From: an uncultured virus (IMG/VR IMGVR_UViG_3300022555_000047)
Lineage: Duplodnaviria > Heunggongvirae > Uroviricota > Caudoviricetes
DNA length: 64,000 nucleotides
IMG/VR virus record: IMGVR_UViG_3300022555_000047
Direction: 5' to 3' (one strand)
The notes below the pieces were generated by a model. That model was not told the DNA's origin. It did no database searches and worked only from the letters and a program-made list of their open reading frames with translations. The position numbers and the translations under genes were made by a program. Positions 1-64,000 of this stretch are shown here, piece after piece. Position 1 is the stretch's first letter. Every line of letters begins with the position of its first letter.

Positions 1-67
1 AACCTAAACCAACTTTATCAGTTAGTGTTGATGGATATAATCTTCCGTTTACTGCATCACGAGACCA
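1..67. repeat. 67-bp exact direct repeat, copy 1 (may extend beyond the window start)
   Basis: aacctaaacc...tcacgagacca is identical to 38235-38301; encodes WSRDAVNGRLYPSTLTDKVGLG on the minus strand. Confidence 0.95.
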
Positions 68-658
68 TAATTCTTCGCCAGCACCTCCTCCTTCATTTAT
101 TTGGTCTTGTAATCTTTTCAAATCAGAAAAACTTGGTCCCATTGTAGGATTAAAAGCATTCATCTTGGCTATCTTTTCAATATCCTCTAGTCCTTCAACT
201 CGTTCCTTTTTTATTAAGTCTTTACCTTTATTTATTTTATAAATTATTTGGTCGGGTTCTTCATAAAGAGCCTTTTCTACTATATTTTTAGTAACTATCG
301 GTGTTTCACGAATAACCTCTGTCTTTTCAATTATTTTTTCTACGATAGTCGTATCACCCTTGTCGCCTTTTTCTCCTTTCTCACCTTGAATACCTTGCTC
401 TCCTTTTTCTCCTTGATCTCCTTTGATAGGTTCAGGTATTTCTATTGCATTAACTACTTCTTCAAAAGAAGGAAATGAGTCTTTAACTTCGGCTATTTGG
501 TCGGCTAATTTCTTATCAAACTCGGCTACTATTTCTGTGTCGGCTTGTTCTAACTCTTCTTGGACTGTGTCTATATGTTTTAAAAGAGCAACCTCGGAAG
601 GGCTTTTTAGTTCGGTTACGAGTTTTAGTTTTTTTGCTCTTTTTTTAACTTCTTCCAT
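1..658 (-). CDS. collagen-repeat tail fibre protein, N-terminal part (phage A; runs off the window start)
   Basis: Hand translation from ATG 658 is open to base 1 (MEEVKKRAKK...GDQGEKGEQGIQGEKGEKGDKGD...GEELWSRDAVNG); continues in frame into 38234-37306 if circularised. Confidence 0.8.
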   Translation of the reverse strand, partial: MEEVKKRAKKLKLVTELKSPSEVALLKHIDTVQEELEQADTEIVAEFDKKLADQIAEVKDSFPSFEEVVNAIEIPEPIKGDQGEKGEQGIQGEKGEKGDKGDTTIVEKIIEKTEVIRETPIVTKNIVEKALYEEPDQIIYKINKGKDLIKKERVEGLEDIEKIAKMNAFNPTMGPSFSDLKRLQDQINEGGGAGEELWSRDAVNGRLYPSTLTDKVGLG

Positions 659-761
659 TGTTTTTATTTCTTATATGTGGTAATATTAAGTTATGTTTAA
701 ATGTTTACTACAAGCTATTCGTGATATATTTTATGACCTTGAAAGGGGTCATTGGTGGTAA

Positions 762-2300
762 TTATTTTGGTGGTATACTTTTATTTAAATACTCTTGCAT
801 TTTTGTAAATGCTTCAGGATTTGTTATTTTAAGATTTTGTAAAAATGAATCTCTCATTGGATTTGTCATATTTTCTATAAATTTTTCTACTACTTTACCT
901 ATTTGATAACCAGCAAAAGAAGATACAACATCGCCACCAAACATAGCCCCAAGTTTAGCCCCACCAAATTTTGCAACATTTCTAGCTATATTTTGAACAA
1001 TATCAACAGGAGCTTTAACTCCATTTAAGGATTTTAAATAATCTGCTGCTCTATAATTTTTAGATTGTTCAGCAAAAAAATCTTCAATAGGTAAATCTTT
1101 TGGAGCTTTAGTAATAAGTTGAGTTCGTAAATTATCTGCAATAGCACGATTAGCTATTGCATCATTAGTATCAGCATTACTTTTAAATTGACTATATCCC
1201 CCATTTTTATCGTAAGTTATTTTTTCATCTAACATATTTGTTAGACTCATACCATCAGGGTATTTTCTTTGCAAGGCTTCTAGTTTTGTATTTAATCTTT
1301 TTGTTATCATTTCTGCATCATCTGGGGTAACACCAAAGTCATTCGCCTTTGGTTTAATATCAGTAATTTGTGTTTTTTCAACAGTATAATCTGCTTTTTC
1401 TAATGAAGGTCGTAAAATATCACGACTCAGTTTCCCTGTATCTGCTCTTAATTGTTTAACAGTATCTAATGTTAAATACTTCCCATCTTCAATATGAGCA
1501 AAAGGATTAAGTCCATTTTGTGCTAGAGTTTTTGTTACTTCTGGGTCTTTTTCTAATACTGCCCTTGCATTGTTATACTTTGGTTCATTTAAAGTAGTTG
1601 GTTTAGCCCAGTCATCTGCTACACTTTGCAAATTTATTTTCATTTCTTCAGGTGTCATAGGTTTTTCAGTAGTTAAATCTGAAACTTTATTCTTTATAGC
1701 ATTTACTCCTGTATTAACTGCATTTGATATTTCAGGTGCTTTTTCTACTACTTTTTCTCCACCTTTAGTCATTAAAATAGTATTAGCAATAGTTCCTAAA
1801 TTACTCAAATCTTTAAGAGGTTGAGTTGCTTTAGTAAAATCTTCTTCTGACATATTACCTAATTCTTTTTGAAATTCAGGAGTATATAATTTAGATAATT
1901 GTTCGCCTGCAAAATTTACTCCTTTGCCAAAAACTTCGCCAATTTGTTTTAGTATTGGTAGTTGTCCTACAGAACTAAAAACATCAGTAGTAGCTTGTAT
2001 TCCTTTTGATAAAGGAGAACCTTGAGTATTAGGTGATAAATCATTTTTTACCTGACTAATAGTATTACTAATTATTCCTTTATCTGTATTTGGTGTTCCA
2101 TCTTGGTTTTTTATTCCCATAGATACTTCATAGGGAGTTGCAGGAGGAGTTGGTGCTTGCCCATAAGTAGCCTGGAACTGTGCTTTTGTCATAGTTATAG
2201 GTGTTTGGTCTACTGGTGGGGATTGCACTACAGGGGCAGGCACGTTTGGTGGTGCTCCATAAGTTGCTTGGTATTCAGCTCTTGTCATTGTTATAGGCAT
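762..2300 (-). CDS. putative DNA ejection / internal virion protein
   Basis: 512 aa helical, after tail genes; N-terminal PITMTxAxYQATYG repeat shared with 61647-63650. Confidence 0.55.
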   Translation of the reverse strand: MPITMTRAEYQATYGAPPNVPAPVVQSPPVDQTPITMTKAQFQATYGQAPTPPATPYEVSMGIKNQDGTPNTDKGIISNTISQVKNDLSPNTQGSPLSKGIQATTDVFSSVGQLPILKQIGEVFGKGVNFAGEQLSKLYTPEFQKELGNMSEEDFTKATQPLKDLSNLGTIANTILMTKGGEKVVEKAPEISNAVNTGVNAIKNKVSDLTTEKPMTPEEMKINLQSVADDWAKPTTLNEPKYNNARAVLEKDPEVTKTLAQNGLNPFAHIEDGKYLTLDTVKQLRADTGKLSRDILRPSLEKADYTVEKTQITDIKPKANDFGVTPDDAEMITKRLNTKLEALQRKYPDGMSLTNMLDEKITYDKNGGYSQFKSNADTNDAIANRAIADNLRTQLITKAPKDLPIEDFFAEQSKNYRAADYLKSLNGVKAPVDIVQNIARNVAKFGGAKLGAMFGGDVVSSFAGYQIGKVVEKFIENMTNPMRDSFLQNLKITNPEAFTKMQEYLNKSIPPK

Positions 2301-2301
2301 A

Positions 2302-4644
2302 TTAGTCAGTGATTATTATTTGTCTTCCGTCTGGTGCTTTAATAGGTGTTCCTGTTGCTTGAGTTTTTAATGTTGCTGGGGTAGCGTTTGGTAAGAATGT
2401 TTTAATGGTTTGATTTAGAAGATCAAGTGTTCTTTGCATTTTTTCATTACCAATTTTTTGAGAATCAATATTACTAGAAAATCCACCTGTTACTCCTCCA
2501 GTTATTCCTCCTCCAATAGCTCCAGGAATTGCACCGATTCCACCTGCTACAAAACCAACACCAGCACCACCTGCTGCACCAATTCCTACTCCCTCAAGTG
2601 CATTTGTTAAATGGAACCCATAACCTGATAAATCAGGAAGTGCAGATTCTGCAGTAGATAATAAACTTCCCTTAGGTGCAGATTGAGATAATGCTCTGAT
2701 TTGTTGTGCTAAATTTTCTCTGTTATTATTAAATACTTGAATATCTGCATTTTTATTAGTATCAAATAATTTTCCAAATAGAGATGATACTTGTAATCCT
2801 ACTTTACCAATAGTTCCACTAGGAGCAATTTTATTCCAAGCAGGAGCCATGATATCAGTAATATTGCGTATTGCTTCATCTGCTCCGTTAACTATTGCTA
2901 CTTGGTCGGCATTTAATATAGGCACAAGTCCTTTAGTACCTGAAGAATAATTTTGAGCTATTATTTTCATACTTTCAGGAACTTTTGAAGAATCAATATA
3001 TGTAGCTCCAGTTGCTACTGAAGTCATCATCGCAGGTTGCAAGAAAGCTGGAGCATTTTTAACTAACATTGAAGCTTTCTGTTGAGGAGTTAATTCTTGT
3101 CCTGCGTTTGGTTGCGTTGGGTCTACTTGGTTTGGTTGAACTTTTCTTTGAGCTAGATTTTTTGCAATAGCATCTACCCCTTCTTGTGGTTTCATTTTTA
3201 CAGTTTTTCCTATCTTCATATTAAAATCTGTATTACCAACATTTCCCCAATTACATTCTTTTGCTCCTTTACTTCCATCTGTTCCACATTGAGTTTCTGC
3301 TTGCATAACACCGATTATAGTTGTTGCATCTACACCATATTTTTGTGCGGCAGACATTACCATTTGTCCTGTTATGGGACTATTTTTTGCTACTGAATTT
3401 ATTGCTAATTGTGCAGAATTTACATCTGTGATATTTCCAACAGTTGTTTGAATTTTAGCAGTTGTAGCTTTTATATTATTTACTTGTGTTTGGGTAGCCG
3501 AAGCATAAGCTCCCATTGTAGTTGATGCTCCCATTTGATAACCTTCGCCATTTGCTCCTAGGATAGTAGTGTCCGTAGAGCCAGTTTGCCCTAATACATT
3601 TCCACCATTTTTAACTTGCATTTGTCCTGTCTTTGTATTGAACCCTGAATAAATAGGAAGCCCTGTATTTGGATCAAAACCAGTTTGAACTGGTTGATAA
3701 GTCCCTTGTTGTAAATATCCACCTGAAGCTTGTGCTACATCACCTATTGTTCCACCTTGGGTCATTATTTGACCCATAGCATCTAGTGTTTTTTGGTTAG
3801 CCCCTTGTGCAGCTGCATCTTTAATCATTTGTACTTGGGTATCTTTTATTAAGTGGTCATTATATACCCCTTGTGTATATGTTTGATTTTGAACTTGAAG
3901 TTGAGCATTAAACTTTTCAGTTTGTGCTTCAGAAAGTAAATCTTTGTTTTGTTGTAAGAACTGCATACCAAAATCAATACTATCTTTTATGGGAGCATAT
4001 TTTAATTCTATTTGGTGATTGATTATGTTTTCAGCGTTTGTATAGTTTGTAGAAGCGATACTTGCTTGAATAGCGGTGTTGGTTAAATCATAACCATGCT
4101 GTTGTTGTAGGCTACTTATTTGTTGTGCGGCTTGTTCTCGTGTTACTCCTGGCTTATTAAATATATCGTTATATTGAGCATTATAAGCGGCACTTTGAGT
4201 TAGGTATTGATTATTTAGAGAATTAGAGAGAGCTTGCATTTGCAAAACTCCTGCGTCTTGTTCTTTTTGTAATTGTTCTGTTCCTTTTCCTAGATATTGA
4301 TTTATAAGTCCAGTAGTTTGTTCTTTTTGCTGATTGTAAGAGTCTAATTGATTTTGATAGTTTTGTCCTGCAAGTCCTAAAATCGCTCCTTGACTAGCTC
4401 CAATAGCTTGATTAGCAGCAGTTGAAGTTCCTTGAGCTGGTGGTGGAATTACTACTGATTTTGTATTTCCTATATTACTTGCATTAGGAATATTGTTTAC
4501 TGGAGTAGTATTTACAATATTTGCATTAGGAGACGAAAGACCTAAAGATTTACCATAGGCAGTTGGTTGTCCAGTATTTATATCATACCTTGGAGTATTA
4601 GTATAATCTGGTTGAGTGTTTTGATTTGTATTTTGTAGATTCAT
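2302..4644 (-). CDS. putative ejection protein with lysozyme-fold (glucosaminidase/SLT-like) domain and glycine zipper
   Basis: Q/N-rich N-terminus; AAQKYGVDATTIIGVMQAETQCG motif; GxxxG run near the C-terminus. Confidence 0.6.
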   Translation of the reverse strand: MNLQNTNQNTQPDYTNTPRYDINTGQPTAYGKSLGLSSPNANIVNTTPVNNIPNASNIGNTKSVVIPPPAQGTSTAANQAIGASQGAILGLAGQNYQNQLDSYNQQKEQTTGLINQYLGKGTEQLQKEQDAGVLQMQALSNSLNNQYLTQSAAYNAQYNDIFNKPGVTREQAAQQISSLQQQHGYDLTNTAIQASIASTNYTNAENIINHQIELKYAPIKDSIDFGMQFLQQNKDLLSEAQTEKFNAQLQVQNQTYTQGVYNDHLIKDTQVQMIKDAAAQGANQKTLDAMGQIMTQGGTIGDVAQASGGYLQQGTYQPVQTGFDPNTGLPIYSGFNTKTGQMQVKNGGNVLGQTGSTDTTILGANGEGYQMGASTTMGAYASATQTQVNNIKATTAKIQTTVGNITDVNSAQLAINSVAKNSPITGQMVMSAAQKYGVDATTIIGVMQAETQCGTDGSKGAKECNWGNVGNTDFNMKIGKTVKMKPQEGVDAIAKNLAQRKVQPNQVDPTQPNAGQELTPQQKASMLVKNAPAFLQPAMMTSVATGATYIDSSKVPESMKIIAQNYSSGTKGLVPILNADQVAIVNGADEAIRNITDIMAPAWNKIAPSGTIGKVGLQVSSLFGKLFDTNKNADIQVFNNNRENLAQQIRALSQSAPKGSLLSTAESALPDLSGYGFHLTNALEGVGIGAAGGAGVGFVAGGIGAIPGAIGGGITGGVTGGFSSNIDSQKIGNEKMQRTLDLLNQTIKTFLPNATPATLKTQATGTPIKAPDGRQIIITD

Positions 4645-4646
4645 AT

Positions 4647-6512
4647 TTATGATGATGGATTATAATTTTGGTTGATAATGATTAGTTTTTCAAGTTCATC
4701 TTTCCCTGTGAATAACATCCACACTTTAAATTGAATCCAGTTCGCTAGTTTTCCTATACCTTCTTGATCAAATGTTACTCCGTCTGTTATTGAGTTATTA
4801 TAAGTTATTGGCATAGGATATTTAGTCCAATTTTGAAATCTTGCTATTGCTGTTTGATTAGAAGCACCAGTATAAGTTTCATCTACTGTGACTGTCCAAG
4901 TTCCACTATTTAAAACAGCATTTGTAATATGTGAACATCTACCAGCTCCGATACCATTTAAAACTTCTACTTCTCCACCAATTCCAACAGTCCAATAGTT
5001 TGAAATATTTACTGCAGAGTTTAAAACTGTAAAAGTTGTAGTAGAAGTCCAAGTTATCGTAGCTTCTACTGGTTCTTGTTCTGAAATCCTATATTTAACT
5101 GTAATTTTATCAGTTGCACCTATAAGTTGTTTATATAAAACATATAAATTTTGATACATATTTTGAATTGATGGATTACCATTAGCATCAATAGCTTGAA
5201 GCTTTGTTGTTATAAAAGATCCAGCCTTTTGCTTTGTTCTATTAGAATCATCATACCAAATGCCATTTAGAGCAGTTGTGGCGTCTGTATATATGGTTGC
5301 TCCAGCTAGAAAAGTACCATTTCTAGTGCTCCCAGTTGAAGGAAAATTAAGTTCACTTAAAGCTCCAACTGCTGACACTTTAGTCTGTCCAAAATCTTCA
5401 TTGTCTACTCTTGTTGCACTCCTATCTAAATATGAAAGAGAATATTTATGTTTTAAATCTTTTGTAGTTTCATCATATTCATATATTCCTGCTGGTATAG
5501 TTTCCTCTGTATCTAAAAGAGTATTATAGTTTCTAGTATCTATGAGTACACATATTTTTCCTTTAATGATACTCATCCCATTTGAATGGATAAATCTATT
5601 ACCATTATCTGAACGAACTAATGGATTATATAAAAGAAAGTTATCTTTACGATTTAATCCTGTAAGTTTAACAAAAGTTCCACCATTCCAATAAAGTAAA
5701 TTTCCATAGACATCCATGACATAAGGAATGTCATCTTTAATCACACAAGAAAGTGTACCCGATGATTCAAGTCTATATGATTTTGTTACTTGCGTAGCCG
5801 TGCCATCCCATTCATAAATATAACCTTTTCCTCCTAATTGATTTATTGTTCCAATCCAAATACGATTAGACGATGAACGTAACCAAACTATTTGGTTAGC
5901 TCCTCCACCACCTAATTCTACTGTGTATGCTCCTGAAGTAGCCACCGTATCGGAAGTATCCCAAGAAATAATATTAGAAGAATTACGAGACATATACATT
6001 CTACTAGCATAAGAAGTTAAATGTTTTTCCGTTACATCCGTACCTCCTGCTGTAAAGTTTGTTATATTTGGGCTAGCAGTATTTAAACTTGCTATTTTAT
6101 TTACTACATTAGTATTTCCTGTAGTATAAAGATAACCATTAAAAAGTTCCATATCAGAAGCTCCTGAAAGATTTGTTGGCAAAGAGCCTGAATTAGGAGT
6201 AATCGTATTAAAAGATCCACTTATAACTCCATTATTATTTAAAAGTTTTGCACCAGCTATTGTATAAATCCAAGGGGTTGAATCAATCGCTTTAAAAACA
6301 ACTGGTAATCTCATTTCACTAACTGATGATATTCCATATCCTGAAGTATCTGAAGTATTTAAAAGCATTCTATCTCCAACTCTTAATTTTCCAATATTTG
6401 AACTTGTATCTATATTTGTAGTAGTCCAAAGTGAACCATTAACATCAGAGTCATTTGGTTGATTCCATTGAGGTAAAGAATATACATTTGGTGCTTTAGG
6501 AAGTGTAATCAT
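4647..6512 (-). CDS. putative tail nozzle / stabilisation protein (beta-rich)
   Basis: 621 aa beta-strand-rich, between adaptor and ejection genes as in podoviruses. Confidence 0.55.
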   Translation of the reverse strand: MITLPKAPNVYSLPQWNQPNDSDVNGSLWTTTNIDTSSNIGKLRVGDRMLLNTSDTSGYGISSVSEMRLPVVFKAIDSTPWIYTIAGAKLLNNNGVISGSFNTITPNSGSLPTNLSGASDMELFNGYLYTTGNTNVVNKIASLNTASPNITNFTAGGTDVTEKHLTSYASRMYMSRNSSNIISWDTSDTVATSGAYTVELGGGGANQIVWLRSSSNRIWIGTINQLGGKGYIYEWDGTATQVTKSYRLESSGTLSCVIKDDIPYVMDVYGNLLYWNGGTFVKLTGLNRKDNFLLYNPLVRSDNGNRFIHSNGMSIIKGKICVLIDTRNYNTLLDTEETIPAGIYEYDETTKDLKHKYSLSYLDRSATRVDNEDFGQTKVSAVGALSELNFPSTGSTRNGTFLAGATIYTDATTALNGIWYDDSNRTKQKAGSFITTKLQAIDANGNPSIQNMYQNLYVLYKQLIGATDKITVKYRISEQEPVEATITWTSTTTFTVLNSAVNISNYWTVGIGGEVEVLNGIGAGRCSHITNAVLNSGTWTVTVDETYTGASNQTAIARFQNWTKYPMPITYNNSITDGVTFDQEGIGKLANWIQFKVWMLFTGKDELEKLIIINQNYNPSS

Positions 6513-6790
6513 ACATTTAATATTAAAAGACCTGAATTAAATGTTAATGTTTTAGTTGTTTTAGTTAAACTGTAATTTCCTCCTCCAAGATTATTTAAAA
6601 CTACATCTGAAACATAAGTAAAAGTTCCTGTAAAATTAGGTGAAGGAAATCCAAGTCTTTCTCTAAAAGCAGTTTCTATATTTCTAGGTATCTGCGAAGA
6701 ATTACTTAATTGATTAAATTTCTGAGTTAGTTCATCTATTTGTTTTTGTAATTGTATTAAATCCATTATGATTTGTTTTGATCTGTCCAA
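6509..6790 (-). CDS. small virion-module protein
   Basis: Coiled-coil N-terminus; ATGA overlap with the next gene. Confidence 0.45.
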   Translation of the reverse strand: MDRSKQIIMDLIQLQKQIDELTQKFNQLSNSSQIPRNIETAFRERLGFPSPNFTGTFTYVSDVVLNNLGGGNYSLTKTTKTLTFNSGLLILNV

Positions 6791-7599
6791 GTTGTTAAAT
6801 GTTTTAATTGATTACTCCATCTTGAAAAAATAGTTTTTAATGCATTAAAAATATAAATTGCTGGAGTACATAACATTAAAAATGTTTTAAAATATCCTGC
6901 TGATATACCTGTAAAAAGAAAAGCATTCGGAGTACAAGCTAGTGTATAAATTGTTGGTGGAATTGCATAGGTTATATAAACTGCACCATTTCCTCCTGCT
7001 CCATTATTCCAAGCACCTCCTCCACCAAAAATTCCTCCATTTAATACTGAGCCAGATGCTCCACCATAACCTAAATATGTTCCTCCTCCTGCACCAGCTG
7101 TTCCACCACCTCCACCACCACCTCCCCCCAATGTACCTCCAACTCCACCAGTTCCACCACTTCCTGAAGTAGCATTAGCACCATTTGCAGTTGTACCAGC
7201 ACCTCCTCCACCACCATAAATACTTCTAGCTGCACCTCCACTAAATCCACTATCTCCTGTATATCCACCATAACCTCCACCTGTAGAATCACCCATTGCT
7301 CCTCCTTGACCACTAACAGTTGATGTATTTATAAAATAACTTGTAACACCATCATAAAAAGGAGAACCTCCATTCCCAACCACAAAAGCATAATTATTTC
7401 CAGGCGTTACTGAATAATTATTTTTCTTTCCGTATCCTCCACCTCCTCCACCTGAACTTGCTCCCTTTCCACCTCCTCCTCCCCAACATTCTACAACAAC
7501 AGAAGAAACACTAGCAGGACAAGTCCAATTACTTGACTGTGGAGTCGTGTAAATTTCACTTCTTAATCCTGAATGGTCTATTATGTGGTCTGCTGCCAT
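6766..7599 (-). CDS. glycine-rich tail/virion protein
   Basis: WTCPASVSSVVVECWGGGGG...GGNGAVYITY, typical phage glycine-rich domain. Confidence 0.7.
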   Translation of the reverse strand: MAADHIIDHSGLRSEIYTTPQSSNWTCPASVSSVVVECWGGGGGKGASSGGGGGGYGKKNNYSVTPGNNYAFVVGNGGSPFYDGVTSYFINTSTVSGQGGAMGDSTGGGYGGYTGDSGFSGGAARSIYGGGGGAGTTANGANATSGSGGTGGVGGTLGGGGGGGGGTAGAGGGTYLGYGGASGSVLNGGIFGGGGAWNNGAGGNGAVYITYAIPPTIYTLACTPNAFLFTGISAGYFKTFLMLCTPAIYIFNALKTIFSRWSNQLKHLTTWTDQNKS

Positions 7600-7603
7600 A
7601 AAA

Positions 7604-8020
7604 TTATGCTAATGTTAATAATCCACTTGCAAAAGTCATTGTAAATTGGTCACCATAAACTCCATTTAAAGTAACTTCTGAACCATAATCAAACCAACCG
7701 ATAACATTTTTTGAAGTAGCTGAATCGTTGTAAACTACTACATATCTAAACGGACCAAAATTTCCAGTTTGCGAAGTTCCTGTCCAAGTAGAAGCATTTA
7801 AAGTAGCTGTTCCAGTTGCTTGAGTATAAGTAACTCCTGTTAAAGCTACTGAGGTAGCCATATTAGTTAAAGCAAGAGGTGATACTATATCTGCATAAAC
7901 ATGTGTTGCAGTTGTAGGTGCAGTATCTGTAAATGCAAGTTTTAAAGTAGCTGTTGTTAGATTATGAATTGCTGTTCCTAAATCTACTGTAAAGAAATAA
8001 TTTTTTTGTAATTGTGCCAT
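7604..8020 (-). CDS. virion structural protein
   Basis: GPFRYVVVYND...IGWFDYGS motif common in phage structural proteins. Confidence 0.6.
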   Translation of the reverse strand: MAQLQKNYFFTVDLGTAIHNLTTATLKLAFTDTAPTTATHVYADIVSPLALTNMATSVALTGVTYTQATGTATLNASTWTGTSQTGNFGPFRYVVVYNDSATSKNVIGWFDYGSEVTLNGVYGDQFTMTFASGLLTLA

Positions 8021-8026
8021 TTTGTT

Positions 8027-8779
8027 TTATCGCCAATTAAGACGTTTAGCTGATAATTTAACATGCTCATCTTTGTTTCTCAGAGCATAATTTTCTACCA
8101 AAGAATCTTCTCCTAATTGGACTAATTCGGAAAGAGCTTTGGCTACTGATAATTGTTTAAATACTGAATAATCTCTTGAAGCTATAAGTGCTACAAGTCT
8201 ATGATACATTGAATTAAATCCTGGAACTTTATTAGTATCTGAAGTTGCAAAATATGAAGGTGGTCTTTGAAACCATATTTTTAATCCATTAGTTGCTGTT
8301 ACTTGTGTTGCTAAAGGTTTCGGATATAAAAAGACAGAAGCACCTTGTTTGTCATAATATGTTGGGAGTCCAGGGGTTTTTAGTAAATCAGTTAAAGATT
8401 GGTCATAAACATCAGTTTCATCAAGTGGTGTAAGTTTTCGCCAAGCTCCTGTATTATCTAATACTTCTGCTCGTAAAATACGAAGCATTGAAATATCAAA
8501 ACTATAATCTTGTTGTTCTGAACCTGCGGTTGTTACTAAATTAGTTGTTGCTATTGGATAATCAGTATTATTTGTATCATCAAATTGCCAACGACCATCG
8601 GCAGTCATAATTAAATTGACTACTCTATTAAGAGCTTCGTTAATATTTCTAGTAAAAGTTGCTAATAATCCAGGGTCGCCTGAAATACGTCCATAAGAAT
8701 TATCACCAAAAACTTGTGATTCACATTCTTGAATTAATCCTGCCTTAGATGCACTTGTATCTGAAAATTGTAGAGACAT
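8027..8779 (-). CDS. head-tail adaptor (tail tubular A-like)
   Basis: INEAL, QQDYSF, GLPTYY, FLYPKP, HRLVAL motifs; size and position. Confidence 0.65.
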   Translation of the reverse strand: MSLQFSDTSASKAGLIQECESQVFGDNSYGRISGDPGLLATFTRNINEALNRVVNLIMTADGRWQFDDTNNTDYPIATTNLVTTAGSEQQDYSFDISMLRILRAEVLDNTGAWRKLTPLDETDVYDQSLTDLLKTPGLPTYYDKQGASVFLYPKPLATQVTATNGLKIWFQRPPSYFATSDTNKVPGFNSMYHRLVALIASRDYSVFKQLSVAKALSELVQLGEDSLVENYALRNKDEHVKLSAKRLNWR

Positions 8780-8847
8780 ATTAAAATAATATACTTTGTA
8801 TTAAAAAGTAGTTATTTTATTCGCACATATATGTAAAATACCTTTAT

Positions 8848-10041
8848 TTATAAGGCTTTTATCACTTTATTTATCGCATTAGAAAAATCATCTCCGTATT
8901 GCCAATTTTTCTTTACAAAGTCATAAGCATTTTCGCCAAGTTGTTTTCTTTTTTCTTCATGTAAGATTAAATCTTCAAGTGCATCAAACCATTCATTTTG
9001 TTTTACAAGTAATCCAGTCTTTTCGTGTTGAATAGTTTGTCTACCAAAACAATTAAAATAGTATGGATAAACTTTTGATGCAATTACTGGAATTTTATAC
9101 ATTGAATATTCCATCCATTTAATATGAGATTTGCAACGAGTAAAAGCACAGTCAGTTAATGGAGCTATCCCAATATCCCATTTAAGTGAAGCAAGATATT
9201 TAGGATATTCTTTAAAAGTCCAAGTTGAAGGTAAAATATCACAACGTTTTTTAGCTTCATCACTGAATGGTGTAAATAATTTAATATTGCTTTTTCCTAA
9301 AGCTCCCAAACTTTCAAAATATACATTTTGGTATTTTTCCATTATCTTGGCTAGAGCAGGGAACATCATTTCTAAATCATCATCATGAGAATTTGAACCT
9401 GAATATCCTATTACTATTTTATCTTTGTGTTTTGGAGCTGGCTTAAATTTCCAAATATTGGCATCATTCATGTTAGGAATTACAAAAATCTTTTTATCCA
9501 TTTTATAAACTTTCTTTAAATGTTCGGCTACTTTTTGTTTAAGTGGTTCAGTTGATACTGTTATAGCATCTGCAAAAGTTAAAATAGTAGACATAAAAGC
9601 TCTATCTTTTTTTGTTTCTTTAAATCTCTCATAAAGTTGATGGGTTGGTAGCACATCTAAATAGTTATCATCTAAATCAATTACTACTTTCTTTTTATAT
9701 TTATCTCGGTGATAAAAAATAGCTGAAGCTAAATGTGGGTCAGTAAAATAACAAGTCCAAAAAACATCATACTCTTTAAATATACGAGACCATCTCTGTT
9801 CTAGTGTTTCACCTTTCTTATCTAGTTTAACCCCTACTACTGAAACATCATGTCCTTTTAAATATTTAGCAGGTTGCACTATGCGATAGTATCCTACTCC
9901 ACCATAACCATCTTGTGATTGTCTGGCTACACTAGCACCAAAGTCATTACGAAAAAAAAGAACTTTCTTAACTTTGTTTTTTTTGTGGTCTTCCATAAGT
10001 ATGAGTTTTATAATGACAAGATTTACATAATGTTCGACCAT
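8848..10041 (-). CDS. glycosyltransferase (GT-B, GT4-like); probable start at 9996
   Basis: GGVGYYR, IDLDD, IGYSGSNSH, DIGIAPL, KSHIKWMEYS motifs. Confidence 0.85.
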   Translation of the reverse strand: MVEHYVNLVIIKLILMEDHKKNKVKKVLFFRNDFGASVARQSQDGYGGVGYYRIVQPAKYLKGHDVSVVGVKLDKKGETLEQRWSRIFKEYDVFWTCYFTDPHLASAIFYHRDKYKKKVVIDLDDNYLDVLPTHQLYERFKETKKDRAFMSTILTFADAITVSTEPLKQKVAEHLKKVYKMDKKIFVIPNMNDANIWKFKPAPKHKDKIVIGYSGSNSHDDDLEMMFPALAKIMEKYQNVYFESLGALGKSNIKLFTPFSDEAKKRCDILPSTWTFKEYPKYLASLKWDIGIAPLTDCAFTRCKSHIKWMEYSMYKIPVIASKVYPYYFNCFGRQTIQHEKTGLLVKQNEWFDALEDLILHEEKRKQLGENAYDFVKKNWQYGDDFSNAINKVIKAL

Positions 10042-10549
10042 TATTTATATTCCAAAGTTCATCACAATTTATTGCTTTTTCTACACAATCAATTTTACAC
10101 TCTTGGACAATTAAAGCTAATGGTTTTATATGGTCAGCTTCAATATAGCCTCCTCTCATAAAACAATGCTGACAAGTATAATTATCTCTTTTATAAATAT
10201 CTGAACGCCATAGACGATAATTAAAAGTATTTCTTATTTGCTGATGCAAAGAACTTAATCCACCTTTCCAATTATTATTTAATATACCAATTCTTTTTCT
10301 CATTGCTATTGCTGTTTGTGGTTTTGGTTTCCCTTTATGTGCTAAACTTATTTTCTTTTTAACTTCTTCAGAAACTTTATAACCTAATTTAGCTTTTCGC
10401 ATATTATCTCTCCATTCTTTTGAAAATGGTGGTCTAGGTCTTCCTTTATTTATATATGGTTTACTTTTTTTTCTTATTTTTTTATTTTTCATTTCTTTTT
10501 GGGTCATTAAAATTACCTGATAAGTTCTTATGCCAATGCATCTCAGCAA
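9968..10549 (-). CDS. NUMOD3-HNH homing endonuclease (probable start near 10492)
   Basis: SEEVKKKISLAHKG; RDNYTCQHC...ADHIKP...NGRTLCKSCH. Confidence 0.9.
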   Translation of the reverse strand: MLRCIGIRTYQVILMTQKEMKNKKIRKKSKPYINKGRPRPPFSKEWRDNMRKAKLGYKVSEEVKKKISLAHKGKPKPQTAIAMRKRIGILNNNWKGGLSSLHQQIRNTFNYRLWRSDIYKRDNYTCQHCFMRGGYIEADHIKPLALIVQECKIDCVEKAINCDELWNINNGRTLCKSCHYKTHTYGRPQKKQS

Positions 10550-11132
10550 TATCAGCTAATATTGCTTTACCATCTTTTTCTTCCCAGTTTAAATCTATTG
10601 CATTTACAACGACACCTGATTCGTCTATCGCAGGCATAATACTTAATTGGTCTCGTCTTGAATATCTACAATAATCAGCCCACCAAGCCTCGTTAAAGCG
10701 TCTGGTTCGTTCATTGTTGCGTCTAATAATAAATCCACCTTGTAAGAAACCTATGTCCTTTGGAAAGCCCATATCTTCATAGTGTTTGGCTTGTTCTATG
10801 ATGGTTTCAACGTCATCCATCTGTAATTTAGCTACAACCATAGCTTCTTTATATAAACAACCTCTTGAATGTTTAAGCATAGCCATATCGTAGCCATCCA
10901 TATAACGCTTAATAAGTTCTTCAGGTGGAATTAAGAGTTTCATATTACCATCATGGTAAATAGAAAATGTTTCGTTAAAATATTTATGTGATAGTATTTT
11001 CTGTATTCTTGAGTTTCTTCGAGGGTCTCTAAACCTATCATAAGCATCATTGAAAATAGTTATCGGATAATCTCTTTTAATAGGAGCATCCTTATTCCCC
11101 GTAATACAGGTATAAACGACTATATCTTTCAT
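10482..11132 (-). CDS. DUF616-like glycosyltransferase domain protein
   Basis: VVYTCITG, KILSHKYF, RRDQLS motifs. Confidence 0.75.
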   Translation of the reverse strand: MKDIVVYTCITGNKDAPIKRDYPITIFNDAYDRFRDPRRNSRIQKILSHKYFNETFSIYHDGNMKLLIPPEELIKRYMDGYDMAMLKHSRGCLYKEAMVVAKLQMDDVETIIEQAKHYEDMGFPKDIGFLQGGFIIRRNNERTRRFNEAWWADYCRYSRRDQLSIMPAIDESGVVVNAIDLNWEEKDGKAILADIAEMHWHKNLSGNFNDPKRNEK

Positions 11133-11749
11133 AAAAAGTTTTTATATTTCCAACCATAAGTATCTGTATTTTTATGACATTCAATACAGAGTGTTCGACC
11201 ATTATTTAGGTTCCATAATTCTTCACATTCAAATCCTTTCTCTGTTGAATCAATTTTATTTTCTCTGATTATTAAAAAGAAAGGTTTGATGTGGTCTGCA
11301 TGTAATTTATTGCCATGTTCTTTTCCGCCAATAACACATTGAAAATTATCTCTAGTAAATATATCACTTCGCCACTGTCTATATTTTAGTGATTCCCTTA
11401 ACAGATGTATAACAGAAGATAATCCTCCTTGCCAGTTTGGATTAAGTTCTTTTCTTCTTTTCAGACTCATTTTAAGTCTAGCTTCTGGGGAAATAATATT
11501 TACTAAACCTTTTTTCCATGATGTTTTACCCTTACGGGATAGACTCATATTGCGTTTAATTTCTTCTGATAGTTTGGAACCTCGCATTTTTACATAATGA
11601 GGAGCCATTGCAAGTTTTATTTTTCTTTTTGTTTCTTCAGACACAATTCTTCCTTTCTGAAAACCGAGCATTCCTTTATTCCAAGGAATATGTCCTTTAA
11701 GTTTTTCGCTAAGTTTATTTTTTGTTTCTTGTGTTTGTTTGCGTCCCAT
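11129..11749 (-). CDS. NUMOD3-HNH homing endonuclease
   Basis: IPWNKG, SEETKRKI; RDNFQC...ADHIKP...NGRTLCIECH. Confidence 0.9.
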   Translation of the reverse strand: MGRKQTQETKNKLSEKLKGHIPWNKGMLGFQKGRIVSEETKRKIKLAMAPHYVKMRGSKLSEEIKRNMSLSRKGKTSWKKGLVNIISPEARLKMSLKRRKELNPNWQGGLSSVIHLLRESLKYRQWRSDIFTRDNFQCVIGGKEHGNKLHADHIKPFFLIIRENKIDSTEKGFECEELWNLNNGRTLCIECHKNTDTYGWKYKNFL

Positions 11750-11764
11750 ACTTATATTATAACA

Positions 11765-12595
11765 CTAAATCTTTATATAATGTCCTATCTTTGAATAATA
11801 AAGTGCTTTTGGAGACTGACATTTTCCACCATACATAGGAAAAGTTGATAATGGTTTAAAAAACTTTCTATCTCCTACTCCACGAATATTTGGTAATACC
11901 CAAACTGCGTCTAACCAAGTATAACCATAAAACTTTTTTTCTATTTCTCTGCGTCTTTTGTTTTCTTTTGGATAATCCTTCAAAGATTTAAGGGCAAGTT
12001 TAGCCTGTGAGTTTGGCATGCGATAGTTATAACCGATTTCTAAGTGCATATAATCATGTGCTGGTGAGAACGCCATATTCTTTAAATAATTTATTCTGTC
12101 TGCATACTTTTTGTTATCAGTTGTGCATATTCCTCCTTCTTCTGCGTGGATTATCTTGTTCTCATAGAACGAATAGCATGTTATATCAGCTTTTGACTTA
12201 TAAACAGCACCTTGAGCCTCACAAGCGTCCTCAATAACTTTTAAATGATACTTCTTAGCAATTTTTAATATCTTATCCATTCGGCATAATCTACCATATA
12301 TATGAACAGCCATAATTGCTTTAGTATTTTTAGTTATCTTGGATTCTATTAAATTAGGATCAATACAAAGTGTATCATCACAATCCACAAAAACAGGCTT
12401 AGCTCCAGTATAACTAATAGCGAAACCGCATGCAGCCATTGTAAAATCTGGGCAGATAACTTCGTCTCCTTTACCAATGCCCAAAGAGAGCAAACCAAGA
12501 TGTAAAGCAGAAGTGCCTGAATTGCAAGAAACTGCGTATTTACTACCAACAAATTTAGCGTATTCATATTCTAGTTTTTTAAAAGCAAAATCCAT
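11765..12595 (-). CDS. DegT/DnrJ/EryC1/StrS PLP-dependent sugar aminotransferase (compact C-terminus)
   Basis: NSGTSALH, IEDACEAQG, SFYENKII, EGG, GYNYRM. Confidence 0.9.
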   Translation of the reverse strand: MDFAFKKLEYEYAKFVGSKYAVSCNSGTSALHLGLLSLGIGKGDEVICPDFTMAACGFAISYTGAKPVFVDCDDTLCIDPNLIESKITKNTKAIMAVHIYGRLCRMDKILKIAKKYHLKVIEDACEAQGAVYKSKADITCYSFYENKIIHAEEGGICTTDNKKYADRINYLKNMAFSPAHDYMHLEIGYNYRMPNSQAKLALKSLKDYPKENKRRREIEKKFYGYTWLDAVWVLPNIRGVGDRKFFKPLSTFPMYGGKCQSPKALYYSKIGHYIKI

Positions 12596-13580
12596 TTTTT
12601 TTATAATCTTTAATTACTAATTTTAATGCTTCTTCAAGTTTAGTTTGTGGACGATAGGTTATAGTTGAAAATATTTTAGTATTGTCTGATTGCAAGTGCC
12701 AAATTTCCCACGGACGCTTTTTGCTTTCGTCTACTTCTACTATAACATCTTTATGTCCCATTAAGTGTCCTATAAGAGTAGCTAAATCATAAATCTGTAT
12801 ACCTTCTTCACTTCCCATATTATAGACTTCACCAAATTGTCCTTTTTCTAATAGTTCTACCGCCATTCTAACGGCATCACCAGCATATTGAAAATCTCTA
12901 AATGAATTATTCCCTAACCAAACTTGATTTGATTTTGAAAGTTGCTTAATGATTTCAGGCACTACATAAGGGTGAGTTTCATTCTCTCCTAAACAATTAA
13001 ATTGTCTTAATGCAACTACAGGTGTATTCCCTTCTTTCCAACGAGCCTGAACTAAAGCATCAATGGCTAGTTTAGAAGCTCCATAGGTAGAGTGTGGTCT
13101 TGCTGGATATCTTTCATCTATCTTAAAGTTTGGAGCATCACCATAAATCTCGGCTGAAGATACTTGTAAAATACCCCTAACCCTTGCATCTTGACCTGCA
13201 TTCATAACCATTAAAGCACCCATAGCATTGATATTAAAAGTATGCAAAGGTCTGTCGAAAGATACAGGGATATAGGGTTCTGCAGCGTAATTAAATATGT
13301 AATCGACCATATTGTCTTTAAATATTTTGTATAAAGCACTTTCACTAGCAGTTATATCACAATAGATAAACTTTGCTTTTGGGTGAATAAATTTTCTATG
13401 TCCCGAAATAAGATTATCTAAAATAATAACCCTACATTTTCTATCTTCAATTAAATGTTTAACTAGGTGTGAACCTAAAAATCCACAACCACCTATCACT
13501 GCTACTGTGCAATTTTCTATTTTTCTAACCATTTTATTGTCTTCTTTAAGCCATCTTCGAAAGAAGTTTTGGCTTTCCAA
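12579..13580 (-). CDS. NAD-dependent NDP-sugar epimerase/dehydratase (probable start 13532)
   Basis: GGCGFLG Rossmann motif, SSAEIYG, YGASK. Confidence 0.9.
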   Translation of the reverse strand: MESQNFFRRWLKEDNKMVRKIENCTVAVIGGCGFLGSHLVKHLIEDRKCRVIILDNLISGHRKFIHPKAKFIYCDITASESALYKIFKDNMVDYIFNYAAEPYIPVSFDRPLHTFNINAMGALMVMNAGQDARVRGILQVSSAEIYGDAPNFKIDERYPARPHSTYGASKLAIDALVQARWKEGNTPVVALRQFNCLGENETHPYVVPEIIKQLSKSNQVWLGNNSFRDFQYAGDAVRMAVELLEKGQFGEVYNMGSEEGIQIYDLATLIGHLMGHKDVIVEVDESKKRPWEIWHLQSDNTKIFSTITYRPQTKLEEALKLVIKDYKKNGFCF

Positions 13581-14389
13581 TTAAGTAATAATTCTGCTTT
13601 AGATACATCAAAGTCTTCGTGAAAAGTTTGATTTTCTCTTTGATTAACATAAACAATTTCAGATTTTGTTTTAGTTAATCGTTGTATATCTTTAGCCATT
13701 TTTTCTGCTGAGATACTTTCTGAGTTAGTAAGGTTAAATGTTTGTCCTTTAGCATTTTTAGGATAATCAAAAACTGCAACGCATCCATCAATCAAATCGT
13801 CAATATAAGTTTGGGTTCTGTCTTGTTTTCCATCTCCATGAACTGTTATATCTTTTCCTTTGAGAGCTTGGCTAATAAATATATGAATACCCAAAGCTGG
13901 ACGCATCCCTTCTCCGTAAATAGTAGCAAATCTTAAAATAGTATAAGGCATATCATAATTCTTTGCATAACCCTTAACTATCCATTCAGCTGAGTATTTT
14001 GAGCAAGCATAAAGTTCAGATGGATTAGGCAAGGTTGTGTCTTCTGTTTCAGGATGTTTGTCTTGATTTCCATATACACATACTGTTGAAACATAAATCA
14101 TCCACTTTTTATATTTAGTGCAAAGATATGCAACATTATCAGTTGCATAAACATTTTGAGCTATTGCATCTCTACCTTTTTCTAAATCTGTAAGTTTCGT
14201 TAGATCAGCTTGTGCCGCCATATGAAAAACTACATCAACATCTTTGATATAACTTTCTAATGTCTTTAAATCTAGTAAATCAAAACCATCTATAATATCA
14301 TAACCAATTACTTCGTGTCCTAAACTAACTAATCTTTTACTTAATGTACTTCCTATAAATCCCTTGTCTCCTGTTAATAAAATACGCAT
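13517..14389 (-). CDS. NAD-dependent NDP-sugar epimerase/dehydratase
   Basis: TGDKGFIG, YACSK, GDGKQDR. Confidence 0.9.
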   Translation of the reverse strand: MRILLTGDKGFIGSTLSKRLVSLGHEVIGYDIIDGFDLLDLKTLESYIKDVDVVFHMAAQADLTKLTDLEKGRDAIAQNVYATDNVAYLCTKYKKWMIYVSTVCVYGNQDKHPETEDTTLPNPSELYACSKYSAEWIVKGYAKNYDMPYTILRFATIYGEGMRPALGIHIFISQALKGKDITVHGDGKQDRTQTYIDDLIDGCVAVFDYPKNAKGQTFNLTNSESISAEKMAKDIQRLTKTKSEIVYVNQRENQTFHEDFDVSKAELLLNWKAKTSFEDGLKKTIKWLEK

Positions 14390-14448
14390 TTTACTTATAA
14401 GCTATTATTTGATAATCTCGACTTGGCTTTTTAAAACCTATTTTAATT

Positions 14449-15294
14449 CTATTTTTTCAACTTCTTCCATAATTTAAAATGTTGTTTTGCATAATTATCC
14501 CAAGTCCAGTCGGCTACTGGATTATAAGTTAGCTTTTGAAATATAGCATTTAGTTCTTCTTGATTTTTAAAAGGATAATCTACTCCAACGTCTATGTTAA
14601 ATCCTACGTTCGGAGCAATAATCTTCAGTCCAGCATTTTTAGAATCAAGGACAGCCATTGAGCCATCGTCTATCCCCATGTACAGATTGTAATCAGAACT
14701 TTCTAAAATCTTTTGGTGAATACTTGGTTCAAATTGAGCGTAGTAATCAACTTGTAACCCTTTGGCAACGAGCGGAACTAAAATATCTTTCCAACCACTC
14801 CCCATGATTCGGAAAGCCCACTTGTTGAGGTCAATAGTTTCCACAAGTTTAGTAAACATTTCTTCTCGCTTGCAACCATCAGCGTATACGTTGGTTAAGA
14901 TAGCGACTACTTGAAAGCGTCTTGGTATCCCGTCATGAGCTGGCAACACAGTAGTTAGTTTTTTTTTATCAAATCCCCATTTAACTAATTGCTTTTTGGT
15001 ATCGTTTGACATACAGATACCAAAAGCTGTTTTCATTTGCTCAGTTAAAGCGTCCTTTTTATAACCCTCAAAGATATGCGTAACCATTAAAGTATCAATG
15101 CCTTTGTATTCAGGGTTGTGCTTATAAGGCAAGTAATTCACATGGTGATTAATATCAGCTTCTAAATTAGGAGTTTTACTGATAGTGACTTCTAATCCGT
15201 CTATCTTTTTAAGTTCCTCGTATAATTTATTAGCAAACTTTGAAAGTATGCCATCGTTAAATCCTAATTCATAATTTACTATGTGTATTTTCAT
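14449..15294 (-). CDS. putative glycosyltransferase (GT-B-like)
   Basis: MGSGW, DDGSMAVLDS..AGLKIIAPNVG resembles the GT-B C-terminal signature; cluster context. Confidence 0.6.
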   Translation of the reverse strand: MKIHIVNYELGFNDGILSKFANKLYEELKKIDGLEVTISKTPNLEADINHHVNYLPYKHNPEYKGIDTLMVTHIFEGYKKDALTEQMKTAFGICMSNDTKKQLVKWGFDKKKLTTVLPAHDGIPRRFQVVAILTNVYADGCKREEMFTKLVETIDLNKWAFRIMGSGWKDILVPLVAKGLQVDYYAQFEPSIHQKILESSDYNLYMGIDDGSMAVLDSKNAGLKIIAPNVGFNIDVGVDYPFKNQEELNAIFQKLTYNPVADWTWDNYAKQHFKLWKKLKK

Positions 15295-15315
15295 TTTATA
15301 AAAAAGGGTTTGATG

Positions 15316-15756
15316 CTATCGCCCCCTATTGTTTTGTGCTTCTTTTAATAAAACTTCTTTGATTTGCGAAGTCCTTGTAGCTCCAAAGTCTGGAGTAATT
15401 CTGATTTCACCACCTTTTGATTTAATGTAGGCGATTTCGAGTGCTTTACTTTCAATCCATTCATAACCTATAACATAAACATCAACATCATACTTTTTAA
15501 GTAATTCCATTGGACTAAAATGTGTTGCTGGAACAACTTTGTCTACCCATTTGATAGATTCAAGTATAAACTTTTTCTGTTCGTAAGGAATGACTGGCTC
15601 TCTGTGTTTGTAAGACTTAACTAATTTATCAGAGTTAAGTCCAACAATAAGTGTGTCTCCAAAGGTTTTACATAATTCAAATGCTTTGACGTGTCCATAA
15701 TTCAGGATTTCAAATGTTCCCTGAAAGAATACGATTTTTTGTTTTTTTGTTTTCAT
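15316..15756 (-). CDS. cytidylyltransferase family protein (TagD/RfaE-like)
   Basis: GTFEILNYGH (HxGH variant), LIVGLNSD, RTSQIK. Confidence 0.85.
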   Translation of the reverse strand: MKTKKQKIVFFQGTFEILNYGHVKAFELCKTFGDTLIVGLNSDKLVKSYKHREPVIPYEQKKFILESIKWVDKVVPATHFSPMELLKKYDVDVYVIGYEWIESKALEIAYIKSKGGEIRITPDFGATRTSQIKEVLLKEAQNNRGR

Positions 15757-15880
15757 ATTGCTAGTTTTTAATTTTACGACCTAATAACCATTATACATTA
15801 TTTGTTCTTGCATATATTCCAAAATGTTCTTTCGACAATTCATTATATTTTCTTTTTTATTTGTATATAAATACATAAAA

Positions 15881-16195
15881 TTAGTATCCATTACGACCCC
15901 AGAATGCATCTGCATTCTCAGGATTATTTATAAGTTTTAAAGTATGTATTACTAAAGCTATTGCTTCTTCCTTGCAACGGTGTTTAACAACTGAACCATT
16001 AGGAAGTTCCATTGTATATGTTGGGTCAGAGAACTCTCTTATTTCATAAGCTGGAATAGGACAAATATCTTGACCATCTAGTTTAATATTAGCTATTTTT
16101 GGTCTATTAGTATTAGGCACGATTGATAGACGAGGGTCTATCGCTTTTAATTCATTTTCGAAATCAGGGAACACTCTAGTTATTTTATTTTCCAT
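15881..16195 (-). CDS. hypothetical protein
   Basis: 104-aa ORF in operon. Confidence 0.5.
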   Translation of the reverse strand: MENKITRVFPDFENELKAIDPRLSIVPNTNRPKIANIKLDGQDICPIPAYEIREFSDPTYTMELPNGSVVKHRCKEEAIALVIHTLKLINNPENADAFWGRNGY

Positions 16196-16412
16196 TTATT
16201 TCTAATTTTTCTCTAATAATTTCATCTAAAGTGAACCCATGCGTAGATTTTAAATGAAAATCTAAATCTAACGCATCCTTTGGATTTTTAAAACTACACA
16301 TAAAACAGGTAGGATATTCCATTATCATTTTAAATAATCTTAAATAATTTTGGTGCTTTTCAGCTACTTCATCCCATTGATCTAAATTTAGTTTATTTAA
16401 AACTTTACTCAT
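16185..16412 (-). CDS. small C2H2 zinc-finger-like protein
   Basis: CFMC...HLKSTH. Confidence 0.5.
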   Translation of the reverse strand: MSKVLNKLNLDQWDEVAEKHQNYLRLFKMIMEYPTCFMCSFKNPKDALDLDFHLKSTHGFTLDEIIREKLEINGK

Positions 16413-16643
16413 ACTATTTTTGAAGCTCTTTATAAGTTTCTTGTGCGTTAGTTATTAAAAGTAAACAAGCAGTTGCAATATCTGCAACCTTTCGAGATTT
16501 TGGTTTTACGGCAGTACCATAATTGTTTCCTTCATATAAAAAAGTGTAGCCAATTTTCCCATTCTTAATAAGAATGTCAATATCAAATCCTGGGGGGATA
16601 GTGAGTGTTGTTATTTCGTTCACCAAATTATTATATACCAAAC

Positions 16644-16671
16644 AAAAAAGCCATGCAAGTTGTGCATGACT
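16644..16671 (-). terminator. intrinsic terminator after capsid gene
   Basis: minus strand GTCATGCA-caact-TGCATGGC followed by TTTTTT. Confidence 0.7.
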
Positions 16672-16694
16672 TAATTGTGGAAAACTCAGATACT

Positions 16695-17660
16695 TTAGAA
16701 AGTAGCTGTCGTTGCTCCTGCGGTAGAAGTCTTAATCGCAATAACCCAATTACTATTAAGAGTCTTAACAGCGAATGGCATTTTCCATCCAACAGTTGAG
16801 AACATATTAAGAGGATTACTTGTGTCGTTAGGACCAGGATTTTTAACGATAACAGTTGGAGCTGTTATTGATCCTAGATTAACTACACCATAAGCATTCT
16901 TACCGAATACGAATGTTGAGTAGACGTTTGCAACACTTGTCGTTGAGGCAGAGAATCCACCTGAAATAGCGATATATTGGTTGTTAGTTTCTACGAACTC
17001 TACACCGTGAAGTTTTCCAACAACTCCACGTTCGATTGCATCGGAAGTAGTATATCGGTGTGCATCTAACCATTCAGAGTTACCGAATAGGTCATAAGAT
17101 GATGCTGGACCAATAATACCTCGATACAAACCTGATTCGAATCTTTGAGCCTTATTAAGTTTCAAAGTACGAACTGCTTTACGAATTTCCAAACCAGACA
17201 TAACGTCTGTTAAGTGAATACCTGAAGTTGAGGAAACTTCTGATACGCCAGCAGGCAACTGTTGAGTTGCTCCTGATGCTAATTCGTTACGGATAAGAAC
17301 GTCGATTGATTCACCTGCGTTTTGTCCGTGGACTTCGATGTGTTCCTTGAGGTCTACATCTATTTGCGTCATTGAGAATAGTGAAGATACGTTTGTAACA
17401 TTTCCATATTCAGCCAATGTTGCAGATACCTGGGTAGCTGTCATTGCTACTTCAGTAGGATTTGTTGCTTCAGAAAGAGCTGCGGTGATCAATGCTAGAG
17501 GAGAAAATCTCGTCCAGCGAACTACTGCACCACTATTCAAAGGAACATTTTTTACTTGTGCTCCGAAATCGTGTCTTAGCTCAATCTTTGCTCGGTCTAA
17601 GAATACTTTATCGTAGTAGACTTGGACTGGGGTTATGAGTGATGATGCGGCTGATGCCAT
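16695..17660 (-). CDS. major capsid protein (N4-gp56-like), phage A
   Basis: LSEATNP, TLAEYG, GKLHGVEFVE, DTSNPLNMFSTVGWK. Confidence 0.88.
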   Translation of the reverse strand: MASAASSLITPVQVYYDKVFLDRAKIELRHDFGAQVKNVPLNSGAVVRWTRFSPLALITAALSEATNPTEVAMTATQVSATLAEYGNVTNVSSLFSMTQIDVDLKEHIEVHGQNAGESIDVLIRNELASGATQQLPAGVSEVSSTSGIHLTDVMSGLEIRKAVRTLKLNKAQRFESGLYRGIIGPASSYDLFGNSEWLDAHRYTTSDAIERGVVGKLHGVEFVETNNQYIAISGGFSASTTSVANVYSTFVFGKNAYGVVNLGSITAPTVIVKNPGPNDTSNPLNMFSTVGWKMPFAVKTLNSNWVIAIKTSTAGATTATF

Positions 17661-17682
17661 ATTAATAATAGTAAGATATTAG

Positions 17683-18165
17683 CTATTTATCAACGTGAGG
17701 TATGAGTTTTTCCAAATCTTCTTTCTTCATATTTCGCATATCTTGTTCAGTATACTTTCTTTCAATATCTGACAAACCTGATGAGTCTACTGTTCCGTTA
17801 GCAGCTATTTCAGCATTTCGCTGTTCTTTCGCTGCCTGTAAACCTAATACTAAAGGATTTTTTAAATCTTCTAGTATCTTTGCTCCACCGTTGTGCATAA
17901 TCAAATCAATTTCTGATTCACTATATCCAGCTCGGTAAAGTTTAAACTCATCTGCCTTTAGAATATCTGAAGGTTTTTGAATAACTGGTTGCTCACTAAT
18001 CGCAGGTTTCGCCTTGAGTTCCTTAGCTAATGCTTCGGCACTTTTGGCACGCTCGTATAACTTTTTGTTAGTTTCTTCGAGCCTACTTACACGTTGTTCA
18101 GCTGTTTCACCTGCTGGTGGTGTGATATTTAAAGAGTTACCATTCTCATATAATTCATTTTCCAT
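17683..18165 (-). CDS. capsid scaffolding protein
   Basis: Charged coiled coil (NKKLYERAKSAE) directly upstream of the capsid gene. Confidence 0.65.
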   Translation of the reverse strand: MENELYENGNSLNITPPAGETAEQRVSRLEETNKKLYERAKSAEALAKELKAKPAISEQPVIQKPSDILKADEFKLYRAGYSESEIDLIMHNGGAKILEDLKNPLVLGLQAAKEQRNAEIAANGTVDSSGLSDIERKYTEQDMRNMKKEDLEKLIPHVDK

Positions 18166-18264
18166 AATATATAAGCTATATTAATTGGTTTAAAAAGTTT
18201 TCCTTCTTATGAGCTGTGTTTTTTAAATGAGGTAGACTATGCTCTAAGCCCTCAATGTCTGTAT

Positions 18265-18621
18265 TTATGTGTGGTCGTTGTATTGGGTAGTTGGCTGACT
18301 TTTACTTGGAATGTCTTGATGCACATTTGGATATTTATATTTTGCTGAAAGATTAGTATGGTCGTAATTTGTTTCAACTTCTCCTTTTGGACCATTGATA
18401 TCTACTTCTGCGTTCATTGATGGCATTCCATAACCTAAACCAATTTTAGCCACTCCTATAACTCCTCCTGTATCTCCTGCATCTAATGGTGTTGGTTTAG
18501 CTGGATTTGCATTTTCAGGATCATAGGCAAAGTTACCTCTTTTAGGTTCAGGTTGAACACTTCCTGGTAACCTTCTATCATTATTATCATCGGGCATAAA
18601 CCCTACTTCGTATTTATTCAT
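18265..18621 (-). CDS. hypothetical head-module protein
   Basis: ORF between portal and scaffold. Confidence 0.5.
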   Translation of the reverse strand: MNKYEVGFMPDDNNDRRLPGSVQPEPKRGNFAYDPENANPAKPTPLDAGDTGGVIGVAKIGLGYGMPSMNAEVDINGPKGEVETNYDHTNLSAKYKYPNVHQDIPSKSQPTTQYNDHT

Positions 18622-18863
18622 TTGAATATATTTTCTTTATCACCTGTTAATTTACTCGACCTAGTTAAACTTCTACTTGTTATAAATCCCTCTAATGCTT
18701 CGTATGCTTTAAGTCTTCCTATTACCTCAGCTTTGACATCTTCTGCCCGTGCTGTGATGTCAATATCTCTGATAGACAATAGAGGTGTAACAAATTCACT
18801 GATTACTTCCTCTACTTGATACCATTCTGGGTCAGTTAAAAATCTTTGTGGGATTGTTTTCAT
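18618..18863 (-). CDS. small head-module protein
   Basis: Helical ORF overlapping both neighbours. Confidence 0.5.
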   Translation of the reverse strand: MKTIPQRFLTDPEWYQVEEVISEFVTPLLSIRDIDITARAEDVKAEVIGRLKAYEALEGFITSRSLTRSSKLTGDKENIFK

Positions 18864-19102
18864 TAGATTCCTTGTTGTTCTTCTTCCCCACTATCCTGTG
18901 CGACTCTCATAGGACTGTAATTATCTTTGTCATCAGGAACTCCTTTAGCATTCCTTGAATCGTCTGCATAAATTGATTCACCATATCCGTTCTTATAAAA
19001 CTTTGTTTCACCAACTACTCTCATAGGAATTGGGTTAGTCATTTTGTTTGGGATAGTTGCGTTTGCGTCTATTACGAAATTTTTATTATCTTTGTGTTCC
19101 AT
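18863..19102 (-). CDS. hypothetical protein
   Basis: ORF following the portal. Confidence 0.45.
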   Translation of the reverse strand: MEHKDNKNFVIDANATIPNKMTNPIPMRVVGETKFYKNGYGESIYADDSRNAKGVPDDKDNYSPMRVAQDSGEEEQQGI

Positions 19103-19116
19103 TATTTTGTGGTTAA

Positions 19117-21006
19117 TTATTGCGGAATCATTGAAGGTTGGGGCGTTGGCAACTGTTTTTGCTGTGGCTGTCCTTGCGGATTCCCTTGTAATGTAGGCAA
19201 TCGACCATCTTGTTGCATCTGTGTTGCCTGGCTATCAGCAAATTCTATTTCAGCAGGAGCGATACCAAATTGTTCGGCTGCTTGATAGAATAATAATTTT
19301 GCTCTTGGGTCTTGTAATACTGCTGGATTTTGTAAGAAAGTAAATAGAAATTGAATACCTTGCAACATCTTATTTGGGTCGGTATCTTGATTCTCTATAT
19401 CAAAATCAAAATCAAATTCTGCGTCTTTGTAAAATTGTTCTTTAATCTTTAAGAAACGATTAGTTCCGTTCTTCCTATATTCCTTTATAGCTTTTTGTCT
19501 AGCTGCGTCTTGTAGAGCTTGGTCTATCTTTCCACCTTCAATAGCTGTCTTAATAATTACTTCGTTTGCATAAAGTTCGGCTGCTGCTTCATCTAATTTA
19601 TCTAACTCTTGAGCAGTTCCAGTAAATCGCATTATATGTTCAGGAGTTAAATCTTTGACGAGTTGTGGTAATACTAAATCATTGAAGAAAGATTTTAAGA
19701 AGTAGCGTAAATTCTTTTTCTTAAAGCCATATACTCCCGTTGCACTGGCTACTTGGATTTGAACTTCGCCTAATGTTTGGTCACCAGGAGCATTATCACC
19801 TCTTATAGCTTCGTAGGCAAAAGATAATTTATCTACTTGATTAGCATAACTTTCTTCTTCTTGTTGAAATGCTGGTAAGTTTCTTTCTTCATTAGCTACT
19901 GGCTCTACACCATTTGGTGAGAACATAATATCTCCGTTCTCTAAATCTGTAAGCACATTTCTAACTAAACTTTTATCTTTTGTCTGGAATAAATGAAGTG
20001 TAGAAAGTTCCATTGATAACCTCTTTTGATTTTTAAGTTCATTGAATCGTGTTTGAACATCAAATAGCATTTCAACTACTCCCATACCAAGTAATCGTCC
20101 TTTAATTTTTGTGTAATGAAAATCTTTAAATGGATAATCATCTTTCCAAACTCCTTTCCATAAAGTAACCCCTAATTCACCAACTACTTGTCCGCTTGTG
20201 TTTCGTTGTAACACATCAGGTCCAGCACAGATAAATAAAGCTCTAACCATTTTGACAACTCCATCTTTGGGTATCGGAGCTTTAGTATCTAACCAGTAAT
20301 CAGGAACTTCACCATATCGTTTATAAACTTTAACTTGTGGGCTAGAACGCATTACATTTAAGTTTCCTGAGAAATCTTCCATCGCTTGTGCTGCTTGAGT
20401 ATTTCCAAATCTCTCAATAGCAAGTTCAACGGCTTCTTTGTCCCAACCATTCTCTTGAGCAGCTTTTCTAAGGTCAGTATCAGCCATATAAGTAATCGTA
20501 GTAATGAAACGAGAATCTAAAATTCTTTCAACTGATGGGTCATACATAATTCTCCGAATATCACAGACTTTTGCTCCATCTTTTGTTTTTTCTAGGAATA
20601 CAGAACCATAACGAGGTGCTTCTTCAGCAATTTGATTAAGTATCTTTCCCATTTCTGAGTTTTTAAGCCATTGACGAAGTTCTTTTTCAAGTAAGTATGT
20701 AGGAAAGTATGCTTCTGGTTTAGTTGGAATAAGTTTAATGTTCTTTGGGTCAATACTTAACATCTTAGTTGCTACTTCCACAGGAGGCATAACTATATTA
20801 AAAAATAGTTTCTCTCGCCCAAGATAAAAAGAGCCATTTTCATAGCGATTGCTCAAGTATAGAAATATTCTTTTTATTGTTTGGTAAGTATTGAAAGCGT
20901 AACCAGGAACAGGACTAATAAAGTTATATAAAAATTGGTCTACCTCATAACGAATTTGTGCATAAATATTTTGAGGTGGAGTTGGTGGTGTTAAAAATGG
21001 AGGCAT
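19117..21006 (-). CDS. portal protein, phage A
   Basis: 629 aa after TerL; GMGVVEMLFDVQ, TLGEVQIQ, Q/P-rich tail. Confidence 0.85.
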   Translation of the reverse strand: MPPFLTPPTPPQNIYAQIRYEVDQFLYNFISPVPGYAFNTYQTIKRIFLYLSNRYENGSFYLGREKLFFNIVMPPVEVATKMLSIDPKNIKLIPTKPEAYFPTYLLEKELRQWLKNSEMGKILNQIAEEAPRYGSVFLEKTKDGAKVCDIRRIMYDPSVERILDSRFITTITYMADTDLRKAAQENGWDKEAVELAIERFGNTQAAQAMEDFSGNLNVMRSSPQVKVYKRYGEVPDYWLDTKAPIPKDGVVKMVRALFICAGPDVLQRNTSGQVVGELGVTLWKGVWKDDYPFKDFHYTKIKGRLLGMGVVEMLFDVQTRFNELKNQKRLSMELSTLHLFQTKDKSLVRNVLTDLENGDIMFSPNGVEPVANEERNLPAFQQEEESYANQVDKLSFAYEAIRGDNAPGDQTLGEVQIQVASATGVYGFKKKNLRYFLKSFFNDLVLPQLVKDLTPEHIMRFTGTAQELDKLDEAAAELYANEVIIKTAIEGGKIDQALQDAARQKAIKEYRKNGTNRFLKIKEQFYKDAEFDFDFDIENQDTDPNKMLQGIQFLFTFLQNPAVLQDPRAKLLFYQAAEQFGIAPAEIEFADSQATQMQQDGRLPTLQGNPQGQPQQKQLPTPQPSMIPQ

Positions 21007-21074
21007 AATAGCATATTATGCTAAATGTCTTATGAAGTATATTTTATTCGCATTAAAACTTAAAATAAGCGATA

Positions 21075-21437
21075 TTATATGATTGTTTTAGGTTTTTTAT
21101 TCGCACCATTTTTTAATGGTTTAACTAATTCATTCATTAAATATTCTTCATAATCTCCAAAAATACATGAATTAACGTGTTCTACTCCTTTTTCAATTAA
21201 TGGATTTGCTATCATATAAATTTCACCCCTATATATCCATCGTTTCATTGAATCAAAGCCTAAATTTCTAGCATACTTTACAAATAAATAATCTCTTAAA
21301 TCACCATTAGAGTAATCTAGTAATTTATATCTTCGCCAAACTTCTTTCCAAACATCTTTTGATAATCCATATTCTTTTGAAAATCTAATAGAAGGGTCTA
21401 TTTTAAATATTTTGCTTTGCGTAATATTTATAATCAT
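21075..21437 (-). CDS. hypothetical protein
   Basis: ORF between TerL and portal. Confidence 0.5.
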   Translation of the reverse strand: MIINITQSKIFKIDPSIRFSKEYGLSKDVWKEVWRRYKLLDYSNGDLRDYLFVKYARNLGFDSMKRWIYRGEIYMIANPLIEKGVEHVNSCIFGDYEEYLMNELVKPLKNGANKKPKTII

Positions 21438-21439
21438 AG

Positions 21440-22708
21440 TTAGTTAAAACTTACATTTCTATTTCTATTTTGTGCAACTCTTTGAGCTGTAAACATATCT
21501 GGTTTAATTGGTTCACTCGCCCCCCAAACTGCTAAGGCTAAACTCATAACTCTGTCATCGTGCAATCCTTCGGGTGCTTTTACTTTTATTTTACCTTGTT
21601 CGCTTAAAGAATATTGAAATGATTCAAGTTCAGCAATTAGTCCTTCATCATCAGGTATTTTTATTTTATCTTGTTCTAATAAAATTGCAAGATTATTTAA
21701 TATATTCATACGAGAAGTTTCAGTAAATTTAAAACCTGCTCCTTCATTACAAATATTTAATCCACGAGCTTTTAAATCTTCCACTATTGGGTCGCCAACC
21801 CCTGTGCTATCAGGCATAATCAAAGCATTATTAAATCTACGAGCCATAGCTTCAATTTTTGCTTTCTGTAAATTATAATCTATTTGGTTAAAGCGTTCTT
21901 GTTGATGAACTATAAAAGTATTCAAGTTAAAAGGTGTAAGCACAGTCCAGTCATTATATTTAGCTAAATCTACTCCTAGTTGATATTCTCCATCTTCATT
22001 CAACATATAATCTTTTGGATAGCAATTTTGGTTTATTCTTTTAAAGAATTGACTAGCACCTTCTAAAAATTTACATTCATATTCTTGTTCGTAAAGTGCT
22101 TGAGGAGTATTGCGTCTTATCTCGGCTAGTTCTTCTTCGGTAAATACGTTTGTATCTTTAACTGATTTTACAGAAGTAAACCATAATGGGTTCTCTTTCG
22201 CTTTCACTAATAGCTTCCAAGAGTGGTTTTTACCTTTTGGAGTAAAGACAAAGGTTGCAGTTCCACCATTTTCCATCAAGACAGGTTGGAAAATAGCAGT
22301 CCATATTTGTTCTGGTTGTTCTGAGAACTCGTCAAAGACTACATCAAAAGGGTTTGTCCCTCGGTGCTTATCGTAATCTTCTGCTCCAATAAATCTTTGG
22401 ATAACTCCATTCTTGTAGTAAATTGCTAGTTCGCTGTCATTTTTCTTGTCGTAAAGTTCTTTGGGAATATGGTCGTTTATTAAAACATCCCAAACAACTT
22501 GCTTGGCTTGTTTGTATGTCGGAAGAACATAATAACAAACACCTGGCTCGGTTCTTTTAAAAATTCTTTTTACTTGTTTATTTAAAGCAGTTCTTGTTTT
22601 TCTAGCTCGTCTATGCCAAACGAGAATTGCAAATCTATGCGTATCTTTTAAATATTCTATCTGGTAACTGGTGGGAGCTTTAAAATTATGGGGTATCGTT
22701 ATTTCCAT
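21440..22708 (-). CDS. terL: terminase large subunit, phage A
   Basis: WHRRARKT Walker A variant, VVFDE Walker B, TPKGKNH, GVDLA, DSTGVG, HDDRVMSLALA. Confidence 0.93.
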   Translation of the reverse strand: MEITIPHNFKAPTSYQIEYLKDTHRFAILVWHRRARKTRTALNKQVKRIFKRTEPGVCYYVLPTYKQAKQVVWDVLINDHIPKELYDKKNDSELAIYYKNGVIQRFIGAEDYDKHRGTNPFDVVFDEFSEQPEQIWTAIFQPVLMENGGTATFVFTPKGKNHSWKLLVKAKENPLWFTSVKSVKDTNVFTEEELAEIRRNTPQALYEQEYECKFLEGASQFFKRINQNCYPKDYMLNEDGEYQLGVDLAKYNDWTVLTPFNLNTFIVHQQERFNQIDYNLQKAKIEAMARRFNNALIMPDSTGVGDPIVEDLKARGLNICNEGAGFKFTETSRMNILNNLAILLEQDKIKIPDDEGLIAELESFQYSLSEQGKIKVKAPEGLHDDRVMSLALAVWGASEPIKPDMFTAQRVAQNRNRNVSFN

Positions 22709-23024
22709 ATTCTACAATGTTTACTGTTAGCTTTTCTCCACCAGAAGTTATATCAGTAGGTTGTTTAGATTTATCCATTACTCTATCGTGGATTTCTCGA
22801 ATCGCTGTCATATCTCCTTCTAATGCTTTGGCAATCAACACAGGTTTTATTAAAGGCAATGCTTCTCCCAGAGATTCCTTGTATTCGGCAATCAGTTCCT
22901 TAGTAGCTTTTTTAATTATTTTATCTTCTTCCGTTTCAGGCGGTCTACCAGGACCAGGGGCAGTTCCAATATCGAAAGTCCCATCTTCTTTCCGTTTAAT
23001 TCCGTTTTCATCGGTTTCTGCCAT
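22686..23024 (-). CDS. terminase small subunit, phage A
   Basis: GTF..G..GPGRP, KALEGDMTAIREIHDR, DITSGGEK; directly upstream of TerL. Confidence 0.75.
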   Translation of the reverse strand: MAETDENGIKRKEDGTFDIGTAPGPGRPPETEEDKIIKKATKELIAEYKESLGEALPLIKPVLIAKALEGDMTAIREIHDRVMDKSKQPTDITSGGEKLTVNIVEYGNNDTP

Positions 23025-23208
23025 ATTACTTTTTAGGTTCTACAACTTCTTTTACAATAGGTAGTTTATCAAATAAATCTTTTACTGAAAAGTACGCTTG
23101 GATTGGGATGTTTAACTGCAATAGAATCTTCATAACTAAATCTATATTACTTTGCGAGATTTTTTTATCCATAAATTGATTATACTACTTTTAATTTTTA
23201 ATGCAACC

Positions 23209-23661
23209 CTATTCCCCTAACTTTGATAAAATATCTTGTAATGCTTTTTCGTGGGCATAGCACATATTGCAATCACAATCTATTCCCATTTTTTTCCAAC
23301 TTATCTCATCTATTTTCTCCTTTATCTCTTTTACTTTTTCGGCAACTGCATAAGGAATAGAATAGGAATTACAAACCATAGTAGTTTCTGCCGAACCTTC
23401 GTCATATCCAAGTTCTTTAGCTTCTTTTATAGCTTCACTTTTGGCTTGTTCTATGGCTTTCCTTTTTTGTTCACAAACAAATTCATAAAGTTTTCTATAA
23501 CATTCACTTGTTTGGTAAATTCCAAATTCATCTGGCTTGTCTAGCATATCACTTACTATTTTCCACGCACCCCATTCTTCTTTGTCGTAATCCTCATTTG
23601 GCGACTCCATCTTCTTACTGGTGAAGGAGGAAGGGATATTCTCTTGTTTGTTTTGTTTCAT
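23209..23661 (-). CDS. mosaic hypothetical protein sharing blocks with 47416-48045
   Basis: MKQNKQ, PSSFTSKKME and AIEQA...VAEKVKEI blocks are shared. Confidence 0.6.
   Translation of the reverse strand: MKQNKQENIPSSFTSKKMESPNEDYDKEEWGAWKIVSDMLDKPDEFGIYQTSECYRKLYEFVCEQKRKAIEQAKSEAIKEAKELGYDEGSAETTMVCNSYSIPYAVAEKVKEIKEKIDEISWKKMGIDCDCNMCYAHEKALQDILSKLGE
23322..23459. repeat. ~138-bp near-identical repeat shared with 47502-47639
   Basis: Direct comparison shows about 2 mismatches. Confidence 0.9.
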
Positions 23662-23680
23662 TATTCCTTAGTAAAATTAG

Positions 23681-24019
23681 TTAATAATATATCTGCTCTA
23701 ATTTATTTACTACTGTCTTTGAGCCAAAAACATTAATTCCAAAATCTTTAAACTCATTATCAATCCAATATTCACAAATTATTTTACAATCAATGAGTAA
23801 AAGAGTTGCTAGTTGTTTTAGTGTTGGTTTTTTGTAAATTCTAATATTCATAATACAAGTGCTATCTTTTCGGTATGTTATATTCCCCCAATAAAATGGG
23901 TCAATATGGTCGTGCTGTCTTGACCAATCACCCTTTTGTGTTGAAAGAGAAAAAACGGCACCATTTCTTTTGATATACCCAACGCCATTATTTATTTTCT
24001 CTTTTTTGCCTTCTTTCAT
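23681..24019 (-). CDS. hypothetical protein
   Basis: ORF in the small-gene region. Confidence 0.45.
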   Translation of the reverse strand: MKEGKKEKINNGVGYIKRNGAVFSLSTQKGDWSRQHDHIDPFYWGNITYRKDSTCIMNIRIYKKPTLKQLATLLLIDCKIICEYWIDNEFKDFGINVFGSKTVVNKLEQIYY

Positions 24020-24034
24020 TTTATTCCTTACTAT

Positions 24035-24547
24035 TTAAAATGTTTTTCTTAATAATTTCAACCAGTAATCACGATTGTAATTTGTTTTTACGTGACATCT
24101 TATACAAACACTTATCAGATTATTTGGGTTGCAGTTTTCTTTGTTGTAGTCTATGTGATGAACAGACAAAGCTCTATCCCCTTGTTTTTCACCACAAATT
24201 TGACAAGTATATTTATCTCTCTCCCGAATACTCTGTCTTAAGGTTCTAGTCCAATCAAGAGAATAAGGTTCAAAAGATTTTCCTCCTCTCCAGTTTGGTG
24301 ATAGTGCCCCTGTTTTTCCAAACATATAAGAGAGTTTTCCTTTATGTGCTTTACTCATCTTTTCTATGGTTTCTGTGTTGTGTTTCTTACCACGCATTCC
24401 ACAAGAAGAAGTATGTCTACTACTTTCCTTCATTCTTTTTCTCGTGATTTCAGAAAGTTTCCACCCTCCTCTTTTCTTTGTTCTCTCGTAAATTCCAACT
24501 TTTCCTTTTAAGGCACCTATTTTTCTTTTATATACTCCCTTTGGCAT
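24035..24547 (-). CDS. NUMOD3-HNH homing endonuclease
   Basis: MPKGVY, GKKHNTETIEKMSKAHKG, RDKYTCQIC...VHHIDY...NLISVCIRCH. Confidence 0.9.
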   Translation of the reverse strand: MPKGVYKRKIGALKGKVGIYERTKKRGGWKLSEITRKRMKESSRHTSSCGMRGKKHNTETIEKMSKAHKGKLSYMFGKTGALSPNWRGGKSFEPYSLDWTRTLRQSIRERDKYTCQICGEKQGDRALSVHHIDYNKENCNPNNLISVCIRCHVKTNYNRDYWLKLLRKTF

Positions 24548-24554
24548 ATAGTTA

Positions 24555-24875
24555 TTATAGCATTTTTTTCCTTAATTGGCTTTGTTTTTTCTCTATCCAA
24601 TGTTGGATATTTGGGCTTGTTGAGCCATCTTCGTTTGGGTTGCTTTCTAGTTCATTGATTATCTCTTTAACCCAAGAGGAGTGGAGGGAGGAGATATGAT
24701 CTACTAATTTATCTTCTGCTTCTGATAGTCCTTTTTGTAGTTGTTCTTCGCAATCCTTGTCTTGATACCAAACTCTATCTGCCACTTCTCTTTGAATAAT
24801 AAACCTAACTGCTTGTTTTAATGCGTGTTTCACTAAATCTATTTGTTCCTCTTTCCTTATTTCTTCTGTTTCCAT
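24555..24875 (-). CDS. hypothetical protein
   Basis: ORF in the small-gene region. Confidence 0.45.
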   Translation of the reverse strand: METEEIRKEEQIDLVKHALKQAVRFIIQREVADRVWYQDKDCEEQLQKGLSEAEDKLVDHISSLHSSWVKEIINELESNPNEDGSTSPNIQHWIEKKQSQLRKKML

Positions 24876-25663
24876 AGGTTATTGGTTAGATTTATAAGTT
24901 ATGGTAATTGAAATAACTTTTGCTTTGCGTTTGCCGTTTTTTCCTGTCGCATAAAGCCAACCTCTTAATTGTTCCATAGCTTCTGCTTTTGATTCGTGGA
25001 TAGAAAACGACCTTTGCATTCCACCCACTACTATCTTGTTTAAAATTCCATCAAAACACGCCCACGCTTTTATCTTCTTCTCTTTTTGTTTGGAGGGAGG
25101 CATATTAGTTTAACCAATTAAGAATAAAATCTTGTAATTCTTCAAAGTCATTTCTAATCCCAAGTTCTGTATCCGTTATTCCACTTTCAATAGATACATA
25201 CTCACAATTAGCGACCAGCGATGGTATATCTTCGTGTAATGCTTCGTCTAAAGTATGTTCTATTTGTTGCGAAGCCCACGCTAATATTGTCCCCGCAAGA
25301 TATTTTACTTCTTCTTTAGTAAATGACTCTTGGTCGGGCAGTGAGCCACTTACTATATCATTTGCATATTTTTGTTTTTGTTCTTCTTTCATATCTTCTT
25401 CCCCCACAAGTTTATTGACTTGGGGAGGGGGTTAGTTAATAATTAAATCCGCTTCTTCTAGTAATTCTTTTTGTCGAGCTTCTGCTTTAGCAATTATTTC
25501 ATCATAGTTTTTTATTTCTCTATAAATTTGGCAAGGAGTTTTTATTTCTTTCCCTATTCCCATTAAAATACCAATTTCTCTTTTTGGAAGTGGCATATTT
25601 GAGAATTTTCTATAAAAGATGTGTTTTTCCATTTTTTCTTCCCCATTCTTAGTGGGTGTTAAT

Positions 25664-26356
25664 TTATAATGCTTTTACATTTTTAAGAGCTTGTTCTACT
25701 TCTTGTTTGTCAAAGGTTTTGTCGCCAATTTTAATGGTTTCTTTTTCACCAATTCGGATACCTGTGATTTCTTCAAAGATTTGACTATTGAAGCAAGGAA
25801 GATTCTTAAACCATTCTTTATCACTTTGACTTGCTCTATTCCAATATTCTTTCCACGCTTCTTTGTAGGTAAGAGTTTTAAGTAGTCCTCCCATTTGTTT
25901 GGCACTTTCTGATTGCTCATCTTTAGGTAAGTCGTTTAATTCTACCCAAGCACAGATTTTTAAATCAGGATATATCCAAGATTTTTTACTAAATTCTGAA
26001 TAGGTAATATCACTATCTTGATTAAAGAAACGCATTTTAGGTTCGTTGGTGTTGAACCATCCGCTGTTGCGGTTTCCGCTGTTGAAGTTTCCGCTGTTGC
26101 GGTTTCCGCTGTTGTAGTCTCCGCTGTTGACGTATCCGCTGTTGCGGTTTCCGCTGTTGAAGTTTCCGCTGTTGAAGTCTCCGCTGTTGAAGTCTCCGCT
26201 GTTGACGTATCCGCTGTTGAAGTCTCCGCTGTTGAAGTATCCGCTGTTGACGTCTCCGCTGTTGAAGTTGCCAGAGTTGCGGTTGCCAGAGTTGTTACAC
26301 CCTGTATTATTTTTTAAATGCTCTTCTTTACAATACTCACATATTTTTTTACACAT
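25664..26356 (-). CDS. NSGxx pentapeptide-repeat phage protein
   Basis: 16 NSG[NDYW][RFVY] units followed by a GGLLKTLTYKEAW...IFEEITGI domain. Confidence 0.8.
   Translation of the reverse strand: MCKKICEYCKEEHLKNNTGCNNSGNRNSGNFNSGDVNSGYFNSGDFNSGYVNSGDFNSGDFNSGNFNSGNRNSGYVNSGDYNSGNRNSGNFNSGNRNSGWFNTNEPKMRFFNQDSDITYSEFSKKSWIYPDLKICAWVELNDLPKDEQSESAKQMGGLLKTLTYKEAWKEYWNRASQSDKEWFKNLPCFNSQIFEEITGIRIGEKETIKIGDKTFDKQEVEQALKNVKAL
26055..26294. repeat. 15-bp coding tandem repeat, about 16 units
   Basis: ccgctgttg core with variable bases in two codons per unit. Confidence 0.9.
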
Positions 26357-26711
26357 ATATTTTTTATTTTACTTTTAATTGATAATGTTATCCTGTGCTT
26401 GTTTCCTCCGTTCAAGGCAATGATAGGGCGAATTTTGCAGAAACTCCCTTAATTAACCTTGAACTGCGAGGGAATAAACACAGGATATTTAACTTTAAAG
26501 GAACTACTTATTAAACACACATTTATTGATAAAGAAATACCTTTTAATCGTTGAACGAATTTTATAACACCCAAAGCAAACTTGTGTAAGAGCATCGTGA
26601 AAAGTGGAATAAATCGCTTGTTGAGTATGTTTTCCTTCACAATTCTTAATATGCTCTCTAACTTCTTCTTGTTTCTCTATGTATTCATAGTCAAATTTTT
26701 TATCCATAAAA

Positions 26712-27875
26712 TTATTCATTACTATCGTCTGTTTCTATAAACTTACCACTGACCAATTTATACCAAGTATCAGATTTAATTTTCTTTCCGTCTACTTTAG
26801 CAGATTTTACTGCTATAGGGTGAACTTTGGTTAAATCATTATCTTCGTTCCATTCAGCTAATACAATAAATGAACCAAGTGATGCTTTAGCTTTTGATTT
26901 TCTTCCGATAGCACACGCAATAGCATCGGATGTTTTAGTTGCGGAGTGAGCACCATAACCAGAGGTTGCGGAGTTAGCACGATTACCAGAGGTTGCGGAG
27001 TGAGCATATTCACCAGAGGTTGCGGAGTGAGCATCATTACCAGAGGTTGCGGAGTGAGCATATTCACCAGAGGTTGCGGAGTGAGCACGATTACCAGAGG
27101 TTGCGGAGTGAGCATATTCACCAGAGGTTGCGGAGTGAGCATCATAACCAGAGGTTGCGGAGTGAGCATATTCACCAGAGGTTGCGGAGTGAGCATATTC
27201 ACCAGAGGTTGCGGAGTTAGCACGATTACCAGAGGTTGCGGAGTGAGCATATTCACCAGAGGTTGCGGAGTGAGCACCATAACCAGAGGTTGCGGAGTGA
27301 GCATATTCACCAGAGGTTGCGGAGTGAGCATCATTACCAGAGGTTGCGGAGTGAGCACGATTACCAGAGGTTGCGGAGTGAGCATATTCACCAGAGGTTG
27401 CGGAGTGAGCATCATTACCAGAGGTTGCGGAGTGAGCATATTCACCAGAGGTTGCGGAGTGAGCATCATTACCAGAGGTTGCGGAGTGAGCACGATTACC
27501 AGAGGTTGCGGAAGTTTTTTTAAAAATTTTCTTTTCAGATGCTTTACTCCAAATAAAATCAACAGATGCCTTAACCATAGTTTCTATTGAAAGACGAGCA
27601 CCAATCTTAATATTGGAGCAAGATATTTTAGTATCACTATTTTTTTCTTTATCTATTTTCCCACTTCCTTCTACTTCGTGAAAAATACTATCGTTCAATC
27701 TATAATAATATAGACAATCTAAAGGATTTTCACAAAAATGGAAGCCTGAATTACATATTTTTACTTCTCCATTATGGATATATTCTTTACCTTCTTCATA
27801 TTTGAAACCATTACAAGTTAAATCTTTATTAAATCCTTTGAAACCTTTTATTATTTTTTTGTCTTTTTTCTCCAT
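26712..27875 (-). CDS. phage protein (KGF...CNSGFHFCENPLD N-domain, DUF7666-like) with 9-aa repeats
   Basis: Conserved N-domain, 21 SATSGxxA[HN] units, VDGKKIKSDTWY C-terminus. Confidence 0.8.
   Translation of the reverse strand: MEKKDKKIIKGFKGFNKDLTCNGFKYEEGKEYIHNGEVKICNSGFHFCENPLDCLYYYRLNDSIFHEVEGSGKIDKEKNSDTKISCSNIKIGARLSIETMVKASVDFIWSKASEKKIFKKTSATSGNRAHSATSGNDAHSATSGEYAHSATSGNDAHSATSGEYAHSATSGNRAHSATSGNDAHSATSGEYAHSATSGYGAHSATSGEYAHSATSGNRANSATSGEYAHSATSGEYAHSATSGYDAHSATSGEYAHSATSGNRAHSATSGEYAHSATSGNDAHSATSGEYAHSATSGNRANSATSGYGAHSATKTSDAIACAIGRKSKAKASLGSFIVLAEWNEDNDLTKVHPIAVKSAKVDGKKIKSDTWYKLVSGKFIETDDSNE
26938..27512. repeat. 27-bp coding tandem repeat, 21 units
   Basis: accagaggttgcggagt[gt]agc plus 6 variable nt. 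Confidence 0.95.
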
Positions 27876-27974
27876 TTTTTTATTCTTTTAATTTTTAATC
27901 TTCGTTTTGTTTCTTCTATACTTTCTCCTACATAGCCAACATTTTTTAGATAATCTTTTGAGTCTTTTTTCATT

Positions 27975-28160
27975 TTAGTCATATTTTAAGTCTAGTGAAT
28001 AAAGTCTTTGACGGGCTAAAACTAAATCATTGTGCGTTTTAGTTTTTTCTCTTGCGACCTCAATTTCTTTACGCTTTGCTTTTAAATCAGCTAACATAGC
28101 ATTGTGTAAATCATTGATAACTTCTTCTATTTCTTGTTCGGGTTTCAATTCTTGTTTCAT
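27975..28160 (-). CDS. small coiled-coil protein, probably leaderless
   Basis: TTTACA-N17-TAGAAT-N6-ATG upstream. Confidence 0.55.
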   Translation of the reverse strand: MKQELKPEQEIEEVINDLHNAMLADLKAKRKEIEVAREKTKTHNDLVLARQRLYSLDLKYD

Positions 28161-28166
28161 ATCTTA

Positions 28167-28214
28167 ATTCTATACTTTTGTTTTACACTTGTAAAGCCTA
28201 CTATGCGGATAACT
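28167..28214 (-). promoter_or_regulatory. sigma70-type promoter with upstream AGTTATCCGCA element
   Basis: AGTTATCCGCATagtaggcTTTACA-N17-TAGAAT. Confidence 0.65.
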
Positions 28215-28394
28215 AATTCTCCATAATTTCCCTAATTTTGGCTAATCTTTTAAGGTGCATTTTCTCCTTATCTTTCTTGGGTATTTTGTTCATTATCGGG
28301 GTTATGCTTTGTCTAGTGTGTCCTTTAATGTCGGCTAATTCTTGAAAGGTTGGGTTGTAAATAAGTGTGCGGACAATTTTTTTTTGGAGTTTTT

Positions 28395-28865
28395 TCATAT
28401 AGTTTCTAAAAATAATTCTATCTGCTCCCAAGTTCCATTTTTGTATAAATCGGTGAGCGTTAAATAATAATCTGCGTCTACTTTAATAAATTGGTCTTTG
28501 AGTTTATCTAATTTGTCTACTGTTTCTTGTCCGTATTTTTTTACTTGGTTTTGATAATATACTCTCCCATTGCCTCCCAAGTTCACATTTTCGTGATAAC
28601 TTTGACAATGAAGATTTTTCGGATGGTAGCGTAATCTTCCGCCACATATTGAACTTGGAGTTCCATGTCCGCAGTGAGCATTACTTCCGACTACATACTT
28701 CCCACTAGTAAAACAGATATTTTTATCTCGTTCCTTAATTCTCTTACTTACTACTTCCCAAAGTTTCCTTTTTAAGATAGAGAGTTTTACTTTAGATTTT
28801 TTGGCAAGTTTTCCTCTTTTCATTGGTTTTGTTAATTTTTGTTTAAATCCTGTGCGTTTTAACAT
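28395..28865 (-). CDS. NinG/Rap-like HNH-fold recombination nuclease
   Basis: IKERDKNICFTSG, HCGH, LRYHPKNLHCQ, YGQETVDKL. Confidence 0.75.
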   Translation of the reverse strand: MLKRTGFKQKLTKPMKRGKLAKKSKVKLSILKRKLWEVVSKRIKERDKNICFTSGKYVVGSNAHCGHGTPSSICGGRLRYHPKNLHCQSYHENVNLGGNGRVYYQNQVKKYGQETVDKLDKLKDQFIKVDADYYLTLTDLYKNGTWEQIELFLETI

Positions 28866-29227
28866 AATAATAAATCCATTTTATTGATAATATCTTTGAG
28901 AGTTTCGGCGGATTGTTCTCCAAAATGTTCTATACCGAATTTTTCTTTTAATAATCTGTATGCTTCTTTTCTACTTACTTTTCCACTTTCCCAAATTTTA
29001 TCAAAGTTGTGGTGAGCATTTCTACGAAGTTTTATTGTGTAATTATCAGCCATAGTTCCTAGTGGTTTTCTGGTATTCTGGTGGCAACCTACATAAGTTC
29101 CACAAGGTGAACAGTAGTAGCACATATACGACTTGCCAAAATTCCGCCCATATCGCATTTTATTCTCTACCCACGGGGCTTCTTTACCGCATTTTGGACA
29201 TATTACTTTGTAAAAAACTTCTTTCAT
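28859..29227 (-). CDS. zinc-finger protein (DUF3268-like)
   Basis: CPKCG, YCSPCGTYVGCH, PLGTMA, AHHNFDKIW. Confidence 0.75.
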   Translation of the reverse strand: MKEVFYKVICPKCGKEAPWVENKMRYGRNFGKSYMCYYCSPCGTYVGCHQNTRKPLGTMADNYTIKLRRNAHHNFDKIWESGKVSRKEAYRLLKEKFGIEHFGEQSAETLKDIINKMDLLLC

Positions 29228-29569
29228 TTTTAATTATTAACTTTTAATCTTTCTAACATTAAATGACTTGATAATTCGTGGGGGGTGGGGATATAACGAT
29301 ATATTGCAATTTCGCTATCTGGGTTTTTTCCTTCTTCGTGAAACTTCTCTATCAATTTATCTTGTTCAAGAAGTCTTAACTGTCTGTTTATATTTGCGTG
29401 GGTATAATGGAATGGAACTTGTTTGCCTATTTTGCTATCTTTTTTATAGTGAGTTTCTTCGTGTAATTTATCTTCAATTTGTTGATGATGATAAAATGCT
29501 AGACTTCCACCTTTCCACTTTTCTCTTAATTTTTGTAATATTATATTTTTAAGAGAAGTTTTTTCCATT

Positions 29570-30016
29570 TTAGTTTGATATATACCCAAGTTCTTGTTTC
29601 GTTGGAACGACTATATCCAATTCAAAACATTTCTCTAAAGCAAATTCAATCTGTTCTATCATATCTACTTTTTTAAATCTTGCCCCATTTGAAATTGATT
29701 TGCGAACTTCTACTATATCTTTGCCGATTTTTACTTTTTGTTTACCCCATTTTAATACCATTAGAGCTTCGTGCATTTCTTCCCAAGTATTGCCTGTATA
29801 ATCTGCAATCAATCCAACGATAACTGCATAATATCTTAATTGCTGTTCGCTACGAGTAGGTTTGGCTAAAGTTATCGTCATTGTGCCTTTGTCGCCTTCT
29901 TTGGTTTTTGTATTTAAGAAGTGCTGATAATATCTTTGCGAAATTAAAGCAATTTTTTTAATGCCGTCTTTCTTGACTATCTGAAATTGGAAACTGTCCG
30001 TTGGTATTTTCTTCAT
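29570..30016 (-). CDS. NinB-like protein
   Basis: RSEQQLRYY...IADYTG...EMHE. Confidence 0.6.
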   Translation of the reverse strand: MKKIPTDSFQFQIVKKDGIKKIALISQRYYQHFLNTKTKEGDKGTMTITLAKPTRSEQQLRYYAVIVGLIADYTGNTWEEMHEALMVLKWGKQKVKIGKDIVEVRKSISNGARFKKVDMIEQIEFALEKCFELDIVVPTKQELGYISN

Positions 30017-30425
30017 ATAAGTTTATATCTTCTAAAGTTTCTTCATCATCTTCCATTTCAACTTGTCCACCACCGACCACAGGCGAAACATCTATATAAT
30101 TTTTAATTCCTTGCTTTTTCATTTCTAGAATAACTTCTTGTCCTTCGTTTATTGAAGATAATTCTTGAACTAGATAAGACAATTCTCCTTTTTCGTTTAA
30201 CTTCTTGGTTTGATAGGTTTTTGTTTCGCCATTTTCTTCTACAAGATAGCGAACATATTCAATTTTTTTGCCTGTTTTTGGGTCTGTTCCTTTGACTACT
30301 TTATCGGCTACCATTTTTACTCGGTGAGCTCCATTTGGGATAACTCCACCACCAGCTTTTTTCTTGCCTAGTTTTAGTTTAGGCTGTATGTTCGCTTCCT
30401 TCATCAATGCTTTTGATGTTTTCAT
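29958..30425 (-). CDS. putative ssDNA-binding protein
   Basis: Beta-rich core with acidic tail, next to an exonuclease. Confidence 0.4.
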   Translation of the reverse strand: MKTSKALMKEANIQPKLKLGKKKAGGGVIPNGAHRVKMVADKVVKGTDPKTGKKIEYVRYLVEENGETKTYQTKKLNEKGELSYLVQELSSINEGQEVILEMKKQGIKNYIDVSPVVGGGQVEMEDDEETLEDINLYEENTNGQFPISDSQERRH

Positions 30426-31404
30426 ATTTTTTAATTAAATTATTTATAATCTCCTCAAAACCATATTGCTTAATTTGCTCTATGATTTCTAAATTTTTAT
30501 CCGTCATTTTATCTTTGTTAGTAATTCTTTTTACGACTCTATTAAAACTACTAACTAACGGACTAATTTCGTCAAAATATTCATCGGGAGTTTCTATCTT
30601 TTTATCGTGGATAGTGTAAAGCATAGTCAAGTATGGAGAGTATTGAATTTTCCAGTTAGTTTTAAACTTTCCGTTTTCCCATAAAATCAATTCTTCTTTT
30701 GGCGGTTCAATATCTTCTTTGTGATACTTCGTGATTAACTCTAAATCTTTTTTAATTTCTCTTTCTAAATCGGGGATAATTTTATCTATGTTGTATTGAA
30801 GTAATCGGCAGTCATCTCGGCAAACATAAACAATATCTACTGGTAATTTTGTAGCGAGTCCATAGATAGCCCCTTGAAGCATATGATGAGTTCGTGGGTT
30901 GTCCTGTTCGGATAAACTTTCAAAGATAAAAGAGCCAACAGATTTGATTTCTAGTATTTTTTTTGGAATTTCGTTTGGATAGGTAGCTTGTAATGCGTTT
31001 ATAATCGCTCTAGCGGGGGTTTTAATAAAATCGGGGATATCTTCCCTATCTAGTCCTTCTATCGCTGTGTCGTAGTCCATAACCCCACCTATAATGAAAT
31101 CTAGGCGACCTGTGATAGACAAAAGTCCTTCATAGTTCATTTCTACCCTATCTTGGGTAGTAAATGGTATTCCTGCTCGGATTAAAACTGTTTTGATTAT
31201 CCATTCCCATATATCCCCAGCCATAAATTTTCTCATACTTCGGCTATTAGGCGGATTGGTATAGGGAGTTCCTTTTAGTTTATGAAATCGGTCAATCATA
31301 CTTCCGCCAAGTTCACTAGCAAAAAGTCTTTCACGAGCCATAATAGGTCTATCTTTTTTTTCTATCGCACTATTCCAAACTTGGGCTAGGTTAAAATTTT
31401 CCAT
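30379..31404 (-). CDS. PD-(D/E)XK (Cas4-like) exonuclease
   Basis: ASELG, ITGRLD, LEIKS, HMLQGAIY. Confidence 0.75.
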   Translation of the reverse strand: MENFNLAQVWNSAIEKKDRPIMARERLFASELGGSMIDRFHKLKGTPYTNPPNSRSMRKFMAGDIWEWIIKTVLIRAGIPFTTQDRVEMNYEGLLSITGRLDFIIGGVMDYDTAIEGLDREDIPDFIKTPARAIINALQATYPNEIPKKILEIKSVGSFIFESLSEQDNPRTHHMLQGAIYGLATKLPVDIVYVCRDDCRLLQYNIDKIIPDLEREIKKDLELITKYHKEDIEPPKEELILWENGKFKTNWKIQYSPYLTMLYTIHDKKIETPDEYFDEISPLVSSFNRVVKRITNKDKMTDKNLEIIEQIKQYGFEEIINNLIKKYENIKSIDEGSEHTA

Positions 31405-31705
31405 TTTTATAATATTACTTTAATAAACGCAAATAATCCTTGAAATATAAAATATGCACTTGCTACTATCAAAACCCACTTCATTACTAATTCTTCTCGC
31501 TTTTCTTTTTTTATTCTAATCAATTCTCTGTCTTGCAAACAAATGTAATTATTTTTCATTTTTTAATTCTTTGTTAAATTGAATTTCTAATTCTCTTAAA
31601 ATTGTAATTACATTGTCGGGTATAATTTCGCCACGAGTTTTTGCTTCTAGTATTTTTAGTTCTACATCTCGTAAGGTTGATTTTTTAATTAAGTTTTCTA
31701 TTTCT

Positions 31706-32044
31706 TTATTCATAAATATATTTTATTAAATCTTCTAATAATAATTTACCTAACCAACTTTCAAACAAACTTTCGCAATTATCTTTTGTGATAGGTATTC
31801 CGCCAATTTCTCTTTCTTCCATAAATATCTTTTGTAATTTTTCTTCTTGTTCTTCGGATAAATCTTCTATAATTCTTTCTACTACTATTTCTTCGTTTGG
31901 TTCTTCGCCAGTTCCATTACAGTTATCGCAGTTTACCCAATCGCCAGTTCCTCTTTCAATATTGTGGTCAGAATTTTCGTAATCTTGGTTTCCACCACCA
32001 TTACCTTTACACTCTACACACATTTTAGCTTTTTTTAATTCCAT
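31706..32044 (-). CDS. DnaJ-type CxxCxGxG zinc-finger protein
   Basis: CVECKGNG and CDNCNGTG. Confidence 0.6.
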   Translation of the reverse strand: MELKKAKMCVECKGNGGGNQDYENSDHNIERGTGDWVNCDNCNGTGEEPNEEIVVERIIEDLSEEQEEKLQKIFMEEREIGGIPITKDNCESLFESWLGKLLLEDLIKYIYE

Positions 32045-32152
32045 AATAATATTTGTTAATGATAATTTTTATGAAGGGTTAGCTGATGGATTTACGATAT
32101 TCACAAGTTTAGCCACAAAGTCGTTCACCACCAGCATCCCCTTCACTTCTTT

Positions 32153-32201
32153 ATCATACGCTTGTGATTTACAAATGTAAAGGAATTAACTGGGGATAAC
32201 T
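32153..32201 (-). promoter_or_regulatory. sigma70-type promoter with upstream AGTTATCCCCAG element
   Basis: AGTTATCCCCAG-N8-TTTACA-N17-TATGAT. Confidence 0.65.
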
Positions 32202-32227
32202 ATTAAAACATAAAATCTATCTAATTG

Positions 32228-33010
32228 TCAAAAAAGAGGATTGCTGATTGACTTTATTCTATCCTCTGCAAGTTTTGTATATTCTGCGGAAATTTCGCTA
32301 CCAATATAATTCCTTTTAAGCATTAAAGCCATTTTACCTGTCGTGCCACTTCCTATCATTGGATCGTAAATTAAGTCTCCTTCGTTGCTCCAAGATTTTA
32401 TGTGGTCTGTGGCAAGAATTTCAGGGAAAGGTGCAGAGTTTGTTATATCTGATGAAGCAACATTCATAAACCATATATTGAATTTATTTTTTTCTTCTTT
32501 TACTACACTAACTTCTTCCCTACTTCTTTTTGCTGATTTTGTTCCATAATCGTTTGTATCATTCCAAGAATAAGTTTTTCCACCAGTTTTAGTATCAAGT
32601 TTTAATGGATTAAAGGTTTTTGGTTTTCCCTTACTTAAAATAAACATATATTCAAATTGTTGTTCATAGCGATTATGGTTTTGTGGTATCGGATTATTTT
32701 TCGCATAAATCATAGTATCGTGCAAATTAAATCCAATTTCTTTAAAGTAAAGTGCCTGTTTGAAACTCGTTCCGCTTTCACTTCCGTTTATTGTGGCATC
32801 GCCTACTACCCAAACTACCACACCGCCCAGCTTCGTAACCATATAAAGTTCCCTCGCAATACTTTCAAAGTCAAAGGTATATCCTTTGTAATCTCGCAAA
32901 TTATCATAAGGTGGAGAAGTTAAAGTCATATCCACGAAGTTATCAGGCATACGCTTCATAGTTTCAAGACAATCTTCGTTATATATTTTGTTTAATTCTA
33001 GTTCTTTCAT
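32228..33010 (-). CDS. DNA methyltransferase (N4-C/N6-A, beta class)
   Basis: TSPPY motif IV precedes DPMIGSGTT motif I. Confidence 0.92.
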   Translation of the reverse strand: MKELELNKIYNEDCLETMKRMPDNFVDMTLTSPPYDNLRDYKGYTFDFESIARELYMVTKLGGVVVWVVGDATINGSESGTSFKQALYFKEIGFNLHDTMIYAKNNPIPQNHNRYEQQFEYMFILSKGKPKTFNPLKLDTKTGGKTYSWNDTNDYGTKSAKRSREEVSVVKEEKNKFNIWFMNVASSDITNSAPFPEILATDHIKSWSNEGDLIYDPMIGSGTTGKMALMLKRNYIGSEISAEYTKLAEDRIKSISNPLF

Positions 33011-33465
33011 TAAAATTTATTCTCTTCAAACATTTCTTCATAATCTTCTTCGGTGTAATCAGTAGTTGTAGTTATAGGGTCTTCTGGGCGAAAATTATTT
33101 ACCTTAAAATTCCCAAAAAATGGTTTAATAGTTCTTGCTACTTTATCTTTGGGGTTCAAACTTATCTTTACCATTTGAAAATAATCTCGCCAAAAACCAT
33201 CAACTAAAATTCGGCTATGCTCTAATATAAGATTTCCTTTCTTTAATTGTTTTATAAGTCCTTCTTTCATTGGTTTGGATTAACTAAAAATTAGGTTTGT
33301 ATTTTTTTAATAATTCACTTACATCTTGAAATTCTTTTTCGGTTGGTTTTTCTATTGTTTCAGATAATCCATAATTATCTTTCGTTACTACAAAACAATG
33401 TCGCTTTTCATCAATATAACCTTCAACATTTTTTGTTATTTCTTCTTGTTCTTCTTTTTGTATTT

Positions 33466-34152
33466 TCATTTTACTAATATTTTAATTAAAGTTTCTAATG
33501 TATAAATATCTTTATACTCTTTTTTTGCATAATCAATCGCCTTGATTATTTGCCCGTCTGTAAAATTCTTTAAAAGCCCAGCTGGTTTTAAATGTCGTTT
33601 TAAAGCTATCTCATATTGTTCTCGGTTTTTTAGGTCGGGTTTTCTATAATCAAAATACAAAGCTATAATGTTTAAATCTCTCCTATTACTATCCTCTAGT
33701 TTTTTAATTTCTTCTTTTAAAGAAAATGGAGTGTCGCTTGCGACAATATTATTCTTTTCATTCTTTTCATTCTTGTTTGTGTCGGTTTGTTGTTGCTTTG
33801 TTGTTGCTTTGTTGTCGGATTTGCTGTTCTTATCTTGATGCTTTACCCAATTAACTATTGTAATTATACGATATTTTGTAGTTTTTTGTTGTTGGATTTG
33901 ATGTTGCCTTTCTAGGAATTTCAAAATATCTTCAATAGTAGACTCTGGAATAGATGTTTCCCTTGATAGTTCTTTTCTACCAGTTATCATTTGTCCTTCT
34001 TTTACTAAAATTATATTACCATTCCACATAAATTTTTTATCTTGATGATTTGCTTTTAACAATAAAATAATCCATAAAGCTAAATAATTTGGTTTTTGAA
34101 TGATAGGATTTTCAAGTATTTTTCTATGTAGTTTTATCCAACCTTGTTCCAT
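33466..34152 (-). CDS. phage replication initiator, phage A
   Basis: GWIKLHRKI N-terminus, GQMITGRKELS wHTH, internal CAACAAAG and AAGAATGAA repeats (possible iterons). Confidence 0.8.
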   Translation of the reverse strand: MEQGWIKLHRKILENPIIQKPNYLALWIILLLKANHQDKKFMWNGNIILVKEGQMITGRKELSRETSIPESTIEDILKFLERQHQIQQQKTTKYRIITIVNWVKHQDKNSKSDNKATTKQQQTDTNKNEKNEKNNIVASDTPFSLKEEIKKLEDSNRRDLNIIALYFDYRKPDLKNREQYEIALKRHLKPAGLLKNFTDGQIIKAIDYAKKEYKDIYTLETLIKILVK

Positions 34153-34155
34153 AAT

Positions 34156-34263
34156 TTACTACGCAAAAAGGTATTCCCACTGGGCAAGTTAGTGAAAACT
34201 TGGTGTCCGAAGACACAATGAGAATACCTTTTTGTGTAATAATTATTAAAATGTTTTTCACTA
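34156..34263 (-). promoter_or_regulatory. structured 5' leader of the replication gene
   Basis: Long stem 34156-34182/34216-34242 enclosing a cUUCGg hairpin. Confidence 0.6.
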
Positions 34264-34701
34264 TTTCCCATACCTAAATATTATACTTTTTAAAAAATTC
34301 TGCAAGTCAAACTGTTAATAACTTTTCCTTAACTAAAAATACCCATTCAAGGGTAAGTTAGTCCTAGTAGCATATTGTTAGAAATTTTTTATCATTATTT
34401 TGTTTGCACTATTAAATTAAAGAGATATACAAGAACTTATAATTACTTTTAGCTAGGCATAAAAGTAAAGGTCATTTAATTATATAAAATCATTGCGAAA
34501 AAAACAAGGCAACTTTTATTTTGTCGCCTTGTAAGTGATTACTCACTTTGATATACCCCATCAATTTTTTGAGTCTTTGGGTCATAGAAAAGAATATCCC
34601 CAGCTTGTTTCCACGCTTCAAGATTTCCTATTCCGTGAGAAAATTTCCAACCACATTCTTTTAATTTTTCAGGAGTAATTATTGCTCCTTTTATAATAAC
34701 A

Positions 34702-34935
34702 TCATCTGTTTGCATTTCGTTTTCCTTTCTTTTTAATTGTGATTTCAAATTTGTCTTTCCATAAAGTGTGATTGAGCCACTCTACGATTTCTTCGGGCAA
34801 CATATTCCCAAAGAGCCTATGGCTTAAGTCGTGGATTTTTTCTTCTACCATACAAATACCGCATACTCTATCTGAACCTACTCGGCTACTACAAAATATG
34901 TGATGTCTTGTTTTTTTAACTTGATTTTTTTTCAT
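34702..34935 (-). CDS. small HNH-like protein
   Basis: TRHHIFCSSR...HDLSHRLFGNMLPEEI; similar to 57799-58041. Confidence 0.55.
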   Translation of the reverse strand: MKKNQVKKTRHHIFCSSRVGSDRVCGICMVEEKIHDLSHRLFGNMLPEEIVEWLNHTLWKDKFEITIKKKGKRNANR

Positions 34936-34938
34936 AAC

Positions 34939-35172
34939 TCAAGATTTACAGGGTTCATCTTCAACTGGTGTCCATCTATTCCACTCTTTTACAGAGCAAC
35001 TAAAAACTGTTCCTATCGCACATTCACCTTCTTCTTCTATACACTGATTGCAACAGAAGAAGTAATTTATTTGATGAGTGCAAGGATTGTAGTTTAGGAA
35101 AGTGATTTCAAAATCAGCTTCCCCATGAAATTCGCAATTTGATTTTGCATAAAACGATTTAACTGGAAACAT
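34939..35172 (-). CDS. small Cys-rich protein with strong SD
   Basis: 7 Cys; AAAGGAGGACAAA before the ATG. Confidence 0.6.
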   Translation of the reverse strand: MFPVKSFYAKSNCEFHGEADFEITFLNYNPCTHQINYFFCCNQCIEEEGECAIGTVFSCSVKEWNRWTPVEDEPCKS

Positions 35173-35191
35173 TTTGTCCTCCTTTCTTTTT

Positions 35192-35445
35192 TAGATGTGT
35201 GTAAGGTGGAGGAAGCAAGGATTTGATAGGATTACGGGAACTTCCCACTAGTGGGCATCCACAGGAGAGCCGAAGCCCTCTACCTTTAGTCACCTTACAC
35301 GATTTTCAATATTGTTTAATAGATCTCGGCACTCCCAATATTAAGGGCTATTAACCTTTGTTTTACTTCATCTATGCCCGAGAATTATTCGCATAGATAT
35401 AGCCCGTCACTTTTTAGGCGTATTCCTCCACTTTACACACATCTA
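35192..35445 (-). ncRNA. structured ~254-nt RNA with tRNA-like core
   Basis: 23-bp closing stem, nested hairpins, cUUCGg loop, 3' TCAAATCCTTGCTTCCTCCACC. Confidence 0.65.
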
Positions 35446-35505
35446 TATTCTTTTTTCAATATACTATTCTCTATAAGCGAGCCATAAAGCTCGCCTAAGA
35501 AAATA

Positions 35506-35811
35506 CTATTTCTGTAATAAGTTTCCTGTCGTTCCACTTAAAAATCTTTTTGAGAGATATGTAAGTCCTGAAAAAACTGCTACTACAATTATTGCTTGGA
35601 TATTGATATGAATTTGAAATGGCTTACCATCTAAAACTAATTCATAAAGTCCACCAAAAATTGCAAGTAAATACATCACTACATCTCCTAAAACTGCGAA
35701 TAAAAAACCATTTAAAATATCTTTCCAATTGATACTAAATAAATCTGACATAACTTTTTTTTCTTCTAATAAAAAGTCCTCTATCTCGTAGCTAGGCATT
35801 AAGAGAAGCAC
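35506..35811 (-). CDS. holin-like membrane protein
   Basis: Two hydrophobic segments; follows the endolysin. Confidence 0.65.
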   Translation of the reverse strand: MLLLMPSYEIEDFLLEEKKVMSDLFSINWKDILNGFLFAVLGDVVMYLLAIFGGLYELVLDGKPFQIHINIQAIIVVAVFSGLTYLSKRFLSGTTGNLLQK

Positions 35812-36766
35812 GAGTTAAAGCACCTACTATCCCATCATTGACTAAATTATGAGATAACTGATAATTCTTTACCGCTTTTAATGTTAGCGAACCAAAAAAG
35901 CCTGTTTGTATTACTCCAAGTCTTTTTTGTAATTCTTTAACATCACTACTAATCATACCAAATATTAGAGTTTTGGTAAATTTAAAAAGTGGAAAATTAT
36001 ATACCATAGTCCAACAAGACCAAACACCTCCTTTAAAGTAATCCTCTGAAATATATTGCCAACCATATTCACCTACAGAGTTTCCCCATGAGTTAGCAAA
36101 ACCAATATATTTTTTTCCATTTATCATTAATGCTTTTCCACAATACAACCAATGAGCCCAGCAATCTGAGTTTATTTTAACTGGTGGAAGTGGAAATTTA
36201 GTTCTCCAAGTTCCGTTGTTCGTTCCATAAATTCCTATTACACAACCTTTATTATTTGATATAGCTTGAGCTACCTCGTCTATGTTTAGATTAACCATAG
36301 CGTAGGATAGTCCTTTATCATTTAAAGCGTGTGCAAATGCTTCTAAGGTGATATCTTGTGGTCTTTCATAAAAGTCTTCACCTTGGGGCATTCCATTGAT
36401 ATAGGAAGGGGTTAAATTCTCATCTCCCCATCCTTTTTTAATAACTAAATCACAATTAGTTCTACCTGCCGAACCACCTTTACCTACGAAAGTTTGAGAA
36501 TAAATAAATTTTGCAGATTTTTCTTCGTTATCTATATCAAGTGCTTGCCCGTAATATGACCACGCTTGACCTCCACAACTTGAACTACCATTTTGGTCTT
36601 TGATAGTTAATTTTTTGCCTATTACTTGTTCTATGTCATAACCCATACTCCAATCAAATGGTGGAAATGCCATAGCTACATTAGCATATTGATAATCTCT
36701 ATTGTCTGGTGCGTCTGGGATAGCTCCTGTGCCAAATACTTGTTCTCCTACTTGTGCATTATTCAT
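35792..36766 (-). CDS. putative endolysin: C1-type cysteine peptidase plus peptidoglycan-binding domain
   Basis: DQNGSSSCGGQA, AH, ANSWG catalytic motifs; VKELQKRL...DGIVGALT PG-binding domain. Confidence 0.8.
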   Translation of the reverse strand: MNNAQVGEQVFGTGAIPDAPDNRDYQYANVAMAFPPFDWSMGYDIEQVIGKKLTIKDQNGSSSCGGQAWSYYGQALDIDNEEKSAKFIYSQTFVGKGGSAGRTNCDLVIKKGWGDENLTPSYINGMPQGEDFYERPQDITLEAFAHALNDKGLSYAMVNLNIDEVAQAISNNKGCVIGIYGTNNGTWRTKFPLPPVKINSDCWAHWLYCGKALMINGKKYIGFANSWGNSVGEYGWQYISEDYFKGGVWSCWTMVYNFPLFKFTKTLIFGMISSDVKELQKRLGVIQTGFFGSLTLKAVKNYQLSHNLVNDGIVGALTRASLNA

Positions 36767-36767
36767 A

Positions 36768-37061
36768 TTATTTTACTGGAGGTATGCAGTCCAGTTTCTG
36801 CGATTTACATAATAAATAAACATTTGATTCTAAGTTTTGAAATCTTTCGTTGTCAGATGTTTCATGACTTTTTATCTCTTGAACATCAGTAGCAGTTGTA
36901 GCATCAGCTAATTTTAAAGAATTATAGATAATACTAACAAAAGTAAAAAGTATAGTCATTAGTATTCCAATAACCCACTTGAAAAAAGTATTTTCTGTAT
37001 TTTTTATAATTTGTGATGCGTTTGTTACGTCCTGTTTATCATTTACATCTTGTTGTTCCAT
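36768..37061 (-). CDS. single-pass membrane protein (lysis module)
   Basis: One TM segment plus coiled coil. Confidence 0.5.
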   Translation of the reverse strand: MEQQDVNDKQDVTNASQIIKNTENTFFKWVIGILMTILFTFVSIIYNSLKLADATTATDVQEIKSHETSDNERFQNLESNVYLLCKSQKLDCIPPVK

Positions 37062-37063
37062 AA

Positions 37064-37291
37064 CTAATTCTCTAAATTGCTAACTGCTAATATTTTTGCA
37101 TTTACATCTTCTAGTTTATTTTGTATTTGAGTAAGTAATTTTGTTTCATTTGTCTTTTGCATATTTAAAATATCCAAAGAAACAAAACCTAAAGATTGAG
37201 AAATTTCAACCTGTTCCCCATCAGTGTTGGTCATTTCTACTATTTTAAATAATTCTATTTTTCCGTCTTCATTTTTTTTTGCTTGATACAT
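37064..37291 (-). CDS. small protein, possible tail-fibre chaperone
   Basis: Follows the fibre gene; coiled-coil end. Confidence 0.35.
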   Translation of the reverse strand: MYQAKKNEDGKIELFKIVEMTNTDGEQVEISQSLGFVSLDILNMQKTNETKLLTQIQNKLEDVNAKILAVSNLEN

Positions 37292-37305
37292 AAATTTATT
37301 ATAAC

Positions 37306-38508
37306 TTAAATTGCGACTGTTGATAATATACCTAAATCACTGACTTTAATTCGGTATCTTGTTCCATTTGGGCTTGTTAAAATTAATCCTGATGTTCCTG
37401 CTGTTCCACCCAAATCTTCTACTTCAATATCACCTGCGTGGATTGTAAAAAGAGAAACAGCACTGTTTGTATTTATTCCTACATTTGAAGTATCACCATC
37501 TATGTAAATTTTATCTTTGATAGATACCTCGTAATCTTTAGTTGCTGTTCCATCTATTGCAATAGAATAATTTCCGTTCGCTATTCCATTAGACAACATA
37601 GCAAGAGAAAATGCTCCATTTGCAGTTCCACCAGAAATAGCAGTTCCATTAAATCCATATACTGACGATTGAGAACCTATTGCTACTGCGTTTTCTGCAT
37701 AAATATATACTGCTCCACCAAGAGCTACACCACTAGAACCTGCAACAGTATTTCCAAATCCTGCTACAAAACTCCCTTGTCCTGATAAGATATTATATGC
37801 ACCAAAAATTTGTGATTGAACTGCACCATCAAATTCATTTCCTGTTCCTGAAGTAAAACAATCTATTGAGTCATTAAAAATATGCCCACTTCCAAATCCA
37901 ACATTTCTTGAGTCAAATGGAGTTGTTGTTGTTGTGTCTTGGTTTCCACTTCCTACAAAAAATGCTTTATTGTTTTGAAAAACATTATCAGTTCCAAATG
38001 CTCCAATATTTCCCCCTAAAGGATTAAAGACTAAATTACCAAGAGAATTTCCGCCATTTGTAAAAGTATCAAAAACAGCATAGCTATTTCTTGTTGCTGA
38101 ACCAAAACCTACTCTAAAAACTGTTCCAGTACTTCCACCAACAAAATCATTTGTAGCAAAAATAGTGTTAGCTAATGCTCCACTAGTATTTAATACTAAA
38201 AGTCTTTCACTAAAAGTTTCTCCTACTAGAGTAGAACCTAAACCAACTTTATCAGTTAGTGTTGATGGATATAATCTTCCGTTTACTGCATCACGAGACC
38301 AATATCCACCACCAGTCGGGGAGCTTAGTGTGTAAGTAAAAGGTGCATTATTTGAGACAGTTAAAACTTTCCCGACATCGCCAGATGTTGCTGTTCCGAT
38401 TCCGGTACCACCTTGCTGTGGGAGTAATGTTGAAAGTGCATGAGCGCCAGTTGTTCCAATTCCTAGTGCAAGCAATGCTATAAAAATATATTTTAAAAGT
38501 TTTTTCAT
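37306..38508 (-). CDS. tail fibre/adhesin with YadA-head-like repeats; signal-peptide-like N-terminus; spans the phage A/B junction
   Basis: Start MKKLLKYIFIALL at 38508 (ATGA-type overlap with upstream gene); NAVAIG/GTAIS/SIAID repeats; LTSPNGTRYRIKVSD end. Confidence 0.7.
   Translation of the reverse strand: MKKLLKYIFIALLALGIGTTGAHALSTLLPQQGGTGIGTATSGDVGKVLTVSNNAPFTYTLSSPTGGGYWSRDAVNGRLYPSTLTDKVGLGSTLVGETFSERLLVLNTSGALANTIFATNDFVGGSTGTVFRVGFGSATRNSYAVFDTFTNGGNSLGNLVFNPLGGNIGAFGTDNVFQNNKAFFVGSGNQDTTTTTPFDSRNVGFGSGHIFNDSIDCFTSGTGNEFDGAVQSQIFGAYNILSGQGSFVAGFGNTVAGSSGVALGGAVYIYAENAVAIGSQSSVYGFNGTAISGGTANGAFSLAMLSNGIANGNYSIAIDGTATKDYEVSIKDKIYIDGDTSNVGINTNSAVSLFTIHAGDIEVEDLGGTAGTSGLILTSPNGTRYRIKVSDLGILSTVAI
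38235..38301. repeat. 67-bp exact direct repeat, copy 2; junction between the two phage genomes
   Basis: Identical to 1-67; sequences diverge immediately after. Confidence 0.95.
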
Positions 38509-39188
38509 ACTCGATAGTCTGCAAGGATTGTCCCTGCATCCCAATTTTGTAATGTCGTCACTCTCCTTTTCTCGATAGTGTAGTCCACTGTCTCTGTAAG
38601 TCTTTGTCCATTTGCGAATAATTTTACGGATCCAGTGATTGGCATTGTTGAGAGCACCCACGTTTTATCTATTCCGGGAACTACTTCGTTTTCTATAAAA
38701 TTTATAACTGCTTGCCCTCCTGCTCCGTAACCTTGGCCCCACCCTTGTTGGATACCTATTTCTCTGATTATTTTGTGTAAATTCTTAAATGCTCTAGCAT
38801 CTATCCTATCTTCCCCCTCTAAAGCTTCTATAACGTTGATGGTGTTGATGGCGAGGGTGTAAAGGTTAGGAAGTACCGCATCCTTTCCGTTATCTCCATT
38901 ACGGCCATTTTTGCCGTTTTCCCCTTTTTCTCCACGATCACCTTTTTCTCCCTTTTTTCCATCAGTTCCATTCTTCCCGTCTCTGCCGTTTTTCCCGTCT
39001 CTCCCCGGTCTCCCTTGCCTTGTTGAAATATATTCTTTTACTTTTACTATTTTATTTTCAATTGGTTTTTCTTCCGTCTTTGTCTCTTTCATTACGGCCA
39101 CGACTTCGTCAATTAATTTACTTCTCTTTTCTTTTTCAAGAGCAATTTCTTTTTGATTTTTTAAATATGTTTGTGTTTTGCTTATCAT
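38505..39188 (-). CDS. collagen-repeat virion protein, phage B
   Basis: About 15 Gxy triplets (GRDGKN...); LFANGQRL..TVDYT C-domain; start MISKTQ avoids overlap with the upstream gene. Confidence 0.7.
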   Translation of the reverse strand: MISKTQTYLKNQKEIALEKEKRSKLIDEVVAVMKETKTEEKPIENKIVKVKEYISTRQGRPGRDGKNGRDGKNGTDGKKGEKGDRGEKGENGKNGRNGDNGKDAVLPNLYTLAINTINVIEALEGEDRIDARAFKNLHKIIREIGIQQGWGQGYGAGGQAVINFIENEVVPGIDKTWVLSTMPITGSVKLFANGQRLTETVDYTIEKRRVTTLQNWDAGTILADYRV

Positions 39189-39238
39189 AAAATTTAATCT
39201 CCTCATCCCTCTCCTCATAAAAGGAGAGAGTGAATAGA

Positions 39239-39877
39239 CTAGCTTGTTGCGGCCGGAGTTGTAAGTGAACCTGATCCTGCTACAAGACCTGAGAGTTCCC
39301 AAACTGTAGTAGAGATACACTCCAATGTGAAACGAGTTCCGATGATTCCACCAGTAGTCGTTCCATTCATGGTAATAGCAACGTGTGATGTTCCGTTGAA
39401 TAGACATCCAACAGCAGAGGTTGCGGCGGCTTCCATCAAAGCTACCATACCCACCATATAAACTGTACCTGCGTTTGTGATAACTTTGTGACTATTTGAT
39501 GTGACAGTTACACTCACTATGAATGTAAATCGTAGCCCTACTGTTGGAGCCGGAAGAGTTACTACTGAACCAGTTGCAGTATCAAGTAAAATTGTTGATC
39601 CACTTTGTGGAGCTAACAATGTTTTTGTTGACCCGGCGGCAATAGGAGCCGCAACACCTTGCTGAGTCCATGTCGGAGAAGCGACAGTTCCTGTATTTTT
39701 CCAGATGACAGTTGTATAAAGAGTTGATGAATCTCTTTGGAAGAGAATACACCCTACGGCGTATTTTGATGCCTCTGTACAATAAGTAGCTGGTGCGCCG
39801 ATGCAGTCAGCATATAGCAGATATCCATCTGCTCCATTTAGTCTCTGAGACAATCCTACTTCTATTTCATTTTCCAT
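39239..39877 (-). CDS. putative capsid decoration/cement protein
   Basis: Follows the capsid gene; VTLPAPTVGLRFTF motif. Confidence 0.55.
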   Translation of the reverse strand: MENEIEVGLSQRLNGADGYLLYADCIGAPATYCTEASKYAVGCILFQRDSSTLYTTVIWKNTGTVASPTWTQQGVAAPIAAGSTKTLLAPQSGSTILLDTATGSVVTLPAPTVGLRFTFIVSVTVTSNSHKVITNAGTVYMVGMVALMEAAATSAVGCLFNGTSHVAITMNGTTTGGIIGTRFTLECISTTVWELSGLVAGSGSLTTPAATS

Positions 39878-39965
39878 GTTTTTATAATTTGATTAAATTT
39901 ATAAATCGACTTTTATATTTTCTCCCCCTCCCACAGGTTGAAGTGAGAGGGTTTGAAAATAAAGG

Positions 39966-41345
39966 TTAGTTAAAGGTGTTGTTTGGAGCTGTCGTGAATG
40001 TAGATGTCATGATTTGCACGTCGACAAGCATTGGAGCTTGGTCGTTGAAGACTTTAATTCCGTAAGTGAACCATGTGACAAAGTCCCAACCGACACGACC
40101 GGAGTTGTTAGAACCGGAAGCAGGATTGGATTGCAGGATTTCCAAGTCTGGGCCGTACTGTAGAACAACAGCAATTGATTTGTTGACTCCGAAGATATTG
40201 TGTTGAACTTGGGCAGTTGTCGTCCAGATGTTTCCACCGGCAGTCATACTCTTGTAAACTGGCACGTTTCCGAATCCTTTAACAGTTACGTTCAATACAG
40301 TTGCTACAGAAGAATTTGCGGCCACACTCAAGTTTGATAGGAATTTTATCTGTGTGGTTGTCAATGAACTTTTTACCCAAGGCACATAGCCGGTTGTCGC
40401 AGTATTCGCGATTTGAGTATAAGGAGCGGAGAGAGCGGCGATCACGTTTGCGATGGTATCAGCGGCCGCTGTTCCGACTACAAGTTCTCCCGGGTTGGTT
40501 GGAGTTGCTACAAACTTAAATTTCAATGCTTGAGATACTGCACTTCCGCCAATGGTCTGGGTTACCCCATAAAGAAGTGTGAAGTAATCATTTGCGGTTG
40601 GATTCGTGGTAAGGACAAGCTGTCCAGTCCATGCGAGGTTATTGGAAACGTACAAGTTAAATCCGAAGTATTTTCCAACATATCCGGAGTTGGAAACGTT
40701 ATCGCCCAATTGAGTGGTCTTTCCACCAAGGTATTGCACGAGGATTGAGTAGAACTGAGGTGAAACGATAGCCACTGGCATATTTACTTGTCTGTCGAGT
40801 TTGAAGTCTCCAGAGAATTGTGCCGTTGGGTCGTAGATAACATTTGACAATCGAAGAGCAGTTTCAGCGGCCGCACAGACAGTGATCACGTTCGAAATTG
40901 ACAGTGCAATTCCATTTCCGGCAGTTCCACCAATCGAACCATCGTCAACAGTATTCCCGGCATAAGAATATGCCTGATAGAGAACATCTGCATCGAGTTG
41001 CAAGAACAAGTTATTCATCGCCTTGCGAGCTTTTCGAATCTGGAGAGGCAAGTTTGCTTGGAATTTATCGAGCTTTTTAATGTAGAACGAAACATCTTTG
41101 ACGTAGTTGATGATGATGTATTCGTCGGAATCAGTCCATGCTTGGTTGTTGTAACCACCATCGCCTCCCATGTCTTCGACAACGAAGTCGGAGTCATAAG
41201 TTCTGTGTAATTTCTGACCTTTTTCAAGCATTGGCTTTAGGGATTCATCCGCGATTGCCTTATAAGAAGGAGTCTTGTAGTGAGTGAGTTGGTACTCATT
41301 CTCCCAAGTCTCCTTAAAATTATTTGTATTTGGATTAGCGCTCAT
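39966..41345 (-). CDS. major capsid protein, phage B (P22 coat-like with an insertion)
   Basis: After scaffold; GYVGKYFGFNLYVSNNL, YGIKVF. Confidence 0.8.
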   Translation of the reverse strand: MSANPNTNNFKETWENEYQLTHYKTPSYKAIADESLKPMLEKGQKLHRTYDSDFVVEDMGGDGGYNNQAWTDSDEYIIINYVKDVSFYIKKLDKFQANLPLQIRKARKAMNNLFLQLDADVLYQAYSYAGNTVDDGSIGGTAGNGIALSISNVITVCAAAETALRLSNVIYDPTAQFSGDFKLDRQVNMPVAIVSPQFYSILVQYLGGKTTQLGDNVSNSGYVGKYFGFNLYVSNNLAWTGQLVLTTNPTANDYFTLLYGVTQTIGGSAVSQALKFKFVATPTNPGELVVGTAAADTIANVIAALSAPYTQIANTATTGYVPWVKSSLTTTQIKFLSNLSVAANSSVATVLNVTVKGFGNVPVYKSMTAGGNIWTTTAQVQHNIFGVNKSIAVVLQYGPDLEILQSNPASGSNNSGRVGWDFVTWFTYGIKVFNDQAPMLVDVQIMTSTFTTAPNNTFN

Positions 41346-41402
41346 AAAATTATTTTTAATATTAAAGTTTAATAATATGAGTCAATCCCAGAAGAAACAG
41401 GG

Positions 41403-42389
41403 TTATATACGATCGTCCACCGGTTCGCTTAAATTATCCATTCCCTCCATTGCCCGAGCCGCGCGCTTTTCATATTCTCGAATATCTTTCACGCTTGCAT
41501 TTTTTTTCAGAGGTTTGTTTTCATTTTCTTCTTCCTTTTTATTTCCTCTGCCTTGCGTTCTGCTCGTTTCCATTCCTTTTGTTTTTTCTCCACCGAAGAT
41601 GTTTTCAAATCTTGAGCGGTTTTTATAAAGAATAAAATCGAGTGGGTATGGGTCTAGAATTTCTTTACCAGTGGTCTTATCTGTCATTACTTTTCCTCCA
41701 ATATTTGGAGTGTGGGATAATCTATACATCAGTTTTCTTGCTTCCGTTATCTCTTCGTCTGATGCGTCAGGAAACTCTTTACGTAGACTCTTGTCGACGG
41801 GCTTCCATTCAGTTTGGAAATCATCCTTAATGGGAGCGTTCTCTTCTTTTTCGGATAATTTTTCCTCGAGCTTCGCAAGTTTTTCCTCTAGGCCTTTCGT
41901 TTTTCCATCGGAGACTTCTTTCATGAGTGCCATTATCTTTTTGAGTCCCTCTGGGTTTTCGACTCCGATTTCCTTTGCGAGTGCTTCGGTTCGTTTTGCA
42001 AAGTCATCTGGAATCTCGTCGGCTTTTTTCCCTCCACTCTTAGTGATTTCCTCGAGCTTTCGATTCGCTTCTCGAAGATCACTACGCAGTTGATTAAACT
42101 GTTTGAAGGATATCCCTTTTTTCTTATGGGATTGACCCTCTTCCTCGTCTTCCTCTTCTTCTTCGTCCTCGTCTTCATCCTTTTCTTCATCTTCTTCTTC
42201 ATCTTCCGAGTCCTCATCCTCTTCTTCGTCAGGTTCTTCATCGACTTCTTCTTCGTCGATGTCTTCCTCTTCGGAGTCCAATTCTGAGTCTTTGCCTTTT
42301 ACGCGCTCGGAGTGTGGCGTTATTCCGAGTTTTTTCATCTCTTCCTCTTGAGTAGCCCTAGCTGATTTATTCTCATCATTTTCACTCAT
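41403..42389 (-). CDS. scaffolding protein with long acidic tract
   Basis: D/E run then ISFKQFNQLR coiled coil, directly upstream of the capsid gene. Confidence 0.7.
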   Translation of the reverse strand: MSENDENKSARATQEEEMKKLGITPHSERVKGKDSELDSEEEDIDEEEVDEEPDEEEDEDSEDEEEDEEKDEDEDEEEEEDEEEGQSHKKKGISFKQFNQLRSDLREANRKLEEITKSGGKKADEIPDDFAKRTEALAKEIGVENPEGLKKIMALMKEVSDGKTKGLEEKLAKLEEKLSEKEENAPIKDDFQTEWKPVDKSLRKEFPDASDEEITEARKLMYRLSHTPNIGGKVMTDKTTGKEILDPYPLDFILYKNRSRFENIFGGEKTKGMETSRTQGRGNKKEEENENKPLKKNASVKDIREYEKRAARAMEGMDNLSEPVDDRI

Positions 42390-42523
42390 ATCGAATGCTC
42401 CTTTTTACAAGTTGCTGACCCTTGGTATGCGTTATGGTTCCGGCATACTCGGATAATTGGTACTGACTAGGCACCATGCCTGCTCTTTAGTGACTTAATC
42501 AAGACTAGAGAGCAGATTGATAC

Positions 42524-42805
42524 TTACTCTTCGATTCTATTAACGATTTGATTCTTTTCTGCTTCTCCAAAACTATCAGCTGATTCTTTCCAGTTTTCGC
42601 CATTAGATTTCTCATCAAATATTCTGTCTTCCTCGTTTCGTACCTTGAAAATAATTTTGGTTATTTCCTTTTTATCAGAAATTTCCTTAATGAAACCATC
42701 AGTAATTGCTTCCGCAATTTCTTCTTCAGTCTCATTCTCTGGGATGAATTCATCACCTTTCTTCAAATCTCCGAACTTTTTTAAAACTTTATATTTTTTT
42801 TCCAT
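42524..42805 (-). CDS. hypothetical head-module protein
   Basis: YKVLKKFGDLKKGD...GFIKEI. Confidence 0.5.
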   Translation of the reverse strand: MEKKYKVLKKFGDLKKGDEFIPENETEEEIAEAITDGFIKEISDKKEITKIIFKVRNEEDRIFDEKSNGENWKESADSFGEAEKNQIVNRIEE

Positions 42806-43183
42806 AATATTTTTTCTTTTATAATTACTCGACCTTTTATAATTTATTCATCGTCATCGTCAGAGTCATCGTCGTCCATTGCATCGCTTGTATCTGCATC
42901 TGGGCCGACGTCCGCAGGATCTTCGTCTGTTGCTGAGTTTACTGGTGGATCTGTCCATCCAGTATGTATTGATGGGTATGACATAAAATTAATATCCAAC
43001 CCCGACACCATTTGAGCCACCCTTTTTTTGCGCTCGACTCATCGCTTTTCCATAGCTGTCTCTTTGGCTCATTTGTTTTTTTGAAGTTGCACGTGGAAGA
43101 AGTTTTTTGACAGTTGTCAAATTCTTTTTCTTTCCTTGTTTTGTTTTAGTTTTGTATGGTTGCATAAATATATTATATAATTT

Positions 43184-43579
43184 TTAATAAATTGGTGTCA
43201 AACTATAAGCCACTCCTGCTTTCTGTGCATAACTCAACACCATCTTATCGACCTCCTTTGTTATTTTTGATGGATCTTCTCCTACTGCATCAAGTGTGAA
43301 TGTTGCCCAGTCCATGGCGGCGAAACAGTACGCTCTCTCTTTGTCTGTCATCTCCATTGCTATCGTCGGGTTGGTTAATTTCTCTAAACAATTTTTATAT
43401 CTCTCGAGTGCTTTGTGGATTATTTCTTGAGTCTTTGGTTGCTCTCGGTATATCTGAAGCTCACGAGCACGTTCGTCGAGTTCTTCTATTTCTACTAGAG
43501 CGAGAAGAGACTCATTGTCGCTATAACTATTATATAAATTTCGAAGTCTTTGAATATATTTTTGTGATTCTTGAGTCAT
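43184..43579 (-). CDS. hypothetical protein after portal
   Basis: Helical ORF 2 nt after the portal stop. Confidence 0.5.
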   Translation of the reverse strand: MTQESQKYIQRLRNLYNSYSDNESLLALVEIEELDERARELQIYREQPKTQEIIHKALERYKNCLEKLTNPTIAMEMTDKERAYCFAAMDWATFTLDAVGEDPSKITKEVDKMVLSYAQKAGVAYSLTPIY

Positions 43580-43580
43580 T

Positions 43581-45605
43581 TTATTTCATTACTTCGGCGG
43601 CTCTTTTAGCTCCACCGGCTACTGATAATTTTGGCATTACTTTTGGAGGAAGAGGTTTCTTCTCCGGTGTTGGGTTTTGTTCTGGTTGAATTGGTTTTCC
43701 GTCTGGCCCGACTTGTGGTTGAGGTGGAGCAGTCTTCGCTTGCATCATCATGTTGCCCTCTACTATTTTCGACATCACTTCAAGTAATTGTCCGAACTCT
43801 TCTTCTTTTCCCATCACATGATTTTTGTGGTCTGTTAAATAGTTATGCAAATAATTTAAATATGCGAGGTCTGCTCCGTAGTAAATATCAGGAGTCTTTC
43901 CGAGTAATACATCTTGAATATTTTCTGATGCGTGGGCAATTTGTTTTTTTGATATCTCTCCTTTTGTGTCGAGCAAAAACATTATCTCGTCTTCGGAGAA
44001 TTGTCCGATGTCTCGGTAGATAGTTTCCTTTTCGTATTTTGTAAGATTTGGATTTTCTGTCACCATTTTTAGTGCATTCATTCGAGCATCTTTTTTCATA
44101 ATGTCTGCCTGTTCCTGTTCAGCTGTTGAGGTGACGGATATTCCGATGTCTCCGGCTTCTCTTACTTCGATGCGTGTTAATTCTGCTTGATCTGTAAATC
44201 CATTTTCTCCGATCATCTGCACTGATAATTTCAACGGCATGAATTCTTTTAATCCCTCGAGGAATGTTTGGCCTAACTGTGCATAGCATTCTTTGAATGA
44301 GTCAGCACGTAGTCCGATTCTCTTTGATTGTTTTTGTTGCTGTGATAGTTGTATCGATATTTTTTGTTTGCCTGCTCCGGGTTGCATTTCGTCTGTTCCA
44401 ACTTTGTCAGAGGTATAAGCAGAGAGCCAATTGACAAGGTCAATCGTTCCTTTTAATTCTGGAGTTTGGAATTCATAAATTCCGTTTGCGATTTGTTTTG
44501 CTCCTCCCATTGTATTTGCCGGAACGAGAGTGTCGGGACGATATTGTGCGGCATCTAGTTTCGCAACATCTGTGAACATGTCTTTATCGAATGCTCGTCC
44601 GTGAAAATTCTTTTTTTCTCGGTTAGTAAGTTCTTGGTTAACCATTATGATAACTGCATCAGCGACTCCATAAAAATCATCAGCAAATGATTTGCTCCAG
44701 AAGTTTTTATCATCTTCGTGGGTAGCCCAAGACTTCCACGGATATTTTTTATTCTTTCCTTTTTTATTTGTCCATGGTTTGCAGTATACCCATTCACCTG
44801 AACAAGGTTCGAAGACTACGTTGTATCGTGTGCCATCGTCATCGTGAACGATAAAATCACAAAGATTATAAATTTTATCTCCTGAGAAACTATTCGTCTG
44901 TGGATCGAAGCCAAGCGCTCGCCATCTTTCAAACTTTGTGCCGTATGCTGTTTCGAGTGTAGTGAATTCTTCACTTGCCCATGAAAATGTTTTTAATTTT
45001 TTTACTTGTGTCTTGTCGTATTTAGAATTCTTTTCGAGTTCATATTCAGAAACAAAGCATCCCTCTTTTCCTGCGAACGAATGTCTTTCGAGTAGTCCAC
45101 CTCCGAGTGGTTGACAGTGGAAGTCTGAATAATTTACCACATTTAATACGTTTGTGTATTCAGGGTCATTGAATGCATACTCTTCTAAATTTCCACGTCC
45201 TGATAAAACTGCATTGAACCTATCTGTTCGTGCTTTGTAGTTCCACATTGCGTTTGGAGTCATGCTATCTTTTTCTTCTTCCCAGTGTGCTTGTATTTTT
45301 GGTACGACTAAATATTTCGCAGGATTTTTTGCGTTGAATTTTATTTTTACTTCATCATTAAATTGTGCGAGCAGTTCGTCAACCATTCCAGAAAATATTG
45401 GAGGGATGACATTAAACATCTGACGAAGTTTTGGAGGCACGTCGTTGTTGTAGAGTGCTTCGTAAAGTGCGATGCGTTCCATTCTTCGCTGTTTATAAAT
45501 TTGAGATGAGACTAAAAGTTTTCTAGCTTTTATAGTTAGACGTTCTTCTAAACTTTTTTCTTCTTCCTTAGTGTCCGAATTTTTATTTTCTTCTTCGGAT
45601 GCCAT
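43581..45605 (-). CDS. portal protein, phage B
   Basis: 674 aa directly after TerL; FWSKSFADD; P/Q-rich tail. Confidence 0.8.
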   Translation of the reverse strand: MASEEENKNSDTKEEEKSLEERLTIKARKLLVSSQIYKQRRMERIALYEALYNNDVPPKLRQMFNVIPPIFSGMVDELLAQFNDEVKIKFNAKNPAKYLVVPKIQAHWEEEKDSMTPNAMWNYKARTDRFNAVLSGRGNLEEYAFNDPEYTNVLNVVNYSDFHCQPLGGGLLERHSFAGKEGCFVSEYELEKNSKYDKTQVKKLKTFSWASEEFTTLETAYGTKFERWRALGFDPQTNSFSGDKIYNLCDFIVHDDDGTRYNVVFEPCSGEWVYCKPWTNKKGKNKKYPWKSWATHEDDKNFWSKSFADDFYGVADAVIIMVNQELTNREKKNFHGRAFDKDMFTDVAKLDAAQYRPDTLVPANTMGGAKQIANGIYEFQTPELKGTIDLVNWLSAYTSDKVGTDEMQPGAGKQKISIQLSQQQKQSKRIGLRADSFKECYAQLGQTFLEGLKEFMPLKLSVQMIGENGFTDQAELTRIEVREAGDIGISVTSTAEQEQADIMKKDARMNALKMVTENPNLTKYEKETIYRDIGQFSEDEIMFLLDTKGEISKKQIAHASENIQDVLLGKTPDIYYGADLAYLNYLHNYLTDHKNHVMGKEEEFGQLLEVMSKIVEGNMMMQAKTAPPQPQVGPDGKPIQPEQNPTPEKKPLPPKVMPKLSVAGGAKRAAEVMK

Positions 45606-45646
45606 GTTATTTTTATAATAGCATATTTTTTATTTGCAATATATGC

Positions 45647-45658
45647 CTGTGGATAACT
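45647..45658 (-). promoter_or_regulatory. AGTTATCCACAG element (contains DnaA-box consensus) upstream of the portal promoter
   Basis: Followed 7 nt later by TTGCAA. Confidence 0.6.
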
Positions 45659-45738
45659 ATTTTATAAAACTTAATATGTGGGCGACGACATCCACATTGA
45701 AAGCATTTAAACTTAAAACTTTTATTTTCTTTTTCATA

Positions 45739-47088
45739 TTAATTTAACCCCGGTGTTTGATATGGAGTATCCGACACGTACTCCTCTTGTCTATTTGCTT
45801 TGCGTTCTTGTAAAAATGCTAATCTGTTTTTGCTTGGCCCGACGATGGTTGGTTTTATCTCTGCGTGTTTCCCTACTGATGCACTGTTGATACTTGGAGT
45901 TTCGTATGGTGTTTCGGGAACGTAGGCATCTTCTGGCTCTGCATCAGGTATTAAATCGGCTATTGCGTAGCGTATAGCGTCCATAGCGTGGTTATTTATA
46001 TCAATTGGGTCATTTGTCACTCTTCCGTCGACATCTTTCAAATAAACGTAAGTCCTGTATTCTTTCCACCCGTGAACTGATCGCTTTGTCATCCATATCT
46101 TTCGGCTCTTCACTGCATCGATTCCGTGTTGAATACTTCCCTTTCCTTTTTTACTTCCAATAATCAATACTCCGTGCATTGCTATTTCTGCGATACTCTT
46201 CGGCTCTGCGCTGTCTCCGATGGTGAGCGGTTGATTTCTTCCGATTTGTTTTGCTATTTCATTATTAAATAATCCTTTCTGATATAAAACTTCATCGAGA
46301 ATAAACCCTCCGTTCCATTCGCAAATATCAAACAGTGCCGTCGGGTCATTTGTGTATCCGAAGTCAAGTCCTTTTCGAACGAGTCTTGCTTCCTTTGGTA
46401 TCTCGTCAATCATATCCCATCCTTTGTAAACATTCTCTTCGTTCTCTCCATCGAGCCCGAGTCCATAAACTGTCCACCATGATTTATTGTGTTTGTGCGA
46501 TTCAATTTCTTGCACAGTCGTTTGGTCTAGTGCTTCATTGTCTTTGTAGGTTAGTGTTATATAATCCACGTCATCTCTGTGTGGAAGTATTTCTGTGTGA
46601 AACCAAAACGGAGCACTCGGGTTCCAGTCCATCCATACTGTTTTTCTTGTACGTGCCATCAGCTGATCTACTATCTCCCATGGTAGTGGGTTGCATTCAT
46701 TTAAAAATAAAACATCACGACGTGGGCCGTGTGCTTTTGAGTAGGTGTCTACCGACATAAATTCTAAAATGTTCCCCGTTTCGAATGTATAAAAATTCTT
46801 ACTTGCATTCCATTGGTTGTCATCCCAATAACCTGCGTCTTGCATTATGTTTTTAAAATCTCGGATTGCTCCGAGTGAGAGGTGAGGAAATGATTCGGAT
46901 GCCACTGTGATTATTTCTTTTTGTCCACACGAAGTATTGCAGTAATCAATACACCATATTAAAATAGAAATTGTCTTCGATGCTGACGTTCCTCCTTTCA
47001 CTGCACGAATTCTTTTTGTCAGTGCAAATATTTTTTCTGTTGCAGTTGTGTCTTTGTATATTTTATTTTTTGCGAGATTTTCCTCCAT
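45739..47088 (-). CDS. terL: terminase large subunit (PBSX family), phage B
   Basis: GGTSASKT, GPRRDVLFLNE, DWNPS, GLDFGYTNDP, DSAEPKSI, NHAMDAIRY. Confidence 0.95.
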   Translation of the reverse strand: MEENLAKNKIYKDTTATEKIFALTKRIRAVKGGTSASKTISILIWCIDYCNTSCGQKEIITVASESFPHLSLGAIRDFKNIMQDAGYWDDNQWNASKNFYTFETGNILEFMSVDTYSKAHGPRRDVLFLNECNPLPWEIVDQLMARTRKTVWMDWNPSAPFWFHTEILPHRDDVDYITLTYKDNEALDQTTVQEIESHKHNKSWWTVYGLGLDGENEENVYKGWDMIDEIPKEARLVRKGLDFGYTNDPTALFDICEWNGGFILDEVLYQKGLFNNEIAKQIGRNQPLTIGDSAEPKSIAEIAMHGVLIIGSKKGKGSIQHGIDAVKSRKIWMTKRSVHGWKEYRTYVYLKDVDGRVTNDPIDINNHAMDAIRYAIADLIPDAEPEDAYVPETPYETPSINSASVGKHAEIKPTIVGPSKNRLAFLQERKANRQEEYVSDTPYQTPGLN

Positions 47089-47398
47089 AGATTGGAACTG
47101 GTTTTTCTCTTATTGATAAATCTAGGGTTGCTTTCGGCGCTCCCTCTTTTCTGTTTGATAGTGCTTCGAATGCTCTTACATCTCCTTGCTTTACGACTTG
47201 GTGTGCGAGTTTAACTATCATTGCTTTTTGTAAAGTTATTTTTTTCCCGTCGGTGTTTGTCATCATCTCATCAAAGACTTCATCGATTTCTGCCTTGAGA
47301 CTTTTGTATCCCTTTTTATTCTTTCCACCTTTACTGGCAAGTTCCTTTGATCTCTTATCGCCTTTTTTAAATTTTACTAATGTTGCTAAGTTTGACAT
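47063..47398 (-). CDS. terminase small subunit, phage B
   Basis: FKKGD...ASKGG, GDVRAFE..EG; overlaps TerL. Confidence 0.7.
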   Translation of the reverse strand: MSNLATLVKFKKGDKRSKELASKGGKNKKGYKSLKAEIDEVFDEMMTNTDGKKITLQKAMIVKLAHQVVKQGDVRAFEALSNRKEGAPKATLDLSIREKPVPIYGGKSRKK

Positions 47399-47415
47399 AT
47401 CTAACTATTTTCTCA

Positions 47416-48045
47416 CTATTCTAATAAATCTAAAACATCTTCTCTACAAATTGTCGGCTCTGGCATTCCATATAGAAGTGGCAAATCCATTATTTTTTCC
47501 CTTATCTCTTTTACTTTTTCGGCAACTGCATAAGGAATAGAATAGGAATTACAAACCATAGTAGCTTCTGCCGAACCTTCGTCATATCCAAGTTCTTTAG
47601 CTTCTTTTATAGCTTCACTTTGGGCTTGTTCTATGGCTTGGCGGAAAAGATATTTTAATTTAGTAAAAGCGGTTGCAGTATAATCTATAAGTTTATCGTG
47701 CCTTTCGTGAGTCCATTTTGGCTCTTTCCAAGTATTTACAATTTCATCAAACTCCTCCATCTTCTTACTGGTGAAGGAAGACGGCTCTGTTCTACTTATA
47801 GGATAGCCATCTACATTTTTGCCAAGTATTACTGTCTTTTCTTCCTGCGGAACTTTCTTATGACATTCACAATTATAATTATTACAACCTCCTCCAAGTT
47901 TATCTTTTAAATCACATTCCTCACAACACTTATGCGGAGTTTCGGGGATAGAATGATTATGCGGATATTCTATGCCACCACAAGTGGGGCAGGGATTATT
48001 TGGATAAGTTTTTCGCCCATACATATCTTGTTTATTTTGTTTCAT
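47416..48045 (-). CDS. mosaic hypothetical protein sharing blocks with 23209-23661
   Basis: Shared blocks plus unique Cys-rich segments. Confidence 0.6.
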   Translation of the reverse strand: MKQNKQDMYGRKTYPNNPCPTCGGIEYPHNHSIPETPHKCCEECDLKDKLGGGCNNYNCECHKKVPQEEKTVILGKNVDGYPISRTEPSSFTSKKMEEFDEIVNTWKEPKWTHERHDKLIDYTATAFTKLKYLFRQAIEQAQSEAIKEAKELGYDEGSAEATMVCNSYSIPYAVAEKVKEIREKIMDLPLLYGMPEPTICREDVLDLLE

Positions 48046-48379
48046 TATTCCTTAGTAAAATTAGTTAATCTTCTTTATAATTAAACTTACTTTCATCAAA
48101 AGGTTCTTCTTTTTCGTTGTGTTCGTTTAGCCAATCTTGTACTGTTTGGTAATAATCACGATATTCATTCACTGTAAGAAACACTCCACATTTACATTTT
48201 TTTATTAGTTCTTCCATATATTTTTAATTAAACTTATAATTACTTTGTTCCTATCCATAAAAATATTAAGTTGCTAATCGTGTAAGTGAATTGAAGAAGT
48301 CCGAGCGGTATTTTTTCTTTCGACAAAAACCATATACCGGCGCCGAGGCAGAGCAGAGTGTTTCCTATTAAAAAATAAT

Positions 48380-49372
48380 TTATTTGTCCCATGTGAATTT
48401 ATTTCCGAAGTGTCCCCATTGGGCAGTCGCTTCGTATTGTGGCTCTCTTAATTTTAATCGCTCGATGATTCCCTTTGGTGTCAAGTCGTATTCTTCTCCG
48501 GTAAATTTCCACGAGTCTTCGAGCAGATTGCATTTGATTCCGTCGATGTCGGCGGTTGCCATTACGGGTTGCGACACTCCGATGGCATAGGCTAATTTTA
48601 CTATAACTTCGTGTGCTTTGGTACGTTTCAGGATGTCTACTGCCACCTTTCGGGCCATATAAGTCCCACTCCTATCCACTTTCGTGGCATCTTTGCCTGA
48701 GAATGCTCCTCCTCCGATCGGTATTTGTGGCCCGTAGTTATCTACAGCGAGTTTTCTTCCGGTAACTCCCGTGTCTGCTTCGAAGCCACCCTGAGACCAG
48801 TCGCCTGCTGGGTTTATGTAAATTCTTTCTATTTTTTTTGGATTAAGTGCCATACAACTTTCCATCCATGTTTCTACTTTTGACTTAAGTCTATCAGTTG
48901 GGACATTTTGGAAACTTGCCACGATAGTATCTATAAATCCATCTTCGTTTAGTGTTATCTGAGTTTTGCCATCAAATGGATAAAAATGATATATAAATTT
49001 GCACAAACTTCTCGCTAGGTAAAGTTCTTGGGGTATCATATCCTCGTTATCGTTGCAAGCATATCCGACCATTATCCCTTGGTCTCCTGCTCCACCAGTG
49101 TCTACTCCATTCGCTATCTCGGGACTTTGTTGCACGACGTTTACTTGCACTCCATATTTATCTCCGACGATTTTCTTTGCGATTTCTCGCATGTCCACGT
49201 ATGCTTTGGTGGTGAGTTCGCCTGTGATAGTTATGATACCATGGCCACCCATTGTTTCGATGGCTACCCGACTGTTCGGGTCTTGTTCTAAACATGCATC
49301 CAATATTGCATCGCTTATTCTGTCGCATAATTTATCAGGGTGTTTTGGTGAAACTGATTCAGCTGTTTTCAT
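48380..49372 (-). CDS. metK: S-adenosylmethionine synthetase
   Basis: AESVSPKHPDKLCD, GAGDQG, DGKTQ, GGGAFSGKDATKVDRS. Confidence 0.95.
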   Translation of the reverse strand: MKTAESVSPKHPDKLCDRISDAILDACLEQDPNSRVAIETMGGHGIITITGELTTKAYVDMREIAKKIVGDKYGVQVNVVQQSPEIANGVDTGGAGDQGIMVGYACNDNEDMIPQELYLARSLCKFIYHFYPFDGKTQITLNEDGFIDTIVASFQNVPTDRLKSKVETWMESCMALNPKKIERIYINPAGDWSQGGFEADTGVTGRKLAVDNYGPQIPIGGGAFSGKDATKVDRSGTYMARKVAVDILKRTKAHEVIVKLAYAIGVSQPVMATADIDGIKCNLLEDSWKFTGEEYDLTPKGIIERLKLREPQYEATAQWGHFGNKFTWDK

Positions 49373-49513
49373 TTTGTTTTTTTTGAAATTGTTTTAATAC
49401 GTCTAGTAAATCTGTACCCATTACCATGTTTTTTTGGTCAATGGTCTGAACTAAATAATTTTGATTGCCGTCTTTCATGGCTTTCACCATGACAAAATCT
49501 TGCAATGAATTTA

Positions 49514-50369
49514 TTATTTCTTCCATTTAATTTGCTTTCCGTTTTTAATAATATCGTAACTTCCGACAAAGTCACAATAGCGCTGTACGCAAACATCCAC
49601 GTATTTCGGGTCGAGCTCCTGCCCGTAGCAAATTCTTCCAGTCTTCTCTGAAGCGATAAGAGTTGAACCCCCCCCCTAGGAAAGTATCAAGTACCACGTC
49701 TCCTCGCTTACTGGAGTTGATTATGGCCTCTACAACGAGGGATACTGGCTTCATGGTAGGGTGTTCGGCACTTCGGTTTGGCTTATCATGTCTCCATATA
49801 TCCGTGTGTTGTTTTCGTCTGATCACTTCCCCTTTTTCTACCTTACCTTTTATTTTAACTTTGAAACCTTGGAATTGGATGATTGTGTTCTCTCCGTCAA
49901 ATTCTGATTTTACTGTCGAGAGGTCTTCCCACACATTCGCTCCGTTCCGCGCCGTACAAAAATAATGTTTTAAAACTTTTTTTCCCCACCCGTAGAGGAT
50001 TGGCTCGTATGTGTTTTGGTAGTCGGCCCGGGAGAGGGTGAAGTTATTTTTTACCCATATGATAAAACTCTGCCAATGTCCTCCGGCTTTTTCGAATCCC
50101 TCTCTGAGTGAGTCGAGTTCACTTGAACTCATGCAAACATAAATTCCACCTGATGTATTGTTTATTATTGGAAGCATTGCATTATATAAAAACTCTTTGA
50201 AATTTTCCTTGCTCATCTTGTCGTTTTGGATTCCCTCTCGAGTTCCGAATCCTTTGTCGCCGTTTGCTCCTCCGGTGTAGTTTACGTTATACGGCGGATC
50301 AGTCCAAGTACATTGAGCCATTCTTTTTGTTTCAAATTCTGTTTTGCAATTTTTACAGGTTTTTAACAT
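49514..50369 (-). pseudogene. DNA methyltransferase catalytic half, frameshifted at a G9 tract
   Basis: TDPPY, HPTMKP, LDTFLGGG; removing one G gives GGGSTLIASEKTGRICYGQELDPKYVDV...WKK* ending at 49514. Confidence 0.75.
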
Positions 50370-50805
50370 AATTTTCCCAAGTTAGTTCTTGTAAATACAA
50401 CCCACTACTTCTACTACTCCCTGCTCTCCCTATATATTTTATTTTTTTATCTCTTACACAAATACTATTCGATTGTACTTTTTCGTCAAAAACTAGGTAG
50501 TAAACTTCTTTTCTATCAAGTGCTACTAAGGCAAAAACATCAAAGTCATTTTTTGTATAAAATTTTACTCCTTGCTTTCCTGTTCTCTTGATTTGAAAAA
50601 AATAAATTGGATTACTATTTTCTTTTACTTTTCTCATTTTTTGTGTAGTTTTTACCTGTATTCTAATTAATTTCCCTTTATATTCAGCAACTAAATCATA
50701 ACTGACTCCCTCTCCTGTATCAAATGCTTGAATTCCTTTTGAAAGTAAATCAAATAGCGTGAGATATTGTCCGGCTCTTCCTATATTCAATTCTTTACTT
50801 ATCAT
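50353..50805 (-). CDS. PD-(D/E)XK homing endonuclease (I-Ssp6803I-like) inserted in the methyltransferase
   Basis: GRAGQY, YDLV, RIQVKT, YTKNDFDVFA. Confidence 0.8.
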   Translation of the reverse strand: MISKELNIGRAGQYLTLFDLLSKGIQAFDTGEGVSYDLVAEYKGKLIRIQVKTTQKMRKVKENSNPIYFFQIKRTGKQGVKFYTKNDFDVFALVALDRKEVYYLVFDEKVQSNSICVRDKKIKYIGRAGSSRSSGLYLQELTWENYVKNL

Positions 50806-50835
50806 ATCTCTATTTTACCACCTCTGTGAATTAAA

Positions 50836-51381
50836 TCAATTAAGATATCCACATGAAGGGCATTTCGTACTATTTAATAATTTTTCCACCGCTTCTTCAC
50901 TACACGAGTCTCCACACTGGATGCGGTGTTCTCCGAGTTCGTAAACGTCTCCGAGTTTTGAGATTGGTTTTTTTGGTAAGTCTGGTATGTCGTCGTCTTT
51001 AGCATCGTCCTCGAGGATTAATTCTCGATCAAAACCAGTAAGGTCGAGCATTTCCATTGAGAGCTCTTTGAGTTCGTCGATTACGAGTCCCATGTCCCAC
51101 TCGCTCTCGTTTAATTTATTATCAGCAAGTCTATATGCCTTTGCTTTTTCCTCGCTGATGTCTATTTTAAGTACGGGAATTTCTTTGAGCCCAAGTTTTT
51201 GAGCGGCAAATAATCTCCCGTGTCCTACGATCACAACGTCATTCTTATCCACGACAATCGGTTGGTTGAAGCCAAAAGTTTCGATGCTTTCAGCTATTTT
51301 TGTGATCTGTTTGCCGTCATGCTTTTTTGCATTTCGCTCGTATGGTTTGATGTCTTTGATTTTACGTTGAATTATTTTCAT
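50836..51381 (-). CDS. ParB-like N-domain plus start of DNA methyltransferase (N-terminal half)
   Basis: PYERNAKKH, FGFNQPI, GHGRL, ADNKL, then GDVYELGEHRIQCGDS. Confidence 0.88.
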   Translation of the reverse strand: MKIIQRKIKDIKPYERNAKKHDGKQITKIAESIETFGFNQPIVVDKNDVVIVGHGRLFAAQKLGLKEIPVLKIDISEEKAKAYRLADNKLNESEWDMGLVIDELKELSMEMLDLTGFDRELILEDDAKDDDIPDLPKKPISKLGDVYELGEHRIQCGDSCSEEAVEKLLNSTKCPSCGYLN

Positions 51382-51572
51382 TTTATCCGTAGTAAGGTGT
51401 GCGATCTAGCTTTGGGAAGCCATATCGCTCAATTAATTTTTCGGCCTTTTCGATATGCACTTGTTTTTCGTGTGGATCCTTACAAGCCCGTGCAACTCTC
51501 AAGTGTTTTTCCACGTTAGCAACTTTTTTGTTGTATGATTGCTGTTCTTGTGGAGTTTTGAATGGTTTTATT

Positions 51573-51986
51573 TTATTCATTTTCTTTTTCTAAGTCTGCA
51601 ATCATTTTTTCTATGACCTTTACTTTGATTGTCTCGAGTTCCACCATCTTGTTTTTAGCATTGAGGGCAGTGTCGTTTTCTTCTTTAAACTTTCTCTTTT
51701 CGTAGGCATTGGCTTCTGAGTCTGGACGAGCCATGTATTCTGTCATCATTGCTTCTTGCATTAGTGCCTGTTGCTGATAGCTTAGGAGTTGCACTTCTGC
51801 CTCTTCGAGACTTTTATTTAGTGCTTTTAACTTGTTTTTTTTATCGAACTTTTTTCCCTCTTCGTAAAATACAAAGAACGAATTTTCGTTGTATTTTATT
51901 GGTTGATCTCCTGCGAGACTCACTGTTTTTATAAAATTATTGAAACCATCTACATCTATTAAATCAAATCTTTTTACTTGTATCAT
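51573..51986 (-). CDS. hypothetical coiled-coil protein
   Basis: 137-aa ORF in operon. Confidence 0.5.
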   Translation of the reverse strand: MIQVKRFDLIDVDGFNNFIKTVSLAGDQPIKYNENSFFVFYEEGKKFDKKNKLKALNKSLEEAEVQLLSYQQQALMQEAMMTEYMARPDSEANAYEKRKFKEENDTALNAKNKMVELETIKVKVIEKMIADLEKENE

Positions 51987-52209
51987 TTTTATTTTTTAAT
52001 TACTGGGGTTGCCGGGGACGATTCCGGTTGATTCCCTTTTGCAAAATCTAATACCTGACTAGGAAATTCTTTATTTACGAATTGCACTAGTGAGTTTCCC
52101 ATACCTTGGGCTTGTATCATTCCCTTGTATAGGGTTATTTGAAACCATCCAAATAAAACTAGGGCAATGATTCCCAAGGTGATTGCAATATTTAATAAAA
52201 TTATTTTTT

Positions 52210-52581
52210 TCATTTTTCTATTAAGACCGACTCCATTCGGACACTTCCGTTTTCCAAAAAGACCGGTTTTTTTACCCACACTTTATAATTTCGACCTACT
52301 TTTTTTAATGTTTCCTCTACAAATTTTTTAACATCCGGTGGTAGTGTCCACATAAACTTTTCCGTCTCGTCGATTTTAAATCTGTACTCGAATGTTCTTT
52401 TGCCCTCTATTGTCCTTACCTCTATCATTTCAGGATATTTCTTTTGCATCTCGCTGATTCGTGCATGGCCTCGATGCCCTACGAATATTCCGTGTCTGGC
52501 TTGAAAGTCAAAAGTTGGTAGCCAATTTCCTCCCTCTCTGATCGCTATCTCTAAAACTTTTAACTGGTTCGTGTATTTCAT
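52210..52581 (-). CDS. putative winged-helix DNA-binding protein
   Basis: ARISEM motif; follows the initiator. Confidence 0.45.
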   Translation of the reverse strand: MKYTNQLKVLEIAIREGGNWLPTFDFQARHGIFVGHRGHARISEMQKKYPEMIEVRTIEGKRTFEYRFKIDETEKFMWTLPPDVKKFVEETLKKVGRNYKVWVKKPVFLENGSVRMESVLIEK

Positions 52582-53342
52582 ATTTTCATTTTACTTCCTA
52601 ATTCTCCGGCCTGTTTTTTTAAAATGTTTAATCGGTTGTTATCTTCTTTTGTTTGTTTATCTTCGTCTTCTTCTCGATGGCTCTGCACTACTCGGTTGTA
52701 CTTCGTATCTCTGGTGAATTTATCTTTGAGAGGGAAGAGTCCTGTCCATCCGTTCGTTATAGAATTTTTTATTATTTCGGCATGGTCTTTTTGGTTTTTC
52801 TCTAAAACTTTTAATTGAAATTTTATCATTGATGGAGTCATTTTTTGTTTTCTTTCTTTTTTGTATTGGATCCATGCTTCCCATGCTTTTTTGTTTAACC
52901 AAATAGGTATATCTTTATCTACTCTATTCTCTTCTATTCTATTCTCTTCTGATGTTACATTTGTAACATTGATTGTTACATCTTTTCGTTTTGCCCTTGA
53001 TTTTGCTACTCTTTCTGCAACTGTGAGGTTATGTTCTTGCCTTTTTTCCCAGTTTAGTACCGATATTCGTCCATCTTTGTCACAGTCTATCATTTTTAAG
53101 TTTTGAAACTTTATTAGTACCCCAAGTGCTTTTTCCCAGTCTTCTGGGTGGTATGGGTCAAATTGTATTCCTGATCTGTTTAATAAACTTTCTACAGTTA
53201 GAAATTCAATAACACCATCGTCTCCCATACTGGCCATTGACAAAATTGTAATCCAACACGATCTTTCGATTGGGTTTAATCTTTCGATTTTTGGATCACT
53301 GAGGTACTCTCCTCCATAAAATTTAAACCATTGATTTGCCAT
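52578..53342 (-). CDS. replication initiator / replisome organiser, phage B
   Basis: WFKFYG..YLSDPKI, NWEKRQ..AERVAKSR, EENRIEENR, SITNGWTGLF. Confidence 0.8.
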   Translation of the reverse strand: MANQWFKFYGGEYLSDPKIERLNPIERSCWITILSMASMGDDGVIEFLTVESLLNRSGIQFDPYHPEDWEKALGVLIKFQNLKMIDCDKDGRISVLNWEKRQEHNLTVAERVAKSRAKRKDVTINVTNVTSEENRIEENRVDKDIPIWLNKKAWEAWIQYKKERKQKMTPSMIKFQLKVLEKNQKDHAEIIKNSITNGWTGLFPLKDKFTRDTKYNRVVQSHREEDEDKQTKEDNNRLNILKKQAGELGSKMKI

Positions 53343-53437
53343 TTTTATTTGTTTTTCTAGCCCTACCTTGACGCTTTGTAAGTATCAAGGTGAGGCTAGA
53401 AAATACAAAGCTAATTTCTAATCGACCTACATTAATA

Positions 53438-53482
53438 ATTATACTACTTTTTTTATTTCTATCTAGCGACCTGTGGATAACT
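53438..53482 (-). promoter_or_regulatory. promoter with AGTTATCCACAG element upstream of the replication gene
   Basis: AGTTATCCACAG...TATAAT followed by AGGTCGA. Confidence 0.6.
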
Positions 53483-54092
53483 AAATACCTTTTAAGTTGG
53501 CCGTGAGTCTTTCGTAGACTTTCTTTTGGTTGGCTTTCAAAGTGTCGTATTCTGCCGGTGTCAGTACTTTATTAAACGGATCCGTTTTTGGTAGTGGTAT
53601 CTTTGTTTCTTCTTCGATTCTCTCTAAAAGTTCCATAAACTCTGAGATATTTAAGTCTGCAGTGCTTTTTACTACTCGCACTTTATCTCCGTATACCTCG
53701 GTTATTCCCTCTGACAAAAACTTACCCTTGACCCATGCTTTCAATTCTTTCATTGAGTGGCCAGAGGATGTTCCGATCAGCGAGAGTTAGAGGTGGAAGT
53801 AATTATTTTGTGCCTCGCTTCTTTTGGGCCGTTTGTTTGTGATGTACATTGAAACTTCGTCACCTATTTTGCACGTTTCGTTTAAGAAGTGTCTGTATAG
53901 CATCGGAGCATTCATCATGATGCTTCTCACGCTTTCCATCACTCCTATTTGATTTTTTTGTTGAGTCAACACTACTCTCCCTGCGAAGTTTTGGGAGGTG
54001 TACGTTGGAAGTGTTTTTTTAATTTTTGTCATTTTTAGTTGGAAATAAAAATCTTGTAATATTAAATCTTTCCTCTTGGTTAAAACTTTCAT
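53481..54092 (-). pseudogene. NinB-like gene with an in-frame TAA at 53787-53789
   Basis: KRSEAQNNYFHL*LSLIGTSSGHSMKELK...STADLN..EF is one frame and aligns with 29570-30016. Confidence 0.65.
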
Positions 54093-54364
54093 CTAGTTCT
54101 TGAAACACCTTGTTGAATCTTTTAATAAGGATACCTAGGTCTGAACAAAGATCATTAAATTCTTCCCCTGTGATTTCTCCGACTTTCACTCTATTTTTAA
54201 CCATTGACTTTATACTCACACAAGCCCTGCAGGGGTTATAAAACCATCCTGTTTCTTTTTCCCATTGAATGTAATAGCAGTCTTCTCCAAGAACACACGT
54301 CACAATTCTATATTCCCCCCAATTGTTCAACAAGATATCTCCATTTTTTACTAATTTATTTTCT

Positions 54365-54913
54365 TCATTCATAAAATTTAAGTACCTTTTTTAAGCTAGT
54401 AATCGCACTTTGTATCGCCCATTTTTTATCTCGAGTGTTTTGGTCTTCTCCCTTTATTTCAATTGGTACATTTCCTTGGTTTTTTACTAATTCTAGGAAA
54501 GTGTCGAGATAAATCACACACTTTGTGTCTTCCATCGGTTCGTGTTCCACGTGAAACACTAGTATCGGCTCTCGACGAAGACTCTCCAATTTCTTGGTTT
54601 GTCTCCACCAGTCCTGTATTGCTATGGTTTTTTGGTTTTTACACTCTATCCCTGCATTTTGGCCGAGTACCATCATCGAAGTCCAGATGTCAGCTTTTTC
54701 TGTGTTTCCGTTGCCGGAGCCGTGTGATCTGTATGCCTTGGGGTCAATTCCTTTTTCTCGAATTTGCTTGACCACATATTCCTCGAGTATTTTTCCTTTA
54801 GCTATGTATGATTTTGGGGTCATAGTTAATTGCTTTATCGAGTAATTCTTTCTCGTCTTCGACCCCTGCTGTTTCAAGTTTGAACATGGTGACCACATGA
54901 GTTTTTGGGTCAA
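54365..54913 (-). CDS. PD-(D/E)XK Holliday-junction-resolvase-like nuclease
   Basis: KGKILE, ADI, IECKNQ, WWRQ. Confidence 0.7.
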   Translation of the reverse strand: MTQKLMWSPCSNLKQQGSKTRKNYSIKQLTMTPKSYIAKGKILEEYVVKQIREKGIDPKAYRSHGSGNGNTEKADIWTSMMVLGQNAGIECKNQKTIAIQDWWRQTKKLESLRREPILVFHVEHEPMEDTKCVIYLDTFLELVKNQGNVPIEIKGEDQNTRDKKWAIQSAITSLKKVLKFYE

Positions 54914-54981
54914 GCCACTTTATTGCTTTTGGTCTGCCCTCCTCGGATATGAAGAGGGCGCTATCTAGAAAAGTTTCCATG

Positions 54982-55293
54982 TTATTTGAATACGCAATGA
55001 TTAATAAAAAACTTCGTATAAATTTCAGGATATTTTGCACAAAGGTATTTATTATAAGCTATGCTATAGCCACCATGATGTTGAGATGCTACTGGAGCAG
55101 GAGTTTCTACTGTGGTTGTGTCACCTGTATCTACTGGGTCAGTTCTACCTACACAGCATCTCCCGAATGGTGGATGCGTTGGTAAGACTAAAGGTTTCAC
55201 TCCATCTGTTGGGAGCACCGATGTTCCTCTTGCTAGGGCATTACTACCGATTAAACTTGCTAACACTACTACTATTGCTATATATTTCTTCAT
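54982..55293 (-). CDS. small protein with signal peptide
   Basis: MKKYIAIVVVLASLIGSNALA. Confidence 0.5.
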   Translation of the reverse strand: MKKYIAIVVVLASLIGSNALARGTSVLPTDGVKPLVLPTHPPFGRCCVGRTDPVDTGDTTTVETPAPVASQHHGGYSIAYNKYLCAKYPEIYTKFFINHCVFK

Positions 55294-55330
55294 TTTTTAG
55301 CGTTGGTCGCTACCCTATTTAACTAACTTT

Positions 55331-56266
55331 TTAATATTCGGGATTATAAAACCAATCGGTTTTTTTGTCCCATTGATAAAGATTTTTTGCTGATAAAAAT
55401 GCATCCATGTCGTACTCTCGCATTCCTTTTTTTTTGTCGAGGAATTTTGCTTCGAATACTTGGTATGGAGGTATCGGGAAGTCTTTGTATTCTTTCCCTT
55501 TTATTTCAGCAATTTTACGCTTGATAACTTTTTTTCGATTTTCTCTGCGTAGGTATTCTGCTTCTGTGTATTTTGAGAAGCGCAGAGCCCATCGGCCTTT
55601 GTACACTTTTTTCTTTCGCTCTTCTTCGTCTGCATCACAATAACTCGCAGTCTGCATCCTTACGCTGTTATAAAGCCCATTAGAGCTCTTAAAATCGCAT
55701 AGGCAGAGGTCTCCATCCACAATCACCTCCAAGTCCATTGTACCCATGTAATCGTGCTTTAGGGAATAAACCATGCGTTCTGAGGACACGTATTTTGGCC
55801 TATGCTCCTTTTCCCATTGGAAGAATGCATTTACTCCGTTCATTGCCTCTGGAGAGTTTGGTATCTCGGGGATTTCGTTGTACCCCTTTACTTTCAATTT
55901 AAACTTGATGTACTTTTCTAGCCATTCGTGCATCTCATGTCCGATGTCGGCGGCCTCGTCTTTTGCGATATCGTTTTGGATAACCGCCTCGATGGCCAAA
56001 TCTTCGCTTATTGGTACTCTTTTTTCAATGAGTTTCAAGAGGAAGTCTGCCGTCATCTGTTGTTGCCACGATCCTAGTGCAGTGCTTTTGTCTTTGATTC
56101 CTATGAAAGTTGTTGATCCACTTTTTCTTTTGAATGGAAGTCCCCGGACGCTCACCCAATACTGGTGTGAAAGTGGATAGAATTTAACTTTTACTTTTCC
56201 TCCGTATAATTCACTCTCGATAAATTTCGGCTCTTCACATTCTTCTGTTTTTATTTTTTTAGCCAT
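55331..56266 (-). CDS. PD-(D/E)XK exonuclease (partner of the annealase)
   Basis: AADIGHEMH, YMGTMD, DFKSS, QTASY. Confidence 0.8.
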   Translation of the reverse strand: MAKKIKTEECEEPKFIESELYGGKVKVKFYPLSHQYWVSVRGLPFKRKSGSTTFIGIKDKSTALGSWQQQMTADFLLKLIEKRVPISEDLAIEAVIQNDIAKDEAADIGHEMHEWLEKYIKFKLKVKGYNEIPEIPNSPEAMNGVNAFFQWEKEHRPKYVSSERMVYSLKHDYMGTMDLEVIVDGDLCLCDFKSSNGLYNSVRMQTASYCDADEEERKKKVYKGRWALRFSKYTEAEYLRRENRKKVIKRKIAEIKGKEYKDFPIPPYQVFEAKFLDKKKGMREYDMDAFLSAKNLYQWDKKTDWFYNPEY

Positions 56267-56268
56267 GA

Positions 56269-57033
56269 TTATTTTTTAATTGGTTTATGATTTTTGGAAC
56301 AATCCTTGCATAGGATTTTTCCATAGACTCTTTTACTAAAGTCAGCCCCGGCTTGGCTCACTATTCCATCGCAGTCTTGACACACTAACACTGGGTCTCC
56401 ATCTGGCCCCGGCTTGGATCCCGGTGGTGGTAGCGCCGGTTTATCTAAGTCGACATTGGTCTCTGCTTTGAATTCTGCCTTACCATAAATGTCTGATGCT
56501 ATCCCTAGGAGGGAAGCACATTTTTTTAATGAGTCCGTAGATGCCGACTTCAAGTCGTTTCCATAATCGAGCATCTGCTTTGTGCCTTTTAAAAACTTTA
56601 TATCTGATCTACCGAATTGGCTCTTTGTGATCACGTGGCCGTGGTCATCTTTTACTGTCAGTTTTCCTTGTACCCACACTTGGTCTCCCTCTTTTCCGTG
56701 AGCTATTATTTCGAAGTCCCAATTCCATCCGAATGTAAAATTCAAAACTTTTTCGACGTAGTTGCCTGTGACGTAGCTCCATCGTTGGCCACCTTTCCCC
56801 GGTCGAGTGTAGACGTGCTGTGGTGGGGTTTTTTGTACCATCTGTACCACTTGCTTTTCACTGAGCCATGTCCTTGGGATCATGTACTTGCCTCCGTCTT
56901 TCATTGGGAGGACATCTTTTTCCGTTGGGGTTGGCATCGGTTGTACTTTTATCACAATTTCCTGCGATACTTTTTTGGCAGGGTTTTTTTTCAAACTCTT
57001 TGCCTTTTTGGTTTTTGTTTTTTTCTTTGCCAT
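56269..57033 (-). CDS. Rad52/Sak-like single-strand annealing protein with C-terminal zinc finger
   Basis: RPGKGG..WSYV, FGWNWDF, KSASTDSLKKCASLLGIASDIY; CQDC...CKDC. Confidence 0.85.
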   Translation of the reverse strand: MAKKKTKTKKAKSLKKNPAKKVSQEIVIKVQPMPTPTEKDVLPMKDGGKYMIPRTWLSEKQVVQMVQKTPPQHVYTRPGKGGQRWSYVTGNYVEKVLNFTFGWNWDFEIIAHGKEGDQVWVQGKLTVKDDHGHVITKSQFGRSDIKFLKGTKQMLDYGNDLKSASTDSLKKCASLLGIASDIYGKAEFKAETNVDLDKPALPPPGSKPGPDGDPVLVCQDCDGIVSQAGADFSKRVYGKILCKDCSKNHKPIKK

Positions 57034-57152
57034 AACTTTAATTATTTATTAAAAACTTTTATAATGTTATCTGTCTCCGGGTGTTGCTCCAGAGAAGTCA
57101 TCTGGTTCCCACACATCTCCACAGTATTCGCAGAATGTGGTATTCATTTCTG

Positions 57153-57326
57153 TTATCCAGTGATGACCTTTTTTTTCGCATTCGAATTGTTCTGTTTCGT
57201 CTTCTTCTCTTTCCTCTTTTTCCATGATAGCTTTGATATTTTTTTGTAATGTTCGACACCTAGTTTTTCTCTTGTTGCCTCGCCACCTTTCCTACCGAGG
57301 GCTACCGCATTTTTATTTTTAGACAT
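57153..57326 (-). CDS. small basic KGG-motif protein
   Basis: Hand translation MSKNKNAVALGRKGGEATREKLGVEHYKKIS. Confidence 0.55.
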   Translation of the reverse strand: MSKNKNAVALGRKGGEATREKLGVEHYKKISKLSWKKRKEKKTKQNNSNAKKKVITG

Positions 57327-57483
57327 TGTAATAAATTATGGTTAACCCTATTGCCACTATAAATATGGTTGCTAAAAATCCCGCAAGGAACCCTCTCCAA
57401 TAGCCAGCAACTTCTATTTTTCGTATCTCTTTATCGGTTATCATTTTTTTTATTTTTGTTTTTTAATATTCGACCTTTCCTAC

Positions 57484-57531
57484 ATATTACTATGCGAGCG
57501 TTTGCTTTGCAAGCGGTAGCTGTGGATAACT
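57484..57531 (-). promoter_or_regulatory. early promoter with AGTTATCCACAG element
   Basis: AGTTATCCACAG-N7-TTGCAA-N17-TAATAT. Confidence 0.7.
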
Positions 57532-57559
57532 AAAAAGGGGGAGAATGAGTCCCCCTTGA

Positions 57560-57781
57560 CTATCCACTATTAAAGCGGAAGCCTATTTTTTGAACATTGT
57601 GATCTCTACAACCATTTACAAAGTGAATGAAAAGCACTCGTCTTTCCATGACACAATTTGTCGGAGTATCGTTCGTGCAGTCAAGAAGATTTTGGCAGAA
57701 GTCGCATTGACTTTTTATTGCACCATCTTCATTGACACCACATCCGATAATCCGTCTACACGAAACGCAAATGATTAACAT
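57560..57781 (-). CDS. small Cys-rich protein with SD
   Basis: CVSC, CDFC and further Cys; AAAGGAG upstream. Confidence 0.55.
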   Translation of the reverse strand: MLIICVSCRRIIGCGVNEDGAIKSQCDFCQNLLDCTNDTPTNCVMERRVLFIHFVNGCRDHNVQKIGFRFNSG

Positions 57782-57798
57782 AATAACTCCTTTCTTTT

Positions 57799-58041
57799 TT
57801 AGAATACAAAATCTTTGTAAAATCTTTTTTGTCCTTCTTTGATTAGTTTTACTCTTATTAAAAGAGCAATGATTTCATCAAGAGTAAGATTTTTAAAAAG
57901 CAAATGATATGCTTCATGTCGTCTTACATCAAGATGGAGAAGATTACTTTCAATAGATTGCCCGCCTCTACTACGAGGTTTGAGATGGTGAACATTTGTT
58001 TTACCAGTCCTGACCCATTCTCTTCTTGTTTTGTTTTTCAT
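57799..58041 (-). CDS. small HNH-like protein with SD
   Basis: HHLKPRSRGG...NL...HEAYHLLF; GGAGG upstream. Confidence 0.7.
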   Translation of the reverse strand: MKNKTRREWVRTGKTNVHHLKPRSRGGQSIESNLLHLDVRRHEAYHLLFKNLTLDEIIALLIRVKLIKEGQKRFYKDFVF

Positions 58042-58122
58042 TTGTCCCTCCGTTTTTAAGTTGTCAATTAACTAATTTATTCTATAAAAGGCACCCCTCC
58101 TCGGATGCCTTTTAAGATTAAA

Positions 58123-58437
58123 CTAGTATTCTTTTCTAAGTGGAGCACTCCCCACATCTTTTGCTTCGTTGTATGCGTTGTCTACTTCTTTGACCCGTGG
58201 ATCTACGATTTTTAGGTTAACTCTTTCTTTGTCTTTCATACCGACTATTCGAATAAGTATTCGAAGTGCCTTTGCCGTATTTCCCTCTCGCCCGATAACT
58301 TTTCCCATATCGGCAGGATTTACTTTTAAGGTTAAGAGCACTCCTAGTTCATCCATTTTTCGAGTTACTTCTACATCGTTTGGGAAGTCCACTAATTCTT
58401 GCACAGTTGATAACAAAAACTTTTCGTCGTTTTTCAT
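58123..58437 (-). CDS. khpA: KH-domain RNA-binding protein KhpA
   Basis: LVDFPNDV...DELGVLLTLKVNPADMGKVIGREGNTAKALR. Confidence 0.9.
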   Translation of the reverse strand: MKNDEKFLLSTVQELVDFPNDVEVTRKMDELGVLLTLKVNPADMGKVIGREGNTAKALRILIRIVGMKDKERVNLKIVDPRVKEVDNAYNEAKDVGSAPLRKEY

Positions 58438-58468
58438 ATAAGTATATTTATTTTTTTCACATTATTTA

Positions 58469-58699
58469 TTAATAGTTTTCAGGCACTTGCACCTGATAGG
58501 TTTCGCACAATTTTTTTAAGAAAGATGCGAGGGTTCCGATTACCCACATGGCGATTGGAGCATAGGCTCCGAAGTTGAAATCTTTTAGTATTCCTAACAA
58601 ATAAAAAGCCACAGTCAGACCTGCTATCCAAGCACTGTGTTTAAGAACAGATTTAACCCCGTCCCAATTTATTTTTCCAAATCCTAATGTTTTTATCAT
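58469..58699 (-). CDS. holin-like protein
   Basis: Two TM segments; follows the lysin. Confidence 0.6.
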   Translation of the reverse strand: MIKTLGFGKINWDGVKSVLKHSAWIAGLTVAFYLLGILKDFNFGAYAPIAMWVIGTLASFLKKLCETYQVQVPENY

Positions 58700-58728
58700 A
58701 TATTTATTTTTGGTTTATAATTCGACCT

Positions 58729-59307
58729 TTACGTATTTAACTCCTTTATTGGCGTACTTGTTGTCACTCCTCCTCCGATTCTATCAGCGACAAATTTGGC
58801 GTAGTGTGCAGGATTATTCCCATCAGATGATGGAGAATAAATTGATTGAAATTTCAAGAGACTCATTTCTGGACGATAAGTTTTTGATTTTCCAGTACAG
58901 GCATTTACTAAAAGATTTTTTAGGGCATCGTATCCGTGTTGGTAGGTACTAAATTTACAAAAACCATTATCATTGAAAGCATGAGCTTGTCCCACGTATC
59001 GCAAATTCCCCGGATTATTTCTTTCGAGTTTTGCTCCCTCCATAACTTTAATAGCATCTATCCATCGGTTAAGTCTCCCCGTTGTTATTGGTGGGGCCGA
59101 TGGTTGAGTTGGTGTTGGTTGTTGGATTGGATTAGGAGTTGGTATTGGAATCGGTTGTGGTGCCGTTTTCATAAATAATTCTCTAAAAAATTGTATAATT
59201 TTATTCATCATCGTCTTCATTAAATTCTTCTTCTCTATCCTCTGTCTCTGTTGCTTCGTCTCCTGAGGAAATAATATCGGGAGAACTATCTCTCTGCCAG
59301 TCCACAT
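58729..59307 (-). CDS. putative lysozyme-fold cell-wall hydrolase
   Basis: AIKVMEG, RNNPGNL, YSPSSDGNNP..YA. Confidence 0.7.
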   Translation of the reverse strand: MWTGREIVLPILFPQETKQQRQRIEKKNLMKTMMNKIIQFFRELFMKTAPQPIPIPTPNPIQQPTPTQPSAPPITTGRLNRWIDAIKVMEGAKLERNNPGNLRYVGQAHAFNDNGFCKFSTYQHGYDALKNLLVNACTGKSKTYRPEMSLLKFQSIYSPSSDGNNPAHYAKFVADRIGGGVTTSTPIKELNT

Positions 59308-59334
59308 TGTTGTCGTTGTAATTGTCAGGCATTA

Positions 59335-60294
59335 TCATAATTTATTCTCTTCGATATCCTCTTCGTATTCCTCGATTCTCTCTCCAAGATCGTGGCGGTA
59401 TTTTATTCCTGCAATAAAAATATTATCCTTAATATATTTTAGCAATTTCTCACGTACCTTGGCAATAGACTTATCCACCGCCGTCACGACGAGGAGGTAT
59501 CCGTTCTTCGTGGCTACCTTGTAGTCTCCGTCTTTTGTCCTTTCAAAGTTCTCTAGATGGATGTGTTTAAGCTGTTCCTTGTCAAAATCGGCTACAGAAT
59601 GCTCATTTTGCCCCATTATCCATAGTTTTTCGCCTCTACTGGTATCTTTGTCATCTAGTTCGGAATCTACTGGAAATGGCTTACTAGCGATTACTTGGCA
59701 GAGACCCCATCCTTTCACGATCTGAATTGGGTTATCTTCTCCCATGGCCATGGATGCGAGCATTTCTCCTGTGTTTGATTTTAAGCCCTCCATGAATTCA
59801 TACGAGGTGGCAGGAATTCCAAATCGAGATGTTGCCTCGAATGCCACGTATCCTTTTTCTGTCAGACTTCCGTTGATATCAAAGACTCCCCGATATGATG
59901 TTTCACGAAGAACGTCCTCGATTTCCTTTGGAAGCATTACTTGTTTCACAAGCCCGTGGTCTTCGTCTGTTCCAAAAAATAAAGTCCCCATTTCCCCAGT
60001 TGTTTCCCCAAGGTCTCCATCGGTTTCCTTTTTGTGTTCAAAGTTTATAAAAAATTGTGCTTTTCCATTTTTATCTCGAAGCCAGTCATGGCCGTTGTAA
60101 AAACCAGAGATGGCTACCTCCATGCCCTCGACTACTTCCATGAGTTGGAATTTTTTCTCTCCGTATTCAGAAATATTCCAACTTTTTTTAAGTTCCTCAA
60201 GGTGGTGTATTAAATCAATATTGTCGTCAAAATGTGCCTTATAATTGATGTGTTTAGGGGCGTCTGATTCTTGTTTTAAAATATATTTTGACAT
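59335..60294 (-). CDS. PurD-like ATP-grasp ligase, C-terminal half
   Basis: EVVEGMEVA, NFEHKK, GETTGEMGT, EATSRFGIP, YRHDLG. Confidence 0.75.
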   Translation of the reverse strand: MSKYILKQESDAPKHINYKAHFDDNIDLIHHLEELKKSWNISEYGEKKFQLMEVVEGMEVAISGFYNGHDWLRDKNGKAQFFINFEHKKETDGDLGETTGEMGTLFFGTDEDHGLVKQVMLPKEIEDVLRETSYRGVFDINGSLTEKGYVAFEATSRFGIPATSYEFMEGLKSNTGEMLASMAMGEDNPIQIVKGWGLCQVIASKPFPVDSELDDKDTSRGEKLWIMGQNEHSVADFDKEQLKHIHLENFERTKDGDYKVATKNGYLLVVTAVDKSIAKVREKLLKYIKDNIFIAGIKYRHDLGERIEEYEEDIEENKL

Positions 60295-60297
60295 AGA

Positions 60298-60738
60298 TTA
60301 TCTCCTACTTGGAGTCATTATGGCCTTTTCGATAGGCCATTTATATTTATTAATTCTTTGACAAAGGATATTATTTGGCAATCCGAGTGTTTTTTCCCAC
60401 TGAGCTAAGGTAAGTTTTTTATTTTTATATTCTATAAAAACATTAGAACGTCTATTGTTTGATTGAACCCTCATCGTAGTCCACCTACAATTTTTTTGAC
60501 AATAATTTCCATCGTTGTCGATTCTGTCAATTGTGGTGTTTTCTTTCCCGTATTTTTTAACGTGGTCAAGGAAACTACCGAGCATGTCATTTTTAAATTC
60601 TTCAAAATTTCTCCATAAGCATTTTATTCCTCTGCCACCATAGTCGGTATAGGCAGGGTTGTTTTTGTTGTGAGTTCTTTGGTATATCCTACCGTAAGTG
60701 TTATAGAATTTTGTTTTTGACATGTTATGTGTTTGCAT
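60298..60738 (-). CDS. HNH homing endonuclease inserted in the PurD-like gene
   Basis: YGGRGIK, TIDRIDNDGNY...NCRW...QSNNRR. Confidence 0.9.
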   Translation of the reverse strand: MQTHNMSKTKFYNTYGRIYQRTHNKNNPAYTDYGGRGIKCLWRNFEEFKNDMLGSFLDHVKKYGKENTTIDRIDNDGNYCQKNCRWTTMRVQSNNRRSNVFIEYKNKKLTLAQWEKTLGLPNNILCQRINKYKWPIEKAIMTPSRR

Positions 60739-60756
60739 AAATATATTATACCATTT

Positions 60757-61539
60757 TTACGAATTTTCTCTAATAAATTTTATTGCCTCGTCAAAAGCAT
60801 TCTCGCCCTCGAATGATATACTTTTTGGTTGGTGAAACCCGGCTTTTTTAAACCATTCTTGACCTTTTTTTCTGTCGTCTTCCAATTCTGCAAGCACTTT
60901 GTTTGTCCCGACTACATACTCCCCTTGCTCTCGAAGCCATTCTTGGAGGTCAGCGGTTTCACATCCGTCCACTACCCACACGTAGTTTTTACCAAGGCAT
61001 CGATGCCAGTCTTTTTCTTTGGTCACAATGCCGTCGCCTATTTTTTCGTAGCTTGAGTTCGGAACACAGAATTTCGTCTCATAGCCCTCTACTTTTTCCA
61101 ATTGGATGGCTACGTCCAAGAGCTCTCCGAACGTGCTTATAATCACAAATTTTAGCTCTTTTTCGTTGTCCTCCGTGGTTTCATGTGAAACGTGTACCAC
61201 TTCGGTATATGGATTTTTTTCTTGGATGATTTTAGTTTGTTTTTTAGTGTCTTCGTAGAATTTCTCGAGCCCGAGTTCGGCTACCATATCGGCTTTCCAG
61301 TTTCCCACGATCTCGTCTTTATTGCTGTCTGTTATTTTGTCATGGTCTGGGAAGAAGTATATTTTGTTTCCGTTCGGGAGGAGTTTTTGCATTTCCTCTT
61401 TGTGTTCTTTTTTTCTGCCAGTGAGAATAATTGTGCCTTTTGAGGGAACGAGTCCCGAAGTAACGACTCCATCGAAGTCGCTCCCAATTATAGGTTTATG
61501 TTCGTTGTTTGCTTTTGAAAAAAGTTGTTTGAGTTCCAT
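60757..61539 (-). CDS. HAD-like domain fused to the PurD-like ligase N-terminal half
   Basis: SDFDGV (DxDG); IGDGIV, LEDDRKKGQ, FDEAIKFI. Confidence 0.65.
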   Translation of the reverse strand: MELKQLFSKANNEHKPIIGSDFDGVVTSGLVPSKGTIILTGRKKEHKEEMQKLLPNGNKIYFFPDHDKITDSNKDEIVGNWKADMVAELGLEKFYEDTKKQTKIIQEKNPYTEVVHVSHETTEDNEKELKFVIISTFGELLDVAIQLEKVEGYETKFCVPNSSYEKIGDGIVTKEKDWHRCLGKNYVWVVDGCETADLQEWLREQGEYVVGTNKVLAELEDDRKKGQEWFKKAGFHQPKSISFEGENAFDEAIKFIRENS

Positions 61540-61646
61540 TTGTTTTGTTTTTATGTTATAATGTTGATATGTTAGGAATAATAATTATTTTGGTAGCTAT
61601 ATATTTTGGTTGTCTTTGGATAGTTCCGATTTTATTTCTTTGTCTT

Positions 61647-63650
61647 TTATTCTTTAGATGATTCGGTATTAGTTCTATTAAATGCATTACTGATAATCGC
61701 CATTTTATCTTGTGGTAATTTCATTGTTTGTAATATTTTATTATTAGAAGGAGTTAATCCCTCAGTTAATAATTTTCTTCCAAATTCAGAAGTAAATAAT
61801 TTAGTGAGCATTAATTCTCCACCAGTTTCTGCTAGTATAGCGGTTGCTATCCCCCAATTTCCAGTAAGCAATGCAGTTCCTATTGCTCCCACTCTTGTAC
61901 CTGTTCCTTTTATACTTTGCAAGAATGCTGTCTGAGAACCCTCAGCATATTTTTCACCCGATTTTAATGCTCCTCTCATTTCTTTGTATTTTTCAAATTG
62001 AGTTATAGCTTGGTTTAATTCATTTTGTTGTGGCTTAGTTAAAATTTCATCAAGTGTTGCCTGATCATATTCTGCCAGATTTTTCTTAAATTTATCAATA
62101 TCAAATTCCCCACGAGTGACTGATTTTTCGAATGTTTGTCTTGTAAAAACTTTTGACAATTCTCCGAATCTTTCTTCGCCAATCATTTCTTTTACTTGTT
62201 TTAAAGTATCAGCACTATTTCTTTTTATTATATTCTGTGCAATTCTTTCTGGATTGCTTGTCTGAATGGATTGAGCAATATTTGACTCAATTTTTGTTTT
62301 CCCTGCCATATAAGCATCATTTACTTTCTTAAGTTCTGCGCTTAACTCTGGGTCTACTTTATTTACTGTTGCATTCATATCTTCGGTCAACGCTCCATAT
62401 AATCTCTTCAGTGGGCCACTTTGTGGATTCTTTGCTAACTCTTCTCCTACCATAGTTCTTGTTTCTTTTAAATTGTCAAATTTCAAAATATCCTTATTTC
62501 CATTGACTTTTTCGAGCATATTCATTATTTTTGAGTCTACTCCTTTGTATAGACTTTTACTTTGCTGATTCACTATTTCTCTTGCAATTTGTTGAGTTTT
62601 ATCTACTATTGCCGGAGGGTTTCCCATTTTATTTTCTGGGCTTGAAAGTTGTTTTGTAAATTCATCATATATTTTGTTTGACGTTTGCTTAAAGTTTGCT
62701 TCGTAATTAGAAAGTCCCTCTTGAATTGTTTTTCCAAGATTTTCATCGCTGATTACTTTTTCGGGTTTTAATTTATCGACAAGTTCACTCACTCTTGTTT
62801 TTATTGTTTCAGTTGCATTTTTGACTACATCAATAACTTTTTTGCCAGCAATCGATTTTGATACAAGTGATTCTGCACCTTTTAAGAAAGGAGACTTTGT
62901 TACTGCTGATATAGGTGCTTCAATTCCCTCAGATGCAAATTTCTTAGCTGTTGGTGCATCAAAAGATGATTTAAATGGAGCTTTTATTTTACTTGATATA
63001 TTTTTAGTTACATCTGTTACCGGAGAAGCAGTTTTTGAAAGGATAGAACTTAGTTCTTTTCCTTTTCCGACTAGCCCAGCTCCTCCCTCAAGTATAGTCA
63101 ACACATCAGCTCCGAATCCCATTGGATCTTCTGTTGCTGTTTTTTTAGCATTATCTAATGAACCATATCTATCTTTAAAGCTTTGCACTATAGCATTAAA
63201 TGATTGCTCTTCTTGGTCAGGAGCAGGTATTTTGTCTTTCATTGGTGTTTGCTCTAGGATTTTTCTTCCGAGTGCTTCTCCTCCTCCTCTTATAGCTCCA
63301 AAAATTCCGGCTACAGTTTTTCTTGGTTTTGCTACAGCTGTCACTAGTCCTTTTCCTAATTCATATGTTGAGGTTGGAATATTACCAAGTGCTTTGGCCC
63401 CTGCTTGAATCGGGTTATCAGTTGGTTTTGCTCTAAATATAGCGTTATATGGATTTGTATACGTTTTCGGTTGATTATATTTTGCATCATATTCTGCACG
63501 AGTCATCCTCACTGGTTGGGCTGAAGAAACAGTAGGAACATTTGGAGCTTGCCCATATTTGGCTTGGTATTCAGCTCTAGTCATTCGTATTGGAGCCGTT
63601 CCTGCTGGAGCCGGAGTATTTGGTTTTGATGGTGATAAAATTTTATCCAT
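61647..63650 (-). CDS. putative ejection / internal virion protein, phage B
   Basis: 667 aa helical; P[IV]RMTRAEY.AKY repeat shared with 762-2300. Confidence 0.55.
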   Translation of the reverse strand: MDKILSPSKPNTPAPAGTAPIRMTRAEYQAKYGQAPNVPTVSSAQPVRMTRAEYDAKYNQPKTYTNPYNAIFRAKPTDNPIQAGAKALGNIPTSTYELGKGLVTAVAKPRKTVAGIFGAIRGGGEALGRKILEQTPMKDKIPAPDQEEQSFNAIVQSFKDRYGSLDNAKKTATEDPMGFGADVLTILEGGAGLVGKGKELSSILSKTASPVTDVTKNISSKIKAPFKSSFDAPTAKKFASEGIEAPISAVTKSPFLKGAESLVSKSIAGKKVIDVVKNATETIKTRVSELVDKLKPEKVISDENLGKTIQEGLSNYEANFKQTSNKIYDEFTKQLSSPENKMGNPPAIVDKTQQIAREIVNQQSKSLYKGVDSKIMNMLEKVNGNKDILKFDNLKETRTMVGEELAKNPQSGPLKRLYGALTEDMNATVNKVDPELSAELKKVNDAYMAGKTKIESNIAQSIQTSNPERIAQNIIKRNSADTLKQVKEMIGEERFGELSKVFTRQTFEKSVTRGEFDIDKFKKNLAEYDQATLDEILTKPQQNELNQAITQFEKYKEMRGALKSGEKYAEGSQTAFLQSIKGTGTRVGAIGTALLTGNWGIATAILAETGGELMLTKLFTSEFGRKLLTEGLTPSNNKILQTMKLPQDKMAIISNAFNRTNTESSKE

Positions 63651-63654
63651 AAAT

Positions 63655-64000
63655 TTAATCGGTTATGATTATTTGCGTTCCATCAGGTGCCGTTATTACT
63701 TGGCCTCCGTTGTCTCCCACATCGGTTTTTTTGTCGCTAGTCTTTCGTGCTGGATTATTTGGATTCTGTTGTAACGGATCTACTTGTTGATATAAAGTTT
63801 CTTGTTGACTTGTCAGAGCTTTCTTAATATTCACTGCTTCTTGAACTAATCTCGAAACAACCGCTTTTTGCGCTTCTACTGAAGTTCCGAATGGGAGTAA
63901 TTCCTCTGCCAACATTTTGTCTGCGGCCAGTGTTCCTTGAGCATTTCTCGTTGAAATCAAATTTGCAAATTCTTGAGTGATCGTTCCATTTGATACTAGA
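63655..64000 (-). CDS. C-terminus of a putative ejection protein (starts beyond the window)
   Basis: Ends APDGTQIIITD, like APDGRQIIITD of 2302-4644. Confidence 0.55.
   Translation of the reverse strand, partial: LVSNGTITQEFANLISTRNAQGTLAADKMLAEELLPFGTSVEAQKAVVSRLVQEAVNIKKALTSQQETLYQQVDPLQQNPNNPARKTSDKKTDVGDNGGQVITAPDGTQIIITD

Follow-up and report, generated by a model that had tools for sequence, protein, structure and literature searches.

On the minus strand of the window (the whole 64,000-nt stretch of viral DNA analysed here), a ParB-methyltransferase gene is interrupted by a free-standing PD-(D/E)XK homing endonuclease gene, giving the order N-fragment, endonuclease gene and C-fragment (Table 1). 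By Pfam, the N-fragment is assigned to ParB_N (PF02195), the middle ORF to PDDEXK_5 (PF11645) and the C-fragment to N6_N4_Mtase (PF01555). In the PHROG methyltransferase profile phrog_498, positions 33-222 are matched by the N-fragment and positions 220-390 by the C-fragment, and as the two matches are complementary along the profile, the break is a clean one. Compared to unbroken homologs, the extra DNA extends from ~50322 to 50874 (551 nt), which agrees with an earlier note on this DNA that had described a continuous ParB-methyltransferase gene broken by an endonuclease ORF, with an insert of ~550 nt at 50320..50880. ParB_N, motif IV (DPPY) and motif I (FxGxG), which belong to one product in a beta-class N6/N4 methyltransferase-ParB fusion, are found here on two polypeptides; the window's enzyme is a member of the ParB-methyltransferase family by descent and a split form by structure. 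The same split layout is seen in 20 loci with both junctions visible, and both junctions of the window are matched by identical contigs from independent lake-water runs of another study. The region found no counterpart by blastn in the phage collection, nor does anything in the nearest virus record (G001) match it.

Table 1. Features of the split methyltransferase locus, in window coordinates
Feature	Position	Strand	Remarks
N-fragment gene	50836..51381	-	181 aa; ends ...GEHRIQCGDSCSEEAVEKLLNSTKCPSCGYLN and stop; from homolog alignment
Tail NSTKCPSCGYLN	50839..50874	-	Cys codons 50860-50862 and 50851-50853; without counterpart in unbroken homologs
Promoter-like element TTGATT-16-TGGTAAAAT	50812..50839	-	9/12 matches, TG present; putative function
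PD-(D/E)XK homing endonuclease gene, free-standing	50353..50805	-	150 aa; PF11645; 92 homologs
C-fragment ORF	49572..50369	-	265 aa; starts MLKTCKNCKTEFETKRMAQCTWTDPPYNV; motif IV (DPPY) to motif I
Head MLKTCKNCKTEFETKR	50322..50369	-	Cys codons 50355-50357 and 50346-50348
Alternative start Met17 (MAQCTWTDPPY)	50319..50321	-	gene-caller choice (P0093, 249 aa); would omit the head
Run of 9 G in motif I codons	49668..49676	minus-strand G	8 in intact relatives
Methyltransferase C-terminus, next frame (GGGSTLIASEKTGRICYGQELDPKYVDV...KWKK and stop)	49514..49675	-	undecayed

The N-fragment comprises, in order, a ParB N-terminal domain, an acidic linker, the first methyltransferase strand and helix, and a 12-residue tail. 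Its methyltransferase part reads HRIQCGDS...EKLL (motif III), and its C-terminus reads ...KCPSCGYLN. The C-fragment in turn begins with a 16-residue head, MLKTCKNCK at its N-terminus, whose ATG follows a weak ribosome-binding site and lies within the 3' end of the endonuclease gene, the two genes overlapping by 17 nt (50353-50369). The phrog_498 match does not extend to tail residues 174-181 or to head residues 1-14. The CxxC tail on the N-half and the CxxC head on the C-half, with its start codon inside the endonuclease gene, are both present as the earlier note had described them. Each chain carries two potential metal ligands, namely the cysteines of CPSC (tail) and CKNC (head), and the pattern is repeated in three other loci (L110, L111 and L115). 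We refer to the tail and the head together as tags.

The endonuclease scores 43.4 bits against PF11645 (cut-off 26.1; E 4.3e-11, Pfam), and a profile built from 29 of its homologs matches PDB 2ost_A (E 4e-4), which we take to be I-Ssp6803I. Residues D37, Q50, V51 and K52 (D...QVK), to which a catalytic role may be ascribed by analogy, show no variation in the 29 sequences. In several subfamilies of methyltransferases, relatives of this endonuclease are located on the 5' side of the DPPY codons. The first hexamer of the promoter-like element overlaps the N-fragment stop TGA (50836-50838), while AGGTGG (50818-50823) within the element is the putative ribosome-binding site of the endonuclease; this layout is repeated in L110, L115, L125, L094 and L104. 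The window's endonuclease nests with those of tag-less loci (99, starred, with L091/L093; 73% identity), and the tags and the endonuclease are thus not one fixed cassette. A scan of genome contigs with the endonuclease profile yielded 6 loci, with no cultured host among them and no tagged split in the two that were inspected (L250, L252).

The C-fragment keeps its reading frame to residue 234 and loses it beyond, since the run of G in the motif I codons is one longer than in intact relatives and shifts the frame inside the motif. The window's copy of the methyltransferase is either switched off or mis-assembled at this run. Taken further, the whole locus might be a dead gene, disabled by the endonuclease insertion together with the frameshift, such that the tags would be irrelevant in this phage; in favour of this, the extra G recurs in L059/L006. 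However, the 53 residues past the frameshift are undecayed and match homolog C-termini, and besides the 9-G run neither fragment holds a further stop or frameshift. Homopolymer length is also a common assembly error, and when four runs were mapped, the stretch containing the G run (49668-49734) was covered by none. With three other tagged loci (L110, L111 and L115) intact, we judge a dead gene to be rather improbable.

Splicing and the intron-less split

One question raised by the insert is whether it is removed by RNA or protein splicing, as a group I or II intron, an intein or a split intein. Such a reading would draw on the name given at NCBI to one member of the endonuclease family (P0006), "group I intron-associated PD-(D/E)XK endonuclease", and on the fractured genes described in the available parts of PMC2677866, in which split inteins surround a free endonuclease gene. 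However, an Rfam scan of positions 49000-52000 on both strands found no ribozyme core of a group I or II intron (0 matches at E<=10), and the insert is almost all ORF, with only ~30 nt of non-coding sequence to accommodate one. Nor does an intein fit: the N-fragment and endonuclease ORFs share a frame, yet are separated by two stops (TGA and TAA), the C-fragment has its own start in a different frame, and at 12 and 16 residues the tags fall well below the length of intein halves and contain no intein motifs. In tag-less relatives, a new ATG and a duplicated strand are conserved, which also argues against removal of the insert. Joined forms across the insert were not seen in DNA contigs, where rare forms could escape. 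Splicing is thus extremely improbable and an intron-less split of the methyltransferase gene very likely, in keeping with the earlier note, which had seen no room for an intron core and no in-frame intein. With both absent, the sequence encodes two polypeptides. Translational bypass of ~470 nt and programmed DNA excision were also considered and set aside, as neither gave a signal.

Distribution of the cysteine tags

The tags are absent from unbroken relatives at every level that we searched. None of 279 fused forms carries the motifs, which are likewise missing from 9/9 unbroken relatives of the N-fragment (L002-L010) and present in 0/108 top homologs having at least 40 residues before DPPY. 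Among relatives of the C-fragment in viral contigs, 27/32 are unbroken and lack the knuckle pair. A contiguous ribbon was found neither among 169 loci and 212 proteins nor among the top 120 matches of a head-profile search, and a DNA pattern for it, limited in that it fixes some codons, gave 0 matches in viral contigs. Extra C- and N-terminal peptides that occur at a break and are missing from unbroken homologs characterise the assembly tails of the Aeh1 NrdA type, and this is the situation observed here. As to chance, a CxxC lies within the last 14 residues in 2 and within the first 16 residues in 5 of the 91 longest ORFs of the window, base rates that put both at one junction at ~1 in 1000, with recurrence elsewhere left uncounted. 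DPPY and motif I are unvaried across 25 methyltransferase sequences, 7 of them split, a sign that function is kept.

The search for tags at other splits suggested by the earlier note was successful. Where both junctions are visible (n = 20), tail and head are strictly concordant: 4 loci have both (the window, L110, L111 and L115), 16 have neither, and 0 are discordant. Tails are recorded additionally in L125, P0330 and P0369 and heads in P0165, P0215, P0217 and P0224. Between loci, the codons for the Cys, Pro and Gly residues of the tags differ synonymously. L099 offers a further insertion site, occupied by another type of endonuclease, with the break at the boundary between ParB and the methyltransferase: the ParB piece ends ...CPQCKKRHNLL and is followed by an HNH endonuclease gene and then by a piece starting MTINCDCGHTF. 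Heads of the same pattern also stand ahead of HRxxCGDS in P0218-P0221 and P0243.

Other arrangements depart from a simple pairing. In L176/L177/L179 and L011, two methyltransferases, both bearing a Cys head, come after a single ParB tail, and the stoichiometry is therefore not simply 1:1; as no endonuclease intervenes, the tags are apparently a general device for separate ParB and methyltransferase pieces. In L170-172 and L178, the whole four-Cys ribbon is on ParB and the methyltransferases lack a Cys head, which fits a single shared site. In L102, L024 and L031, a CxxC-tailed ParB and an endonuclease are accompanied by methyltransferase remnants or by none, indicating that a tail can persist alone. 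The 16 related loci without tags have the same endonuclease family and a break within a few codons of that in the window, which means that a clasp is not needed in general. The earlier suggestion that the tags are the endonuclease's way of neutralising its own insertion therefore stands in part: the tags do come with breaks, but they occur also where the endonuclease is absent, and 16 splits do without them. None of the three computational checks that the earlier note had proposed spoke against its idea, and no refuting observation came up.

In the methyltransferase tree, tagged sequences pair with unbroken ones: L110 with P0226 (100, starred), L115 with P0222 (98, starred) and P0165 with P0179/P0188 (98, starred). 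The distribution of tags on the tree requires 6 changes, and a single tagged clade is rejected by the AU test (dlnL 337.7, p 4.67e-5, IQ-TREE) for a group that was defined by the tags and chosen after the first tree had been seen. In that first tree, inferred with FastTree, the starred branches did not force polyphyly of the tagged methyltransferases. Since the tagged methyltransferases are not one clade, the tags follow the break rather than the enzyme lineage.

A distribution of this kind might also arise if the tags were neutral passengers, pieces of zinc-ribbon coding sequence carried by the endonuclease from an earlier insertion site, with the complementary fold reassembling on its own. 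The boundary between ParB and the methyltransferase is a possible site of this kind. The identical head pattern at the two break sites is what moved sequence would give, and the 16 tag-less splits indicate that the fold manages without tags. In contrast, decay would be expected of neutral peptides over loci whose endonucleases share only 55-62% identity with that of the window, whereas the Cys, Pro and Gly residues are kept through synonymous changes, and heads and tails occur in further cluster representatives. We regard neutral passengers as improbable.

A proposed zinc clasp

The co-fold with Zn that the earlier note had called for was run with the intact L110 pair and separates well from its controls, with an ipSAE of 0.80 (median of three runs) versus 0.02 for the best of 3 controls; the mark used is reached by 116/157 solved complexes and 2/215 mismatched pairs. 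The L110 runs share at least 96% of contacts, with a partner pLDDT of at least 87, and the predicted interface, in which tail touches head, involves head residues 2, 4, 6-9, 11 and 13 and tail residues 21-30, 32 and 34. The output is without metal geometry. Because halves of a known fold tend to pass by their likeness to solved structures, what the co-fold shows is chiefly that completion of the fold in trans is possible.

By sequence, the endonuclease gene, which has a ribosome-binding site and a promoter-like element of its own, lies within the methyltransferase gene, immediately on the 5' side of the DPPY codons of motif IV; the N-fragment retains ParB together with the linker and the opening strand and helix of the fold, and the C-fragment has everything else. 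We propose that the enzyme is rebuilt non-covalently, with the strand from the N-fragment placed next to beta2 in the sheet. Four cysteines, two from the C-P-x-C-G knuckle of the tail and two from the C-K-x-C knuckle of the head, would bind one Zn ion, and the resulting zinc ribbon in trans may replace the lost peptide bond. Rejoining of the split enzyme by such a clasp, with tail and head sharing one Zn, is plausible on the predicted model, the balance leaning slightly in its favour.

The tags could instead be functional without joining N to C, their half-sites self-pairing (tail to tail or head to head), in the manner of the Rad50 zinc hook, to dimerise the pieces, or binding DNA with other ligands. 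Tails kept without a methyltransferase partner and single tails facing two heads would be accommodated by self-pairing, and ParB proteins and beta-class methyltransferases are commonly dimers. This reading is nevertheless unlikely given the strict concordance of tail and head, the occurrence of four-Cys ParB with Cys-less methyltransferases, and a co-fold that sets tail against head.

Beyond the window, the sharing of one Zn by tail and head could be part of something broader. Tags accompany breaks at both the DPPY site and the boundary between ParB and the methyltransferase and have spread among diverged alleles. We tentatively suggest, at a little short of an even chance, that phages own a portable two-part zinc-ribbon clasp that rejoins DNA-modification enzymes non-covalently at whatever place they are broken and spreads horizontally with the break.

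Of the two parts of such a clasp, the C-terminal one would be a knuckle of ~10 residues with the pattern C-P-x-C-G and the N-terminal one a knuckle of ~15 residues with the pattern C-K-x-C-(G/K)-K-x-(F/Y). Breaks by different endonuclease families and the modular organisation of one ParB tail with two heads are both covered by this description.

Comparison with known systems

Selfish endonuclease genes usually reside inside introns or inteins, by which the host gene survives. To our knowledge, Aeh1 NrdA is the sole well-studied exception, and its tails are idiosyncratic. Conserved, recurrent tags that are recognisable from sequence, if they share zinc, would make assembly tails a general and evolvable solution. 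They would also explain the matching of phage ParB modules to one or several DNA methyltransferases, and the engineering of split proteins would gain very small heterodimerisation tags that depend on metal. A portable clasp, if true, would join RNA and protein splicing as the third way in which nature copes with fragmented genes. Our literature search, covering partial texts for the most part, yielded no description of tags with cysteine or zinc at genes split by endonucleases.

The endonuclease itself resembles the I-Ssp6803I type (PF11645, 2ost) in its Pfam and 2ost_A profile matches and in the D...QVK motif that it keeps. I-Ssp6803I is intron-encoded, unlike the window's endonuclease, which is free-standing and lies in methyltransferase genes 5' of the DPPY codons. 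For the modification enzyme, the available text of O'Toole et al. 2026 (PMC13229309) describes a DNA-modification enzyme that needs a separate phage ParB with cognate-pair specificity; the enzyme in question, a thymidine dioxygenase, was not trapped in a stable complex, and zinc is unmentioned in this portion of the paper.

Two cysteines per chain on one Zn are the arrangement of the Rad50 zinc hook and the CD4/CD8-Lck zinc clasp (PMC5093744, PMC12198760). The proteins there are eukaryotic, archaeal or involved in repair, and their chains did not originate from a single polypeptide. The window's putative site, in contrast, would take the place of a peptide bond lost when the enzyme was broken, and it resembles the two knuckles of an ordinary zinc ribbon. 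The fractured genes of Dassa et al. 2009 (PMC2677866) are alike in being metagenomic phage enzyme genes halved around an endonuclease gene, with control elements imported. According to the same excerpts, their halves are ligated by trans protein splicing, unlike those of the window, where the tags have 12 and 16 residues and no intein motifs.

The closest system is the Aeh1 nrdA gene, which is split by mobE, a free-standing endonuclease gene, with neither intron nor intein (Crona et al. 2011, PMC3045599). As far as the available text of that paper goes, the NrdA fragments acquired tails at their C- and N-termini along with the insertion, and such tails were proposed as a general antidote, which upholds the precedent for reassembly in trans that the earlier note had cited. 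The two systems share the overlap of the downstream gene with the endonuclease gene and the tails at the break. In the same portions of PMC3045599, the Aeh1 tails are unique and charge-complementary, with no database matches and no mention of zinc, and serve the dimerisation of heterodimers, not heterodimer formation. The tags of the window, by comparison, belong to a conserved, recurrent family with two Cys per side, have a putative function, and are found at either of two break sites, next to endonucleases of two families or in the absence of any. The window's split is a variation on the assembly-tails principle of Aeh1 NrdA/mobE.

A gene split by a free-standing endonuclease gene

Every gene in this part of the window is on the minus strand. 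A single PHROG methyltransferase profile is matched at positions 33–222 by the N-fragment and at 220–390 by the C-fragment of a ParB-methyltransferase gene, the N-fragment's final 8 residues and the C-fragment's initial 14 falling outside the match. Between them lies a PD-(D/E)XK endonuclease gene, whose profile matches PDB 2ost_A (E 4e-4) and whose residues D37, Q50, V51, and K52 are invariant across 29 homologs. The earlier note had described a split without intron or intein and a C-fragment start codon inside the endonuclease 3′ end, and the observation stands as described: an RNA family scan of 49000–52000 (E ≤ 10) returned zero matches, only ~30 nt of the insert is non-coding, and the C-fragment ATG lies 17 nt within the endonuclease ORF. 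Judged from its sequence, the gene is thus interrupted by a free-standing endonuclease gene, and the chance that the insert is removed by splicing is very small. An intein is ruled out because TGA and TAA part the N-fragment from the endonuclease, with which it shares a frame, and the C-fragment occupies a different one. The promoter-like element contains AGGTGG ahead of the endonuclease ATG, an arrangement also found in L110, L115, L125, L094, and L104. Both junctions recur without differences in contigs from an independent study.

Coordinates of features in the window and in related loci
Feature	Coordinates	Strand	Remarks
N-fragment ORF	50836..51381	minus	181 aa; Pfam ParB_N
PD-(D/E)XK endonuclease, middle ORF	50353..50805	minus	150 aa; Pfam PF11645, 43.4 bits vs cut-off 26.1
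C-fragment ORF	49572..50369	minus	Pfam N6_N4_Mtase
Promoter-like TTGATT-16-TGGTAAAAT	50839..50812	minus	Overlaps N-fragment stop codon
G-run in motif I codons	49668-49676		9 G
S-adenosylmethionine synthetase gene	48380-49372		Complete
Large terminase, Terminase_6	21443-22708
Large terminase, Terminase_3	45742-47088
Glycosyltransferase-like and NUMOD3 ORFs	8851-11749		NUMOD3 at 9971-10549, 11132-11749
HNH/NUMOD3 ORF	24038-24547
Gene in three pieces	L099:141-2147		Two endonuclease genes
ParB and two Cys-headed methyltransferases	L177:1118-3250; L011:1793-3969

The motif I (FxGxG) codons of the window hold 9 G, compared with 8 in the intact L058 (2075) and L115 (2541); L059 (3140) and L006 (3933) likewise have 9 G and a shifted frame. 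This G8/G9 difference means either that the homopolymer was misassembled or that the phage methyltransferase undergoes on/off phase variation. Past the G-run, an undecayed methyltransferase C-terminus is encoded in the next frame; that the window copy is a dead gene, a reading compatible with the others, is improbable. Separately, P0366, P0368, P0381, P0404, P0405, P0421, P0443, and P0467, which are N-fragment-sized cluster representatives, go out of frame directly after ...LMGGG, in the loop that receives the endonuclease insertion, pointing to another G-run at which unbroken genes are prone to frameshifts.

Immediately downstream of the split gene is the S-adenosylmethionine synthetase gene. 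Large terminases from two different Pfam families are encoded within these 64 kb, where every gene is on one strand, and the identical IMG/VR record measures just 35.8 kb; two phage genomes may be joined in this contig. NUMOD3-bearing ORFs alternate with ORFs resembling glycosyltransferases, and these may be more endonuclease-interrupted genes; one of the glycosyltransferase-like ORFs aligns with its family over the C-terminal part only.

Cysteine tags in split and unbroken relatives

Among loci encoding endonuclease relatives, junctions were examined in 11 of the 37 viral ones and in the best 40 of the 80 from metagenomes. Class A loci carry both tags, the tails directly preceding the stop codon: the window (tail ...KCPSCGYLN, head MLKTCKNCK...), L110 (...CTCPHCGQEN, MSEIICKHCKKSF...), L111 (...CICPHCGAENEID, MSECTCKKCGKTF...), and L115 (...RKCPHCGQHN, MSGITCKKCGKIY...), so that the search for the tags at other splits finds them in L110, L111, and L115. 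A tail is also present in L125, whose contig stops within the endonuclease; P0165, P0215, P0217, and P0224 provide additional heads, and P0330 and P0369 additional tails. Class B comprises 16 distinct tag-less loci whose break lies at most a few codons from that of the window, with N-fragments ending near ...EKLM(DGKKADMV) and C-fragments beginning M-x-K-x-V-x-I-x-DPPYG. Where both junctions are visible, 4 loci have both tags, 16 have neither, and 0 are discordant. Among loci, the tags show synonymous differences in their Cys, Pro, and Gly codons; that the tags are neutral passengers is quite unlikely. Class C (L102, L024, L031) encodes ParB with a CxxC tail plus endonuclease, the methyltransferase being absent or reduced to remnants; these remnants are C-terminal and of varying length.

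The earlier note had asked whether the CxxC tags come only with the insert, and unbroken relatives lack them: none of the 279 fused forms, taking all sequences fetched, has a two-knuckle ribbon within 110 residues before DPPY, and 10 have a single incidental CxxC (e.g. CGDC). Nine unbroken N-fragment relatives (L002-L010; 11 of 17 matching loci examined) read ...HRxxCGDS...E(K/R)LMDGKKADMVFTDPPY with no CxxC pair. In viral contigs, 27 of the 32 C-fragment relatives are unbroken (22 distinct) and none has two knuckles, L065 having one incidental CxxC within its HRxxCGDS strand; the remaining five comprise three contig ends, an upstream frameshift, and an unrelated match. A knuckle pair occurs in 0 of 108 homologs with at least 40 residues before DPPY (among the best 120 of 5857), the frames of 169 loci and 212 proteins contain no contiguous ribbon before DPPY or HRxxCGDS, a DNA pattern search for it in viral contigs gave 0 matches, and none of the best 120 matches to a head-derived profile is an internal copy. 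By sequence comparison, then, the extra termini are conserved, recurrent, and confined to breaks.

In an IQ-TREE phylogeny of 47 methyltransferase C-domains, including 8 tagged rows, L110 groups with unbroken P0226 (100), L115 with unbroken P0222 (98), and P0165 with unbroken P0179 and P0188 (98). Six changes are required, and the AU test rejects uniting the 8 tagged rows in one clade (dlnL 337.7, p 4.67e-5). The tags therefore track the break rather than the enzyme lineage. Nor are they locked to a single endonuclease lineage: the window endonuclease is nested in class B endonucleases (99 with L091/L093), the other class A endonucleases being basal.

In L032, L120, L122, and L252, an endonuclease-family member lies 5′ of DPPY and the N-terminal segment is duplicated. 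In these loci and in L028 and L117, endonuclease relatives lie 5′ of the DPPY codons, and the methyltransferases concerned are unrelated (L252 is a Paraburkholderia adhaesiva contig). An N-terminal remnant is found upstream, and downstream the gene is complete and has a diverged N-terminus of its own, which is a third way to cope with insertion.

A second break site at the ParB/methyltransferase boundary

The same Cys half-sites flank the ParB/methyltransferase domain boundary, and the tags are thus found at another insertion site with a different endonuclease. In L099, one ParB-methyltransferase gene lies in three pieces with two endonuclease genes: a ParB piece ending ...GEVYQLGKWVVCPQCKKRHNLL at its stop, an HNH endonuclease gene, a 56-residue piece starting MTINCDCGHTFEY...HRLMAGDS, a PD-(D/E)XK endonuclease, and a C piece without tags. 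The Cys half-sites of L099 surround the first break only. In L176/L177/L179, ParB ending ...GGKVKCPKCGRDHSL at its stop overlaps (ATGA) a methyltransferase starting MICENCQHEF, and a second, starting MKTKCQCGHEF, follows, with endonuclease absent between the pieces; L011 is arranged similarly. Class A-pattern heads (C-T-C-K-K-C-G-x-x-F/Y) precede HRxxCGDS in P0218-P0221 and P0243. In the sister group (L170-172, L178), ParB ends with four Cys and the methyltransferases lack a Cys head; the ribbon is absent in ~70 fused relatives from the same search. The ligand count therefore comes to a single four-Cys site for each pair. A role of the tags in self-association or DNA binding is unlikely.

Proposed assembly in trans and known split genes

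Strand beta2 is predicted to partner the N-fragment strand, and the window C-fragment shifts frame ahead of it; the intact L110 pair was therefore co-folded (34-residue N-piece, 278-residue C-fragment, and Zn, each alignment including the window sequence). The halves, proposed in the earlier note to rejoin around Zn, gave ipSAE values of 0.84, 0.80, and 0.79, compared with 0.02 for the best of 3 controls, although such pairs pass by likeness to solved folds and the output carries no metal geometry. Of 157 solved complexes, 116 attain the mark that this pair passed, as do 2 of 215 mismatched pairs; contacts agree among runs to at least 96%, with partner pLDDT of at least 87. The predicted interface joins N-piece residues 5-7 to C-fragment 247-252, and tail 21-30, 32, and 34 to head 2, 4, 6-9, 11, 13, and 15-20. 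The model supports, rather than proves, assembly in trans. We lean toward a mechanism in which the fragments would reassemble by fold complementation and the two knuckles would together form a ribbon in trans around one Zn ion.

Phages are enriched in ParB-methyltransferase fusions (PMC12704722), and a phage ParB works in trans with a DNA dioxygenase (PMC13229309); zinc is unmentioned in the latter source and occurs once in the former, in a cited title on the HNH motif. Fractured genes rely on split inteins (PMC2677866). In our literature searches, no publication listed describes cysteine or zinc tags at genes split by endonucleases. In Aeh1 NrdA-a/NrdA-b with mobE, insertion-derived tails are essential for activity, a principle whose generality its authors proposed; those tails are unique, charge-complementary, and not zinc-related (PMC3045599). 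With the principle of insertion-derived tails known from Aeh1 and cysteine or zinc tags unreported in the literature searched, the present system is therefore a variant on that principle.
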